Assembly (NCBI GenBank): GCA_030295235.1
Contig: AP026140.1
Coordinates: forward strand, 558,001 to 622,000
Source of the DNA: Fistulifera solaris
Lineage: Eukaryota
Direction: 5' to 3'
Length of the DNA: 64,000 nt
The notes beneath the pieces were generated by a model, which searched no databases, was not told the origin of the DNA, and saw only the letters and a program-made list of their open reading frames with translations. Shown in pieces: positions 1 through 64,000 of the stretch. Within the stretch, counting starts at the first letter, position 1. Each line of letters opens with the position of its first letter. A program made the position numbers and the translations under genes.

Positions 1-292
1 CTCTAGCTAGGTACCGCATTATTTCTTACAGTAGTACTCCGTACTTCTTTTCCTAAGAGTGCATGTAACCGTTCGGACATTGTAGTCGTATACGATCGCC
101 AACCGCCGCGTCAGCACGTCGTCACGTCTCCTCAGACGATCGAGAGATTCACCACCCGAAGTAGTTTGCGCGATAACAAAAAAGATAATTATATTATTGT
201 CTGTTTCCGGTGCATAGAGTTCCTTTCTTATTACGATACAATGCTGATTTGAATTTCAATTACACAAATTAATTAATAAAACACATTTGACT

Positions 293-2941
293 ATGTTACG
301 CGCGGCTGCGAAGATCCCTCGTCGTTGTTGCCGTTACAAATCGAGCGTTGCGACGATCGAAGACCCGGCGTCCGCTCTGAGTGCCGAAATCAAACGATTG
401 CGTCACATTCGCAATGTCGGAGTCTTTGCTCACGTCGATGCGGGAAAAACGACGGTAACAGAACGCATGTTGGCGTTGGCGGGGATTGTGCATCGCGCCG
501 GTTCGGTCGATGAAGGAAATACGGTTACGGATTGGTACGTTGGAGTGACCATACGTTTCCTTCTCTGGGAGATTTTTCGAATGCTAACATACTATGTTTT
601 CGTACTTTAAGGCTTCCCGCCGAACGAGAACGCGGAATTACCATTCAAAGTGCCGCAATCTCATTTCAGTGGGATTGGCACAACAATCGGAAAGGAGATG
701 ATTACGAAGCGAATGATAGCGTATCCATTTCGTTAATTGATAATCCGGGACATGTGGATTTTAGCGTCGAAGTGAATCGTACGGTGGCCGTCTTGGATGG
801 TGCGGTGTTGGTGGTCGATGCAGTGGCGGGTGTCCAAGCGCAAACGGAGACCGTGTGGCGTGCCATGACCCGGCCATCCCTCAACAATCACAATCCGGTC
901 GAACATAAAGTCGAACGACAAGATCATGCCCATGAGCCATTGCCGTGTTTGGCAATGGTGAACAAAATGGACAAGGAGGGATGTCATTTTGGCAACGCGA
1001 TCGCGTCGTTACGGCAAAAACTTCCGGGGGCCAATCCCATTCCCATTCAAATACCATTGTTTCGTTCGTCGTCGACCCAGGCCGGAATATTCCCTTATGG
1101 CGTCGTCGCGGCATCGGCGAATGATGATGGTGGAGGTTTGAGTGGCGAATTTGTCGGTTTGGTCGATTTAGTGCACATGCGGGCCGTCTTGTGGCCCGAA
1201 GGAAACAATGTGGTCGAAAATTGCGTACCGCAAACCATCCAGCTACTCCAACCGGTCACTCACGAAGCGGTCGATCCGAATTGTTCCGTCACACAGCAAG
1301 CATTGCGTGCACGTTCGAATTTAATAGAACTGCTGGCCGATTGTGACGAAGAAATTGCCGAATTGTTCTTGGCGGAAGAGGAACCCGATAATGCCACGTT
1401 GCGAATGGCGTTGCGGAGAGCGACGTTGTCTCGGAAAGCGTTACCAGTAGTAACAGGTGCTGCGTTGCGTGGAAAAGGCATTGAGCCGCTGTTAGACGCC
1501 ATTGCTGATTTGTTACCGAGTCCACTCGATCGCCTACCACCCGCGCTGGTGTCCTTGGAGCAAGGCCATAATGAAAAGCCCGGAAGTATCACCGTAGGCC
1601 ATCCGTTGCATTCCCAGGTTCTCGCGTTCGCATTCAAGGTCGTGCATATGAAAGGACGGGGAGGTAGTGGCGATGGACGCGTGGTGTTTGCTCGAGTCTA
1701 TTCCGGAGAACTCCGAGAAAGGGATTGTCTTCGCGTACTGAGTCCTCCATCGCCGGGGGGAACGTACGGTTGTCCCCCGCATCGAGCGTATCGGATCCAT
1801 GCTGGAATTGGCCGGCGGTCGTTTTGATCGTCTGGAATCCGGCGTTTGCCGGAGTGGCGAAGTCTGCGCATTGGTCGGACTCAAGTCTGTCGTCACAGGT
1901 GATACGATTTTGATGGGACCTGAGAAAGGAAACAAGAAACAACAAAAGAAGAATAATCCCTTGGTCTGTCTTGCAGGAGTGGCAGCACCCAAGCCAGTTT
2001 TGAAGGTTCGCTTAGAGACGGATTCAACCGAACAGCAAACTGCGTTACTGGACGCCTTAGCCCTGTTGACCGTGGAAGATCCGAGTCTTGTCGTTGAAGA
2101 AGTAGAATCATCAACACTACTTGGGGGCCTTGGCGAGTTACATATTGAAGTTACACTGGATAGGCTAAAACGTGAGTTTGGGATCAATGTCCGGGCAGGC
2201 TCACCTTCCGTTTCATATCGAGAGACGATCATCGACGACATGGAAACCGCCGGACTCTGCAATTTCGACAAAACGATTGGAGGAATCCGCATGCAAACGG
2301 CCGTTCATCTTCTCTTGGAACCTACATGGGGCGATGAGAGTGAGGACGAATCAGCTTGCATGCTTCTCTCTGAACCGATCGTGGCTGTAAGCGACCACGC
2401 GAAGACATACCTAGGGCTGGATCTTGAATCATCCGATGAAGATTTGATGCTACGATCCGAGTTATTCAAGTCGGTGGTGCAGGGATGTCAGGGCGCAATG
2501 AGACGAGGACCCCTGAGTTCTTATTCAATGGTTAATTTGAAATGTACGGTATTGGACATTGAGGCGGAAGAGGGACTAAGCAGCTTGCAAGCAATGCCGG
2601 GCTCGTTACGAGCAGCTTCTGCCAACGCTGTTGCTACCGTGCTTTCGGAAAATCGGTCACTGTGTACCGTGCTGGAGCCGACCATGAGCATAGAAGTGTC
2701 TTTACCGAATGATTATGTTGGCACGGTCCTTTCGGACTTGTCCAGCCGTCGCGGAAATGTCGCTGACATTCTGGTGGGTGAAACGGGTACGAATCGTGTC
2801 GCGTCCAAGGCGCTGGTACGAGGCGAAGTTCCGCTCGTTGGTATTTTGGGCTATTCGAATAGTCTTCGAAGTCTAACAGGAGGCGAGGGTGCTTTTACGG
2901 CGGAATACAAGGGGCACTCTCCGACAAGTATTTCCTTATAA
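293..2941 (+). CDS. GFM2: Mitochondrial elongation factor G2 / ribosome-releasing factor 2-like GTPase
   Basis: Motifs [35 protein letters not shown] and the C-terminal LEP..SLTGGEG. Intron 535-611 (GT..AG) joins [13 protein letters not shown]. One frameshift near the G-run at ~1754-1760. Confidence 0.85.
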
Positions 2942-3006
2942 CAATAAACACACAATGTACCTTTTTGTTACAATACATAGTTCAGCTATTTTAGATACAA
3001 ATGATC

Positions 3007-4101
3007 TTATTTCGGTAAGAGATCTTTGCTTTCCGTATCGTCCTTAATTTTTCCAAAAGTAGGCAGTGGGTTGCTAAAGAAATAGACCGAGGCCAAAATG
3101 ACGACCGCCCCCATGTTGAATTGCATTCCCAACGGAGTGCCGAATAGGATCATCGATAAGACCGATGACACGACCACCGATACGCCCGTGGCGAGTCCCT
3201 TCAAGACATTGTCGGCGTATTTGATGACGGCCGCCACCAGCATACCGCCACCGGCTTGTAGCATGACCAAAATCCACGCCCAAGCACTAAAACCGTGCAA
3301 ATAGGGCATGCCCGGATTGGCGGGCTTCTGAAAGCACGACTGAAGAAGAGCAATAATACAGCAGAAAAAAGCCATCTGGATGTTTCGCATCCAGAGAGAA
3401 GCCTGTGGCTCTTGGGTCGCATCGGAGGAGACCTTCTTGAGTACCTTTTCGAAGTAAACACCCGCCAGAGCCGAACAAAAACAGGCTACCGTGACCGCCG
3501 ACAAGCCCACAAACAAGTTTTGATGCGTGTCGTCACCGCCCGATGATTTCTTTTCACCGAGTACGACCACTGCTACTCCGAGGGAAAGTCCGACCAGGCA
3601 AACCCATTGTTGCACCGAATAACGACGTTGCAGCATGAGAACACTGACAATTGCCGTAGTGACCAACTTGCCCTGATAGGTCACCTGAAAAATCGGCGCC
3701 GTCAAGTTCGAGAAGGCCACATACAGCAGCGTATTCTGCACCAGATACAGCAACGAGGGTACCATGATGATTAAAGCATCCATCGGCTTTTGAAAGACGT
3801 GTTGATGGAGCGAAGCCATCAAATTACCCGACGTCGTGTGAAACTCAAAGAGCGCAGCGAGTATCAGTTTCGAAAGCTCCGTTACCACAATCAAATGAGT
3901 CACATCGTAGAGTTCACTTTCGGGGACACCCGCGCGAGTGAAACGACCGACCAGAACCGTCGAAGAGTTCTGTAAGACCATCATGACGAGCAACAACAGC
4001 TTGAAACTGTACGCGGACGTGGTGTTTTTGCTGCTAGCGTTCTCGGCCGCGCCACTCGCCACGGAAAGAGGTGTTCTCCCACTGTTGTTGCGGCTGACCA
4101 T
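3007..4101 (-). CDS. SLC35A-family nucleotide-sugar (UDP-Gal/CMP-sialic acid type) transporter
   Basis: 364-aa multi-TM ORF with PSLLYLVQN, FQVTYQGK, GVYFEKVLK, SLWMRNIQ and IKYADNVLKG motifs. Confidence 0.92.
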   Translation of the reverse strand: MVSRNNSGRTPLSVASGAAENASSKNTTSAYSFKLLLLVMMVLQNSSTVLVGRFTRAGVPESELYDVTHLIVVTELSKLILAALFEFHTTSGNLMASLHQHVFQKPMDALIIMVPSLLYLVQNTLLYVAFSNLTAPIFQVTYQGKLVTTAIVSVLMLQRRYSVQQWVCLVGLSLGVAVVVLGEKKSSGGDDTHQNLFVGLSAVTVACFCSALAGVYFEKVLKKVSSDATQEPQASLWMRNIQMAFFCCIIALLQSCFQKPANPGMPYLHGFSAWAWILVMLQAGGGMLVAAVIKYADNVLKGLATGVSVVVSSVLSMILFGTPLGMQFNMGAVVILASVYFFSNPLPTFGKIKDDTESKDLLPK

Positions 4102-4624
4102 TCTTCCTAGTTTAAAGTGAAATGGGATTGGCTGAATGAAGCAGCAAGGCCAGAATTTCTAATCAATGAAGGCAATGACCTTTATCAAACAAAGGCGACG
4201 AAAGACGAAACATGGTTGTATTTTTCGCGCATCGGCCAAAAAAAGACGGAGTACTTACTTGAATCTTTACTTTAGGCCACTTTTTATGGGGGCACTACAT
4301 TCTGAATTATTCTCCGCAATGTATTTATGTTATGTCTTCACGAGTAAGACTCGAAGACGTTTTGGAACTAAGAAATTAAAAGACTAGGGCGTCACGGCAG
4401 AAATAATTCTCCTACTGGTAGAGCGATAAGCACTCTACGCAAACCAGACGCCAACGGACTACAGGTGCGCCCTAAGGTAAGTCTATCACGCTGGAAACTG
4501 GAAAGTATCATAGAAATAATTGCTAACGTTCTACGCTCTATCGGCCTCTAAGAACTCGCGAACCATAATCATTTCCTAACCTTTTCGAACATTACCATGC
4601 GTTTCACCTTACCAGTAGATGTTA

Positions 4625-5685
4625 TTAATACGCCATGTGCTTCTTCACGCTAGCCGGATCGACTTCTCCACCCTTGAAACGATCTGGATCCACTTTAGGT
4701 ACGATCGGTTCTTTCCAAGTCAAAGTCGTCTTGCCTTTGGGACCTTCACACGAGACCTGTCCATTCATCGGAAGGGATCCCCACTTCCCCATGGGCGGCG
4801 GTGTTCCCTTCTTGCAGGCTTCCAGAAGTTCAATAGTCGTCTTGGGAGTCAAGCACTCGTAGTAATCATCATTGAGTTGTACCATGGGAGCGTTCGCACA
4901 CGCGCCCAAACATTCCACTTCGAGCAGAGTAAACAAACCATCCGACGTCGTTTCGCCGTTCTTGATACCTAGGTGCTTCTCAATGGTTTGACGAATGTCA
5001 TTGCTACCGCAGATCATGCAAGGAGTGGTACCGCACAGTTGAATAAAGTACTTGCCGACCGGGGTGCGATTGAACATGGTATAAAAGGAAGCAACTTCGT
5101 ACACACGGACGGGAGCGACCTCGCAAATTTGTGCCACCTTATTCATGGCAGCCACCGGAAGCCAGCCTCCACTTTGGCGTTGCGCCAAGTCTAACAAGGG
5201 AATCATGGCGGCTCGTTTGTAATTGTTGGGGTATTTTCCTAGAATGTGAGAAACGCGCTCATAATTTTCGGCATTGAAGTCGAAATGGGATGTTCGGCTA
5301 TCATTCTCCGGACTTTCAATGTGCTGCAAACACAGAAAAAAGAAATCACGTGGCGTTAGACGAATATATCCATTGTTATTGTTTTTTGTGAATGAGGGGA
5401 GATCCGAAGGATAATTCTTAGAGACGCTGACTCGGTTGCGAGCAACCAATCGCAAAAGTCCTTGTCTTCTCCATCGCCAACAGATTAAAATCTGAAAGGA
5501 AGAATATTACATCACATTATGAATGTGACGCAAAAAGCAGAGAAACAACACAATAAATCAAAGGTACGTCGAAAGGTTACACTTACAAACGGTTTGGCTC
5601 CAAACATTCGAACCGAAGGTTTGTGTAACGATGAGCGGTTCGCGGAAGCTAGCTTGTTTCCGCTGCGCAATATAGCACTCCACAT
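4625..5685 (-). CDS. NDUFV2: NADH:ubiquinone oxidoreductase 24 kDa subunit (2Fe-2S)
   Basis: IPLLDLAQRQ, EVASFYTMF, CGTTPC and EVECLGAC motifs. Exon 1 (5685-5587) encodes a mitochondrial-type presequence. Donor GTAAGT at 5586; likely acceptor at 5324. Confidence 0.95.
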
Positions 5686-6544
5686 TTTGTCAAGTGAAAA
5701 CAGAAAGACTGAAAGGCTCTTTGTAGCTAATGCCTTGAAGCAAAAGTTGAGGGTGATGTCGAGCAATAAATTTTACTCCGTATTTTTTTCAGAAAAGAGG
5801 CGCTTTGCGCTGCGCTCATCGCAGCAACGAGCGAACTGACGACGACAAACAGCCGCACGGAAAACGGAAACCATCTGAGTCCCGTGTTGTTTGTCCCATT
5901 GAGTCACCGAAACAGCGTCAAAAATCCGGTACTGGTTCGGAAGTAAAAGTCGTAATGACGTCGTAGGCCGTGGGCCTATAAATACAAAATGTATTAAATA
6001 TAACAAAGACGTTACATTTTGGGTTCTCTTTCTCTGTCCTAACGGTAGCCACGAACAAAACAATGTAGAGTGAAGTACTGGTACAGTCGACACAAGAGCA
6101 ATCGAAACGTGAACACTCGACTATAGGATAAAAAGGGCGGGGTCTTGGATTGGATGTTGGATGGATTGCGAAATGGATGTGTCACAGAGATGCAGAGATG
6201 TCTATGCAGCAAGCTGTGCATTGTGCATTATGCATTATTGTTTGCCCAATCTTCATCATCCACGATCCACGATCCACGAACGCATCTCGTTGCAAAAAAC
6301 AGCGACAGTGCATGGGTACTGTACCTAAAAGCTACAGAAAGCCTACGCAACGATCCGCTTTACGGACACAGCAGCAAACAGCACTTCACAAGAAGTCGTG
6401 TTTTGAATTGTGTCAACATTCTCTCACTCATCTCACAAATAATTATGCAGCCATCACTGAACACATCAATCATCAGTTGATGTTGCAATACTGCCTGGCT
6501 TGTGATACCGCCACACTCTCGCCAAACGTAAGTGATTCATCATC

Positions 6545-7222
6545 ATGAGTCGGATTCAAGACAGCGACAAAAATAGTTCATGCTCTTTTGGAAGCGGCAT
6601 TTCATCTACAGAAAATCGTAATGTCTTTTATGAATCTCCTGGTGACATGGATGTTCTTTGTAATCAAGATAAGAACTGCCTCAATAATCCCGGGTACAAG
6701 GCCTACCACACTATGGTCGAAGCCGTGGTCAAGCGTTACATGTCATCGACGAAGCAAGAGAAAATGAAATTGACGAAAAAGATTGTGAAGAATATGCGTG
6801 AACAACACAATAGTCGCTTTCTGGAGAAGTCCATTGTGAACGGCAAACAAGTCTGGATGGAAGTCACCGAAGCTAAGGCTCGAGAAAAGGTCTCTCACAA
6901 GATCCGAAAAATTGCTGATAAACTCGAAGGAAGTCATCGGAGCCCCTCACCCGACGACACGTCAATGACCAGCAAGGAAAGTGAATCGGAAATGAAGTCG
7001 AGCCCTCATGATACGGTGCTGGGCGCCCTCATACTAAAGCAGAAAATGCTTATGTCGCAGACCGAAAGCAGTGCTTTTGGAATTCAGGATCAACAGCACC
7101 TCTCCGACATGTACATGTCCCGCGACAAAGATCTTTTGGGCTTGCTGAGCAGTGTAGAGCGTGAATTTCTCATCGAACCGTTCGGCGTGCGCTACGACTC
7201 GAAAGACACGGTTTACAATTAA
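6545..7222 (+). CDS. DUF6824-like diatom protein, copy 1 (C-terminally truncated relative to copy 2)
   Basis: DVLC..NNPG..RFL..W.E..AREKVSH pattern. It stops early; the sequence to ~7300 still aligns with the C-terminus of copy 2. Confidence 0.7.
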   Translation: MSRIQDSDKNSSCSFGSGISSTENRNVFYESPGDMDVLCNQDKNCLNNPGYKAYHTMVEAVVKRYMSSTKQEKMKLTKKIVKNMREQHNSRFLEKSIVNGKQVWMEVTEAKAREKVSHKIRKIADKLEGSHRSPSPDDTSMTSKESESEMKSSPHDTVLGALILKQKMLMSQTESSAFGIQDQQHLSDMYMSRDKDLLGLLSSVEREFLIEPFGVRYDSKDTVYN

Positions 7223-7295
7223 GCTTCGCTCGGAATATCTGGATGCTATGATGGCCGAGCCAGTTCCCGCCGGCGAGTGGAAGGATTAAATGATT

Positions 7296-8106
7296 GAGTA
7301 AATCATTAGATACTGGTACTGTCTTCCAATAGCCATGGTGGGGATGACTAGACTCCATCTATGGTCGTTTGGTGTTTCATTAATTTCTACAAAATAATTC
7401 TTCAAAGATATTACGAAATTGCAGGTAGCTCAACAAACTTAACCAAAGAAACAGCCATCCTTTCAGTGAAGTAGATTTCTTAATTTACCTGCTCTACGGG
7501 TCTAGACGTTGCAGGCATGGTGCAGCATGGATATTAATAAAGAGTTCATTCACGAGTCAGTAAATCATTAGAAAGTGGTACTATCATCCAATAACCATGG
7601 TGGGGACGACCTGGACTCCATCTATGGTGTTTAATAATAATTGTCAACATAATTTTTGAACGACAATGCGAAACTTCTGTCAGCTCAGCATAACTTAATC
7701 AAAGAAACAACAATCCTTTTGATGAACTACCCTTTTTCATTTATCTGCTGTGAGCTGTAATGGTTTAGACTAAGGTTTTATAATGCATGTTTCAGAATGG
7801 ATGTGTAACTAGTTCATTCACGAAGCCATGAGGCAGACAAGCAATTTTTGAAGTCTATACTACAGAATAAGTTTCGTGAACATTCAATCCATCTACTAAG
7901 TTTGGCAAGTCAATACATAGACCGCATTACCGATTAACTGTTACACAGAAGGAATAGAGTGCCTTTGTGGATTTCGGGTATTATCATCCAATAGTCATGG
8001 TGGGGATTGACATAGACTCCATCTATTGCGTTTCAATAGTTTTTACAATGTAATTTTTTCAAGCCATATACGAAATTCCAGCTAGGTTAACAAAGTTGAT
8101 CAAAGG
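7296..8106. repeat. ~265-bp non-coding unit in 2 full and 1 partial tandem copies (a fourth copy lies at ~10427-10695)
   Basis: The core TCCAATA-C-A-GGTGGGGA...CTCCATCTA recurs at ~7325, ~7588, ~7987 and ~10463. Confidence 0.85.
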
Positions 8107-8109
8107 TGC

Positions 8110-8445
8110 TTTCGATGGACCATCATTCTCCGGATCTCAATATGATTCGAAAACCAAAAATGAAATCACGTAGCATTAGACGATTATTCTTAAAGACGCT
8201 GACTCGGTTGCGAGCAGCAAATCGCAAAAGCCCTTGTTTCCTCCGTTGCTGACCAATCAGGACGGACATGACATCACGTATAAATGTGATGCAAAAAGCA
8301 AAGAAAAAACACAATAAATTAAAGGTACGTCGAAAGGTTCACTCACAAATGGTTTGGCTCCGAACATTCGAACCGAAGGTTTGTGTAACGATGTACGGTT
8401 CGCGGAAGTCAGCTTGCTTCTGCTGCGCAATATGGCATTCCACAT
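8110..8445 (-). pseudogene. 5' fragment of NDUFV2 (exon 1, degenerate intron, start of exon 2)
   Basis: MWNAILRSRSKLTSANRTSLHKPSVRMFGAKPF matches NDUFV2 exon 1. The acceptor AG is lost and similarity ends shortly after the HIE-PEND codons. Confidence 0.88.
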
Positions 8446-8607
8446 GCTTTGTAACAGCAGCGATGACTGAAAGGCTCTTTAGCTAATGCCTTGAAGCAAA
8501 AGTTCAGGAATTCGAGCAATAACATTTACTTCGGTAACAGGTAACACGGCGACAGCCGCACAGAATTACGCTGTGTCGCTGTGTCCTGTGTCCCGTTTTA
8601 TTACCTA

Positions 8608-9091
<484 letters not shown>

Positions 9092-9721
9092 TCATTTGAG
9101 TCACTGAGAAAAAGCGTCAAAAATCCGGCACTGGTTCGGGAAGCAAAAGCCGTAATGACGTCGTAGGCTCTGGTCCTAGAAAAAGTACGGAAAGGAACTT
9201 TGACATATAATTAAGGTTATGAAATTTGTCCTAACGGTAACCAAGGACTAAACAGTGAAATACAATCCACTCCGTATATCATAGTAATCGAAACGTGGAC
9301 CTCAAACTATAGAAAGGGAAGTACATGATTTGGATCTTGGATGGATTGCGAAATGATGGTCACAGAGGTGTATACTGTGCAGCAAGCTGTGCATTGTTCG
9401 CCCAGCCTTCATCATCCACGAACGAAATATTCGTTGCAACAACAGCAACAACGCTCGGTCTACGCAACGATCCGCTTTACGGACACAGCAGCGAACAGCG
9501 AACACGCTCAAAGGCATTTTACACAAGTCGTGTTTTGAAATTGTGTCAACATTCTCTCATTCATCTCACAAATTATGCAATCATCACTGAATGTATCAAA
9601 CATTAGTTGATGTTGTTATACTGTCCGCCTTGTGGTATCGCTCTCGAGAAACGTAAGTGAATTATCATGAATCTCCGATTCATTCAAGAAGAAAAAACGT
9701 CCCGGTACGAACATCATTTCT

Positions 9722-10432
9722 TTGATTGGAAACGGCATTTCATCGTCGAAAAATCGAACTGTCTTTGTTGAATCTCCTGGTGACTTGGATGTTCTATGCG
9801 GTAAAGATAAGAACATGAAAAACCATCCCGGCAACAAGGCCTTCAGTTCGATGATCGACACCATGGTCACACGCTACCAAGGCGCATCATCAAAGCAAGA
9901 GAAAATGAATATTACCAGAGAAATTGTATTAGAGATGAAGAGGCAATATAACACTCGTTTTCTGAAGAAGTCGATGGTCGACGGCAAAGAAGTCTGGAGC
10001 GAAATTCCCGACGAAAAGGCTCGAGACAAGGTCAGTCACGCGATCCGATTTGCTGCGGCAAACCCGAAACGAAGTGATCGCAGTCCTTCCCCCGACGACA
10101 CGTCCAGCAAGGAAAGTGCATCGGAAATGAAGTCTCACGATACGGCGATGGGCGCGCTGATACAGAGACAGCAAGCGATCATGTCGCATACCGAAATCAG
10201 TGCTTTGGGGACACATGATCAACAGCACTTCTCCCACGCGTGTATTTCGCGATACGAAGATCATTTGGACTCGGTGAGAAGTGAAGATCTTCGTGAATAT
10301 CTCATCGAACCGTTCGGTGTCCGCTACGACTCGAAAGACACGGTTTTCAATTCGCTTCGGACGGAAGATCTGGATGCTATGATGACCGATCCAGTTCCCG
10401 CCGACGAGTGGAGGGATCCAATGATTGAGTAA
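9722..10432 (+). CDS. DUF6824-like diatom protein, copy 2 (5' end unresolved)
   Basis: DVLCGK..NHPGNK.F..RFLK..W.E..ARDKVSHAIR; paralogue of 6545-7222. Confidence 0.8.
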   Translation: MIGNGISSSKNRTVFVESPGDLDVLCGKDKNMKNHPGNKAFSSMIDTMVTRYQGASSKQEKMNITREIVLEMKRQYNTRFLKKSMVDGKEVWSEIPDEKARDKVSHAIRFAAANPKRSDRSPSPDDTSSKESASEMKSHDTAMGALIQRQQAIMSHTEISALGTHDQQHFSHACISRYEDHLDSVRSEDLREYLIEPFGVRYDSKDTVFNSLRTEDLDAMMTDPVPADEWRDPMIE

Positions 10433-10874
10433 ATCATTAGATAGTAGATAGTGGTACTATCATCCAATAGCCACGGTGGGGATGACTAGATTCCATCTAC
10501 GGTTTTTGGTGTTTCATTAATTTATACAATAAAATTCTTCAAAGATATTACGAAATTGCAATTAGCTCAACAAAACTTAATTAAGGAAACAACCATCCTT
10601 TCAAAGAAGTAGCCTTCTTCATTTACCTGCTCTACGGGTCTAGACATATAGGTATGGTGCAGCACGGATATTATACAATAGTTCATTCACGAGTCACGAG
10701 ACAAACAAGCATCGAGTCAAATTTACTACGAAATAAGATTCGTGAACATTCAATCCATCTACTAAATTTGGCAAGTCAACATATAGACCGCATTACCGAT
10801 TAACTGTTACACACACAAGGAATAGAGTGCCTATTCGGACCGAGAAGAAGAGGTGGTGTGAACCGAATGACGTT

Positions 10875-11096
10875 TTACATGCTCATGCTCATGCTCATAC
10901 TTTCCACTTGCAACAATCGGGACATGAGTTCTCTGCTGGCAAACATTTGTTCCATGTTGTTGTTGTGTTGAAGGGGTTCCGCCGCTACTTGCCAGACGTT
11001 GTGTAAATTACGGCGCAGGCGGACGGGACGGTTTTCTTGGGCCAGAGCTACGGCCAAAAGAGCCAAAGCAACGATCAGGAATCGACATGAGAACAT
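10875..11096 (-). CDS. Small secreted protein (73 aa) with RXL motifs and an SMSMSMSM tail
   Basis: Signal peptide MFSCRFLIVALALLAVALA, followed by RNL, REL, RLL and (SM)4 at the C-terminus. Confidence 0.7.
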   Translation of the reverse strand: MFSCRFLIVALALLAVALAQENRPVRLRRNLHNVWQVAAEPLQHNNNMEQMFASRELMSRLLQVESMSMSMSM

Positions 11097-11767
11097 GGTG
11101 ACAAGAAATAATTGAAAAAGGATTCTGTACAGAGAAACAAAAAGGCGCTGCGAATGGAGCGTTTGACAAAAGATTGCAGTTGGATGAGAGTTGTGAGAGA
11201 GGTTTCTGCTCAGCTCGTACGCAAAGAATTCGGCTCCCCCGAAATTCGGCTTGTTGGTTGGGAGGAAAGCGCCAAAATTGGAGGCGAGGAGGAGAAAAAG
11301 GTCCACGGGGCACAATTTTGGATTTCCGTTGAAACTTTTGCTAGCGTCAACGGAAACAATTTTGTCCAAGATTTGTGTCCGAGTATTCGCGTTTAGACAT
11401 AAGCCTGCGATAATAAAAAGTACGGAAGGCTCTTCGAACTGGCACTAAGTCCCGGCACCCGCTGCCGTCACTCCGATAATTGAGGTGCGCAATGCGCGTG
11501 CGCGATAGGTGAGCTGACGGCGGCCAGAACGTGAGTCTGGAAGCCGACGCACAGCTGCATTTGTATTCGGAAAATCTTGCCCTGTTGGGTAGCTTCAAGA
11601 TGCGGAAAGCGGGACAGATCAGCCATGCTCATCTTGGCCATGAACTTCAAGCCGAAAGACTCTGGGATCCATTGACATTGATGTCGAAGAAGAATTGAGG
11701 GTCCCGTTGAATAGATAAGCGCTGCGTTCGAATTGACGGATTTTTAGCAAAGCTTTGTGTGAAAGAA

Positions 11768-13106
11768 ATGTTTCCCAACAACATACAGCAACCCTTGTTT
11801 GCGCCTGCTACCCAGAGATTGCAGGTAAGAATTTACTCACCTTGTTCCTGCTTTGTTTCTAAATAAAAAACTGGGGAACTGATTCATTTGAATTACAGCA
11901 AGATGATTTGGATTTTAACGAAATTTTCTCCGAGTACTTTATCAATGAGTTTGACGACCCTCTGAATGCATACACCAACTCGATGGCCAACAATTACAAC
12001 AATTTGAACTTTGATAGTAGTACCATCGCTCAGGCTTATGCACCGGATACCCCAAAAGTCAATACTAAGGTGAATCTTCCGACGGGAGGAATTCGGACGG
12101 TATTTCATGGCTCGGTAGAACAAGCCAATGCGCCCCCCACGAAAAAAGCCAAAGATCGACGATCCACCAAAGCCAATGATGCCGCCTTCTGCACCGGGAG
12201 TAAGTCTTCCTGTGGGTGTAGGTATCCGTTTGGGGGGTGTCGGAGGTATCGCACCGTCCACCGCGCAGAGTTCGGCGCGATTGGCCGGAATACAATCGCA
12301 ATTTATGATGTGGGGTGGCGAGGATGGGGCTCCCGAGCATGTGGTAGCCGAACGGCGGCAAAGGAACCGAGAACACGCCAAACGCAGTCGCGTTCGAAAG
12401 AAATTTATGTTGGAATCTATGCAGCAACAAGTTTTAGATTTGCAGAGAGAAAACCAGAGACTTCGTATGTTAGTTCAGGAACATATCCCGGAACATTCAC
12501 AACAGATAATAACGGAATGTTGCCATCCGAATCCTTTATTTGCCGATCCGGATGAGCTTGGTTTTACGACAGACGAAACAATGGATCAAGCGGATAGTGC
12601 TTTAATGAACAGCTTGGCGACCGGACAAAAGTGCTTTGTTTTATCGGATCCCAAACTGCCCGACAACCCGATTGTCTTTGCTAGCCAGGGTTTTTATGAC
12701 TTGACCGGTTACACCAGCCGCGAAGTGCTCGGTCGAAATTGTCGCTTCCTGCAAGGGCCGGGACGGACCCCAAACACGTCGAAGTCATTCGGAAAGCCGT
12801 GGCGACGGGTTCCGATTGCACGGTGTGCATCCTGAATTACAAAGCGGACGGCACACCGTTTTGGAATCAATTCTTCCTCGCATCGCTGCGCGACTCGGAT
12901 AATTCCATCGTTAATTATGTAAGTTCTGGATGTCTTTGTGGGGATATCGATGAATGTGAGACCTTGAAATACTCACTCTGCTTTTTGCTCGACGCTTTGT
13001 CCGTTGTCGACAGGTCGGTGTTCAAACGGAAATTCAACCGGATCAGAGCGTTAGTATGTTGGAAGAGAAGGTGAACGCCGTAATGCCGCTGCAAAACAAG
13101 GAATAG
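11768..13106 (+). CDS. Aureochrome (bZIP-LOV), probably AUREO2 class
   Basis: b[20 protein letters not shown] and [12 protein letters not shown]. Introns at 11825-11898 and 12919-13013. Two apparent frameshifts (~12130, ~12765). The class assignment is from recollection of the N-terminal DLDFNEIF segment. Confidence 0.93.
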
Positions 13107-13327
13107 ACAAGCTATTTGTTCCCTGTGGCCCTCCCGTGAAGCAAGACTGTATATTTCACTTTTTATGGGCTATAATCATGATGATTTTCATGTCTTCATT
13201 CTGTAACTTTTATTCATATAATATGTAGCTACTAGCATCATGAAAAGCCATCCGAGAATGATAATATAAGCAGATGCCGATGAAAAATTATGCGCTTGAC
13301 AAGCTTTATTACAATGCAAAATGATTC

Positions 13328-14109
13328 CTATTTTACAAGCAGGGAGCTTTTACTGATGCGCACGAGTATTTGATCAATCGCTTCGGATGCCCGAATACCC
13401 TCTTCTTCTGCGGCCGTCCTCTCACCGGGACGTCGATTGTCGAGAATCTTTCTCCTTTTGCGCTTTTTCGCCATTTGCATCAACGAGTACGGATCCGTGT
13501 TGTTTTTCTCCTGGGGCTCAAAAACCCACGTGTACCCCAGCGAAGGCAGATAGCGAGCACAAGGCGCTAACGCTTCACACGCTCCCGAGAGTCCCTCATA
13601 AGTACGTGTCACATTCGTTTTCATGACGGACCGCACCGACGGTGCCTTGTAAATGACACCTTCTACGACGTAGTAGATCCCCAATACTTTCGTGGTGGTC
13701 GGATTCGTTCGCAACACATGCCGAATCGTGTACAATGGAGACGGTTGAGCGTACAGAGACGGCTCGGACGGAGGCATGAGTTCATATTGTTCTCCGGTCA
13801 GTTTGGCTAACGCATTCTGATATTCGATTTCGGCTTGTTGCGGCGACAGCGGTGGTTCTCCGTGATGCAGTCCTTGCTGCATGAAAATTCCGATACCGAT
13901 CCCTTGCATGGCCACCACTTCGTTGCTGGTGTTGACGGTCGTTCGAAACGGATTGAGAGGGTGCAAAAATAATCGAGAACATTGGCTCGGTTCTAGCAAA
14001 ACGTGAGCCGCAAACAGTCATGCGGTGATGCGACATCATCCAAGAGATAGCTTACCAATCCAAATCGCGCCAGAAACACCGGATCGACGAATGAAGCAGT
14101 CTCCGACAT
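13328..14109 (-). CDS. MED6: Mediator subunit 6
   Basis: F.DP.FL..GL|NRANVLDYF..NPF, GEQYEL, LYTIR and YYVVEGVIYKAPSV motifs. Intron donor at 14055. One base is missing in the T-run at ~13966. Confidence 0.85.
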
Positions 14110-14499
14110 GGCAGCGTTGCTCCTTTTGAGTTGGATTGAGCGAATTGATTCTCAGCAATTAATAAATGATGATAGTTTCGACGGAGGGACGACTCGGCAA
14201 AGAAACCGATTTGATTGCGAGGCGATGCGAGGCGTTGTTGCAGATCGCGACAACATCTACAATAAGGTTAAGAATAACGCATCACTATTGCCCTCGTGTA
14301 CTTAGTACTTTGCAGAAGATAGTACAAATGCATTCGCGCAATCATTACGAACCGCCGCCGCTGCAACTCCAACCGCAAAAACCTTTCATCATTCGCGATC
14401 ATCATCGCAGCTTTGCACAAGTCAATCGAATCATCGAAGCATTCCCTACTATTCCTTGCTACTTATCACTCATTCGAGTTTCGTGAGAGAGGTTAGTAG

Positions 14500-16761
14500 T
14501 TGTCAAACGGAATTGAAATTGACGGAAAACGAAGTGAAAGATTCGATACAATGACAAGTAAAGATGGAGGGAGCGGCGGATTTCTGGCCTTTCGTCGGAA
14601 GAAGGTTCCTTCGAATCGGCGGCCAGCAGGAAGCTATAACGAACGAAGGAGAAGTGATGATGTGATGAAAGTTAGAAATAGTCGAGCCATGATCTCCAAG
14701 TCGGGAACTGCGGGTCACAATACGTCCAAGAGACGAATCGCCAAAACCGGGCCCCAAGAGGTGCATTGGTATCCCTTTTATGTGGCAGTCTTTCACGATC
14801 CACCCGACAATTACTATGCCAACGTATCGAAAGAGGAATTGTGGTGGTCTCGGGATTTTTGGAACAGCGTTTGTTCGAATCATTCGCCGGTCAAATGATG
14901 GACGAAGAAGATCGAGAACACAAACATCGACTGTTGCAGATGGGTCAAGATGTGGTGATCCGACGATCTCACGAATCATCCGTGACAAGTGTTACGGATG
15001 ATGTCACGGACGTTCCGGAAGGTGATGACTTGATGAATCCCCAATTAACACTGGTTGTTGGCTCGTCGGAACAGGATCTAGGGGACGCACGGCCGAAATG
15101 CTCCTCTACTTTCGCAGATGACGACTTTGTCACACACGATCATGACAAGGAACGGGAAGAGGGAAACTGTGCAGAACACGACAACATCTCAAATGTTAAG
15201 AGAATAGGCGGGGCTAGTGCCAAATGCGTGAATTCCCTCGAAAAGAACGAGGAAGATAGCGACGCAAATGCTGACGTTGCTGGTCTGGAAAAAATTGACG
15301 CTTCAGAACAGACAAACATTCCTACCTCGAATCAAACACAGCAACGGGAAATTGAACTTGCGGAGCACGAACGAAGTATACTGGAACAGACGCAAGCATA
15401 CGTGAGACGATACAATGAGCTTGTGGAAAAGGAGAGAATGTAAGCGGTATGATGACCCCGAAAGAAGTCATATCAGCTGCTCAGAAAGTACTACAATCCA
15501 GCATATCGCACCAATCCTACCAAAACGATCTCCGACCACAGTCGGGCAGTGACGAAGTAATGACAGAAAACGAACAAAAATCTTAGCTCATACTCGCGCG
15601 TACGTGGAACAATACAACGAACTCGCTAGAATCGGTATGAACTTACAAGGAATGATGACACCTGAAGAAGCAATCGTTGCGGCACAAGGACTTCTAGGTG
15701 GTGCAAACCCGGTTACTGCTGTGAAACAACAGCAGCAAATTTCAATGGGCGAAGATTTCTCCCCACAAATGCAACACTCCGGTACACGCACAGAAAATCA
15801 TGCACACGGCCCCGTCTCACCTCGTTCTCTGAACCGACAAACCCTTCCCGGTCCCCCGATCACCCATTTCTCTTTTAATCACCTCCCAAGAAATTCACCT
15901 ATCACCAGAATACATCATCCCTTTTCTTCTTTTGACACGGCTAGGATGCGTGGTGTCCTCGGGGGGCCACCAAATGGCCCTAATGTTATCCACGACAGCC
16001 AAACTTCAGTTCAAAGGAATGATGCTGTAGCTGTAGGCCAGTCTAACGAAGCAGCACGTGTTAGTTTGGATTCGAGCACCACTTCCAGCAAAGGTCATCC
16101 CTTACATGGAGGACGAGTATATAACCCACTCGATTCAAGGTCTTGGAGAAGATCGAATGCTAATATTCCGCCGTCTCTGAAACGAGGCACGAAATCACAT
16201 TCACCATATAAGGTGCGATGGTCGAGAGAATGCATCACATTCGTCGGAGCACCCATTTACGTAATATTCGACCCGCGAGAGATGTGGTGGACCGGCCCAG
16301 AACTGCACTATATTGATATGGAAAATCAACATGAGCTAGAAATGAGAGAGACGGCATATGTTTTCGACCAGGAATGTGAAATGGTGTTCGACCGGATCAT
16401 TTACGAATGCCAGGCTTTACAAGACAGACGAAATAATCCGCTTCGTGATCTCTCTGCGCTTGGGAATGCAGCTTATCTGCGGAAGTTCATAACACCAGGG
16501 TTAGTACAAGGCTTGTTGAACGGGCATCGCGGATTGGAGTTGGGGGGATTAGAAGGCCGACGAGAAAAGACTGTCGAGCAATACCGCATAGTGTTTGACT
16601 ACATCGACTGTAACTTCAACAAAGCAGACAGTTTAGTGAAGAAAAACAGACAGGAAAGCGGACTTGCTGATGCTGCCTCGGACGCGACGCTCTGCGACCG
16701 AGTATTTGCTTACATGATGGGTCTAGCGGACGAAATGATCATCTTCGGATTTGATTTGTAG
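14500..16761 (+). CDS. Hypothetical diatom protein with a WW...RGLE-type C-terminal domain (several ORF pieces)
   Basis: Consecutive + ORFs 14500-14898, 14766-15443 and 15604-16761. Internal repeat AYV..YNEL...GMMTP.E.I.AAQ. C-terminal EMWWT..GHRGLE. Confidence 0.5.
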
Positions 16762-16844
16762 CAAAGTGACAATATCAGTATTGTCATATGAAACTGTAAC
16801 ATGTAGAATGGTAATATCTAGTGTGAATTATGTAGCTAATGCAT

Positions 16845-18491
16845 TTAGATTTCAAGAGGTTCCCGAGCTGCTGCCTGCTGGCGCGCTCGCTGATCACGTG
16901 CATCAAGTACGTTCACCACATGAGCATTCGCTTGATCCGCCATCGCTATGGCGCGAGCCCACAGTCGAACGATCAACGTATACTCTTCCGACGCGAGCCC
17001 CATCGCATCTCCTCGGCGTGCCGTTCGCGCTCTCCGTTTGGTTCGGTAATTTGACTCATCACGGTATTCTTGAATCATTTGAAAATGACCTCTCGCTCGC
17101 GAACGTCGACCCGCCATGCCGCCCAATTCGATTCCACGGAACCCCATCGACAATCCGGTCATGATAGGCGGTTTAATCAACTTGGCTAGCTTGTTATCAT
17201 TCCATAGAGCATCAATGTTCGGTTTCGGATGCCAATTTCGGTCCAAAGCTTTCTTGACTCGTTCGGTCAATTTCTCAAAAGCTTTCTTGCATTCGTGATC
17301 GTAAATCTTCGCAATTGGATTCATTAATCGATCATTATCATCTTCCATAAGACGCTGATTCAATTCGACTTTCGTCCACCATATCACTTCGGGTCGAACT
17401 CCGTACATGTATTCCGCTTCACCGATTTTGGTCACATCGCATTGCCAGAACGTGACGCGGTGTTCGATCGGCGTATTGCGGGCGAATCGAGTGCCTTTGA
17501 GAATCGAATGAGCCGAAGGTCGAACGATCCAGCATCGAGGATCCATCGGATTGCGAACCATGGGAGTGGATTCGGGCTCATCGTCGTCGTCTTCTCCGAC
17601 AATTTCCAACTGACTGAAATCCAAATTGACACCGAAACGCTTCGATGAATCAAGATTCAAAAAATCAATCCCACTGGCGGTAGCGTCTTGCGTGGCAATG
17701 GTATCATCATCTTCAAAATCATCATACGTTTTTTCCGGTTCTTCACCCGAACTAGTATCTTGGTCATCGTCATCGGATGCCGGTACTTCGGACGGTGCAC
17801 GTTCACGAAACTTACCATCCATACGGTCTGTCATATCATTCATTGTCGCGGTTGGCTGCCCCCAAGGTTGACCTTTGTCTTTTTCGTATCCCCTTGTTGG
17901 TGGCTGATGTCCCCAACTCACTTTATCGTATCCTCGATGAATTCCGGAATTGATGGGTTTCAGCGATACGGGTACACGATCCGGATGGATCGGTGGTGCG
18001 TATCCCGCCGGTGGATATCCCATCGAACCGGGTACGGGAGGATGAACCGGCGGACCACGGGGGTCCATCGTTCTCCGCGCATCCGGATATGCAGGTCTAC
18101 CGTAAGCATCCAACGGTTCTACATAGTCTCGACGATACGGATCTCGGGGATGTTGTTCATAGGGAGGTCCATAGTGCGCAGGTGGCCTCGAAAAATAACC
18201 TCGATCGTCTGGATACCTATAGGGCGGTTCCTCTGGATACATGGATCTCCGCGGCGGTCCATTCACTCGGAGAGGATAATGAGGCGGCGGAGGGCCATTG
18301 GCAGCCGGCGGAGGTCCCTGATGGTAAGCCGAATGATAAGCGGGATCGTATTGCGGTTGTGCATCATAGGGAATTGTCGACGGCCCAGAATATCCTTGCG
18401 GCGGTCGGTGGTAAGGATCACCGTTGTTATATCTCCTTTCAGGATGCATCATGGCGCCGCTGTAACCGTGTTCTTGATAGCTAGGGCGCAT
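16845..18491 (-). CDS. Pro/Tyr-rich protein with a WW...RG(I/L)E C-terminal domain; paralogue of the convergent neighbour
   Basis: 548-aa ORF with HRVTFW, VIWWTK.EL and GFRGIELGGMAGRR. Confidence 0.75.
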   Translation of the reverse strand: MRPSYQEHGYSGAMMHPERRYNNGDPYHRPPQGYSGPSTIPYDAQPQYDPAYHSAYHQGPPPAANGPPPPHYPLRVNGPPRRSMYPEEPPYRYPDDRGYFSRPPAHYGPPYEQHPRDPYRRDYVEPLDAYGRPAYPDARRTMDPRGPPVHPPVPGSMGYPPAGYAPPIHPDRVPVSLKPINSGIHRGYDKVSWGHQPPTRGYEKDKGQPWGQPTATMNDMTDRMDGKFRERAPSEVPASDDDDQDTSSGEEPEKTYDDFEDDDTIATQDATASGIDFLNLDSSKRFGVNLDFSQLEIVGEDDDDEPESTPMVRNPMDPRCWIVRPSAHSILKGTRFARNTPIEHRVTFWQCDVTKIGEAEYMYGVRPEVIWWTKVELNQRLMEDDNDRLMNPIAKIYDHECKKAFEKLTERVKKALDRNWHPKPNIDALWNDNKLAKLIKPPIMTGLSMGFRGIELGGMAGRRSRARGHFQMIQEYRDESNYRTKRRARTARRGDAMGLASEEYTLIVRLWARAIAMADQANAHVVNVLDARDQRARQQAAAREPLEI

Positions 18492-19159
18492 TGTATTGTG
18501 TAACTTGTTTTGTTTTCTTTATATTAAAGGGTGAATCGATAAAAAGGGTGCTTGTCAACTTGAATCAGGAATAAGTGAATAATAATACTCCGTAATAAAT
18601 AATGAAAAAATAAATTTATGCGGATACCCTGCTGTGGTGCAACTTTTTACGGAGGCTTTCTGGGATGTTTTCACCCCTTGTACACTTTACGCTAGTTTCT
18701 TTCAATTCGTGATTCGATCTAGTTTTTTGTTTATGCGAAATTGAGGACGACTTTACGCACTCTAGAAGCTAGAAGCGCACAGTACTACGTACTGTAGTAG
18801 TAAGATAGGAGATAGGAGATAGGAGGCACGACCCAAATAGACGATAGTGTCACATCTCCATACCGGAACGACATAGAATTATTGTGTTGCTTTTTGTCCC
18901 CCTATCCCTCGTGCACGAGCGATGAACCCTCCAAAAATAAACAAAAGCCTTTAGTGCATCATCAGGAAGGACGTTAAAATTCTGCCTCTCAGTACAAGTT
19001 TCTACGTAGAGCCTACGGCGAGGCAGAATTTTAACGTCGCTTCCAGCAACTTTCATCGTCTCTGAAGACAGTAAAAGGCTTTCCTACCTGGTACCATGAA
19101 ATGCTTCGAAGCATAAAAAGATCGGATCGGTCCCGCAAAAGAGGAAATACCGCACATCG

Positions 19160-20182
19160 TTGCTGCTTATTCTCGGGAGTGCGCTTCTATCGGCGGCGGT
19201 CTGGAATGTTTCGTACCGATTCCAATTCACCGAAACACCTCCGCATTCTTCTCCTTGTTCATCGGCGCATGCGGCCGTGATGGGTCTGGCGGCGGGTTAC
19301 GATTTAACCGTGTTGCGTCGTTTCGTCGGATCGTTGCGACAGACCGGATACTGTGGCCATATCATCCTGGGCGTCGCCCCCGACGTGACCGATGATGTCC
19401 TCGCGTATTTGCAACACCAAGACGTGGCCATCCATCGATTGCAGTGGACGCCCTGTGATTATCAGTACAATCTGGAGACGATTGTGTGCGCCCCGCCGTA
19501 CGCCAACTTGAAACTCCGGTGGGGACGATATCCGTTGGCCCGTGATTGGTTGTTGGCGTGTCCCACCTGTACCGGCCCCGTCTTGGTGACCGATGTGCGG
19601 GATGTCGTGTTTCAGCGAGATCCGTTCGATGGCTTGGTGATTGACAGCTTGCAACTGTTTGCGGAACACCCGTATCAAACGACCTTGCACAAGCTTGTGA
19701 AAAAGCCCATCCGTCGTTGCAAACATATGAAACTCAACGAACCCATGCTGTGTTCGGGAACCACGGTTGGTACGCGCGAAGCCGTATTGACGTATTTGGA
19801 GGTGATGTATCAAGAACTACAGGTGTGGGCCAGACAAGAGAATTGTCGTCTCATCAATCGAGAAGGCGGTGATCAAGCGGTTCACAACTACATTTATTAT
19901 ACCGGCAAACTTCCGTCTTCGACCCAAGTCATTCCGTTTCGGGCTTCGGGAGTCGTCAATACCGTCGCGGTATGGGGAAAATTGATGGAAGAGCAGCTGC
20001 GAAATCACAGCATTCAGTGGGACCAGATGTGGAAATATAACGTAACGGATCGACAGGGCTATTTTCTGGAAAGTGATGGGTCACGATCGCGGACCGTGCA
20101 TCAATTTGATCGATTTGATTGGGCTGGTTACGATGTGTGGCTGCAAGAACATTTTGGGAAGGATCTGGATGAAAGAAAGTAG
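19160..20182 (+). CDS. Type II membrane glycosyltransferase-like protein
   Basis: N-terminal TM segment, TDVRDVVFQRDPF, CSGTTVG, DQAVHN and HQFDR. Start codon uncertain. Confidence 0.65.
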   Translation: MLLILGSALLSAAVWNVSYRFQFTETPPHSSPCSSAHAAVMGLAAGYDLTVLRRFVGSLRQTGYCGHIILGVAPDVTDDVLAYLQHQDVAIHRLQWTPCDYQYNLETIVCAPPYANLKLRWGRYPLARDWLLACPTCTGPVLVTDVRDVVFQRDPFDGLVIDSLQLFAEHPYQTTLHKLVKKPIRRCKHMKLNEPMLCSGTTVGTREAVLTYLEVMYQELQVWARQENCRLINREGGDQAVHNYIYYTGKLPSSTQVIPFRASGVVNTVAVWGKLMEEQLRNHSIQWDQMWKYNVTDRQGYFLESDGSRSRTVHQFDRFDWAGYDVWLQEHFGKDLDERK

Positions 20183-20569
20183 CAAGTTTTGTTGCGTTAC
20201 GATCGAAATAAAAATCTTTTGTACACACTATTAGGGCGTTATTACTAATCTTTGCCGCGTTGCTAGCATAGCTTTTGCAATGAATTTCTTGTAGGCTAAC
20301 CGAGACGAATGAATAATCTTCATTCATCTTTTCCAATGTCGTTGCGACACGGGAATAAAATATGAAGGGACTGAGTTTGATTTTGTTTTGTTGCGAAAAG
20401 ATCGCGACGATGACGATGAAGCGACGATGACAAAAGGCATGTCAGCCATTATTATTCACTTCATCTGCTTTACTGTTGCCTTCGTAAGACTCTTTGTCAT
20501 GTTAAGTCGACAGAGCGTGACCACAAGAAAAGCATGTATAATTATCCGTCCCTTCAAAACGGAACATCC

Positions 20570-22205
20570 ATGCTCAACAGAACGATAGTCTCTTCAGAGA
20601 CATCGCATTATGACGATATTCAGCAAATCGTTCAGTCGGAGAAATGGTTTACGGTGAGTGAAGCGGGCTTATGATGCACAAGTATGTTTTCTGTGGTTGT
20701 TTCATCCTTTGCTATTGCTATTACTCCATCGCTCACATTTTTTCTCTCGGATGATTCCAGCAACCGTTAGTTGTTCTCGTGTTGGGCGCCTCCGGTGATT
20801 TAGCCAAGAAAAAGACGTATCCGGCTTTATACGACTTGTGGCAGCAAAGTTTGCTACCCCGGCAGACTGTCATATGGGGCTTTGCACGGACCCGATGGAA
20901 CACCCAACAACTGCGCCATCATCTTCGTCGTTCCATGGCAGAACATGCCAGCATTGATCGTTTTCTGGATCTCTGTTTCTATCGACACGGCAAAGATTAC
21001 GGAGACAAATCAGCTATCTCCTCCATTTTTCAGTCTTGCACCATAATACACAATCTTCTAATCTATTTGGCAATACCACCACAAGTGTTTACCGATGCAA
21101 CGCTGGCTTTGAAACAGGTATTGTCACAGAACAGAATATCAGGTTTTGTTCGCATCGTTCTGGAGAAGCCCTTTGGTCACGATACAATCAGCTGTCGCAA
21201 GTTGTTGGACTCGCTGAAAGAACAGGAGTGGAAGGAGTCGGAACTGTACCGGATGGATCATTATCTGGGGAAGGAAATGGTTCAGAACATATTGATGCTC
21301 CGATACAACAACCCGTGGTTACAGCATATTTGGAATAAGGATGTCATACAGTCCGTTCACATACTATTCAAGGAACCCTTCGGTACCGAAGGACGAGGTG
21401 GATACTTTGATAGCATTGGTATCGTTCGAGACATTTGTCAGGTAAGTGCGATTACGGTAACACAGGTGGAGGTTTTGATATGAACTACAAACTAGAAGTC
21501 TCAGCCATGTACCCATCGCAGAATCATCTACTACAAATTCTGACTCTTATTGCGATGCAATTGCCGGAACAGCTGACTTCCGCGGCCATCCGTGATGCGA
21601 AAGTTAAAGTATTAAAAAGTATGCCAGTTCTACAACCCCGCGATTGCTTGCTGGGACAATACGAAGGATACAGCGACGACCCTACTATTGCAGATAAAGA
21701 CACCAGAACACCGACATATGTTTGCGTACGATCCTTCGTCAATGCACCTACATGGGAAGGTGTTCCGTTTGTTTTGGAAGCAGGGAAAGCCCTCAACGAA
21801 CGACTTTGCGAGGCCCGTCTCTTTTTTCGGGGCAATGGGACGAGTGCGTTGGTGTTACGATTGCAACCCCAGCCCGCTATTTTCCTTTCCACCAACATGA
21901 AACGGCCAGGCTTCTCCATGTCTCCGATTCATACGCACATGGGCATCGAATATGGAGAACATTGTATTGTTCCGGAAGCATATACTCGTCTCCTTTTAGA
22001 CGTTCTACGAGGAGAACAAGCTAGTTTCGTGCGCGATGATGAGCTTGTAGCTGCGTGGGAACTTTTTACACCATTGTTGAAATCAATCGAGATGCGGTCC
22101 CCGATCAAGTACCAGCCGGGAATGGACGGTCCGCACGAACGCGAAAACTTTCTGAGAAGTATGGAAGTAGGAAAGCCGTGGTCACCACCGCGGGCTTCCT
22201 TATAA
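20570..22205 (+). CDS. G6PD: Glucose-6-phosphate dehydrogenase
   Basis: GASGDLAKKK, EKPFG, YRMDHYLGKE, GRGGYFD and EAYTRLL motifs. Introns 20654-20760 and 21442-21521 restore the frame. Confidence 0.95.
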
Positions 22206-22869
22206 TGACCAGTCAAACACAATCTGGGCTTTTGCACGAGTGAGCATTTTAGGAGTCGCAAGCAAACAAAAAGAGCAGTCATCCGTCCTGGTAGAGAAAA
22301 TGTTGTCAGATAAACGAAAAGAGCGTTTTATACAATCTGGCTTCGTGCTCTGACGACGAGCTTTTCATGATTGATGGCTGTTACGGCATAAATCCTTTCT
22401 AGTGCTCTCGTATCAGGCGTCGTTTAAACTGACTGACCATTATGCCCTCGTATGACAAACCAGGCTCATTCAGTAATCGTAAAACGGGCTCATTTTGCTT
22501 GCCCTGAGCCTCATCTAAATACCGGTAAACTGAGGGTTCTTGTCTCTGACATCTCATCGTAACCCTGAATGATTTTGCGATGATAAGACTACAATTACCC
22601 TGGTAGAATTGCACCTATTTTTGCTCTCCTTTTACGATAAGCCTTACTATGTTACTCCTATTATTTTCTAGCCTTAGTAAGCTCTACATATCACTACGAC
22701 ACATAACACGTTTTGTGGATTTTTGCGAAAAAATGAGGCAGCGACGACGACGACGATGGCCGCGTGTAACTTCGCGGTTGTAAAATCAACCACCTTTAAA
22801 GCCATTTATTAACAAGCTCACGAGAGACATCACAGATTGTGGACATGATGCGAAATATTATTTTCAGCG

Positions 22870-23820
22870 ATGAGTTGCGTGGACGCTTATTGTCGACGTC
22901 TTCGCATTGACGAACGTCCGATCGAACCGACAATCGAAACCTTGCAACTGTTGACGGAACGCCACTTGCAGTACATTCCGTTTGAGAATATTTCCATGCA
23001 TTTGGTGAGCGAAGATGACGCACCGGTCGTTCTTGAGCGGGAAAAATTGCTTCACAAAATTCTGACTCAACAAAGGGGCGGCTGTTGTTTGGAATTGAAT
23101 GGAGCCTATGCAATATTGTTGCAAGAACTTGGATATCGCGTTCAATTCATATCTTGCTGGGTGTATGCCGGAGCCGAACGAGGCCACGCCTCGAAAAAAG
23201 CTAAGTTTCGAGTGCAACAGACCCATTTCGTGTTGTTGGTCCAACCTCCGAACGACGATACCGTGAAATACTTGGTGGACGTAGGACTCGGTGAACCGCC
23301 CTGTCATCCGCTACCTTACATTTTGAATCAAGAAACGGTAACTCCGGACGGTATGCAAAGCCGAATTGTGGAAGATCCTCGTGGAAGTTGGAAGGATGGT
23401 TCGGGTAGAGAGAGGAAATGTCATATTTTGGAATGGTTCAAAAACAATGGTTGGGAACCACGTCTACAATGGGATGCTTGCGATGCTGTTTTCGACAAAG
23501 ACCATATCGACGTTTCCTCCAGTCTGCTTTGTTATCAATACGTCGTTCCGATTCTGACCCATCCGAAAAGCACATTTTCCCGAAAGCTCATCGTTTGCCT
23601 CCTCAATCGCAACGAGAAATTGTCTTTGAGCGGCTGGACACTAAAACGAACTTCTCCGAGATTTGTGAACTCGGTCATTACAACAGAAAGCGTGGAATCA
23701 CAGGATGAATTGAAGCAAATATTACGAGACGAATATGGAATGGATATTTCATGGCTTTCGGACTTGACCGTGAATCGCTCAAATGACCATCATGCTGGTA
23801 AAATTTGGGATCATTTGTGA
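22870..23820 (+). CDS. Arylamine N-acetyltransferase family protein
   Basis: IPFENI, RGGCCLELN (catalytic Cys), THFVL (His) and LVDVGLG (Asp). Confidence 0.92.
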   Translation: MSCVDAYCRRLRIDERPIEPTIETLQLLTERHLQYIPFENISMHLVSEDDAPVVLEREKLLHKILTQQRGGCCLELNGAYAILLQELGYRVQFISCWVYAGAERGHASKKAKFRVQQTHFVLLVQPPNDDTVKYLVDVGLGEPPCHPLPYILNQETVTPDGMQSRIVEDPRGSWKDGSGRERKCHILEWFKNNGWEPRLQWDACDAVFDKDHIDVSSSLLCYQYVVPILTHPKSTFSRKLIVCLLNRNEKLSLSGWTLKRTSPRFVNSVITTESVESQDELKQILRDEYGMDISWLSDLTVNRSNDHHAGKIWDHL

Positions 23821-24639
23821 AGTTAACAAGTCTTGAAACTCCAAATCTTAGGAAGTTGTAGGTCGGTTCAGTCGCGGAAAATTCGTTTGACGCAATCAGT
23901 CCGTTTCATCATGCAACGTACGGAACGCATTTTCGTCGGGAAGCTGCGTTAGGAGAGGAGTCATCAAGGCAAGTCTAAGACCGCAAAATAGGAAAACAAT
24001 CGATCCAGATAACGTTTAGACGCTTATGACAACCCTTGCCAAATCCAAATCGATTGACAAATGGAAATGCAGATACTGTCGAGCGAAAACCGCTAAAAAC
24101 ATTTTAGAAAAGAATTACTATACATTAAAGCTACATTGGAGACACATGCAAATCAAAATAAGCCATTTTGCTTTCTAGTTTAACAATCCTTCTATCGATT
24201 TTTTACGTCTTTTAAGTAAGCCCGTTCACACATCAATAGCATTCCAGAACATGAGTTTTGCTAATAAGAGTCAATCCTGCCCGGTCAAAATACTACCAAA
24301 GGTGTTCTGAGGAACAACGAGGAATAACCTAGTTATATCTCTTTGATGTGGTAGAAAGTTCCTTTGCAGCACATTGGCCGATAACTCCTGCCTGATCTAA
24401 GACATGTTGCAACATGGCATTGGCACCGGGCGCGGCATTTACAGTCCTAACAGCAACACTTGACAACCTAGCACTATAGAGAGTCACGCTGAATCATCCG
24501 GGGACGCCAAAACACCTATTCTTCTCCGAAAAAACTACTCCGTACTTCAAAAATATTGTTGTAAGCAAAAGACTCCTCTAGTTTTTCTTTTCAGATTATC
24601 AACGTATGATGTAGAAATTAATTTGTTATTTCTGCATCC

Positions 24640-24790
24640 GTTGCGATGGCCGAGTGGTAAGGAAACATTGTCGTTCGATCCGACATTCACATCGAAACTC
24701 TGCGCTTACATGTAAACGTTCTGTCAGGTCTAAGGCGCAAGATTAAGGCTCTTGTCTTCATTGGCGGGGGTTCAAATCCCCCTCGCAACA
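24640..24790 (+). tRNA. tRNA-Leu(AAG) with a 71-nt D-loop intervening sequence (24657-24727)
   Basis: After removing 24657-24727 the cloverleaf is complete: acceptor GTTGCGA/TCGCAAC, D-stem GCC/GGC, anticodon arm CAAGA-TTAAGGC-TCTTG, T arm GGGGG-TTCAAAT-CCCCC and discriminator A. A TTTT follows at 24796. Confidence 0.9.
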
Positions 24791-25343
24791 AATCCTTTTG
24801 ATTCTTTACATGCTGTTTGGTAGACTGCTGCTAACTTTACAAGTACTCTTTGACTAGGAAGACCCTACCGGTAGCAGTAGTCTAGATTTAGTTTATTCCA
24901 TTTTGGCCACGTGTGAAATTCGTAACTCTCGACTACTGGACTTGTGACACAGGAGGAGGACACAAAGCTCTATCGAATGTCCAAGGGTGAAAAATCGTTG
25001 CTTACTATTTGTCATCAATAGACACAATGAGTTACTATACAAAGCACAGTTTCTCTTTCGATTCGATGGAGTCCCAACATTGACTACCTGGTACATGGTC
25101 GAGGCGTTCGCTCATCAATGCAATCACGTGTCGGTGAAGGACGCGGCCATCGTTTGAATGGTCTAAATGAATGATTCGAAGATCTTTTGTTTGAGTGACG
25201 AGAAAGTTGAATGATAAAACATTTATGAAAATTTTGCTGACTATAAAGGCATTACGACTCGGTCACGGATTACCTTTTTGTTTCTTACGACTTGCAACCT
25301 TTGTTTTGACATCGGCTTTTCTCAAATCAGCAAGTGCCTTTTT

Positions 25344-28300
25344 TTATGGCTTCAATCGTCTGTTCAATGCTTCTACCCGTTGTTTTCGCGTCAAACCTTC
25401 AGTGTCAACACTCGCATACCCCGCTTCACTAGGAAAAACAAAACATAGCTTAATGGCATCCCATGATTTCAGCTTTGGATTTGCCAGTATCATCTCTAAT
25501 GCCTTTTGGTATCGCTGGTCGCCCGCTCTTCCATGTTTGCGACGCTGAGTCGGCCCGTTGGCTAACGCAGTAAGTCGAGTCGAATCATTAGCCGGAAGAG
25601 CTCGTTTTACGTTGGAGGTTATCAGGACTCTCGCTTGCTGGCTGTCCTTATCTACACCGCCATCAACTCTTGGGCGTTTACTGCGGTTTCGTCTTTGGTA
25701 CGTGTCGAGTGCAACATCCTTTTCACCTCCCATGTATGCATCGAAATCTTCTTCATTACTGCTGCTATCATCGTCGTCATCGTTGTTGTGATTTTTGTCA
25801 TCAATTCTACAAGTAATATGGTCATCACCGATTTTCCCCGGTAGCCCCTCGTAAACCATTGCTAGGAATGTCCGACGATCTTGTTCAGCACTAGCTTGTG
25901 TCCATTCACCCATTGCTTGCAATTCAAAGGGAACAAATTGTCTTAATGCGTACCTTCGAATGCTGGCAAAGATTTCGTCCTGCCCAATACAATAAGTTCG
26001 AGAGCCTGGGACGGAATCAATAAGATCATAAGCGTTGCCATATTTAATCAAACTGACGACATGGTCTCGAAATAAAAGCGTAGCCCCTGCGTTGTTGCGT
26101 GCCTGCGCGAGGATTTCCAAGACATCGCGTACACTGTCATCGTCGAAAATATTGGCTACCCTTGCTCCAATCAAGCTTTCGTCTCTTAACACTTGGCTGT
26201 TCACTAGTGAGTTTTCAAGGTTGGTATATTCCTCTGGGTCCGGTCGTAGGATTCTCAGGTATCTTATGCATCCAAAGTCGATATTGTGCTCGATTTTCCG
26301 ATTTTCTATTGTATAGCCAGAACAAATGTGGCACTTCACATTAAGTGCAGAAATTACTGCGCAGGCATTTGCAGTTTCGGGGTTCTGACCTTGGCGTGTA
26401 GAGAGCATGACGACACGTTCCCCTCGGTTGCCATCTTCATCGTTGCCGAAGTCGTTATACTCGTCGTGATCTTCGCCGTTTTCTGCGCTGCTGCCATTGT
26501 TTCCATTGTCGTTGACAACGTCCAAGTCGTTGTCATTTGGAAAATCATTTCTGATGTGTGCAATTTGGAGAGGTTCATTAGTATCATTCTTCTCCTCGTC
26601 GCTGCTATTACTACTGTCGTTAAAGCCGCCGTCATCTTCGTCGTCGTTGTCGTATTCATAGTTAGCGTCGTCGCATATTGTCCATCTTGTGTCGACAAAG
26701 CTTATCACTGGCAATGGCACGCCGTCCTCGATCCATTCTGGCGGCGTTTCATCAGCCGATCGCCCTCGGTGCCGCAAGGCATGTATCTGCCGATAGTTTG
26801 CATTGGCTTGATTCATTTGCGCTCGGAACATCCTAGCATGAAATGCTGCACTTTCTGAGCCGCCATATTGATAATAGCAGAAATATTTTGCCCTGATGCA
26901 CGCCCGCTTCTTTTCTTCATACGTACTATAGTCAGAGTATTTCACCTTCCAAAAAAGTCCCTTCTCGTGGTATACGCCAACCATCTCCCCGTCTTGTCGA
27001 AGCTCAACTGTCGTTGACTTGTTGTTTGCGTTTTGCAAAGCAGAAAAAATCCTCAGATTGCTTTTTCTCGTTATTTTCCCGATTAAGATCAATGTGATCG
27101 ACTTGTTCACGTCTCGTCAACAACTTGCCTGTAAAACACTCCATCGCCAATCGATAAAAAGTCCGAACTCTTCCACAGCACCAAGTAAGCATTTTAATGA
27201 ACGGAACTTTTGAATTTTCGCTGTGCAGCTTGTATGTAATAACGGTGATCTTGCAAAAGTGCCGGCTTCGATATCAAACAAATGGTCACCTTTTTCGTTT
27301 ATCAAGATCGGCAGTTTTGGATGTTTGTACCATCTTTGCTTACGAAGCCATTTTTGTTTGCGACGCAAGGCTCGGCTGCTCAAGCACTGTTTATACTTGA
27401 TCTTTAAATCTCTCGTTGACTCTCGAAGGCTCGATTCGTATCTATCGCAATATGTGAGTGCATTTCTTCCACTTCATACTCAGATTCTGTTGCGACTTAC
27501 CCAGGTGTTCGGTTGGCAAGGAGCATGTTCTCATGTTGCGTTATCCATTCCAGAAGGTCCAAGTTGTTGTTACACCGATCTCCCTTGTGATGGACTACAT
27601 GATTGGGACTTGGCCGAGGTCCATGAAAAGTTGCAGCAATCAACGCCGCGACGGAACATTTGAACCGGGTATTACCCTTACTACAGTCCTCATCAGAAAG
27701 ATTGACATACCGATAGTTCTCAGGGTTTGGAGCTGCCAACATTAGTTTATAGGATCGCACCAACCAACTGTCTTTCCTCGGTTGTTTCCCACGCTTCCAA
27801 GATCTACGACCGATGACTTCGCCTATTCCCTTGTTGAGATAGTCCTTAGCTGTAGCCGTTGTCACCCATTGACGGTGACATGCCAAAACAAACCCGGCCC
27901 GGCTTACGAAGTACACGACTGGAAGATGAGGAAGGTAGTTCGGTGCCATATAAACTTGTGTTCCATCCGCCATGCTGCCAAAGAAGCCTCTCGTTTGACC
28001 TTGCGGCATCGGAACAAACCCTGAATTCTGCGCAACACGGAGGCATTCCTCGTACGCTAATACAGTTTTTTTGGTAGCGAGCATAGCTTGAATGAAGCGC
28101 GGAACTTTGCCCAAGGAGCCCTCCTGAAACAACTTATTAGGAACTCCAATCGGAAGATAGTATCCGTCATCGTCTGAATGGTAGGCGGTACTTTCTTGAT
28201 TTGAAAGTCGTATTAGTTCCCAAAAATCTTGCATTACTGCTGGATCCGCGTATTGAAGAGGGACGCCATCGAAACGAACGCCTTGTGGACGGAGGGTTCG

Positions 28301-28501
28301 ATCTCCATTGAGCTCGAACTCTCTAGGGTCTTGATAGGGTATCGATACAACTGGATCAAGCCTAGCACCAGTGTTTCCATGAATTGAAGCCCAGAACGGT
28401 GGTGTATTGCTGAAAATAGCCAAGGCTATCCTTTCGAATCTCATGGGAGAACTTGATCTCGCAGACAACTGAACACCAGAAATGTTTTCGTTTTCTTCAG
28501 C
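25344..28501 (-). CDS. Multidomain HNH-HNH-AP2 endonuclease-like protein with an acidic linker and a putative papain-like domain (spliced, frameshifted)
   Basis: HNH1 VVHHKGDRCNNNLDLLEW; intron 27500-27442 joins in frame; HNH2 VDHIDLNRENN..NLR; AP2-like GVY...W.V...KYF..QYG..A; NACAVI/DHVVSL/LIDS. 5' exon(s) unresolved. Confidence 0.7.
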
Positions 28502-29451
28502 CTTTGATTGATGAAAGGAGGAACATGAGAAAAAATTTGGATCAAATCAATGGCTTGGTGGATAATCGTTCGAGGACTCCCATCAAAGGACCCACACGGG
28601 TCTAGATTGCCCAACTGTGTGTGTGTGTGTGGCGGTCATTTGGCAAAAATATGAAAGTTGGATCTCTCATTCAGCTCTGTGCGTTATCAAGCGAGACAGA
28701 CGCCCACTGATCAACTGATCCCCGCAGACATCGCGTTCTGGTCATTTCTTATCATCGTAGAACTTTGCCTTATTCATTCAAGAACACAAGCGATCGTTGA
28801 AGTACAACGTTGTTGAGCGTCCACCTAGTGCCTCCAGAACCAGACTCCAGGTTCAGACTTCAGACGCATGACTGCGAGTTTAAATTACATTATTTCTGAA
28901 AGACTTTTTCAGAAGAAAAAGAGTACCCCGCGAGCTCGACATTTTACAACAATGTTTCTCAAAATTGATGTTCGTTGTGAGTTGTGAATGAATATTATTT
29001 CAAACGTTGTTTTTGCCACATTTCGCGGCCACGAAAAGATCGAGTACCGGTCGTGACTGAAGCAGCGACGACTCACGATCAGGCGAAACTAGCAAATAAT
29101 AATACTTTGATACTCCGTATTATATTTTAAGTCCTATCCACGTTGTAGGTTCTTACTCTCGCGATATAAGCCACTAGAAACTGATTCAGACTGGCTGCCC
29201 CCAAAGAGACATCCGATTGGCTGGCCGGGAACCACCCTCACAAGATTCTCATCTACGGCGAATAATAATGTCGTTTTGAGATCTACCGAAAAAGTCCTCG
29301 ATGCAAGTAGACCGGTAACGGGCTAAAAAGTCAAATATTGGCTTTCAGTTCATATAATTGATTAACTCTCTTGTGTAATGTTGTAAGGAGAAAACGTACG
29401 CTTCTTCATTACTCCGTATTTTATTGTCCGACTCTCTCTGAGGGCTGAGGG

Positions 29452-29627
29452 CCATTTCTAACCGGAAGTTTCGTATTCGTATTTTCGCATTTCGCGTTCG
29501 TATCCGGAGAAAATGACAGACGAGAACTTTTGTATTTTCTTATTTCCCTCCCGTTTGGGCAAAATGGAAACGTGCGCGACCGGGCGAATACGAAATTACG
29601 AATTGCGAACATTCCGGTTAGAAATGG
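29452..29627. mobile_element. MITE-like inverted-repeat element
   Basis: Perfect 16-bp inverted repeat CCATTTCTAACCGGAA (29452-29467) / TTCCGGTTAGAAATGG (29612-29627), extending imperfectly ~30 bp inward. No clear TSD. Confidence 0.6.
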
Positions 29628-32600
29628 TAACACTAACACAATCCTAAATATTTATTCCTAATTTTCCTGAAATGCGGATGCTTTTTCGACATTTGACTGA
29701 ATTTTCCACTGTTTTTTCTCTTTTGGCACAAATATTTTTTTCTTTCTTTCAGAAACTCCGATTTCTGAATCACTGTACCACAGTTAGTAGTAAAGCGACA
29801 AACCTGCGCCGGTTTCCCAGTGCGGAGGATTGCGCTGTGGCGCTATCTCTCGGATTTCGCAATAGCATGCTCACCGATCGAACCAACGAGAGACTCAAAC
29901 GAGATCGGATAAACCCACAAATTTCTGAGTACGGTCTCTTCCATTTCTTTTGCAGCTTTCTTGCAAGCTGGCGTGAGGCCGCAACAGCTTGTTTACCCAT
30001 GAGCCCGTCGACAGAAAAAACAAGAGGCGTGAAATCACGGCGGCGGTCCATACAGGGCTTACCGTAAAGTCTTCGTTTCTCGAGTTCTTGGGAAGCAAGA
30101 ACGTTCATTGGCTCGCGATTCTTGTGCGAAGGCGTCAGTGTCGGTAACGCTGGACGTCAAAGATGGTTGTTTTCCGATCGCTCCAGAAACCGTAAGTAGA
30201 AATGTCGCCGAAGTTCTTGTTCTTTTGTGCATTCCGATTGTCAGTGCTGTAAGTGTGGATTGTCGGTTCGCTATGCATTACTGCTTTTGGGCCATGCACA
30301 AAGAGACATGAATTCGTTTTTGACATCGTCGTGTCGAAGGATGACAAGACCGCCCGTGTTTGCATGTTTGAGCGTGTTCTACCGAGAAAGGTTTGTTGCA
30401 TCCGTCACACTTCTGGGGAAGTGCTTGGATAGGTAGACCTGCACGAATCGCGAAGACTGTCTCGGAACTCATCTTTAGACAAATCAGTGTCTGTGAGAGT
30501 TTTCGGTCTGACGGAAAGCCAAATTCCAGACGATTTTGCTCGCAAAAGACGTCGCTTTTCTTGTTTGCCTTTTTCATCGTCTCCTTTCGCGAGCGCAAAT
30601 ATCTTTCAGGGTCTGGAGTTCACTAGCGTGGCGACTTGCGGAAGCCGCAGCTCTTCGATTTTTGCTCGTTCTTGATGTTGTCGGAAGTTTAAATTAAGGT
30701 TCTCGAGCAAACTGCCTGAAATGAGCTTCGTGACTTTTTCCGAAGTTGAGAAATTGTGACGACATGTCTCCACTGGGTTCCAGACTCCGATACCAGCAGC
30801 TTTGGTTCCTAAAGCCAGAATTTTGCGCAATTCTCCGGTGACTGGCTCTTTTTGTCCAAGGAGCGGGAAGAAAATTGTTTTGAATTGCGGATTCTAATGG
30901 TTCGAATAGCGGTGCAATGCGTGGAATGACTCGCTGGATATATTGCCATTCCATTTGAAGAGAGTGACGAAAGCCGGAATAAGCGGACTGGGGATATTTC
31001 TTGGCAACTTCAGAGAGCAGATTGACTGTGCGTGTCCAATTTTTGATTTTTTCTTTGACGTATTCATCTCTTGCAGCTGCTGAACCAATAAAGCCACCAA
31101 GGTATCTGTGTCCGCCGAACATATTCAAATTCATATTTGGACAGAATTTCGTTGCACTTTTCTTCATTGCTCTGTCGACAGACAACAACACTTTGCTTGG
31201 TTCTGGAAAGTAGCCTCGAGCGGGACCGTACTGCATTAGGATTTCCATTGCTTTAGAAATGTCAGAGGATTTTCCAGCCAGAGCAACATCATCCGCATAG
31301 AAGGGCTGAACAATGTCTTTGACATTCTCTCGGATTTTCTCTGCAATAGGAGTAAGAGTTAAACCATAAAGGATCATGCTTAGAGGATCGCCTTGGGCTA
31401 TTCCTTCCCTGCTTAGGATCTCTTCACAGAAGTCAAAGTCTCGTACAAATAGAGTAGATGCATGTCTGTAGCAATTGAAAACAAATCTTGCTCCAGCTGG
31501 CCAAAGGTGCCGAACCGTCCAGAGCATTGAAAATCTGCTGAGTTCATTAAATGCGTTTCTTGCGTCAATTAGGAGCACTGCTTCGGGATCATTTTCGTCA
31601 TAATTTTCTTTTCGGTTGAGATCATCCTCATAGTCCAGCAGTCTTTCAGTGATTTCTTTTTGGACCTCTTCTAGGTTAGATTCGAGATCTTGGGCTTCTT
31701 CATCAGTGAATCCCATTTCAAGAAGAATGGTCTTTTCGAGAAGTGCTTCTTGGTTGGGTGACGCCAGGAATTTTAGCATTGCGTGAATGGATCCCTCGGT
31801 GCCTGAGGAGAGTCCCGTACAAAGGTTAAGGTTACCACATTCTTCTGCTGCCGAGTCACCCTTGAGAATAGCAACCGTTTTGGCCATTAAGCGACGGAAG
31901 ATTTCTTCAATTGCAATAGGGGCGAACTCCGGGCTTTTGTCTAAACCAATAAGTCTTGCATTTAGTAGGGCCCAAATTGCAGCATATGGAGGGCTGTGAT
32001 TTGCAAGCCATTCTGTCCAATGAGCCAACTCGCATCTCAGGCGAAAAGAAACTTTCCCGTGACCTAGGAGCCAATTCTTTAGAGTGACCGCGTCTGTTCC
32101 ACTTGGTCCTCCACTTCCTTTGAGTTTGGTGGCAGAGGTTGCGATTGTTTCTGCGGAGACTTCGTAAAGGAACTGCATCTGGAAGAAAATCATACTGTTC
32201 AAAGGCAAGTCGTCCTTCTGTTGTGTTGAGATCAGGGGTGCGCAACTCTGGATGTTTATCACGTAGAACCTCAATAACTTTGCGATTTGTTTTGGGGTCA
32301 ATATCTTCCGGATCGAGGACTCCTTTTGACTCGGTAGAGGTGAGTAATTGCATTGCTTCTTTGGTTCGTCCGGGATTTCAACATGGCGTCAAAGCGTCGT
32401 GCCCTTTCTTCAAGGGTAAAAGCACGCTTTGATGGCTTATCCCGCTTTGCTTTTTCTAGAACTGTATCGTGATAAAGAGCATGCTGATTTCCCGATAACC
32501 AAAGATCCAATCGATCATTCAGTCTTCTGTTGATGTCTTTTTGTCGTTTGATATGTGGGGTGGACTCAAGAATGACCATGATGAAGACCAAGACTCGCTC

Positions 32601-33722
32601 GAAATTTGCTGTTCTGTGCTTTCGGACGTTTTGTAGCTCTTCAGTTAGAATGGAAAGAAACCGCTTTGAAGTGCCGTTTCGACGGAGGGTGTAAGCTCGT
32701 GACGGTGTTGCAATTAGGGATTTGTACCAGTCTTGCCATTTTTTGTCAACTTCTTCGGGCAGTCCTCCTGTGAGGTGTGTTCCATCATTATCGTGGATGT
32801 GGTCGCCGAAAACTTGACGGATAGTTTGATGTGATTCCGTGTCAACAAATCCCGGAGGTCAGCATCAGGTTCCGGTGTAGAAAGTTGGTTGAATGTTGAG
32901 TTAGTGTGTCGGTCATACATTTCTTCTCCGTCTTCGCCCTCGTCACTGTCATCACTTCGGAAGTCAATAGGAGTGCCGTCGTGAACTTCAACTTGAATGG
33001 TGTCATTATGTCCTGTTTCCTGGTATTCCTGGTTTTGTACTGGTTGAGGTTGTGAGTCGATGACTTCGCGATTACTGTTTTGGATTTGGATCGTCTCATT
33101 TCCCGTGTCATTGTTAGCAGGGTTAGGGTTCGTGTCCTGAGGTCCAAGTCCAACCGGTTGGCAAAATTCCACCATGAGTTCTCTTCCGTTGATAGTGTGA
33201 GTGGTTTGAAGACGATCTTTGTTATGGCAGTCGGAACATTGGCAATTTGTACAGTAAATACCATTTTGCTTGCAGCGGCATCTATTTGTTTTGCAGTGGG
33301 CCTTTGGAGTACATTTGCAGCATCGGGATGCGTTGGCGTTTGGTCCTAAATGAATTTTTGACTTAGTACTCTGCTTCCTAGTGTTCCGCGTTCTGGTACC
33401 TTTTACTGGCTGGTGAGTAGTACTCGAATATGTCAGTTGATCAGGGTCGACTAGATGGATTGATGTTTCGCCAAAACTCACGGATCGCCGATTCGGCGAT
33501 GCAGCGTTTGAACCATGGTTGTCCATGCTGAAAAGCGATTGATCGGTTGATCTGATGAGAGATTGAATGCGAAAAATGAATTCAGCGTCGTCGAATTGTC
33601 CAGAATAGATGACAGGGATTCGAGGGGGGCTTCAGGAATAGTGATTTTAACCTTAACCCGACTGATTTTCCTATGAAGCAAAGCTTGAAATGGTCCTGAG
33701 TTTTATATTGATTCTCTCGGGG
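29628..33722 (-). mobile_element. Non-LTR retrotransposon with restriction-like endonuclease, CRE-like; single ORF ~33526-29770 broken by many frameshifts
   Basis: N-terminal Cys cluster CCKC..C..C.C..C..C.C..C.N. RT motifs LIGLDK.PGVRP, LIDARNAFN, QGDPLSM, YADD and YLGG. CCHC knuckle CDGC..H..C. RLE GDI..FW..IFDV..K..Y..FTPLVFSVDG. Boundaries approximate. Confidence 0.9.
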
Positions 33723-33783
33723 CTAAGGCGCAAGATTAAGGCTCTTGTCTTCATTGGCGGGGGTTCAAATCCCCCTCGCAACA
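33723..33783 (+). pseudogene. 5'-truncated tRNA-Leu(AAG) (D-loop to discriminator)
   Basis: 61 nt identical to 24730-24790, followed by its own TTTT. The 5' acceptor strand and A box are replaced by the retroelement 5' end. Confidence 0.92.
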
Positions 33784-33834
33784 TTCTTTTGATGCCGCCG
33801 ATGGTTATGCTGCCGTTGGATCTTTTTTCCGTCA

Positions 33835-34065
33835 TGGTCGAGTGTCTGTCTCAATGGGGTTTGAATCATTGTCCGGACGACCGTCCGTTTAACCCTAATC
33901 TTTATTCACTGCGTTGTGACCCGCCTCGTGACTTCCAACTCGGGACATACCGGATATTGAGGCATGCGGGTCTAACGCACGGCGGACAGGACAAATAATA
34001 ACAACGACAAACGACAATGGCTGTCGTCAAGCCACGTTACAGACACCTCAATCAAATCCCAGAGA
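33835..34065 (+). ncRNA. Candidate structured ncRNA with a telomere-template-like motif (possible telomerase RNA)
   Basis: Several complementary segments with G-U pairs that favour the + strand enclose an unpaired TAACCCTAA (33890-33898). No convincing ORF. Folded by eye only. Confidence 0.35.
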
Positions 34066-34886
34066 TCAAAAATTGCTGTTTGACTGGAATGCTTGTTTAC
34101 ACGGAAGCGTTCCTTTGGTGATCGTCGATCGATCTATTGGTGAACAAGCGGCCATCGATGCCACATCGACACTGTGAGTTGCGGATCTCTCATACCGTAA
34201 CGCATCATCGACCGCCATTTGATGCCTTTTTTCTCACAAGTTTCTTACAAGAAACGTTTAACTTGCGCGAAAAGAAGGCAATATTGTTCGACGAGAGGCG
34301 ACTCGCCTGGAAAAACTATGAGAAACGAAAAACGCGGAAGAGCGAGAAGCAACAAGTGAAGGGTGAAGGAGAAGGAGGGGAGAGGGTTGAGCCTACAGTA
34401 TGACGACTCCTCTCATTTTTTCGGACTATGAACGCGTTATGTAAGAATGACCGCATGGCCGCAACATCTCGTAGTATGTATCATAAAATCCAGTAACATA
34501 CACAAAGGATTATAGTCGTCGCACAACTTATTGAACCTCATGTCAACGGACCTTCTTCAGTTGAAGGGACGAGATCAGTAAAATCGGTCGCTAAACGAAA
34601 TTTCTCAACCGGAGTACACTTAAAATAATATTTCTCTTCACACTTATCAATTTATGTCGATACAGATTGTAGTCTCTGAGCAATCTGCGATTTTTCTTAT
34701 ATGCCAACTGCCAACTCGCGACTCGCGACAGACGAGAAGGCGTTTTGTGGCATGTGAAATCCGTCGAAAGATACACACACAGCGCTGCTTCCAATCGTCC
34801 TGCATGACAACAATTACAAATACCCAGTATTTGCTTTGACAACGTGTTGTCGCCGCTTTTCAGTTAATTATCAATTTAATAAGACA

Positions 34887-36225
34887 ATGTTCGGCAGTCA
34901 ATATCACTTCGCCATATTCTTTTTCTTGCTCTGCCAGGTGCACAGCATTCTGCATGAATGGGGCCCGACCGACAAGCTCCCGCTTGCGCGACGGAGGAGA
35001 TCCGAACGATTTCTTTGGGACGGCGGTGGATGTGGCGGGCAATACGTTGGCGGCCAGTGCCATTGGTGACACGGATCGCGGTACCGATGCGGGTGCCGTC
35101 TACATCTTCACCAAAGGTTCACGCCGCAAGTGGTCGCTGCAACAAAAGTTGGTTCCGGATGACGGGCCTTTGGAAAATTATGTGAACGATGGATTCGGAA
35201 CATCGGTGTCGCTGCTTCCCGATTTGCTGGCCGTGGGTTCTCCTCGACGCGGTGTAACCATCGGCGATAGTCCGGGTGCTGTTTACATATATCGACGATC
35301 GAATGGAGTTTGGAATCTGGAGCAAATCATCACCGGAGCGGAGTCTGTTCATAATGATTTGTTTGGTAATGCTGTTAAATTCATTGACGAGGCGACTCTT
35401 TTGGTAGGATCGCCTGTGTTTCCGGGTTTGAACAAGGCTGGGTCTATCTATATGTTTGAGGCAGACCTCAACGGGCAATTTCAGCAAACGAGCCGAATTG
35501 AAGGTTCCGAAGCTAAAGGTAACGATTACTTTGGCTGTTCCTTGGATTCAGACGAGAGTCGAGTAATTGTAGGCGCATACGGCGACGAGGGCAAGGGATC
35601 GGCCTATATTTTTGATTTTGTTGCTGGAGCTCTGGTTGAAAATACGAGAGTGGAGCCGGAATTTGGACTAGAAGGTGACGAATTCGGTTATTCCGTAGCC
35701 ATCGGTCCTAAAGTGGCAGCTGTAGGGTCTCGCAGTGATGATGACAACTTTATCGGTAACGGTGCTGGTTCTGTTTTTGTTTACGAGCTGGATGAAACGA
35801 CGTCGTCTTGGGAGTTGTTCCAAAAAATCACACGCACCAATCCTCTCTCACGCATTACAGGACGGGCCGCCACCGGTTTGTTTGGCGAATCTCTAGCGTT
35901 TGACCAAGGATACCTCGTCGTCGGCGCCCCTGGATGGGATGGCGTTGCTTTTGTCAATGGGGGACGCATTTTTGTGTACAAGAAACGCAGTCGCAGTGGA
36001 AAGTGGAGAACTGCCGATATAGTGACTTCTTGTGGTGAAATTCCAGAGGAAGATAACTTTGGAACGACGGTAGCGTTAGACATGACGACAGGAACTTTGA
36101 TTACTGGGTCTATTGAAGGAGGAAGACGAACCGAGGACGGTAGCCCTGGCACTGTGATCATCTTTGAACGCAGAGTCACTGGAATACTACCGTTGCAAAA
36201 GGCCCGTTGCTGGTTAAATTTGTAG
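34887..36225 (+). CDS. Secreted FG-GAP repeat (beta-propeller) protein
   Basis: About seven D.FG.SV...VGA/S...G.VY repeats. The signal peptide from ATG 34887 lies in another frame (frameshift near 34980). Confidence 0.85.
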
Positions 36226-36560
36226 CCTAGCAGGCCAGTCGCTTCATCTGTCGTAGCTTGTGGTCTATGGGTAAGGCATCTCAAGTTAATTACATGCAAT
36301 TTCGAGTTTCTTTGTCATGCAAAAATCTATACCAGGTACAGGATGATACTTTTAGCTAGGAGCTAGGAACCTCGTAAAATGTCTAGTTGTCACACCAAAT
36401 GTTGTAGGTGTCGCAGTCAGACGGGTACTCTTTGGAGCAGCCCAAAATGAATGGTTGCGTTCGCGCGCCGTGAGATCAAAGAAAACGCCCTTCAACGTCA
36501 CACACACTCACAAACTCGCTTTCTCTTCCATTATTTATTGACTCGAATAGTTGTTTCATC

Positions 36561-37966
36561 ATGAAGTTGTCGATCGCCTTTTCTTTCCTCCTAGCTTCGA
36601 GCACAGCATTCCATTTGCAAAGTCCCTCGACGAGGGCGTCGGCCCTGTATGCTGGCGTCGAACGTAACGCCAACTTTGCCAAGTTGGCCGGTGGATACTT
36701 GTTTCCGGAAATCGCGCGCCGACGCACCAGTTATCTCGAAGAAAACCCGGAAATGAAAGATCGAGTCATTTCGTTGGGTATCGGTGACACCACGCAGCCG
36801 ATTCCTCCTCACATATTGAATGGATTGGTCGAAGGTGCCAAGCAGTTGGGAACCAAGGAAGGATATTCGGGATACGGAGCCGAACAAGGAATGCAATCGC
36901 TTCGTGCCAAAATTGCCGAAAAGCTTTACAACGGCATCATTTCGGCCGACGAAGTCTTTGTAAGTGATGGTGCCAAGCCCGATATCATGCGATTGCAACA
37001 AATGTTCGGACCGAAAGTTGTCAGCGCTGTTCAGGATCCCAGTTATCCTGTTTATGTGGATACGTCGGTCATCATGGGTCAGACCGGTGAACAAGACACG
37101 AACTCGAAGCAATATGACAAAGTTATTTACATGCCTTGCACTCCGGAGAACGGATTCTTTCCGGACTACTCCAGTGTGCCCCGCGCTGATATTGTGTATT
37201 TGTGTTCGCCAAAGTAAGTGCTGCACGCTAAAAATGATGTCTAAGACACTTCAGTTCCGCTCAATGCGTTTTTTCTCTCCCTTACAGCAACCCTACAGGG
37301 GCTGCAGCGACCAAGGAGCAATTGGAAGGCTTGGTCAAGCTTTGCAAGGAGCGTGGATCGATCCTGGTGTTTGATGCGGCCTACGCCCCTTTCATCCGCT
37401 CGGAAGGAGTTCCCAAATCCATCTTCGAAATTGAGGGTGCTCGTGAAGTGGCTATCGAAGTCAACTCCTTCAGTAAGTATGCTGGTTTCACGGGTGTTCG
37501 TCTGGGCTGGACTGTCATTCCTGGTGATTTGAAGTTCAAAGACGGAAGTCTCGTTCGCAACGACTTCAACCGTATTATGACAACTACTTTCAACGGAGCT
37601 TCCAACATTGTACAAGCGGGAGGTCTAGCTTGCTTGGACGACGAAGGATTGGCCGAAATAGATGCTTTGATTGACTATTACCTGAAAAACGCCAATATTC
37701 TTCGAGAAACTTTCGAAAAGATCGGGTACGATGTTTATGGTGGAGTCGATGCTCCGTATGTGTTTGTGAAACTTCCCGCTTCAATGGGCGGCAGCTGGGA
37801 TGCGTTTCAAACAATTCTCGAAAAGACCCAAGTAGTGACCATTCCCGGCGCTGGATTCGGTCCTGGTGGAGAAGGCTTTTTGCGATTGTCTGCGTTCGCT
37901 CCTCGTGAAGCCGTAGTAGAAGCTTGCAAACGTCTCGAGGAAGCTCTTGCCCCCGTGAGCGCATAA
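36561..37966 (+). CDS. dapL: LL-diaminopimelate aminotransferase, plastid-targeted
   Basis: GYLFPEI, SLGIGDTTQP, SDGAK, CSPN|NPTG and SFSKYAGFTGVRLGW motifs. Intron 37214-37287. STA-FHL bipartite presequence. Confidence 0.96.
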
Positions 37967-38201
37967 ACACAATTGGTTAAATAAATTTCACTGCAAAATC
38001 CTTAGAATAACTATTCAGATTTGTCTAGACAATAGACACGTCCACCGTTTCGTTGGACTAGAAAAGTAATGTTTAGATGCCGATAGGTATAGAATGAATA
38101 TTGGTTACAAAGATCACCGCACAAACAAGAATTGATGCCGCACGTATTAGGCGCAACGTCAGTGAAGAAAGATAGCGCTTCAGATGCATTGTGCCGGGTA
38201 A

Positions 38202-39889
38202 TTACGAGGATCCTGTTTTTGAGCATTCGAGTCCGGTGGCGCAGTCCCACGTGTTGAGCATGCGGCATGTCACGAAGCTATTCAACTCATTCGCACATGG
38301 CTTGCAGGTATCGCACAGTTGGAAGTCCGTACAAAAGCCATCATTAAAGGTACCACATTCTGCGGATAAGTGGGTTTCGACGGCAGTGTTGACACAGTTG
38401 CGGCATTCTGTTACATTATCTTGATTTCCAATTTCTGCTAGACAGGCTTGGTATCCGTTTATTTCAGCTCCGCAGGGGTCCGGATCCCGCGCACAGTCAA
38501 CTCCAGAACTGCAACCATTTGTTGTTACTAAGCAGCTTACATACGTCTCGGCTTCATCTCGACACCCGTTATTACCGCTTCCTCCACAAGCATCACATTC
38601 TTCGAACCCAACGCAGAATGAATTTTGAATGTCGTTACAGAGATTGGAATCAACTCCCAAAGCTGTTTCAAACGAGTCGCGAACACAGCCGAGACACGAT
38701 TCTAGTCGATCTGCAGATGCAAATGATCCCAAGCACGAATGATACGAAACCATTTCATCATCGCAAGGCTCCTTCGGCTTGTCGCAATCAATGCCAGCGT
38801 TGCATTTATTGAAATTAACAGTCATGCAATTCATCCATTCCTCCATTTGATCCATGCAACCTCCACATTCCGTACACTTGCCAAATGCTGTACAGAAATC
38901 GGAATGAAATGCCGAGCACATCACCTGTTCATCTGCCTTTTGAATTGCATCATTCACACATTCGACGCACGTCGCTGCATTTTCAGCACCTACTCCGTCT
39001 AAACAACGTCGATATTGAATGATTTGTTTTTCACACACCGCCTCTGGTTCAACTTCAGGCGCTGCAGCACAGTTAACTTCACATGTGCCCGTTTCGTTGA
39101 AGAAGCAAACGTTCCACGTTTCAAACTGTCTAGCGCAAGTCCTGCACGAAGTCGGACAGTTTTCTGAAATAGCGGTACATAGGTGATAGTTGATACGATC
39201 GCAGGATGCTGCGATCTCAGTCGCTTCTTTGCTTCATAGAAGCATTCTTTGCACGCACTCTGAGAGCTGCCCAAGCCGGCTAAGCAATCATCAAATTGAA
39301 AATGCTCGTCTGCACAGAACGGATCATCGGTTGGAGAGGTTGGTATCGAAATAGCAGGTTCACTATTTGGTGCAGAAGTCGGCGCAACAATGACTGGAAT
39401 GGAGCTTCCGCCGTCGTCATCCATGGCCATCTTAATTAAGACCGAACCGGCAATCAAGACTCCGAAAAAGACAAACGCAAAGCCCGTGTAACCATAACAG
39501 CATCCGAAAACACCTCCAACGACACTATAACGGTAATTGCTGCTTGATTTTTGCGGAGTTATGGCCGATTCGGGTCGGAGCAAAGTGTCCCCGCCATGTG
39601 GATCGACATCATTCGAATAAGAGTTTGACCGTTCTTGGTAATAGGACATTCCTTCTTCTTCTGGAACATGACTTTCTCGGGATACATCGTAATTGTGGGA
39701 AGTGGCATTTGTGTAGTTGTTCGTTACGTCGTCCGACGATTCGGATTCATCGGAAGAGGACTCTTCTTCCTGATAGGACTCTTCATCGTCGTCCTCTCCT
39801 TCCTCGTGATCGTAGGCTAGATCGGGAAAAAGTGAAGGTGTCAACGTCGAATCAATCGAAGGAGGTTCCATCGTACAATCTATTGGCAC
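38202..39889 (-). CDS. Single-pass membrane protein with ~4 Cys-rich ~62-aa repeats (frameshifted)
   Basis: Acidic N-terminus, TM GFAFVFFGVLIAGSVLI, a P/T linker, then repeats of C..E...Y..CL...C..CV...C...FC..F..C..C..C. Confidence 0.7.
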
Positions 39890-40467
39890 CTATCTCGTCG
39901 TAGCAGTCTTTGCTTCTGGAGTCCTTATACGGAGAAGACAGTCTGTTGCACAAGCTAGATGAGATGGAGACAGAAGTTTGCCGAGAATGCCTTTGGGAGC
40001 CTATGGAATAGAAAGGTTTGTCGTTCTTTGCGCTCTCCGCCGAACGATGGCACTCATCGACGAACGATGACAGTTTGGACCTCCCATTGACAAAAACGTT
40101 ACCCAAACGGTACTGGATTGCTACTCGAAGAACGTTCCCAACCGCTTCGCGGACAAAATAAAGTAGACGTTGGGACTTTTGGGTAAAGGCTTCTTCAGAC
40201 TTTTTCGTGAACCCGAAACGCTAATGTTCTTTGCCCTATCACCGCAAACATCAAAATGTGACGCGTGACGCGTGACGCGACGACGTTCGAGAAGCGGCCT
40301 CGATTGTTGACCAACAAAACAACACTTATATCTTATCATTTCAATTCGATCACGAATATAGCATATCGGCAACAACAGTTTATTGCTGCGAAGAGCAAGA
40401 GACTGGACTCTGCTTGCACGAAGACTGTTGATGCGAACTCGAAAACTGTAGAGAGACAAGACTGCCT

Positions 40468-41028
40468 ATGAATTCTCTCCATTTGCTTTTCTTGCTCCTT
40501 TCTTTTCTTGCACCTTCATCACAATCATTTACATGCAAAACATACCATTCTTCTCGCACTTTAAAGCTATTTGGGGCCCAGCCTGCTGTACATTTTGAAG
40601 ACCGCTTCGGTCGATGGCGCTTCCTGCAGCAACTTCTGGACGAAGAATCCGACGAACATCGCACGAACCTTCTTTTGGGACAAGTGCTGCGGGAGTATTT
40701 GAATGGTACCAAAGATAGTGACACGGCCATTCCGGAACATACGGAACAACGAGTATCAGCTGTGCAAGCGGTGATCGATACGGCTCTCCCCGATGGAAGT
40801 ATCCCAGTCTTTCCAAAACGCGATTCTTTGTTCTTAGACCTGTTAGAATCGACGCTGCCTGATCCACAGGAAGAAGAAGAAGCCTACAAGAGTAATTGGG
40901 ATATGATCATGGAACTCCATGGGCGGGAAGCGGTGAAGGTGAACGAACAGGCTGGTGAAATATCGTGGAAGACAAGCTGTCTAGTCGCACGTGTGTTGCT
41001 TTTTTATGATTTCTTGACGAATGACTAG
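40468..41028 (+). CDS. Hypothetical protein with signal peptide, possibly plastid-targeted
   Basis: 186-aa ORF with a hydrophobic N-terminus followed by SQS-FT. Confidence 0.7.
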   Translation: MNSLHLLFLLLSFLAPSSQSFTCKTYHSSRTLKLFGAQPAVHFEDRFGRWRFLQQLLDEESDEHRTNLLLGQVLREYLNGTKDSDTAIPEHTEQRVSAVQAVIDTALPDGSIPVFPKRDSLFLDLLESTLPDPQEEEEAYKSNWDMIMELHGREAVKVNEQAGEISWKTSCLVARVLLFYDFLTND

Positions 41029-41517
41029 TTGTGCAAACTTGCTGGTTGCAATCAACGGTAGTACAGCGGATCTGATCTTTGCTGCTAACGAGGTAAATTA
41101 GTTTATTTATAGAATTGGCAGCATGAAAGTGAACTATGAAATTAACAATAGACTAGAGTTTGAGGCCGTGACATACAAACAACCAAATACCTAAAACTAT
41201 GCTTTTTACTCGGACATTAGAGAGGGTCTAATTGCATCATTCTTTGAAGGGTTTAGTCGGTCTATCTTCGGAGTATATCTTGAATATATTCATGAGTCAC
41301 GTGTCACGCGTCACGACCCGTTATCGCGTTCTGTGTATAGCTGATCGGTACTCCCAACGTCATATATTTCCGTTGAAACAGATCGTTGCACGTCTGGTAT
41401 TGCACCGCGAGACCACCAAGAAGCAAATGAGCAAGGATGAAGCATAAAGCATAAGTAATCATTCGAGTGCTTATGATAGACGAGATATTATAAGAAACCT
41501 CTAATTGTAGTTTCAGC

Positions 41518-42919
41518 ATGAGGCAAACGATGCGCTATTCGGTCTACTGTTGCTTGTTTGTGTTTTTAGGATCATGGCTGTCAATACCCATAACGGTCGT
41601 TGCATCGTCCTCATCGAAAGCTGCTCCAAATACAAACGCGCCAGCTTTATCATCCTTGAAAAACTCAACGTCGCTTGTCAATTCGACAAAGCACAGCCGC
41701 ATTAAGATTGTCGAGACCCAAGTATGGGATGGATCCAAGTGGCAACCGGCGCAATGGATGGATTCCTCAGGAGAAAATGCCGTCCCTTCGCCAGACGACA
41801 CACCTTTGCCTAGCAAAGCCTCGAAGTGGATTTCTGGATGGAAAATCGTAGTCGGAGAAAGCAAGGATGGCTGGAAATATACTTGGAAAAGGCCTCATCA
41901 GGGAATTCGGGAGAGAATATGGCTGCGATCCTATGAAATCAAAAAGATATCTGCAAAGAATAGCGTGAAGCCGCGAACGAAACGAAGCAGTGAAGATACT
42001 GAAGCTTCTTCTGACGAAACAGAGGAAAGTGTGGTCGTGCATCGAGGCCCCTATTTCGAAACGCCTCAGTGGATGCAGGCAGTAAGGGATGATTTCAATT
42101 TTAAAGGATTCGGGTGGACGTTTTACAAGTCCTTACTACGCCCAACATCAGCTGGCGTTGCATTTCGTTTTCCAATCACGTTCAATTTTGATACCTTTGA
42201 TCGAAATCCTCAGCTGCCTTCTTGCAGTGGATCGGTGGCCGTTTACAATGACCCGTGGTGCATCGGTCTGTTCTTGACGATGAGTTTTCGACTCGAGTTT
42301 TTGCAGTGGTTGACACGTCGCATTGCGGAGCGAACGGCGGCAGCAGTACTCTGGGTCATCTGGATATTGTTCGTGAGAAATCTGGGAATGTGCTTTTCGC
42401 TTCTAACTTACCCCGTAACTCAGGAATGGAAACAACTGGCAGTCGTCTCGAATACGTGTCAACTATGTGGACACGTGGCGGAGTGGAAAAGCCTCAATAT
42501 AAACGAACGGTAGAAGAGCGACTGGGTTGCTCGGCATCTTGGCGCCTAACGCAAGGTAAAGGGTTTGAATTTCGAAGATCCTGCTGGCACTCGGTAGCTC
42601 CTACTCTGACTAGTTTGTGGGAGGAATCGCTTCTCGGGAAATTCTTTTGGGCGACATAGAGCCTCCAGCCTGGTTGCTGCGACACTCAGGGACACTTGGT
42701 ATATCCAATGCTGCCCCTACGCCTACCGAGCCTTATTTTTCATCGAATGCAATCTTGAGTTTGTCGGGCTTTTACTTCCAAGCATCGCGGGGTAATAAAG
42801 AGGAAAAACAACCAGATCGCATCAAAAAGAAGGTTGTACCTACTTCACGGAGCCCTGAAACTCAAGAAACCGATCTTGAATTCGAGGAAGAGGAGAGTGA
42901 CGATCTTGAGCTCAGCTGA
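41518..42919 (+). CDS. Hypothetical membrane protein with a DysF-like Trp-rich domain (frameshifted pieces)
   Basis: Signal peptide and E.Q.W...W...W..GWK...DGWKY...R.R.W.R pattern; three overlapping + ORFs. Confidence 0.55.
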
Positions 42920-43568
42920 TAGCCCAATTTTGCAGCCATGAGAGATGAGAATGCTTGTCTTCCATTACGCGACATCTCTCGGGTCTTTTCAATCCTTTCT
43001 TTCGAATAATTGAATTAGGGACGTACGCTCTTGGTGATTCGACAAATGAATCATTCATCATGAACTTTAGATCACGTTTCTGCCATCCATGTTACAGTCA
43101 TAGCGTTAGCCTTAGTTTTCAGTTCTCAGTTTTCATCCGGAAGAAATGATCCGGGCGATGGCGCTGGGATAACTAATCCGTACATTGGGCAATACAGTCA
43201 TCCGGTCTTTACAATCTTCTTTCGCAACAGGCCCTACCAACTTTCTTGATCAAAGTGCCACCGGCAAGTTCATCCGGTACTGTATTTCTAAATGAAGATG
43301 GTCTTCTGGTCTTAATCGTAATAAATTGCGGACAAAACCCAGTTCCAAGTGTTCTCACTGCCGTCAGCCGCAGGGTCTTTCTTTTCGGACTACAGTCCAG
43401 AATGTACAATAGTGATTCTACGCGAATGCCACAATCAGGGCCAGCAAGCCAGCAATCTCCCAAATGATAAGGTGGGGAGGTTTTTAGCGCTGCTATACTG
43501 CATCTCTGGATTATTTATCTGTATTGTAAATGAATTGTTGCTATCTTCATATTTACTGAATAACAAAC

Positions 43569-44264
43569 ATGCCTCCTAGACAATCAGCATTAACCGATCG
43601 GAGTCCGGTCTGTGTATCGCGGTGGGATGATGATGCGCAGTTCAAGAAAAAGGGTACAGTCCCTTTAGTAAAGTCGGTTTCCTTCGCGGAGCACAATGAG
43701 GTATTCGAAATTTGGCACATCAATGACTTTCCCGATCAAATGATAGCAGATATATGGTATGATGGAGAGGAATATGCCGAGATTAAAGGATCCTATCAAT
43801 CGACTATCTTTATGATGGAAGCTGGCCATAAACTGGATGAAAAAGAGGACACAGCGCGTGGCCTGGAATACAGAACTCAAGATGGAGCTTGGGCACGTCA
43901 TGAAAATAAACGCGACGCATATAATCTCGTGCTGGACGAACAAGATAGGCAATGGAAATACGACAAAGATGACTGGAATGCTATAGCAGAGAAATACCTG
44001 GAGGTGTCTGTAAAGTGCATAAAAGCCGCTAATGAGAGAGGCCTACAAGACGAACTTGACGTAGCTGACTATTTGAAAGACGTCCCAATAATTAAGAAGA
44101 TCAAGAAAAAGAAACCGAAAGAACTTAAGGAACTCAAGGAACTCAAAGAAAACAAAGAAAAGAAACCATCGAAAGGGGAAAAGTGCACGAAGAAGAACGA
44201 CGATGAACCTTCCTCCTCAACACTAAGAAGGAAGGGATCATTAGAACGTCCCTCACGTCAATAA
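43569..44264 (+). CDS. Diatom V.F...WY...RGLE family protein
   Basis: KSVSF, DIWYDGEEY, RGLEYRT, VLDEQDRQ and a Lys-rich tail. Confidence 0.8.
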   Translation: MPPRQSALTDRSPVCVSRWDDDAQFKKKGTVPLVKSVSFAEHNEVFEIWHINDFPDQMIADIWYDGEEYAEIKGSYQSTIFMMEAGHKLDEKEDTARGLEYRTQDGAWARHENKRDAYNLVLDEQDRQWKYDKDDWNAIAEKYLEVSVKCIKAANERGLQDELDVADYLKDVPIIKKIKKKKPKELKELKELKENKEKKPSKGEKCTKKNDDEPSSSTLRRKGSLERPSRQ

Positions 44265-44994
44265 AGCATCGACTTGATAGCAGTTGCTGCGAAACGCTCG
44301 CTTCGATATTTCATGTCTAATTTAAAGGAATGCCGCAATCGCAGTGATATGAGCGCCAAGAGGCACACAACTCTCAACTAGTGGCTCCTTTGAAAGATTC
44401 TTAGAACTATAGCTCATAACTCATAACCTCATAATGTGATATGAACAGGAAATGAGTTCTGTGCGTTACCGTTAGCATCGTCGTAAAATGCACTCGACCT
44501 TCTGTCTCTGGTCTCTAGCCCAAATCTATATTTTGATCAAGAGCTTAAGCAAAACGCTATGAATTAGTCTCAGTCTTAGATACGTTGATGTTTAGCAATT
44601 ACCCGGTAAGCCACAACTTATAGACTTCATTCAAATCGTACGATCTCTTACTATCTCACTCTCCCAAGACGACAGCCATTTAGGAATGCTTTTAAAGCCT
44701 AGGATACGAGTTTGAGGCGCGGCATCTAGGCTCTCAAACATAGGAAAGAGGATGGTAACTCAGATAGTTAATGGGAAAAGTTGGGTCGTCAACTGGGCCA
44801 CTTCTGATTATTTACTTGGTACAGGTACGTAATAAGCTTAGTAAGATAGTACGGCTAGCCGGATAGCCGAATTAATCCTAGCAACTTACACACAAACTAA
44901 TGGGCTAAGCTTAGCAAACTATTGAAAATTCCAGAAACAGGCCTTTCTAGTGGATCTGTATTAGCTACAAACGAAACTACAAGATGCCTCGTAA

Positions 44995-45606
44995 TTAGAA
45001 AGCATATTCAGAGCCGGTCGAAGAGGGGAGAATCGAGACACCGATCTGTTCGTGCACCATCAAAGCGAGGATTCCCATCATGGCAGCACGACCATTGTTC
45101 AACTCAATCGTGCGCTTGCGAAGCTTGGTAGCTTCGTCAAAAGTTTCCCAACCAAGATCGAAGTAGTTGTTGCGGAGATCACCAGGGAATTCTCCTCCAA
45201 CAAAGTCACGCATCACAAAGACTTCAAGAGCACCGATCAAGGCAAACAATTGAAGCTTTCCAGCGTATGGAACGGCCTCAAGACCGGCGTAGCCGCTGGG
45301 AATATCGGCGAAGGCGGTTCCGGAAAGGTCAATGTTTCCAGGAAGGCGGATTCCGGCTTCAGTGACGAGGTATCCAACAACGGCAAGCATGGAAATGCGT
45401 CCATGCTTAAGCTCGACAAGGCGAAGGCGGTCGAATTTCTCCTGGTTACCATCAGCGACAAGGCCGAGAGGATCCCAGAAACCCAACGGCAACATGGCAC
45501 CGAAGTCATCCTCGAAGGCCGAAAGTGCGGTTGTCTTCGTGGAAGCCTTCTGGCTGGTGAAGGCAGCAACGCTGCATGCAAGGGAGGCGAACAAAGCGGT
45601 CTTCAT
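44995..45606 (-). CDS. Fucoxanthin-chlorophyll a/c light-harvesting protein (Lhcf-like)
   Basis: GFWDPLGL, ELKHGRISMLA and ELNNGRAAMMG motifs; VAA-FT presequence. Confidence 0.96.
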   Translation of the reverse strand: MKTALFASLACSVAAFTSQKASTKTTALSAFEDDFGAMLPLGFWDPLGLVADGNQEKFDRLRLVELKHGRISMLAVVGYLVTEAGIRLPGNIDLSGTAFADIPSGYAGLEAVPYAGKLQLFALIGALEVFVMRDFVGGEFPGDLRNNYFDLGWETFDEATKLRKRTIELNNGRAAMMGILALMVHEQIGVSILPSSTGSEYAF

Positions 45607-46988
45607 GGTTATTATCTCGGTCAACTGAATGGATTAATACTCTTGTTGAATGTGATGGTTGCTGCGAAAGTTGCTTCGTCACCTCGTTCATCAAGATATC
45701 TCGTTGCTGGATCTTCAGGTTGAACTTTTGTTGGCGTTCGGATCGGGATCGAGCGAGCGGTCACTGAGTACCGGAACGATAATTATGAAGACGTAGACAC
45801 GGTCAGACGGGCGGAATGACCACCAGCCTTAACTAACTAGAGCTATGAACCTTTATTGAAAGGATAGTCACCAATCACATCAGTCCCCAGCTGAATGAAA
45901 AATTACCTCTTGTCATGCGTTTTTCATTTAGTATAAGACTTTGTAGAGTTTGTTGGTTGAGTTGATCCTTCAGCCCGCTGGCTTATGAAAAGCGGACTGC
46001 ACGTAATTTCAGAACAGTTCGAGCAGACAATGGCAACTGATAACTCAACATAATGGAACCTTTTTAGAAAAAAGAGAGGAAGCACAAATCTAGCTTAAAG
46101 CTTAGTCAAAGTTTTGGGGTTGGAGAGTAGTAGAACAAGTGGCAAACAGGTTTGACTTTAATTTAAGTCGCCTATGGCTTTCACCTGCTTTACAGCCACG
46201 GCTTTTTTTTGCTTGTCTGATCGTTCAACGACAAATTCTGTCCCCGAAACAGAATTTTTATAAAAAAAAGCTAGGTTTTAGTTCTTACCGAGACTTGTTG
46301 CTAACCTTGCACGTTACTCCGTAAATCCGATGATTGACGATTGACGACCGACTTCCAGCTGCCACACCGACGACATCGAGTGTCGAGTTACGGTAGGACA
46401 AATAAAAAATGACCTCCGTTCTCCAATTACTGTATCCACAAAAAGTGCAGAAGTCAGGAAGAAAGAACAACACGAGAGACGAGAGAAACCAGGAACCAGG
46501 AAGAAAAAAATGTGAAAAGAGAAAGGGTCATGAGTCATGAGTCATGAATTTTTTGTTTTATGTCTCTTGTACTACGTTTTGTATTCGGGTCATTAGTCAT
46601 TTGTCATTACTTAAATCTGGATACCGAAAGATGTAGTTAAGCGACAGCTTTCTTGCTTTAATGTTCTATGTTTAGCAGAAATGACTAAGACTTTAGGACT
46701 TAAGACTGGATTTGAGTAAATTCATTCTTCAAGGTGCTCGTGTTTTCTTGTTTTCCTTATCCTCACTTTTCGTCCCTCCATAATGTAAAGAATCCGAATG
46801 CAGACTGTAGAGCATTCTGGCGCATGTCTCAAGTCTCCATTCTCAATCTCAATCATCCGGACTTGGAATTTGGAAGTTGGAAGCTCCCTGGCTTATACAG
46901 AGGTATCTCCGAACTCCGAAGCCCGAGAATCTTACCCGGTGATAGTTGCAAACGAGAATTGGACGTGGCCGTTTTGTCATAAGATAAC

Positions 46989-47789
46989 GTGCTCCTTTTT
47001 CGATCGACATCAAGTTCATTTGCATGGGCAATGCAGTCATCCATCAAAATAAATCTACAAACAGCGCAAGTATCACCAATGTATGCCGCATCATGCCAGG
47101 CTGTATGCGACGCTCCAATGGCGGACTTTGATGCCAAGAGCTCATTAGGAGCTTCCGTGGCGTCAACAGTGTTAACTGAGGACTTTAGCGAAAGCGAATT
47201 TTCGTTATGTGGTGGTTCCGACTCAGTGAAATGCTGCGACGTAATTGATCAGCAAGACGACGAACCAACGTTTTCCGTTGGAGACGATACTTGGACTTGC
47301 TTTGAAGACGACACTTGTCGCTCAACAGAAGCTGCCTATGAGTTGACCCCCTACCTCTACGAAATGAACCATGAGGAGTTGCGGGTTCGTTTCAAAGACA
47401 CTGTGGAAGTGCGTGAATTCGCCGTCACCGTGGGACACCAAAACCCTTCGGATCCTATCCTGTGCCCGGTCACACTTGACTGGCAGTTCTTTGAGAAACG
47501 AAGTCCGTTGAAGATTGAATTGGATGGAATAAGGACGATCGAAAAGTTGACGGAAAAACAAAGAAGATCTTGGATTTCATTCGTCCAAGGCTGGTCGTAC
47601 GAGCAAGTGCGGTCAGTTGAGATTGAAAGGGTAATGGAAGTCATGGAAGAAGTCATGCATCGACATGTATCTTTCTCAGACGGACTCGCTGAGGAGAAAA
47701 GCGATGATTACTTCTTCTGTGACAATTTGAGTGATTGCGATGACTCTGGAGGGGATAGACGCGAACAAAAGCGGTTCGTAGAATTTTGA
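46989..47789 (+). CDS. Hypothetical diatom protein (VRF..VEVREF..TVG..P.TLDW motif)
   Basis: 266-aa ORF; true start uncertain. Confidence 0.65.
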   Translation: MLLFRSTSSSFAWAMQSSIKINLQTAQVSPMYAASCQAVCDAPMADFDAKSSLGASVASTVLTEDFSESEFSLCGGSDSVKCCDVIDQQDDEPTFSVGDDTWTCFEDDTCRSTEAAYELTPYLYEMNHEELRVRFKDTVEVREFAVTVGHQNPSDPILCPVTLDWQFFEKRSPLKIELDGIRTIEKLTEKQRRSWISFVQGWSYEQVRSVEIERVMEVMEEVMHRHVSFSDGLAEEKSDDYFFCDNLSDCDDSGGDRREQKRFVEF

Positions 47790-47908
47790 AGAACTTGTTA
47801 TTACAATGATATTATGCAAAGAAAGATTCATAACATTAATAAATATTTACTCAAAGCTGCTAACATCAGAAAGTTACTCTGCTTAGAGAAACGTGGTGGA
47901 GGATGATA

Positions 47909-48879
47909 TCAACCATGATCGTCTATCAGTCCTTTGCACGTCACGTGACTCAGATTGTATTCCTTCGTGTATTTCAGAAACACTCCTTCTGGAACCACTG
48001 AATCTGATTTCGTTTGCCACCTTGTTTGGTCATTCCACTCGGCACAGGTGAACATCATGCGATCAAACCGCCTCACCAATTCTCGAATTCCCATCTTCTT
48101 CCATCGATAATGAATCAGCCGTTCCGGATTTCCCACTTTAAAACTGGCGAACGAAGCGTAGTCTTCGGGATGTTCCAAAAACGGCGGTAGAATATCGAGC
48201 GCGGGCAAGAGGAGTGAGGAATTTACCACCAGGTGGCGGTCGGTGACGCCCCAAAATTCTGCGATTTGGGTAGCCAAATGTATTGCGGGTCCAAACATGA
48301 CAAATTGTGATGGCACAAATAATAATGGTCCGATCTCGTGACCACAAAGCGATCGTAGATCGATGTGAGATTGTTTTCCAATATTTTCTGCGACAAGAAC
48401 CACCGAAACATGAAAATCACCGCCCCACTACCTCGGTATCCGAACATATTCGCTCCACCAAGAATGGACGACTCGTTGTAAAGATATCGTGGCACCCTTT
48501 CTCGCCAAGACGTTCCATTGATGAGATCGATAGCATCGGCCCAGTCCACGTATTCATCCACCTCCCATAGGTACTTGGCGCGGTCGTACAGGCTACTGGT
48601 CCGCTGGAGTGAGCGACCAATCATGAGCGCCAGGTCAGCGTCATTCACATCCAGTACATGATGGTACAAAGTCTTCCATGCCTTTTCTCCACCGCGTAGA
48701 TTACCGATGATAATAACAAGCGTCTTGTTGGTGGCAACCGGTTTCGCGACCTGCTGCAGTGGGCCAAACGGCAACGAGTCGTCGCGAGGGAAGGAAAAGG
48801 CCGTCGCAATCAATCGCGATAGCAAAACTCCGACTAGGACAGCACACAGCCACCGGAACCAAGTCTGGAGGTAGTTCAT
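47909..48879 (-). CDS. Type II membrane protein, glycosyltransferase-like (frameshift near 48260)
   Basis: N-terminal TM segment, IIGNLRGG and YDRFVVTRSD; continues as GVTDRH in the second ORF. Confidence 0.6.
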
Positions 48880-49188
48880 ATTCGTTCAAGCATGATTTTG
48901 TCTGTATTGTTATGAAATCTCATTCTACAAGCAATCATCGATAGATAAAAATGGCACCGCATCGCGATGACTTTTCGAAATGAGCCACCAATAAAAATCG
49001 TTTCCAAATTTGCGCGCGAAAATGTGACACTCTCAACTAATAGTACAAAATGACTGTCCTATCACGACTCAACCTTTAAGCAATATTCCAACGGAGATAA
49101 CCAACGGTTAACTCATGGATTTTGTTATCGCAAGTTTCGGCGCACCTTTGCACCCACTCGACAATGCACGAAACTAAAAAAAAAGTTC

Positions 49189-51178
49189 ATGGAGTTCATG
49201 CACAATACTTGTAATAGACTTCTCAACTTCGGGTCGTTTCTTATCGCTACCAAAGCATCAGTCTTAACAAAAGTTCAATTTATGATGAGACTGACTCATG
49301 AGCGACTTCATCGACACCGACAATTGCGTCGAAGGAGGCAGGAATTATCATCTACAGAATGCTCCCCTCCTTCAAAAGATCCGGGCACGCAAGGAACAGC
49401 ATCGCTCAGCAGCTCAAGCAGCGTCAAAATGGGTGATGATTATTCTCTCGATATTTCGGAAGCATCGAGTATAGAGCATGTTTCGACGAGTTTGGTCTCG
49501 CCGGCAGATCAACCACCGAGCGACGAAGAATACGAGGATCCAAAATCGACCTCCCCGGCGACAAAGCCATCCTTTCCCACACAACCATCACGGACGCTCG
49601 GCAGAGCATACCATCGAAAGGACGACGAAGACGTGGTAAACACGGTGACTGTGCATTCGCAAACGAGTTACGCCGAATGGAAGAAACAGCAATTGACCTC
49701 TCCCCATTCTTCGTCACCGGTATCCAGTGCGTCGGGATCCGCTATTGCTCGAATACGATCGACCGCTTCGCCACAACAGCATTGGACAGCCGGTTCGACA
49801 ACGATCATCTCGCACGCTGACCCACGATTTCATCGTAATTTACAAAACGAAGACTATGACCGGTTACCGATCGTGACCCCACCGCGTTCGGTGGTGTCGC
49901 AGACTTCCTCCTCCAATGGAACAGGTCGCGTTTTAAATACAGGTTATGATTCAAACGTTAGTGTTGATGATGTTTTGGTTCGTGTCGGAGGCAAAGATTT
50001 TCGGCATTCTCGAGCCATTCTTTGCTATGCTTCCAAAGTATTGGCGGACCATTTGGCTGCGAGAGACGAACTCCACATTCCTCACAAGTCGCCTTCCGAA
50101 TGGAGCGAATTGCAGGCGTTTTTACAGCCTCGTTCGGTACAAGCAGCTTCCATTACATTTCGCAATTTACCCGCATTACTGCCGTGGTTCGATCAACTCG
50201 AGCTGACGGTTCTTTTGCGCGAATGTGATACATCAATGAGCAAGGTCCGGTTTGCGTCACTGACGACCGACGAATCTTCCTCGCAGAACGGGGTCTCGAA
50301 TGCGGTACATGAACTAGCGCGCGTGGCACTGGGTCTGCCGCATGCACCGCCTCGCATGGAGCCACCGTGTCCCACGGATGTTTTGGACATTCTCCTTTTG
50401 ACGCGAATCAGTGGAAAAGTGTGTCTGCCTCGAACACGGGTCATGTGTTTGAATGTGCTGCAAGAGTATTTGGAACTTCCGTATTTGTTTGTATCTTCGG
50501 AGGAGTGTTCGATGCGGTCGATCATCTCATTGATTGACTTGTTGGAGGACGAAGAAGTGCTGGATACTGTGTGGCCGCTGATAGTGTCTTACTTGCCCGA
50601 GGACCTTCCATGGCTCGACGACCGACAGGAGCTATTGAAGAATCCGCTTTTTCCGTACCTGCTTCGAGCTGGATTGGAGAAAGCATGGCGCGAAAAGCGA
50701 TGATGAGTCGGGAACCTTGCTCATGGGCAATGGGCGATCGCGTGAAACATCCAAAGTGGCATCGAAGCGCGCCTTTGAAGCCGATTCTTCCGTGGAAGTC
50801 CGTTTTGTGGGCGAACACCACGCCGATGATGCAGGCGGTAAAATTTGGAATTACAGTAACGAAGAAGATGGTATGGATCCCATGGAATCCCTCCAGTATT
50901 CGTTTGAAACGTGTGACGACGACCCGCCGACGAAAGCATCAAACGTGAGATCATCGAACCTTTCAGCAAATCGGAGCCAAAGATCACTCTGGCTCAATGC
51001 CATTTGGCATAAGCTTCTTGAACCACCCATTTTTTCGGCTGATGATCCCGTGGAATCAGCATCTCGCATTCGAAATACGCACCTTTTCTTGCTGAAATCA
51101 GCCATCTATCAATCAATTTTGTCTCTTTTATCATTATCAATTATACACCGATACAAGATGATGGTCGTATCAATCTGA
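49189..51178 (+). CDS. BTB/POZ-like domain protein with a Ser-rich N-terminus (3' part possibly frameshifted)
   Basis: DVLVRVGGKDFRHSRAILCYASKVL resembles the start of a BTB domain; ORF 49189-50703 followed by 50717-51178. Confidence 0.6.
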
Positions 51179-51530
51179 AGTAGCGTATGTTTATCCTATT
51201 GTGAAGAATGAACTTGCTGCTATCTCGGCAAATTTTCTAGGTATGGCTAGGAAGAACGGGATTGTAAAAAATCGTGTCCCTAGAGTTGAGCCGGACGTTC
51301 GCACGTTTTGCCACGTGGGCATACGACAAAGTTCCGCTCCTTGTTTCCGGCACTCAAAGTCCGGACGTGTGCAAGAGAATTATTATTCGACGGATCGAAG
51401 ATCGGACGTCGGCGGAAAACGGCCGCTCCTTTTTTTCTTCGACACACACAATTTTTTCCTTCTTGATTACGATTTCAATTCATTTCATTTTTTTGACACT
51501 GTTGCTATATATATACATCTCCACAACAAC

Positions 51531-52751
51531 ATGAAATCGTCATATAGAACGTTCGTTTCGAGCGTTGGAAGATCACGCCGCCGAAAATCATCTGTGGCAG
51601 TGTTGGAGGCTCCCAACGAATTTCCTCGATTGCAAGCACTGCGTGAGCAGCTGCAGCACGATCCGCCCATGATACATCGCTCCAAGCAACGACTGATAAC
51701 GACACCACAACCACTTACAGATGCTGTACAACTCCGTGAATGGATCGATACATTGCCTCTTCCTTCGACCATCTTACAAGATACGTACGGACGGTTTCAC
51801 AACTATTTACGCCTCTCATTGGTCGAACGATGCAATTTGCGTTGCACGTACTGCATGCCACCCGAAGGAATTCCCTTGTCGGACAATTTACTGACCTCCG
51901 AAGAAGTCTTAAGATTGGCGGAACATTTTGTGTCACGGGGTGTCAATAAATTTCGCCTCACGGGTGGGGAACCCACGTTACGCAAGGATTTGACCGAAAT
52001 CATACAGGGACTTCACGCCCTGCGACCGAAACAAATCGGCATTACGACGAATGGTGTCATTCTGACGCGTAAATTGGATGAGTTCATTGACGCGGGTTTG
52101 ACCAGTATTAATATTTCCTTGGATACCCTGCAAGCCGACAAGTTTGAACAATTGACCCGTCGACCGTACTTTTCCAAAGTGTGGGAATCCATAACAGCGG
52201 CGCATCAAAGAGCCTCACAACAGGACCATCTTACTGTCAAAGTGAATTGTGTCGTGATGCGCGGCGTCAATGACGAGGAAGTTCCCGATTTTATTCGACT
52301 TACGGAACAATTCCCGCACTTGCAGATGCGGTTCATTGAATACATGCCCTTTTCGAGCAATGGCTGGGATTGGAGCAAATGCGTTCCGTATCAAGAGTTA
52401 CTGACGGACGATTTGACTCCAGTGCCCAGTTCGGATCCCAGTGATACGACGAAATGGTATCAAACACCGGAAGGTGCCACGGTAGGCTTTATTACCAGCA
52501 TGTCGGAACATTTTTGTGGTTCCTGCAATCGCATTCGACTCACGGCAGATGGTCAACTCAAAGTGTGTCTGTTTGATGGTCGGGAAGTCAATTTGAAGAA
52601 CATCTTGCGTTTACCCGACGTGACCGAGCAGGATCTCGATAAAGTCATCTATCATGCTTTGCAACACAAACAAAAGCAATTGGGTGGTCATCCGGATCCA
52701 GCTTCCATCAAAGTGGATAAAAATCGACCCATGACGCTGATTGGTGGATAA
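51531..52751 (+). CDS. CNX2: GTP 3',8-cyclase (MoaA/CNX2/MOCS1A), molybdenum cofactor biosynthesis
   Basis: YLRLSLVERCNLRCTYCMP (radical SAM), RLTGGEP, FCGSCNRIRLTADG and C-terminal RPMTLIGG. Confidence 0.97.
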   Translation: MKSSYRTFVSSVGRSRRRKSSVAVLEAPNEFPRLQALREQLQHDPPMIHRSKQRLITTPQPLTDAVQLREWIDTLPLPSTILQDTYGRFHNYLRLSLVERCNLRCTYCMPPEGIPLSDNLLTSEEVLRLAEHFVSRGVNKFRLTGGEPTLRKDLTEIIQGLHALRPKQIGITTNGVILTRKLDEFIDAGLTSINISLDTLQADKFEQLTRRPYFSKVWESITAAHQRASQQDHLTVKVNCVVMRGVNDEEVPDFIRLTEQFPHLQMRFIEYMPFSSNGWDWSKCVPYQELLTDDLTPVPSSDPSDTTKWYQTPEGATVGFITSMSEHFCGSCNRIRLTADGQLKVCLFDGREVNLKNILRLPDVTEQDLDKVIYHALQHKQKQLGGHPDPASIKVDKNRPMTLIGG

Positions 52752-52890
52752 ATGATGCAATTGTAAATAACTAATTAATTTTTTTTGCAATAAGTAAGGT
52801 CAAAATTAAACGCATGATAGAACTAGGCTCGAATCACAGCTTGTCATTATATCAATATTTGTAAGTCAAATTTTAAACTGATTTCACTAT

Positions 52891-53208
52891 TCATTCATCG
52901 TCGTCGGCTGCCGGACTCGCGTACGCCACAATGGCGTAGGCGACTAAACTCGCCACACCCAGAGCCGCTAAAATGGGGACCGCCAAAATGATCGGAGTCC
53001 CCAAAACTCCTCCCAAGACATCCGACAAGAAGGTAGTAGGATCTACCGTCGAGACGGCTGTCGTCAGAGTCGGAGAAGGTAAAGCAGCGGTCTTGGTGAT
53101 GGCAATGTTCGATGATGATGTCGAGGGAAGGACGACAAACGCATCAACCAGCTGTTGAAGCAAGAGGAATGCCAAAAGTACGCGTTGCATTACTGATCGA
53201 CGACTCAT
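52891..53208 (-). CDS. Small single-TM protein with a plastid-type bipartite presequence
   Basis: Signal peptide ending VDA-FV, S/T-rich transit region, TM IILAVPILAALGVASLVAYAIVAY and an acidic tail. Confidence 0.75.
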   Translation of the reverse strand: MSRRSVMQRVLLAFLLLQQLVDAFVVLPSTSSSNIAITKTAALPSPTLTTAVSTVDPTTFLSDVLGGVLGTPIILAVPILAALGVASLVAYAIVAYASPAADDDE

Positions 53209-53738
53209 GATTGTTTGTTGCAATTATTCGACGTATATATTCACTTTTATATGTAAACACGGATGTAGCTATTATCCATGCAATGCAAATGGAACGCAAT
53301 GGCGAAGTTGCAGTTATTTTTCGTCATCATCGTCATCGGCTTATCGTTGTCCCAGCGATTACCGGTACGATTTCGAAATGACGTTATCACCGCACCACGT
53401 TTTCACTTTCTCCGTTTCCGCCTTCTGTTTTGGTGCTTCCGGCACAAGGGAAAAAAGACACTTGGGTTGAATGTAGACGTGTCGCATCGGAACGTGAATA
53501 CCACTCACTACGTAGTATTTCTCGAGTATCATCCGTACAGTAATTTGGGCTGTAGGGGTAGAACAGAGTCAGTTCCGGAAGTTTTGTCGCTCGACAAACG
53601 CTTCCCGCACTTTGGCAATAATAAACGCAACCTACGAAACCATTTCTACCTTTCTTGAATTCTCTGGAAAATGAAACGATGCCCACAAATAATCATCAGA
53701 AGAGGCCTGCTCCACAATCATCTACAATCATTTCCAAC

Positions 53739-56554
53739 ATGCCTCCTCAAGATAGAACCGTTTTGCTCGAAGACAACAGCATCAGTTCGAAAGAACCGAG
53801 TTGTGAAGAATTGTATGGGCCTTATCCGAGTGTAAGTGGATCGGCATCTCCATTTTCTTGTGTCGATGTTCCCTCGTTTGGTGCAAATTCCGTTCTTTCG
53901 ACTTGCTTGCGGCTGCAAGCATGTAACTGCTCGTCTATATTCACAACTGACCTTTCCTTTTCTCCTTCTAAATCACTTTTTAGGCCATCCCCATTCCCTT
54001 TTTGACATTGCGAAATGAAGGCCGCGAAGGTGATATTCCGGATGCCGAAACAATTGCGAAAGCCAAAACGATGTTCGATATGCCTCCCGATCATCGTGAT
54101 GTCGGTTCTCCCGACGAATGGGTCCCACGGGATGGTCGACTGGTGCGTTTGACCGGCAAACATCCCTTTAACGTAGAACCGCCGGTCGCGGTGTTGGAAC
54201 AGTACCGTTTCATTACACCATCCTCGCTGCATTATGTTCGCAATCACGGTGCCTGCCCGAAGTTGACGTGGGAAGACCACACGGTGGTCATCGGAGGCCC
54301 GTTGGTGGCACGTCCGCGAGAATTCAACATGGACGAGATTGCCGCCCTGCCACCCCGCGAATTGCCCGTGACGCTCGTGTGCGCGGGGAACCGCCGGAGG
54401 GAACAAAACATGATTCGACAGACGATTGGATTCAATTGGGGCAATTCGGGTGTTTCCACCAACGTCTGGAAGGGTGTTCTGCTACGAGACTTGCTGTTGG
54501 AATGTGGTGTGTCGGATCGGAACATGGCCGGCAAGCACGTGGAGTTTATTGGAGTAGAAGATCTACCCAACAAGGTCGGACCCGGTCCTTTTCCCGACGA
54601 GCCCTGGGGTAAATTGGTCAAGTACGGTACTTCGGTGCCCTTGGCTCGTGCGATGAATCCGGCGTATGATATTATTGTGGCGTACGAAGCGAATGGCGAG
54701 CGTTTGCAACCGGATCATGGCTTTCCCGTGCGTCTCATTATTCCAGGCTACATTGGAGGTCGTATGATTAAGTGGCTCAAAGAAATCAACGTGATTGAAC
54801 ATGAAACCAAGAATCACTATCACTACCACGACAATCGCATTCTCCCGCCGCACATCACCGCGGAAGAGTCACTGGCGGGAAACTGGTGGTACAAGCCCGA
54901 GTACATTTTCAATGAGCTCAACATCAACTCTTCTATGGCCAAGCCGGGCCACAACGAAACCTTGTCGATCGCGAAGAACATGGGCAAGTCGTATGATATT
55001 GTGGGGTACGCGTACACGGGAGGAGGTCGTGCCATTACCCGAGTGGAAGTGAGTCTAAATGGGGGTGTCAACTGGCATTTGTCAACGCTGGACCGCAAAG
55101 AAAAGCCGACCGAGTACGGTATGTACTGGTGCTGGGTGTGGTGGACGTTTCAAATTCAAGTGGCCGATTTGGTCGGAGTTAAGGAGATTTGGTGCCGCGC
55201 GTGGGATGAATCCAACAACCCGCAACCCACCGAGCCTACGTGGAACTTGATGGGCATGGGGAACAACCAAGTCTTCCGGATTAAAGTTCACTTGGATAAG
55301 ACAGCTAGCGGTGAGCACGTCTTTCGGTTCGAACATCCCACTCAGCCTGGACAACAAACGGGAGGCTGGATGACGACTTTGTCCGGGAAACCCGAGAGCG
55401 CTGGTTTCGGACGTCTTCTCGATCATGTGGGCGGCGAAGAAAAGACCAGTGCCCCTGCTCCCCCGCCGAATGATACTGGAAAGAAGTTCACTCTCGCCGA
55501 GGTCCAGAAGCACAACACCGAGCACGATGCGTGGATCATTGTGAAGGACCGCGTCTATGACTGCACGGAATACTTGGAGCTACACCCCGGTGGTATCGAA
55601 TCGATCATTTTGAATGCTGGTGCCGACGCGACGGAGGACTTTGTGGCTATTCATAGTATCAAAGCGACGAAGATGTTGGAGAAGTACTACATTGGTGACT
55701 TAGATACTAGTACTGTCCCTGCTGCCAAGCCAGTCGAAGAGGAATGTTTATACGACGAGAAAGGAAACAAACTGGCGTTGAACCCGAAGAAGAAGACTCC
55801 CTTCCTACTACAGAACAAAATTGTGCTTTCACGAGATTCGTACATGCTCGACTTTGCCCTCCCAACACCACAGCATGTATTGGGCTTGCCCACGGGCAAG
55901 CATCTATTTTTGTCTGCCAAGATCAACGGCGAGACTGTCATGCGTCGCTACACCCCCATCAGCTCGAATTACGATGTTGGTTGCGTCAAGTTTGTTATCA
56001 AGGCGTACCGTCCTTGCGAGCGTTTCCCTGAGGGCGGCAAGATGAGCCAGTATCTTGACACTCTGAATATTGGCGATTACTTGGATATTCGAGGACCTGT
56101 TGGAGAGTTTGAATACATCGCGAACGGTAAATTTTTCATTGAAGGCAAGGAATGCTTTGCTTCCAAGTTCAACATGGTCGCCGGTGGCACTGGCATTACT
56201 CCCGTCATGCAAGTTGCCGCCGAAATTTTACGCCATCCGGAAGATGAGACGCAGATCTCATTGATTTTTGCGTGCCGCGAGGAAGGTGATCTGCTGATGC
56301 GCAGCACTTTGGACGAATGGGCGACGAACTTCCCGAACAAGTTCCGAGTTCATTACATTTTGAGCGATTCTTGGCCCTCGGACTGGAAATACAGCACTGG
56401 TTTTGTCGACAAGGCTCTTTTTGAAGAATGTTTCTATGAGTCGGGCGAGGATGTCTACAATTTGATGTGCGGGCCGCCCATCATGGTCGACAAGGGATGC
56501 ATCCCCAACTTTGTCAGCCTTGGACATGATCGCTCTCGCTTATTCGCCTTTTAG
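53739..56554 (+). CDS. NR: Assimilatory NAD(P)H nitrate reductase
   Basis: Moco domain (RLTGKHPFN, YVRNHG, CAGNRR), cytochrome b5 (HPGG) and FAD/NAD domains (RRYTP, AGGTGITP, CGPP). Intron 53832-53983 is in frame. Confidence 0.98.
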
Positions 56555-56886
56555 ATAATCAATATTTTAGTATATAAATGAGTTTTGATCTCTTCCAATT
56601 ATCGATCGTAGTGAATTAGAACATTTTTGATTTGCTATGATGATTGTGATGATTCCAAAGGTGAGGCGTATTATAGGCCGGTACCGGGTACCGGTACACT
56701 ACTCGTGACTCAAATATCAAAGTATGATGATGACGTATGTCGAAACTGAGCCGATCTTTGCGACGCGACGATCGATCCCCAATAAAAAAAATAAAACTCG
56801 TCCGCTTTTGTATTACAGTTATTATAGTTATAACAATTGATCAACCTTATTGCTTGCTATTGCTCTCGTGCTCGGTAAAGCAGTAG

Positions 56887-57816
56887 ATGTTCACAATGCG
56901 ATTCCTCACATCCCTGGCCTCCTTGTTGGTTGTTGCTGCACCTGTTGTGCAGGCGTTTGCTCCTCCATCCAGAACCTTTATCACAACTCGATCGGCGGAG
57001 AGTGTTGCAGTTCATTACAGCAGTCAGCTTAGTAATCAGTACCATTCCGCACGAAACAATCATCATGTACTTTTCATGGGATGGGGTCCCGAACCAGTGT
57101 GGTCAAGTGCTTCCGTGAAAACGAATCAAGCGGCCTGTCAGTCGGGTGCGTGCGTCAAAATCTTGATGGATGTTCCCCCCGAAACGGCCGCCGAGTACCA
57201 GAATCCTGGACAATACGTCCAAGTTCGATTGAACGACGCCACCAAACCTTTGTTCTTAGCCATCGCTTCTCCGCCGGATGCCGAGAATGCTGTCTTTGAA
57301 TTTCTCATCAAGAAAACGGAAGGAAACGAATGGATGACCGGTCTTTCGGCCGGGGCGGCCGTGCAAATATCGCAGGTTCTCGGCAACGGTTTTCCCATCG
57401 AAGAGAATCTGGAGGGCTTCAAATACGATTTTCCGACGCAAAATTTGCTTCTTTTCGCTGCCGGATCGGGCATCGCTCCGATCAAAGCTGCCGCCGAGTC
57501 TGGAAAGCTCAACATTAGTGAAGCCCGAAAAGCTCGTCTTTATTACGGAGAACGAACCGCTGCCGATTTGTGCTATGTAGAGCTTTTCTCGGAGTGGGAG
57601 AAGGCTGGTATTCAAGTAGTTCCGGTGTTGAGTCAACCCGGTGCCGACTGGGAGGGACGCACCGGCTACGTACAAGCCGCTTTGGCCGAAGATGGAGTGC
57701 CCATTCCTCGTAACTCGGGAGCCTTGCTGTGTGGAATGAAAGGAATGTCTGAGGCTGTGAAGGACTTGCTGCAAAAGGCCGGGGTGTTTGAAGGACGCGT
57801 CCTCTTCAACTTTTAA
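56887..57816 (+). CDS. Plastid-targeted FNR-like FAD/NAD(P) oxidoreductase
   Basis: VQA-FAP presequence; PGQYVQ, AIASPP, AAGSGIAPI, GYVQ and LCGMKGM motifs; C-terminal NF. Confidence 0.9.
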   Translation: MFTMRFLTSLASLLVVAAPVVQAFAPPSRTFITTRSAESVAVHYSSQLSNQYHSARNNHHVLFMGWGPEPVWSSASVKTNQAACQSGACVKILMDVPPETAAEYQNPGQYVQVRLNDATKPLFLAIASPPDAENAVFEFLIKKTEGNEWMTGLSAGAAVQISQVLGNGFPIEENLEGFKYDFPTQNLLLFAAGSGIAPIKAAAESGKLNISEARKARLYYGERTAADLCYVELFSEWEKAGIQVVPVLSQPGADWEGRTGYVQAALAEDGVPIPRNSGALLCGMKGMSEAVKDLLQKAGVFEGRVLFNF

Positions 57817-58104
57817 GACGACGATATAGATACATCAACGATTTAGATGAATTTAGCTTTCGCCGCTCTGTTATTTCCATTTACAAAGCGATGCCAGATC
57901 ACACGAGACGTATTCCTACGGCGTACTATTGAGTTCGAGCTCTGTATTTGTAACCTTGCGGTCGTGAATGCTCGAATTGTTGCTGCTTGACACATTCCAG
58001 GGCAGGTCGCTTATTGCTCATCAAAACATATGTGACACAATGCTAAAAAGGATATGGAAGAGCGGCTATTTGCTATATTCTATGCAACTTTTTGTTACAG
58101 TATT

Positions 58105-59665
58105 CTATATTGGTTGAAAGTCGGGATGTTCGGATGGAAGATGAAAAGGAACTTTTGTCAGAACGCCATCATTGAACAATCGATCAAGTTCCTTCTGCAA
58201 GCGCTGATGATATGTGTGAAGAACCAGGTTACCCATCGATTCATTGTCGTACAAGTCAAGAACCGCCTGGGGGTCGAAGTTAAGTAGAGGAAGGCACTGA
58301 TCAGAACTTGAAAGGATCTGAACGAAGCTCCGTCGCAAAGGCATTTCGACAGCTGTATATGACGCTGCTTCAGGGGGTTTCAACTGGGATAGGACCGTGC
58401 TTGCTCTCAGCAGGTTTCCTCGAACCCTGGCAACAAGCTGTCCCTGAACATTTCCGTCAGAGTCATGAGGGTAAAACGCAAAGGGCTCGTTGAATGTCAT
58501 GATCCCGGGTAGCAGTCCTTGTTCAGGAACGTACTCCTTCTCATTCACAAAGTATCGATATCCGATGTCTATCTTGCATGCCACTCCTTGGCGACGAAAG
58601 AACTGAAATGTTTTGCAAAAGATCTTCGAGTGAGTAAGGATCGACGGTGGAAATTGCATCGCCTGGTATATTTCACTATATCCATCGATTTGCGCTATTC
58701 TCATTCCATGCACTGCTTGCGCGAGCTGACGAGGAGTATCGTCGACCGGTTCCACTCCAAAGTCCTTTCTCAGAGCACATGATTGATCATTTGTAGAGCA
58801 AAGAGCATCCGAAGGACGTATTGCTGGCATTTCTCCTTGCGAGGCTTGTGATACAATCACCGGATGAAACGATTGGCTTCCTATTCGGGTTGTTCTTGGC
58901 ATTTCTTCAATATGTGGAAAGCTCAGATCGGTCGCCCTCGTTATCATATTTAAATCAGTCATTGATGCGCTGTTCGAGAAGATATCAAAAGAATGGGCTC
59001 TTTGAATAGGCCACTTCGGCAAAGGTTTGCTTTTCCCAGACACTATTTCACTCACAGCTTCATCCGCGCACCACGAGAGAGAGCGATGATTAACTGTTGT
59101 ACCAAGCGCCCGTTTCTTTGCTTTGTATAGTGCTTTAACTTCCAATGTGATATCGTTTTGCAAAGGAAGTCCGAAATTGCCATCCGGATCAAAGGAGTCG
59201 CTGAAGGACCGGCGCCAGATAGTCGACGGTTTCATTCGTGGTATTGACAAAGCTGTGAACGTTTCTTGCCGATGATCAAACGAGTCCTCGCTAACTATAG
59301 ATTTGTTCAGTTGCGAAGAAGGGGATTTTGGCGAGAGCGCAGTCTCTGTTTGGCATAAGGGGCTTGTTGTTGACTGTTGAAGTACTTCAATGAGAACCAT
59401 TTTTCTCCCCCCTCTTTTTTCTTGACATCGATAAACCGGCATCCTTTGACAGCGCAACGTTCCAACCTTGAGATATGACGTTTCTTGCATTTTCTCCTTC
59501 TGCGTTGGAAAACGACGGCAAGCTGTTTGAAGTGGTCTCATCCATCATGGCATGCGCAGCTCGAGTGGCCGATTCCAATTCCGTGGGACGCTCAACACAG
59601 GAGAAGTTGTTCACATCGTCAGTCTCGAAGTACTCCCGACTGCTGCTTCCGGTGCCTTTCTGCAT
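58105..59665 (-). CDS. Hypothetical protein
   Basis: 478-aa ORF plus an overlapping upstream ORF; no recognised domain. Confidence 0.55.
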
Positions 59666-60248
59666 GGCGCTATCTGACGAATCAGCCGCTAAAGAGCAAG
59701 ATTTGTTGTGTCATTTAGAGAAATGACAAAATAATGATGAGGAAAGGCAAGAAAAAGTTGTCGACGGCAAAATAAAGACTAAACATTTTCATGAGAGGAA
59801 CGCGGGAGCATTTAATTTTTTAGCTTATCTATAAAATCTGTATCATACCTGCCCTATATCGTAGCGGTTTGATTTGACTAAGTATCATATTGTTCCAACA
59901 CGAACGGACACAAGATTGAAAATAAGGCGATGCGGAACACGGAACACCATAGACCAAGAACTGGAGATTAGAAACCCTCTCCAAACTAGCGTTTGAAGCC
60001 TGATGAAACAGTATGAATGGATAACTTCTCATGGGTGAAACTACTGGTGAATAAAAGACTACCAGGTACCGGTAACAGGTATGATGTGGAGATAACCTTG
60101 ACAGAACAAGATTTACAGGTAAATAAACAAACAAAATATTAGTATGAATTTTGGAAATATAAAATACCCAAACATGCTGAGGAGGATTAGGTTTGAGCTC
60201 CTCTTCCTTGTGTCGCATCTGAAGGAGTGAACGAAGCGTTAATGCTTA

Positions 60249-61388
60249 TTAGCACACAAATGTATTTTTCTTTCCAGTATGGAGTACGGATGAGACTGCG
60301 GCAAGTACTTCGGAGGCCATGCGATCATCGTCCTGAAAGTCATCCTGGTCAGGGTCGTGATTTTTCTCTTCGTCGTTGAGTGTTTTCACCCCAAAGCGTT
60401 GAAGCTTATTGATTAGCTCGTTCTCATGCTGATCGACAGTGGCTTCCAAATCAACAAACGTCTCGTACAGTTTTTGAATTGAGTTCTGTGTGGCTTGAAC
60501 ACGGAGCTGTAGCTTACGCTGCATGTACGAAGAGGTTTCTTCCAATGCCTCCCTAAGAGCCTGTTGTTGTTTCTTGCCTTCCTTGATTACTTCTTGTTGA
60601 TGATCAATAAGTTGTTCCAGTTCAGCACGAGTTTGTTGTGCTTCAGTGCGCTCTTCTTCTAGCTTCGAAATTCTCCTATTGAGACGACTTGCTTCTTTAT
60701 TCCACGCCATTTTTTCGTTGTTGTGGTCGTCGATTTGTTTGGCTAAAGCAGCATCTGTTGCCCCTGGTTGAGCCAACTTCCTTTCTAGTAAATCGACACG
60801 CTGCAATAAGGCTAATACCTGACTTTGTTTTTTCGCGATATCTGTATCGTATCTTGTCTGAAATGCTTGCATACCCTCTTGATGCTGCTTCTCAAGCGCT
60901 TCGAGTTGGTTACGGTGCTCTTGTTGAATCATATTCCACGAAACTTGGCTACGTTTCAAACTGTCTAATACGGTTTCGTGTTCCAGCACATCAAGAATTT
61001 CCGATTCTTCAAGAATATCGTAGGGTTTTCTGCCTGACTGGTCAGCTACATCGATTCCTTGCCAGTGAGAGACAAGTAGAAGGTTCACCACTTCAGGTGA
61101 CGCGGAACATCCCACGGCCAGATGGAGCGGAAGTTCACCGAACTGTGTCTTGGACGATACGGCAGCTGGATACGCCGCAATCAGGGATGCAATGACCCAT
61201 GTTGGAGCTTGCCTACGACATGCTTCGTGAAGAGGAAGCCTCCTCCAGCTATCCGAGTAAACCCAGGTTGCCGCTTGCAGACGGGTGTCGTTCTGCAACA
61301 TATCGACTACATCATGCCACTCTTTTGATTCCACGGCAAGAAACAAGGGCGTTGCGCCTTCTTCTACTGACTTTTGGAGGATCTCCAT
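60249..61388 (-). CDS. Ankyrin-repeat plus coiled-coil protein
   Basis: LPLHEAC and GELPLHLA repeats followed by a long heptad-rich region. Confidence 0.85.
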   Translation of the reverse strand: MEILQKSVEEGATPLFLAVESKEWHDVVDMLQNDTRLQAATWVYSDSWRRLPLHEACRRQAPTWVIASLIAAYPAAVSSKTQFGELPLHLAVGCSASPEVVNLLLVSHWQGIDVADQSGRKPYDILEESEILDVLEHETVLDSLKRSQVSWNMIQQEHRNQLEALEKQHQEGMQAFQTRYDTDIAKKQSQVLALLQRVDLLERKLAQPGATDAALAKQIDDHNNEKMAWNKEASRLNRRISKLEEERTEAQQTRAELEQLIDHQQEVIKEGKKQQQALREALEETSSYMQRKLQLRVQATQNSIQKLYETFVDLEATVDQHENELINKLQRFGVKTLNDEEKNHDPDQDDFQDDDRMASEVLAAVSSVLHTGKKNTFVC

Positions 61389-61974
61389 GCTGGTGTCTGG
61401 TGTGTTGATTTGCGATGATTTGAATAGAATGCGACGGATATCTTCATTGGAAGCGTTGACATTTGGGAGAGATAGATGAATGAAGCGTTTTAAATTCTAA
61501 GTATGCGTATAAACTATTCCGTTGCAGTTATCCGTTGTCCACAGAACCCTTTAAGTGACAGCTCTATTGTATCGCTAGCTAGACTCTACTATGCAAATCA
61601 ATCCCTAATTATCTAAATTCGATAAAGTCCGTGCGACTTCAAAACGCGATGATTTAAGCAAAAGATTCCGTTACATTTTAACAACGGAAATTACTCACTA
61701 CTTACGGCATCATGGCTTAGGCATTATCATTTAGACCAAAGTAAATTGATCCGGTACTCCTCAGTAAGAAATGGTGTACAAAGGTCAAGGTTACTGTCTA
61801 TGTAACGATGGATACTTAGAAGGACAAATTCGCCTGTCGGCTTATTGAGCGACACCGTTTAGCGAACCACAATCTTCTGCATGAACGATTTCGCGCACTT
61901 CCTTGACAAACAACAAACAAAAAACTATCAAAAGAGATTGTTGCTGTTGCAATTTGTTCGTTGAAAAAACTTGA

Positions 61975-63848
61975 ATGACCTTCTGCGGAGGAGCCGAGCG
62001 ATCAGCCTCTCCCGTGGCGTATACGGCGAAGGAATACGGTGCTCAGCCCGACAATACTCAGGCCGAAAGTAAGCTCCCGTCTAAGAAAAGCATGGAATCA
62101 GGTGATGCCTTTGAAAGAGAGAATTCGGCATTCGGGGACGGGTACTCTCTGCACTCCCGTCCAAGCCAATCAACTTCCCATCGTCATCTAGATGACGAGA
62201 TTGAGGTCGACTATGATCATGGGGCAACGGATCTTTACCGTCGCATCGAAAACAAGGACTGGGATGGTGCTCTCAACAGGTTGGAGTTTGCTCCCCACGA
62301 GGCACGAGCCTGGGTTGCCCGCCGCGAACCATCTAGTATGAGATTGAGATGGCGTTTACTGCCCATTCACGCTGTATGTATTTTTCGCGCTCCATTGGCA
62401 CTGATTGAAGCATTGATTGAGGTATATCCAGACGGCCCGATGCAAAAGGATGATCAAGGCATGCTTCCTGTCCATCTAGCTTGTCGAAATGGTGCAAGCA
62501 AGGGCGTTGTCTTGACGTTACTTGAGGCATTTCCGGAGTCACTGAAGGTGAAGGATCGTAAGAATAGGACTGCAGTGGATTTGGTGGCAACTAGCGAGTC
62601 CGCCAACAAGGAAGCAGTGCTTGTTGCAATTCGTCGATTTCAGAAAGAAACTCAGTATAACGGCGCTGCAACAGTAGCGACGATAGAAACAGCACCCACT
62701 GTGCAGGAGGTAGACTATGAACATCGCACGACTCTCTTCCGAATGATTTTGAGGAAAGATTGGAATAATGCTTCGAGCCGAGCTGTAAGCCATCCCGAGG
62801 AGGCTTGCACCTGGATAGTCACCAAGGGGTTTAACGGAAACCTACGTTTTCTTCCCCTTCACAAAGCTTGCGTCCTGCAACCACCTGACTCGATCGTAAC
62901 CGGTCTGTTGAAAGCATTTCCAGAGGGAGCAAAAAATACGGACCAAGACGGATGGCTTCCCCTGCATTGCGCGTGCTTTTATGGAGCTAGCGAGCATGTC
63001 GTCAACGCTCTTTTGTTTGCGTATTCTAAAGGAGCCCAGACCAAAGACGACGAAGGTCGTTTGCCTCTTCATTATGCCTGTATCAAAGGAGCCCCGAAAG
63101 CTGTGATTGACGTTCTATTGGCAAGTTTTTCTCGCGGGGCCATGGTCAAGGATGATGAAGGTCGACTAGCTCTTCACCATGCGTGTAGCAAAAATGCAGA
63201 GGACTCCGTTATCGAAGCGCTTCTTAAGTCATCTCCAAAGGCAGCCCAAACTAAGGATGATCAAGGGCGTCTTGCCTTGCATCATGCTTGTCGCAAATGC
63301 ACAAGCGATAAGACTATTCGAACACTTTTACGAGTGTATCCGATTGCTGCGCAAATCAGAGACGACCAGGATAAGCTCCCACTCCACTATGCCTGTCAAC
63401 ACGGTGGCAAAAGGAGATCATCCAGCTGCTGCTTCAGTCGTATCCGGAATCGGTTAATGTTCCCAACGGAGTTGGGCAGACTCCCTTAGCCGAAATCAAG
63501 GCGATGAACAACCCCAAATTCGAAAGCATTGTTAGGTTGATGGAGAAGATTAAGAAGGAGCAGGATAAAAAGCGGGGTATTGAAGGCCCAAGTCCAGTTC
63601 TGGAATCAACAGTGCGTGATCTCAACGAAAAAATTCAGAACTTGGAGAAGTCGCTGGGAAAAGTCACTCTATTGGGCAAGGAAATGAAAGAAGACTTAAG
63701 GAAAGGAAAAGACCCTGTCGTGGTGATGGAAAAGTTTTCAGACGCTTTGATTGACCTAGGTAGTCGGTCAAAGACTCCTTTAAAGTCACGACAGCAGCCC
63801 GCCCCTCCCGCTAAGGGGATATTTGGTCGCGTCAAGCAGAAGGCATAG
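61975..63848 (+). CDS. Ankyrin-repeat protein (frameshift near 63410)
   Basis: Multiple KDD.G.LPLH.AC repeats; continues into ORF 63504-63848. Confidence 0.88.
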
Positions 63849-64000
63849 AGAACGGATCGACGATGTTTTGTGCTGTGCAAATTGACGTTGCATATAATAT
63901 TATAGTGAGGTTAAAAGTATGGAATGTGGTAACAACTATTTATTTATCCTGAATTAACGAACTAAGAATGTTATCTACAAGAATAAAACAGCTTTTAGAT

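Follow-up and report, generated by a model that had tools for sequence, protein, structure and literature searches.

The tRNA-Leu(AAG) gene at positions 24640–24790 (+) of the window, by which we mean the whole 64-kb stretch of DNA analysed, is interrupted in its D-loop by 71 nt, and the question that it raises is whether this interruption is an intron of the kind that the spliceosome removes from mRNA. A review of eukaryotic nuclear introns divides them, in its available text, into unrelated spliceosomal, tRNA-endonuclease and IRE1 types, and puts the spliceosomal ones in Pol II transcripts (PMC12530127). The hosts of mRNA-type introns named in the available part of a second review are the U6, U2, U5, U1 and rRNA genes, with tRNA genes not among them there (PMC5855946). 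No spliceosomal intron in a tRNA gene was reported in the accessible portions of a mostly open literature, taken as main texts without supplements, that included PMC12530127, PMC4090602, PMC8450103, PMC3978253, PMC5855946, PMC13015402, PMC5832005 and PMC3879985. The account that we favour, and which on the balance of the sequence evidence is probably, if narrowly, correct, is that the gene is split between G18 and G19 of the D-loop by a 71-nt mRNA-type (U2 spliceosomal) intron.

Anatomy of the interrupted gene

The locus gave the sole Rfam match in the window, to RF00005 at 24640–24790 (+), complete over model positions 1–71 and scoring 45.1 bits against a gathering threshold of 29, with a D-loop insertion of 74 nt left unaligned. 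ARAGORN made no tRNA call on the unspliced window; when the 71 nt were removed in silico, it called an 80-nt tRNA-Leu(AAG) with every stem paired and a class II variable arm. The original prediction, that the cloverleaf is intact but for an insert at 24657–24727, was borne out in both letters and coordinates. The features of the gene are as follows.

24640–24656 (+): exon 1, comprising the acceptor 5′ strand, U8, G9, the D-stem 5′ strand and the D-loop through G18; last letters GAGTG (Rfam alignment, ARAGORN, sequence)
24647–24657 (+): A box, TGGCCGAGTGG (sequence match)
24657–24727 (+): insert, 71 nt, between G18 and G19 in the D-loop, starting GTAAGG and ending GTCAG (sequence, script)
24728–24790 (+): exon 2, first letters GTCTAAGG, comprising the remaining D-loop and D-stem, the anticodon arm, the long variable arm, the T-arm and the acceptor 3′ strand (Rfam, ARAGORN)
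24745–24747 (+): anticodon AAG, in exon 2
24766–24782 (+): T-arm with B box, in exon 2 (sequence match)
24790 (+): discriminator A, the end of exon 2
24796–24799 (+): T4 run, candidate RNA polymerase III terminator, 6 nt past the discriminator (sequence)

The pattern GGCCGAGTG-N45-75-GTCTAAGGCG matched once in the window, compared with no match in 100 shuffles. The type 2 layout of Pol III genes is present as sequence matches to an A box, a B box and a downstream T-run, and the A box spans exon 1 and the first G of the insert, just as had been claimed. Transcripts of Pol III end at T runs, and the run at 24796–24799 is one T longer in the contig from run X1 (see below). A coding or antisense gene at the locus was considered and rejected, the longest stop-free frame being 83 codons and nothing sensible running across both exons. 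A protein-atlas comparison with nitrate reductase matched clusters labelled Eukaryota and no narrower group, whereas the style of the introns and the genes present may be read as fungus-like.

Splice-type signals of the insert

Judged by its letters, the insert is built like a U2-type intron. The candidate 5′ splice site, GTAAGG (24657–24662), is a GT with RAGT-like sequence; in the candidate branch site, CTTAC (24705–24709), A24708 sits 19 nt from the insert end, and the third letter is T, where the fungal consensus CTRAY has a purine. The candidate 3′ splice site, CAG (24725–24727), holds the first AG past the branch candidate, there being none between 24709 and 24726. The GTAAGG start, the CTTAC and the GTCAG end all stand where the original prediction placed them. 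Its further claim, that cutting at GT/AG exactly restores the D-loop, holds in so far as ARAGORN finds a perfect cloverleaf, but GT..AG is one of four cut frames (GG..CA, GT..AG, TA..GG and AA..GT) that, by script, yield the same product.

Continuity of Pfam profiles anchors two mRNA introns in the window, which allow a comparison: one in the G6PD gene (21442–21521, 80 nt) and one in an aminotransferase gene (37214–37287, 74 nt), both with GTAAGT...CAG or ACAG ends. The insert, at 71 nt against 74 and 80 nt in this sample of two, resembles them in length and in its GTAAG donor, as proposed; the accompanying claim, that CTNAC branch sites are typical of the mRNA introns of this genome, was borne out only loosely, because a clean CTNAC at the usual distance is absent from both anchored introns. 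A blastn search found no second copy of the insert in the 64-kb window, and in run X1, which is DNA-like in having a flat depth of 14–15 across intergenic DNA, a contig passes unbroken through the insert at a single-copy depth of 14.1. In the window and the X1 contig, then, the insert is single-copy, unlike an introner-like element or a member of a dispersed repeat family, which the original prediction had named as evidence against a spliceosomal intron. The absence of TTTT from the insert, considered as a sign of constraint by Pol III, proved uninformative, since 57–69% of random 71-nt windows also lack it.

Two properties of the gene count against splicing by the spliceosome. The 5′ exon is just 17 nt plus leader, and Pol III transcripts have neither a cap nor Pol II-coupled recruitment of the spliceosome.

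The insert also contains pieces that resemble parts of a tRNA.

24669–24685 (+): T-arm-like hairpin, TGTCG TTCGATC CGACA, within the insert; role putative
24673–24681 (+): B-box-like core, GTTCGATCC, in the T-arm-like hairpin
24692–24698 (+): acceptor-like heptamer, TCGAAAC, one substitution away from the acceptor 3′ strand TCGCAAC

T-arm-like hairpins number three on both strands of the window, namely the two genuine T-arms and that of the insert, against a shuffle mean of 0.27, whereas the B-box core alone is not enriched (10 matches, with 13 expected). An Rfam E-value scan of 24560–24860 gave no second tRNA-like match using the insert hairpin, and the minimum-free-energy fold of the precursor was not unusually stable compared with shuffles (z −1.04).

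Inserts at the same site in metagenome loci

A scan for TGGCCGAGYG-N45-75-GTCTAAGGCGC, in which GT and AG were not required, returned 18 metagenome loci; its range is inserts of 45–75 nt at one tRNA-Leu site, so that shorter or longer inserts, other sites and other tRNAs lie outside it. Of these, six loci (five distinct ones) belong to tRNA-Leu genes that are interrupted at the site. The five inserts are as follows.

L006 (identical to L015): gtaagc..ctaac..aag
L010: gtgagc..ctaac..cag
L018: gttagt..ctaat..tag
L016: gtaaga..aag, with no branch motif, a T5 run and D-loop repeats at the insert ends
L017: not GT-AG, with a 14-nt direct repeat and D-loop repeats at the insert ends

Thus GT...AG is found in four of the five distinct inserts, three of which also carry CTAAC or CTAAT, compared with 0/27 control rows from three collections (23 chance matches and four rows, L005, L014, L021 and L025, with a partial 5′ copy plus an intact tRNA). 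Together with that of the window gene, the inserts span 49–71 nt, and the window insert has weaker splice signals than L006, L010 and L018: its position +6 is G, and CTTAC stands in place of CTAAC. L006 (with L015), L010, L016 and L018 are independent tRNA-Leu genes with unrelated GT...AG inserts at the site used in the window gene. L016 and L017 show that not every insert there is a clean intron. We found no convincing ORF in the 400-nt flanks of the metagenome loci.

A canonical 37/38 intron is additionally present in L006, L010, L017 and L018. The strongest case among the analogues is L018, which has a second insert, of 57 nt, in the T-arm (GTAAGT..CTAAT..CAG, the CTAAT lying 12 nt from the end), for which a single frame is possible; ARAGORN calls a perfect tRNA-Leu(CAA) with a normal 32-nt 37/38 intron only once both GT-AG inserts have been removed. 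The exons of L006 and L010 differ at four positions, which make up two compensatory pairs (3:70 and 28:42), while their inserts and flanks barely align; the two genes thus show structural constraint on the tRNA. At its gathering threshold the Rfam tRNA model misses the multi-intron genes of the scan.

Other copies of the gene

A 5′-truncated sister copy that has no exon 1 (copy B) lies about 9 kb from the gene, with retroelement-like ORFs between the two.

33712–33793 (+): copy B, 5′-truncated sister copy (blastn, 84 nt, 92.9% identity)

The truncated copy and the intervening ORFs show that the region holds gene debris. Positions 33723–33783 of copy B are identical to 24730–24790, and the preceding 11 nt, TTCTCTCGGGG, match the intron tail and exon start, TTCTGTCAGGT, at 8/11 positions, with AG changed to GG; the trailers have CTTTTGAT in common and differ at several positions. 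Because copy B retains the last 9 nt of the intron, the intron would predate the duplication that gave rise to it. A search for a second exon 1, allowing up to three mismatches, returned just two chance-like matches inside or near ORFs.

Run X1 indicates further copies. Positions 24730–24790, the 3′ 61 nt of exon 2, are present there at about three times the single-copy depth and are identical in the remaining X1 copies, and the contig graph indicates three copies of exon 2. One is that of the gene itself, another is copy B, whose sequence equals the loose end of X1 record 3, and the last agrees with the gene from G24727 onward but not at A24726, which fits an intronless GAGTG|GTCT. The contig depths and graph of this one run thus suggest that there is probably an intronless copy in the same genome, and that the cell probably does not depend on the interrupted one. 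In X3, an aquatic metagenome run, a contig has identical exons joined as predicted (...GTTGCGATGGCCGAGT + G + GTCTAAGG...), without the intron.

Alternative explanations

The main rival to a spliceosomal-type intron is that the gene is dead, an insertion or partial tandem duplication having broken one of several tRNA-Leu(AAG) copies, so that the insert stays in, or its excision is of no consequence, and the tRNA comes from intact copies. The GT would then come from the GGT of the D-loop itself, and the AG and CTTAC would be due to chance. The T-arm-like and acceptor-like pieces of the insert are what a partial tRNA duplication would give, copy B is truncated near the same point of the D-loop, and the probable intronless copy in X1 could supply the tRNA; in the scans, moreover, a partial 5′ copy plus an intact tRNA is a common arrangement, and L017 has its 14-nt direct repeat without GT-AG. 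Set against this, the 80 nt of exons show no decay although the flanks common to copy B have diverged (at 3/11 positions, plus several in the trailer), and they are identical to those of the intronless X3 copy. The force of exon identity is lessened by copy B, surely a dead tRNA gene, in which 61 nt of exon 2 are nevertheless unchanged, so that identity may reflect gene conversion rather than selection. In a single comparison, the copy with both exons has kept its AG whereas copy B, with no exon 1, has lost it. A dead gene would, furthermore, have to account for a GT, a motif like a branch site 19 nt from the end and the next AG downstream all being in place, for the recurrence of GT...AG at the same site in independent genes but not in the control rows, for the two such inserts and perfect cloverleaf of L018, and for the compensatory pairs between L006 and L010. 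We regard a dead gene as unlikely, but as an explanation to be taken seriously.

It is very improbable that the locus is kept for another role, as a TFIIIC/Pol III binding site with an effect on chromatin or on genes nearby, or as the origin of a tRNA-like small RNA spanning 24640–24699: an A box and two B-box-like elements do lie within 140 nt, and the ends of 24640–24699 can pair, but this segment folds no better than shuffles (z −0.58), into a structure that lacks the T-arm-like hairpin, and the placement of GT, branch and AG and the perfect exon 2 would go unexplained.

The remaining explanation, a non-canonical tRNA intron cut by the splicing endonuclease at a relaxed bulge–helix–bulge (BHB) and joined by tRNA ligase, as in Cyanidioschyzon merolae and nucleomorphs, draws on the few eukaryotes in which D-arm introns of a protein endonuclease are known, as described in the available part of PMC4090602, and on the ambiguity of the cut site over four frames; it is the least probable of all, and we give it hardly any weight. 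A BHB, which the original prediction had named as evidence against spliceosomal removal, was found in none of the four frames: across these frames and two BHB topologies the best central helix paired at 3/4 positions, with flanks at 0/3 and 2/3, and the minimum-free-energy fold has no such motif. Nor was one found in any product-equivalent frame of L006, L010, L016, L018 or the T-arm insert of L018. The insert lies at 18/19 rather than at the canonical 37/38, and an insert in the D-loop breaks the elbow that serves as the ruler of the eukaryotic enzyme. Since three of the analogues also have a normal 37/38 intron, their D-loop insert would be of a different kind.

Proposed processing and origin of the putative intron

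If the insert is a spliceosomal intron, RNA polymerase III would initiate a few bases upstream of the gene and stop at the T run 24796–24799, using a promoter made up of the A box, completed by the first G of the intron, and the B box of the T-arm, possibly aided by the B-box-like element of the intron. A B-box match reportedly lies inside the Schizosaccharomyces U6 intron. The spliceosome would pair with GUAAGG, branch at A24708 in CUUAC and join G24656 to G24728 after CAG, restoring GAGUG|GUCUAAGG; ordinary end-processing, CCA addition and A34-to-I34 editing would follow. The whole course, namely that the gene is transcribed and by this polymerase, that the spliceosome removes the intron and that the resulting tRNA is used, we infer from the sequence.

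Reverse splicing, proposed earlier as the source of the intron, found no support. The T-arm-like hairpin and acceptor-like heptamer of the insert, and the D-loop repeats at the insert ends of L016 and L017, point instead to an event at the D-loop, either partial duplication or repair, and this is probably how the intron arose.

Comparison with known introns

The closest parallels are the fungal U6 genes, which are transcribed by Pol III and can be interrupted by as many as four introns whose splice signals are canonical and whose remaining sequence is unconserved, according to the available text of a review (Tani and Ohshima 1989; Canzler et al. 2016; PMC5855946). As in the present case, the host is a small non-coding Pol III gene, the splice signals are canonical and there may be several introns per gene, as in L018. 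A tRNA, however, is no part of the spliceosome, so the case for reverse splicing at the active site, as made for U6, does not carry over, and splicing is here predicted from sequence. Ascomycete rRNA genes with spliceosomal introns (Bhattacharya et al. 2000, as cited in the available part of PMC5855946) are likewise fungal hosts not transcribed by Pol II, but the polymerase and the RNA are different ones.

The tRNA introns of C. merolae and nucleomorphs resemble the present insert in lying in the D-arm of nuclear-type tRNAs, sometimes beside a 37/38 intron; the accessible portions of PMC4090602 and PMC9602550 describe them as dependent on a BHB, with nucleomorph insertions of 3–24 nt, whereas the window insert and its analogues are without a BHB and measure 49–71 nt, and the window insert has GT...AG and a candidate branch motif. 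Canonical 37/38 introns, removed by TSEN, likewise split a tRNA gene, and only their excision yields a working tRNA, but here the position is 18/19 and the signals are other ones.

Implications

Taken more widely, these observations raise the possibility that some fungi and other microbial eukaryotes have true spliceosomal introns in the D-loop and T-arm of their tRNAs, sometimes beside a 37/38 intron. The spliceosome would then add a fourth way in which tRNAs lose introns, one acting on Pol III transcripts. The birthplace of these introns would be the D-loop motif G|GTCTAAG|G, already similar to both splice sites, where duplication or repair would create them, and in the window gene the B-box-bearing T-arm relic would help TFIIIC to span the gene at its greater length, in the manner of the fission-yeast U6 intron. 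This wider proposal we advance tentatively, with slightly less than even confidence.

Because ARAGORN misses the window gene and the Rfam gathering threshold misses multi-intron ones, the tRNA sets of some genomes may be under-counted, and such genes may be classed as pseudogenes. The repeats at the insert ends offer a concrete model of intron birth. If the window gene is read correctly, a spliceosomal intron in a tRNA gene crosses the boundary between intron classes, and part of the tRNA supply would hang on the spliceosome; the gene would then be a natural case for studying how spliceosomes are drawn to an uncapped Pol III transcript whose first exon is 17 nt long.

The split tRNA-Leu(AAG) gene

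Re-reading of the sequence confirmed the letters and coordinates originally predicted for a tRNA-Leu(AAG) gene split in its D-loop, between G18 and G19, the parts of which are:

24640–24656, forward strand, exon 1
24657–24727, forward strand, insert of 71 nt
24728–24790, forward strand, exon 2

The RF00005-type tRNA model of Rfam spans 24640–24790 on the forward strand at full model length (45.1 bits against a gathering score of 29), leaves 74 nt unaligned as an insertion in the D-loop and has no other match in the whole 64-kb window. ARAGORN called no tRNA on the unmodified window; once 24657–24727 had been deleted by script, it returned an 80-nt tRNA-Leu(AAG) with acceptor, D-, anticodon and T-stems all paired and a class II variable arm, which bears out the predicted restoration of a normal D-loop by removal at GT/AG. 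The leading G of the insert was also correctly predicted to preserve the A box, TGGCCGAGTGG, of which it supplies the last base. The pair of exon motifs at a spacing of 45–75 nt occurs once in the window and in none of 100 shuffles, and a T4 run lies 6 nt past the discriminator. Because the stop-free frames across the locus do not exceed 83 codons, we regard it as intergenic; its neighbours are an arylamine N-acetyltransferase gene (22870–23820) and, on the other side, an ORF on the opposite strand. In the sequencing run X1, contigs of which match the locus, three homopolymer runs (at 24528, 24795 and 25274) are each longer by a single base than in the window, among them the T run after the gene, which is T5 rather than the T4 of the window; either the strains differ or one of the two sequences contains homopolymer errors.

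Splice-type signals of the insert

The insert opens with G and GT, the sequence after it opens with GT, and four placements of the cut (GG..CA, GT..AG, TA..GG and AA..GT) therefore give an identical product. As read from the sequence, GT-AG is among the admissible frames; it puts the ends of the insert at G24657 and G24727, with GTAAGG at the start, a CTTAC motif whose A lies 19 nt before the 3′ end, and a terminal CAG that is the first AG downstream of CTTAC. For comparison, mRNA introns (n = 2) were anchored by continuity of a Pfam profile over adjacent ORFs and by reading of the junction, with boundaries taken from the sequence:

21442–21521, G6PD intron, 80 nt, GTAAGT...CAG; the G6PD_C profile ends at position 50 (nt 21441) and restarts at position 50 near nt 21519
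37214–37287, class I/II aminotransferase intron, 74 nt, GTAAGT...ACAG

The original prediction held that the insert matches the mRNA introns of this genome. Its length and ends do appear to fit these two; the CTNAC branch bears the claim out only loosely, since in neither anchored intron does a clean CTNAC stand at the distance usual for a branch site, and the branch motif of the genome is therefore loose. Motif-guided candidates that join ORFs show CTGAC, CTTAC and CTCAC, which is circular as evidence, the motif having been used in their selection. Elsewhere in the window, a molybdenum-cofactor synthesis gene (radical SAM plus Mob_synth_C; 51201–52751, forward strand) adjoins a full-length assimilatory nitrate reductase (54002–56554, forward strand), directly upstream of whose ORF lies a candidate GTAAGT intron of 152 nt (53832–53983).

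Other copies of the tRNA

X1 behaves as DNA, and its depth is flat at 14–15 over 1.6 kb of intergenic sequence. One contig, at a depth of 14.1, covers 23800 through the insert to 24756, so the insert is single-copy in X1; short-word blastn found no second copy of it in the 64-kb window, and on these two grounds a dispersed repeat was rejected as its source. X1 contigs break within exon 2, where 24730–24790 has a depth of 43.7 (about three copies) and 24727–24759 one of 34.8 (about two copies), and the 3′ end of the exon leads into three different trailers. These contig ends point to three copies of exon 2: the split gene, one copy diverging at 24729 and upstream, and one with G24727 and without A24726, the pattern expected of an intronless GAGTG/GTCT copy. 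An intact tRNA-Leu(AAG) copy is thus probably present in the same genome. In X3, an aquatic metagenome, a 193-nt contig carries an identical exon 1 fused directly to exon 2 at the predicted junction.

Three further features accompany the split gene in the window:

33712–33793, forward strand, copy B, a sister copy with no exon 1, of which 33723–33783 (61 nt) is identical to 24730–24790
30694–32301, reverse strand, reverse-transcriptase-like ORF (weak match), between the two tRNA copies
27497–28468, reverse strand, HNH-like ORF (HNH_3 endonuclease domain), between the two tRNA copies

Neither Rfam nor ARAGORN reported copy B, and a search of the window for a second exon 1 with up to three mismatches gave nothing beyond chance-like matches at 1667 and 16212. 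The 11 nt ahead of the 61 nt of copy B, TTCTCTCGGGG, agree at 8/11 with TTCTGTCAGGT, which is GT preceded by the final 9 nt of the insert. The trailers of the two copies have CTTTTGAT in common. On this alignment copy B is a 5′-truncated duplicate beginning within the tail of the insert, which, because copy B starts there, would predate the duplication. The AG is retained in the copy with both exons and changed to GG in copy B. Since copy B, a dead fragment, nevertheless retains 61 nt of exon 2 unaltered, identity of the exons may stem from gene conversion. There is tRNA debris in this region, and the HNH_3 and reverse-transcriptase-like ORFs suggest mobile-element remains in the interval.

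A T-arm-like hairpin lies inside the insert itself:

24669–24685, forward strand, TGTCG TTCGATC CGACA

Its 5-bp stem, G-C closed, carries a 7-nt loop with the sequence of a T-loop, and it holds a B-box-like core; 7 nt past it, TCGAAAC differs from the acceptor 3′ strand at one position (the element ends at 24698). A search of both window strands for this T-arm architecture gave three matches, one in the T-arm of each tRNA copy and the third in the insert, against a mean of 0.27 in block shuffles. The B-box-like core motif by itself is not rare in the window, and the fold of 24640–24699 is no better than that of shuffles. The hairpin may be tRNA sequence captured at the birth of the insert; alternatively, it may serve as an internal promoter element, in which case it would parallel the fission-yeast U6 intron, within which Frendewey et al. 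reportedly found a B-box match in 1990.

Inserts in other tRNA-Leu genes

Metagenomes were scanned for TGGCCGAGYG, 45–75 unspecified bases and GTCTAAGGCGC, GT and AG not being demanded. Ten of the 18 loci obtained are GC-rich chance matches with no tRNA downstream, two are intact intronless tRNAs with a partial 5′ copy ahead, and in six a tRNA-Leu gene is interrupted by an insert at the same D-loop site; two of these six, L006 and L015, share an identical 881 nt, which leaves five distinct sequences. The same pattern gave 13 loci in prokaryote genomes and two in a viral collection, none of them an insert-bearing tRNA; GT...AG is found in none of the 27 rows of the three scans other than the insert-bearing tRNA-Leu genes. 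The partial-copy arrangement recurs in eukaryote-like and bacterial contigs: L005 and L014 (metagenome) and L021 and L025 (bacterial genomes) each have an intact tRNA with a partial copy of its own 5′ end (TGGCCGAGYG...) 50–70 nt upstream.

Inserts in metagenome tRNA-Leu genes (branch-motif distances from insert end)
L006/L015; Leu-AAG (read by eye of the analyst); 60 nt; gtaagc...ctaac (16 nt)...aag
L010; Leu-AAG; 52 nt; gtgagc...ctaac (12 nt)...cag
L018, D-loop; Leu-CAA; 54 nt; gttagt...ctaat (11 nt)...tag
L018, T-arm (550–606, after C61); Leu-CAA; 57 nt; GTAAGT...CTAAT (12 nt)...CAG
L016; Leu-CAG; 49 nt; gtaaga...aag; T5 run; GGTCTAAG repeated at insert end
L017 (411–469); Leu-AAG; 59 nt; 14-nt direct repeat GAGCGGTCTAAGGC at both sides; not GT-AG in anchored frame

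With the inserts deleted, ARAGORN called a tRNA-Leu in all five distinct genes, adding a normal anticodon-loop intron in L006, L010 and L017 (in L017 of 12 nt and canonical). A regular expression found no branch motif in the L016 insert, and that of L017 looks more like a duplication or insertion footprint than a GT-AG intron. By its sequence, L018 is the strongest case of putative mRNA-type introns in a tRNA gene. Removal of its D-loop insert alone gave no ARAGORN call; removal of both GT-AG inserts gave a perfect tRNA-Leu(CAA) of 82 nt with a 32-nt intron at 37/38. A single frame of the T-arm insert restores the T-stem, and no bulge–helix–bulge (BHB) fits there, so that this one gene would carry three introns of two kinds.

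Between L006 and L010 the exons show four differences, which make up two compensatory pairs, 3:70 and 28:42, each T-A versus C-G; outside the splice signals, the D-loop inserts, the anticodon-loop introns and the flanking sequences of the two loci are barely alignable. This would reflect either an old shared intron with the tRNA under structural selection or independent gains at the same site by two isodecoders. L010 and L015 may be paralogues in one organism, as their sample series have neighbouring numbers.

Origin and status of the insert

Intron gain by reverse splicing had been suggested. Birth by duplication or repair at G/GTCTAAG/G, a motif that itself opens with GT and closes with AG, appears to suit the data better, because the ends of several inserts are D-loop-like (GTAAGG in the window versus GTCTAAGG; L016 and L017), the interior is tRNA-like and arrangements of a partial copy plus a tRNA exist.

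For mRNA-type introns in tRNA genes as a class, the sequence evidence is good. At the window locus the splice signals, the intact tRNA, the lack of a BHB and the analogues in other tRNA-Leu genes incline us, with reserve, to read the insert as a spliceosomal-type intron removed to yield tRNA-Leu(AAG). The case is weaker here than for the class because the splice signals are less strong, the same genome probably also contains an intronless copy, a dead sister copy lies nearby and the interior of the insert resembles tRNA debris. A dead gene we consider a serious though less probable account of 24640–24790; other uses of the locus take what probability remains. Removal of the insert by the tRNA endonuclease is very improbable and was rejected, since pair counts over a 4-bp central helix and two flanking helices reached at best 3/4 with flanks of 0/3 and 2/3 in four frames and two topologies, and the free-energy fold of the precursor, of unremarkable stability (z −1.04), contains no BHB.

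The section of a 2018 U6 review on intron hosts lists spliceosomal introns in U6, U2, U5 and U1 snRNA and rRNA genes, tRNA being absent from that section, and describes up to four introns in a single U6 gene of fungi, the signals being canonical and the remaining sequence unconserved (PMC5855946). A 2014 review reports non-canonical eukaryotic tRNA introns from nucleomorphs and Cyanidioschyzon and says that insertions in the D- or T-arm elsewhere ‘are supposed to be pseudogenes’ (PMC4090602); in a 2025 paper the three types of nuclear intron are described as ‘completely unrelated’ (PMC12530127). In full-text literature largely outside the subscription journals, we found no published spliceosomal intron in a tRNA gene. 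U6 genes, which are Pol III-transcribed, and rRNA genes are known non-coding hosts of such introns; the host here would be a tRNA. If our reading is true, the known class of spliceosomal introns in non-coding RNA genes would be extended to tRNA.
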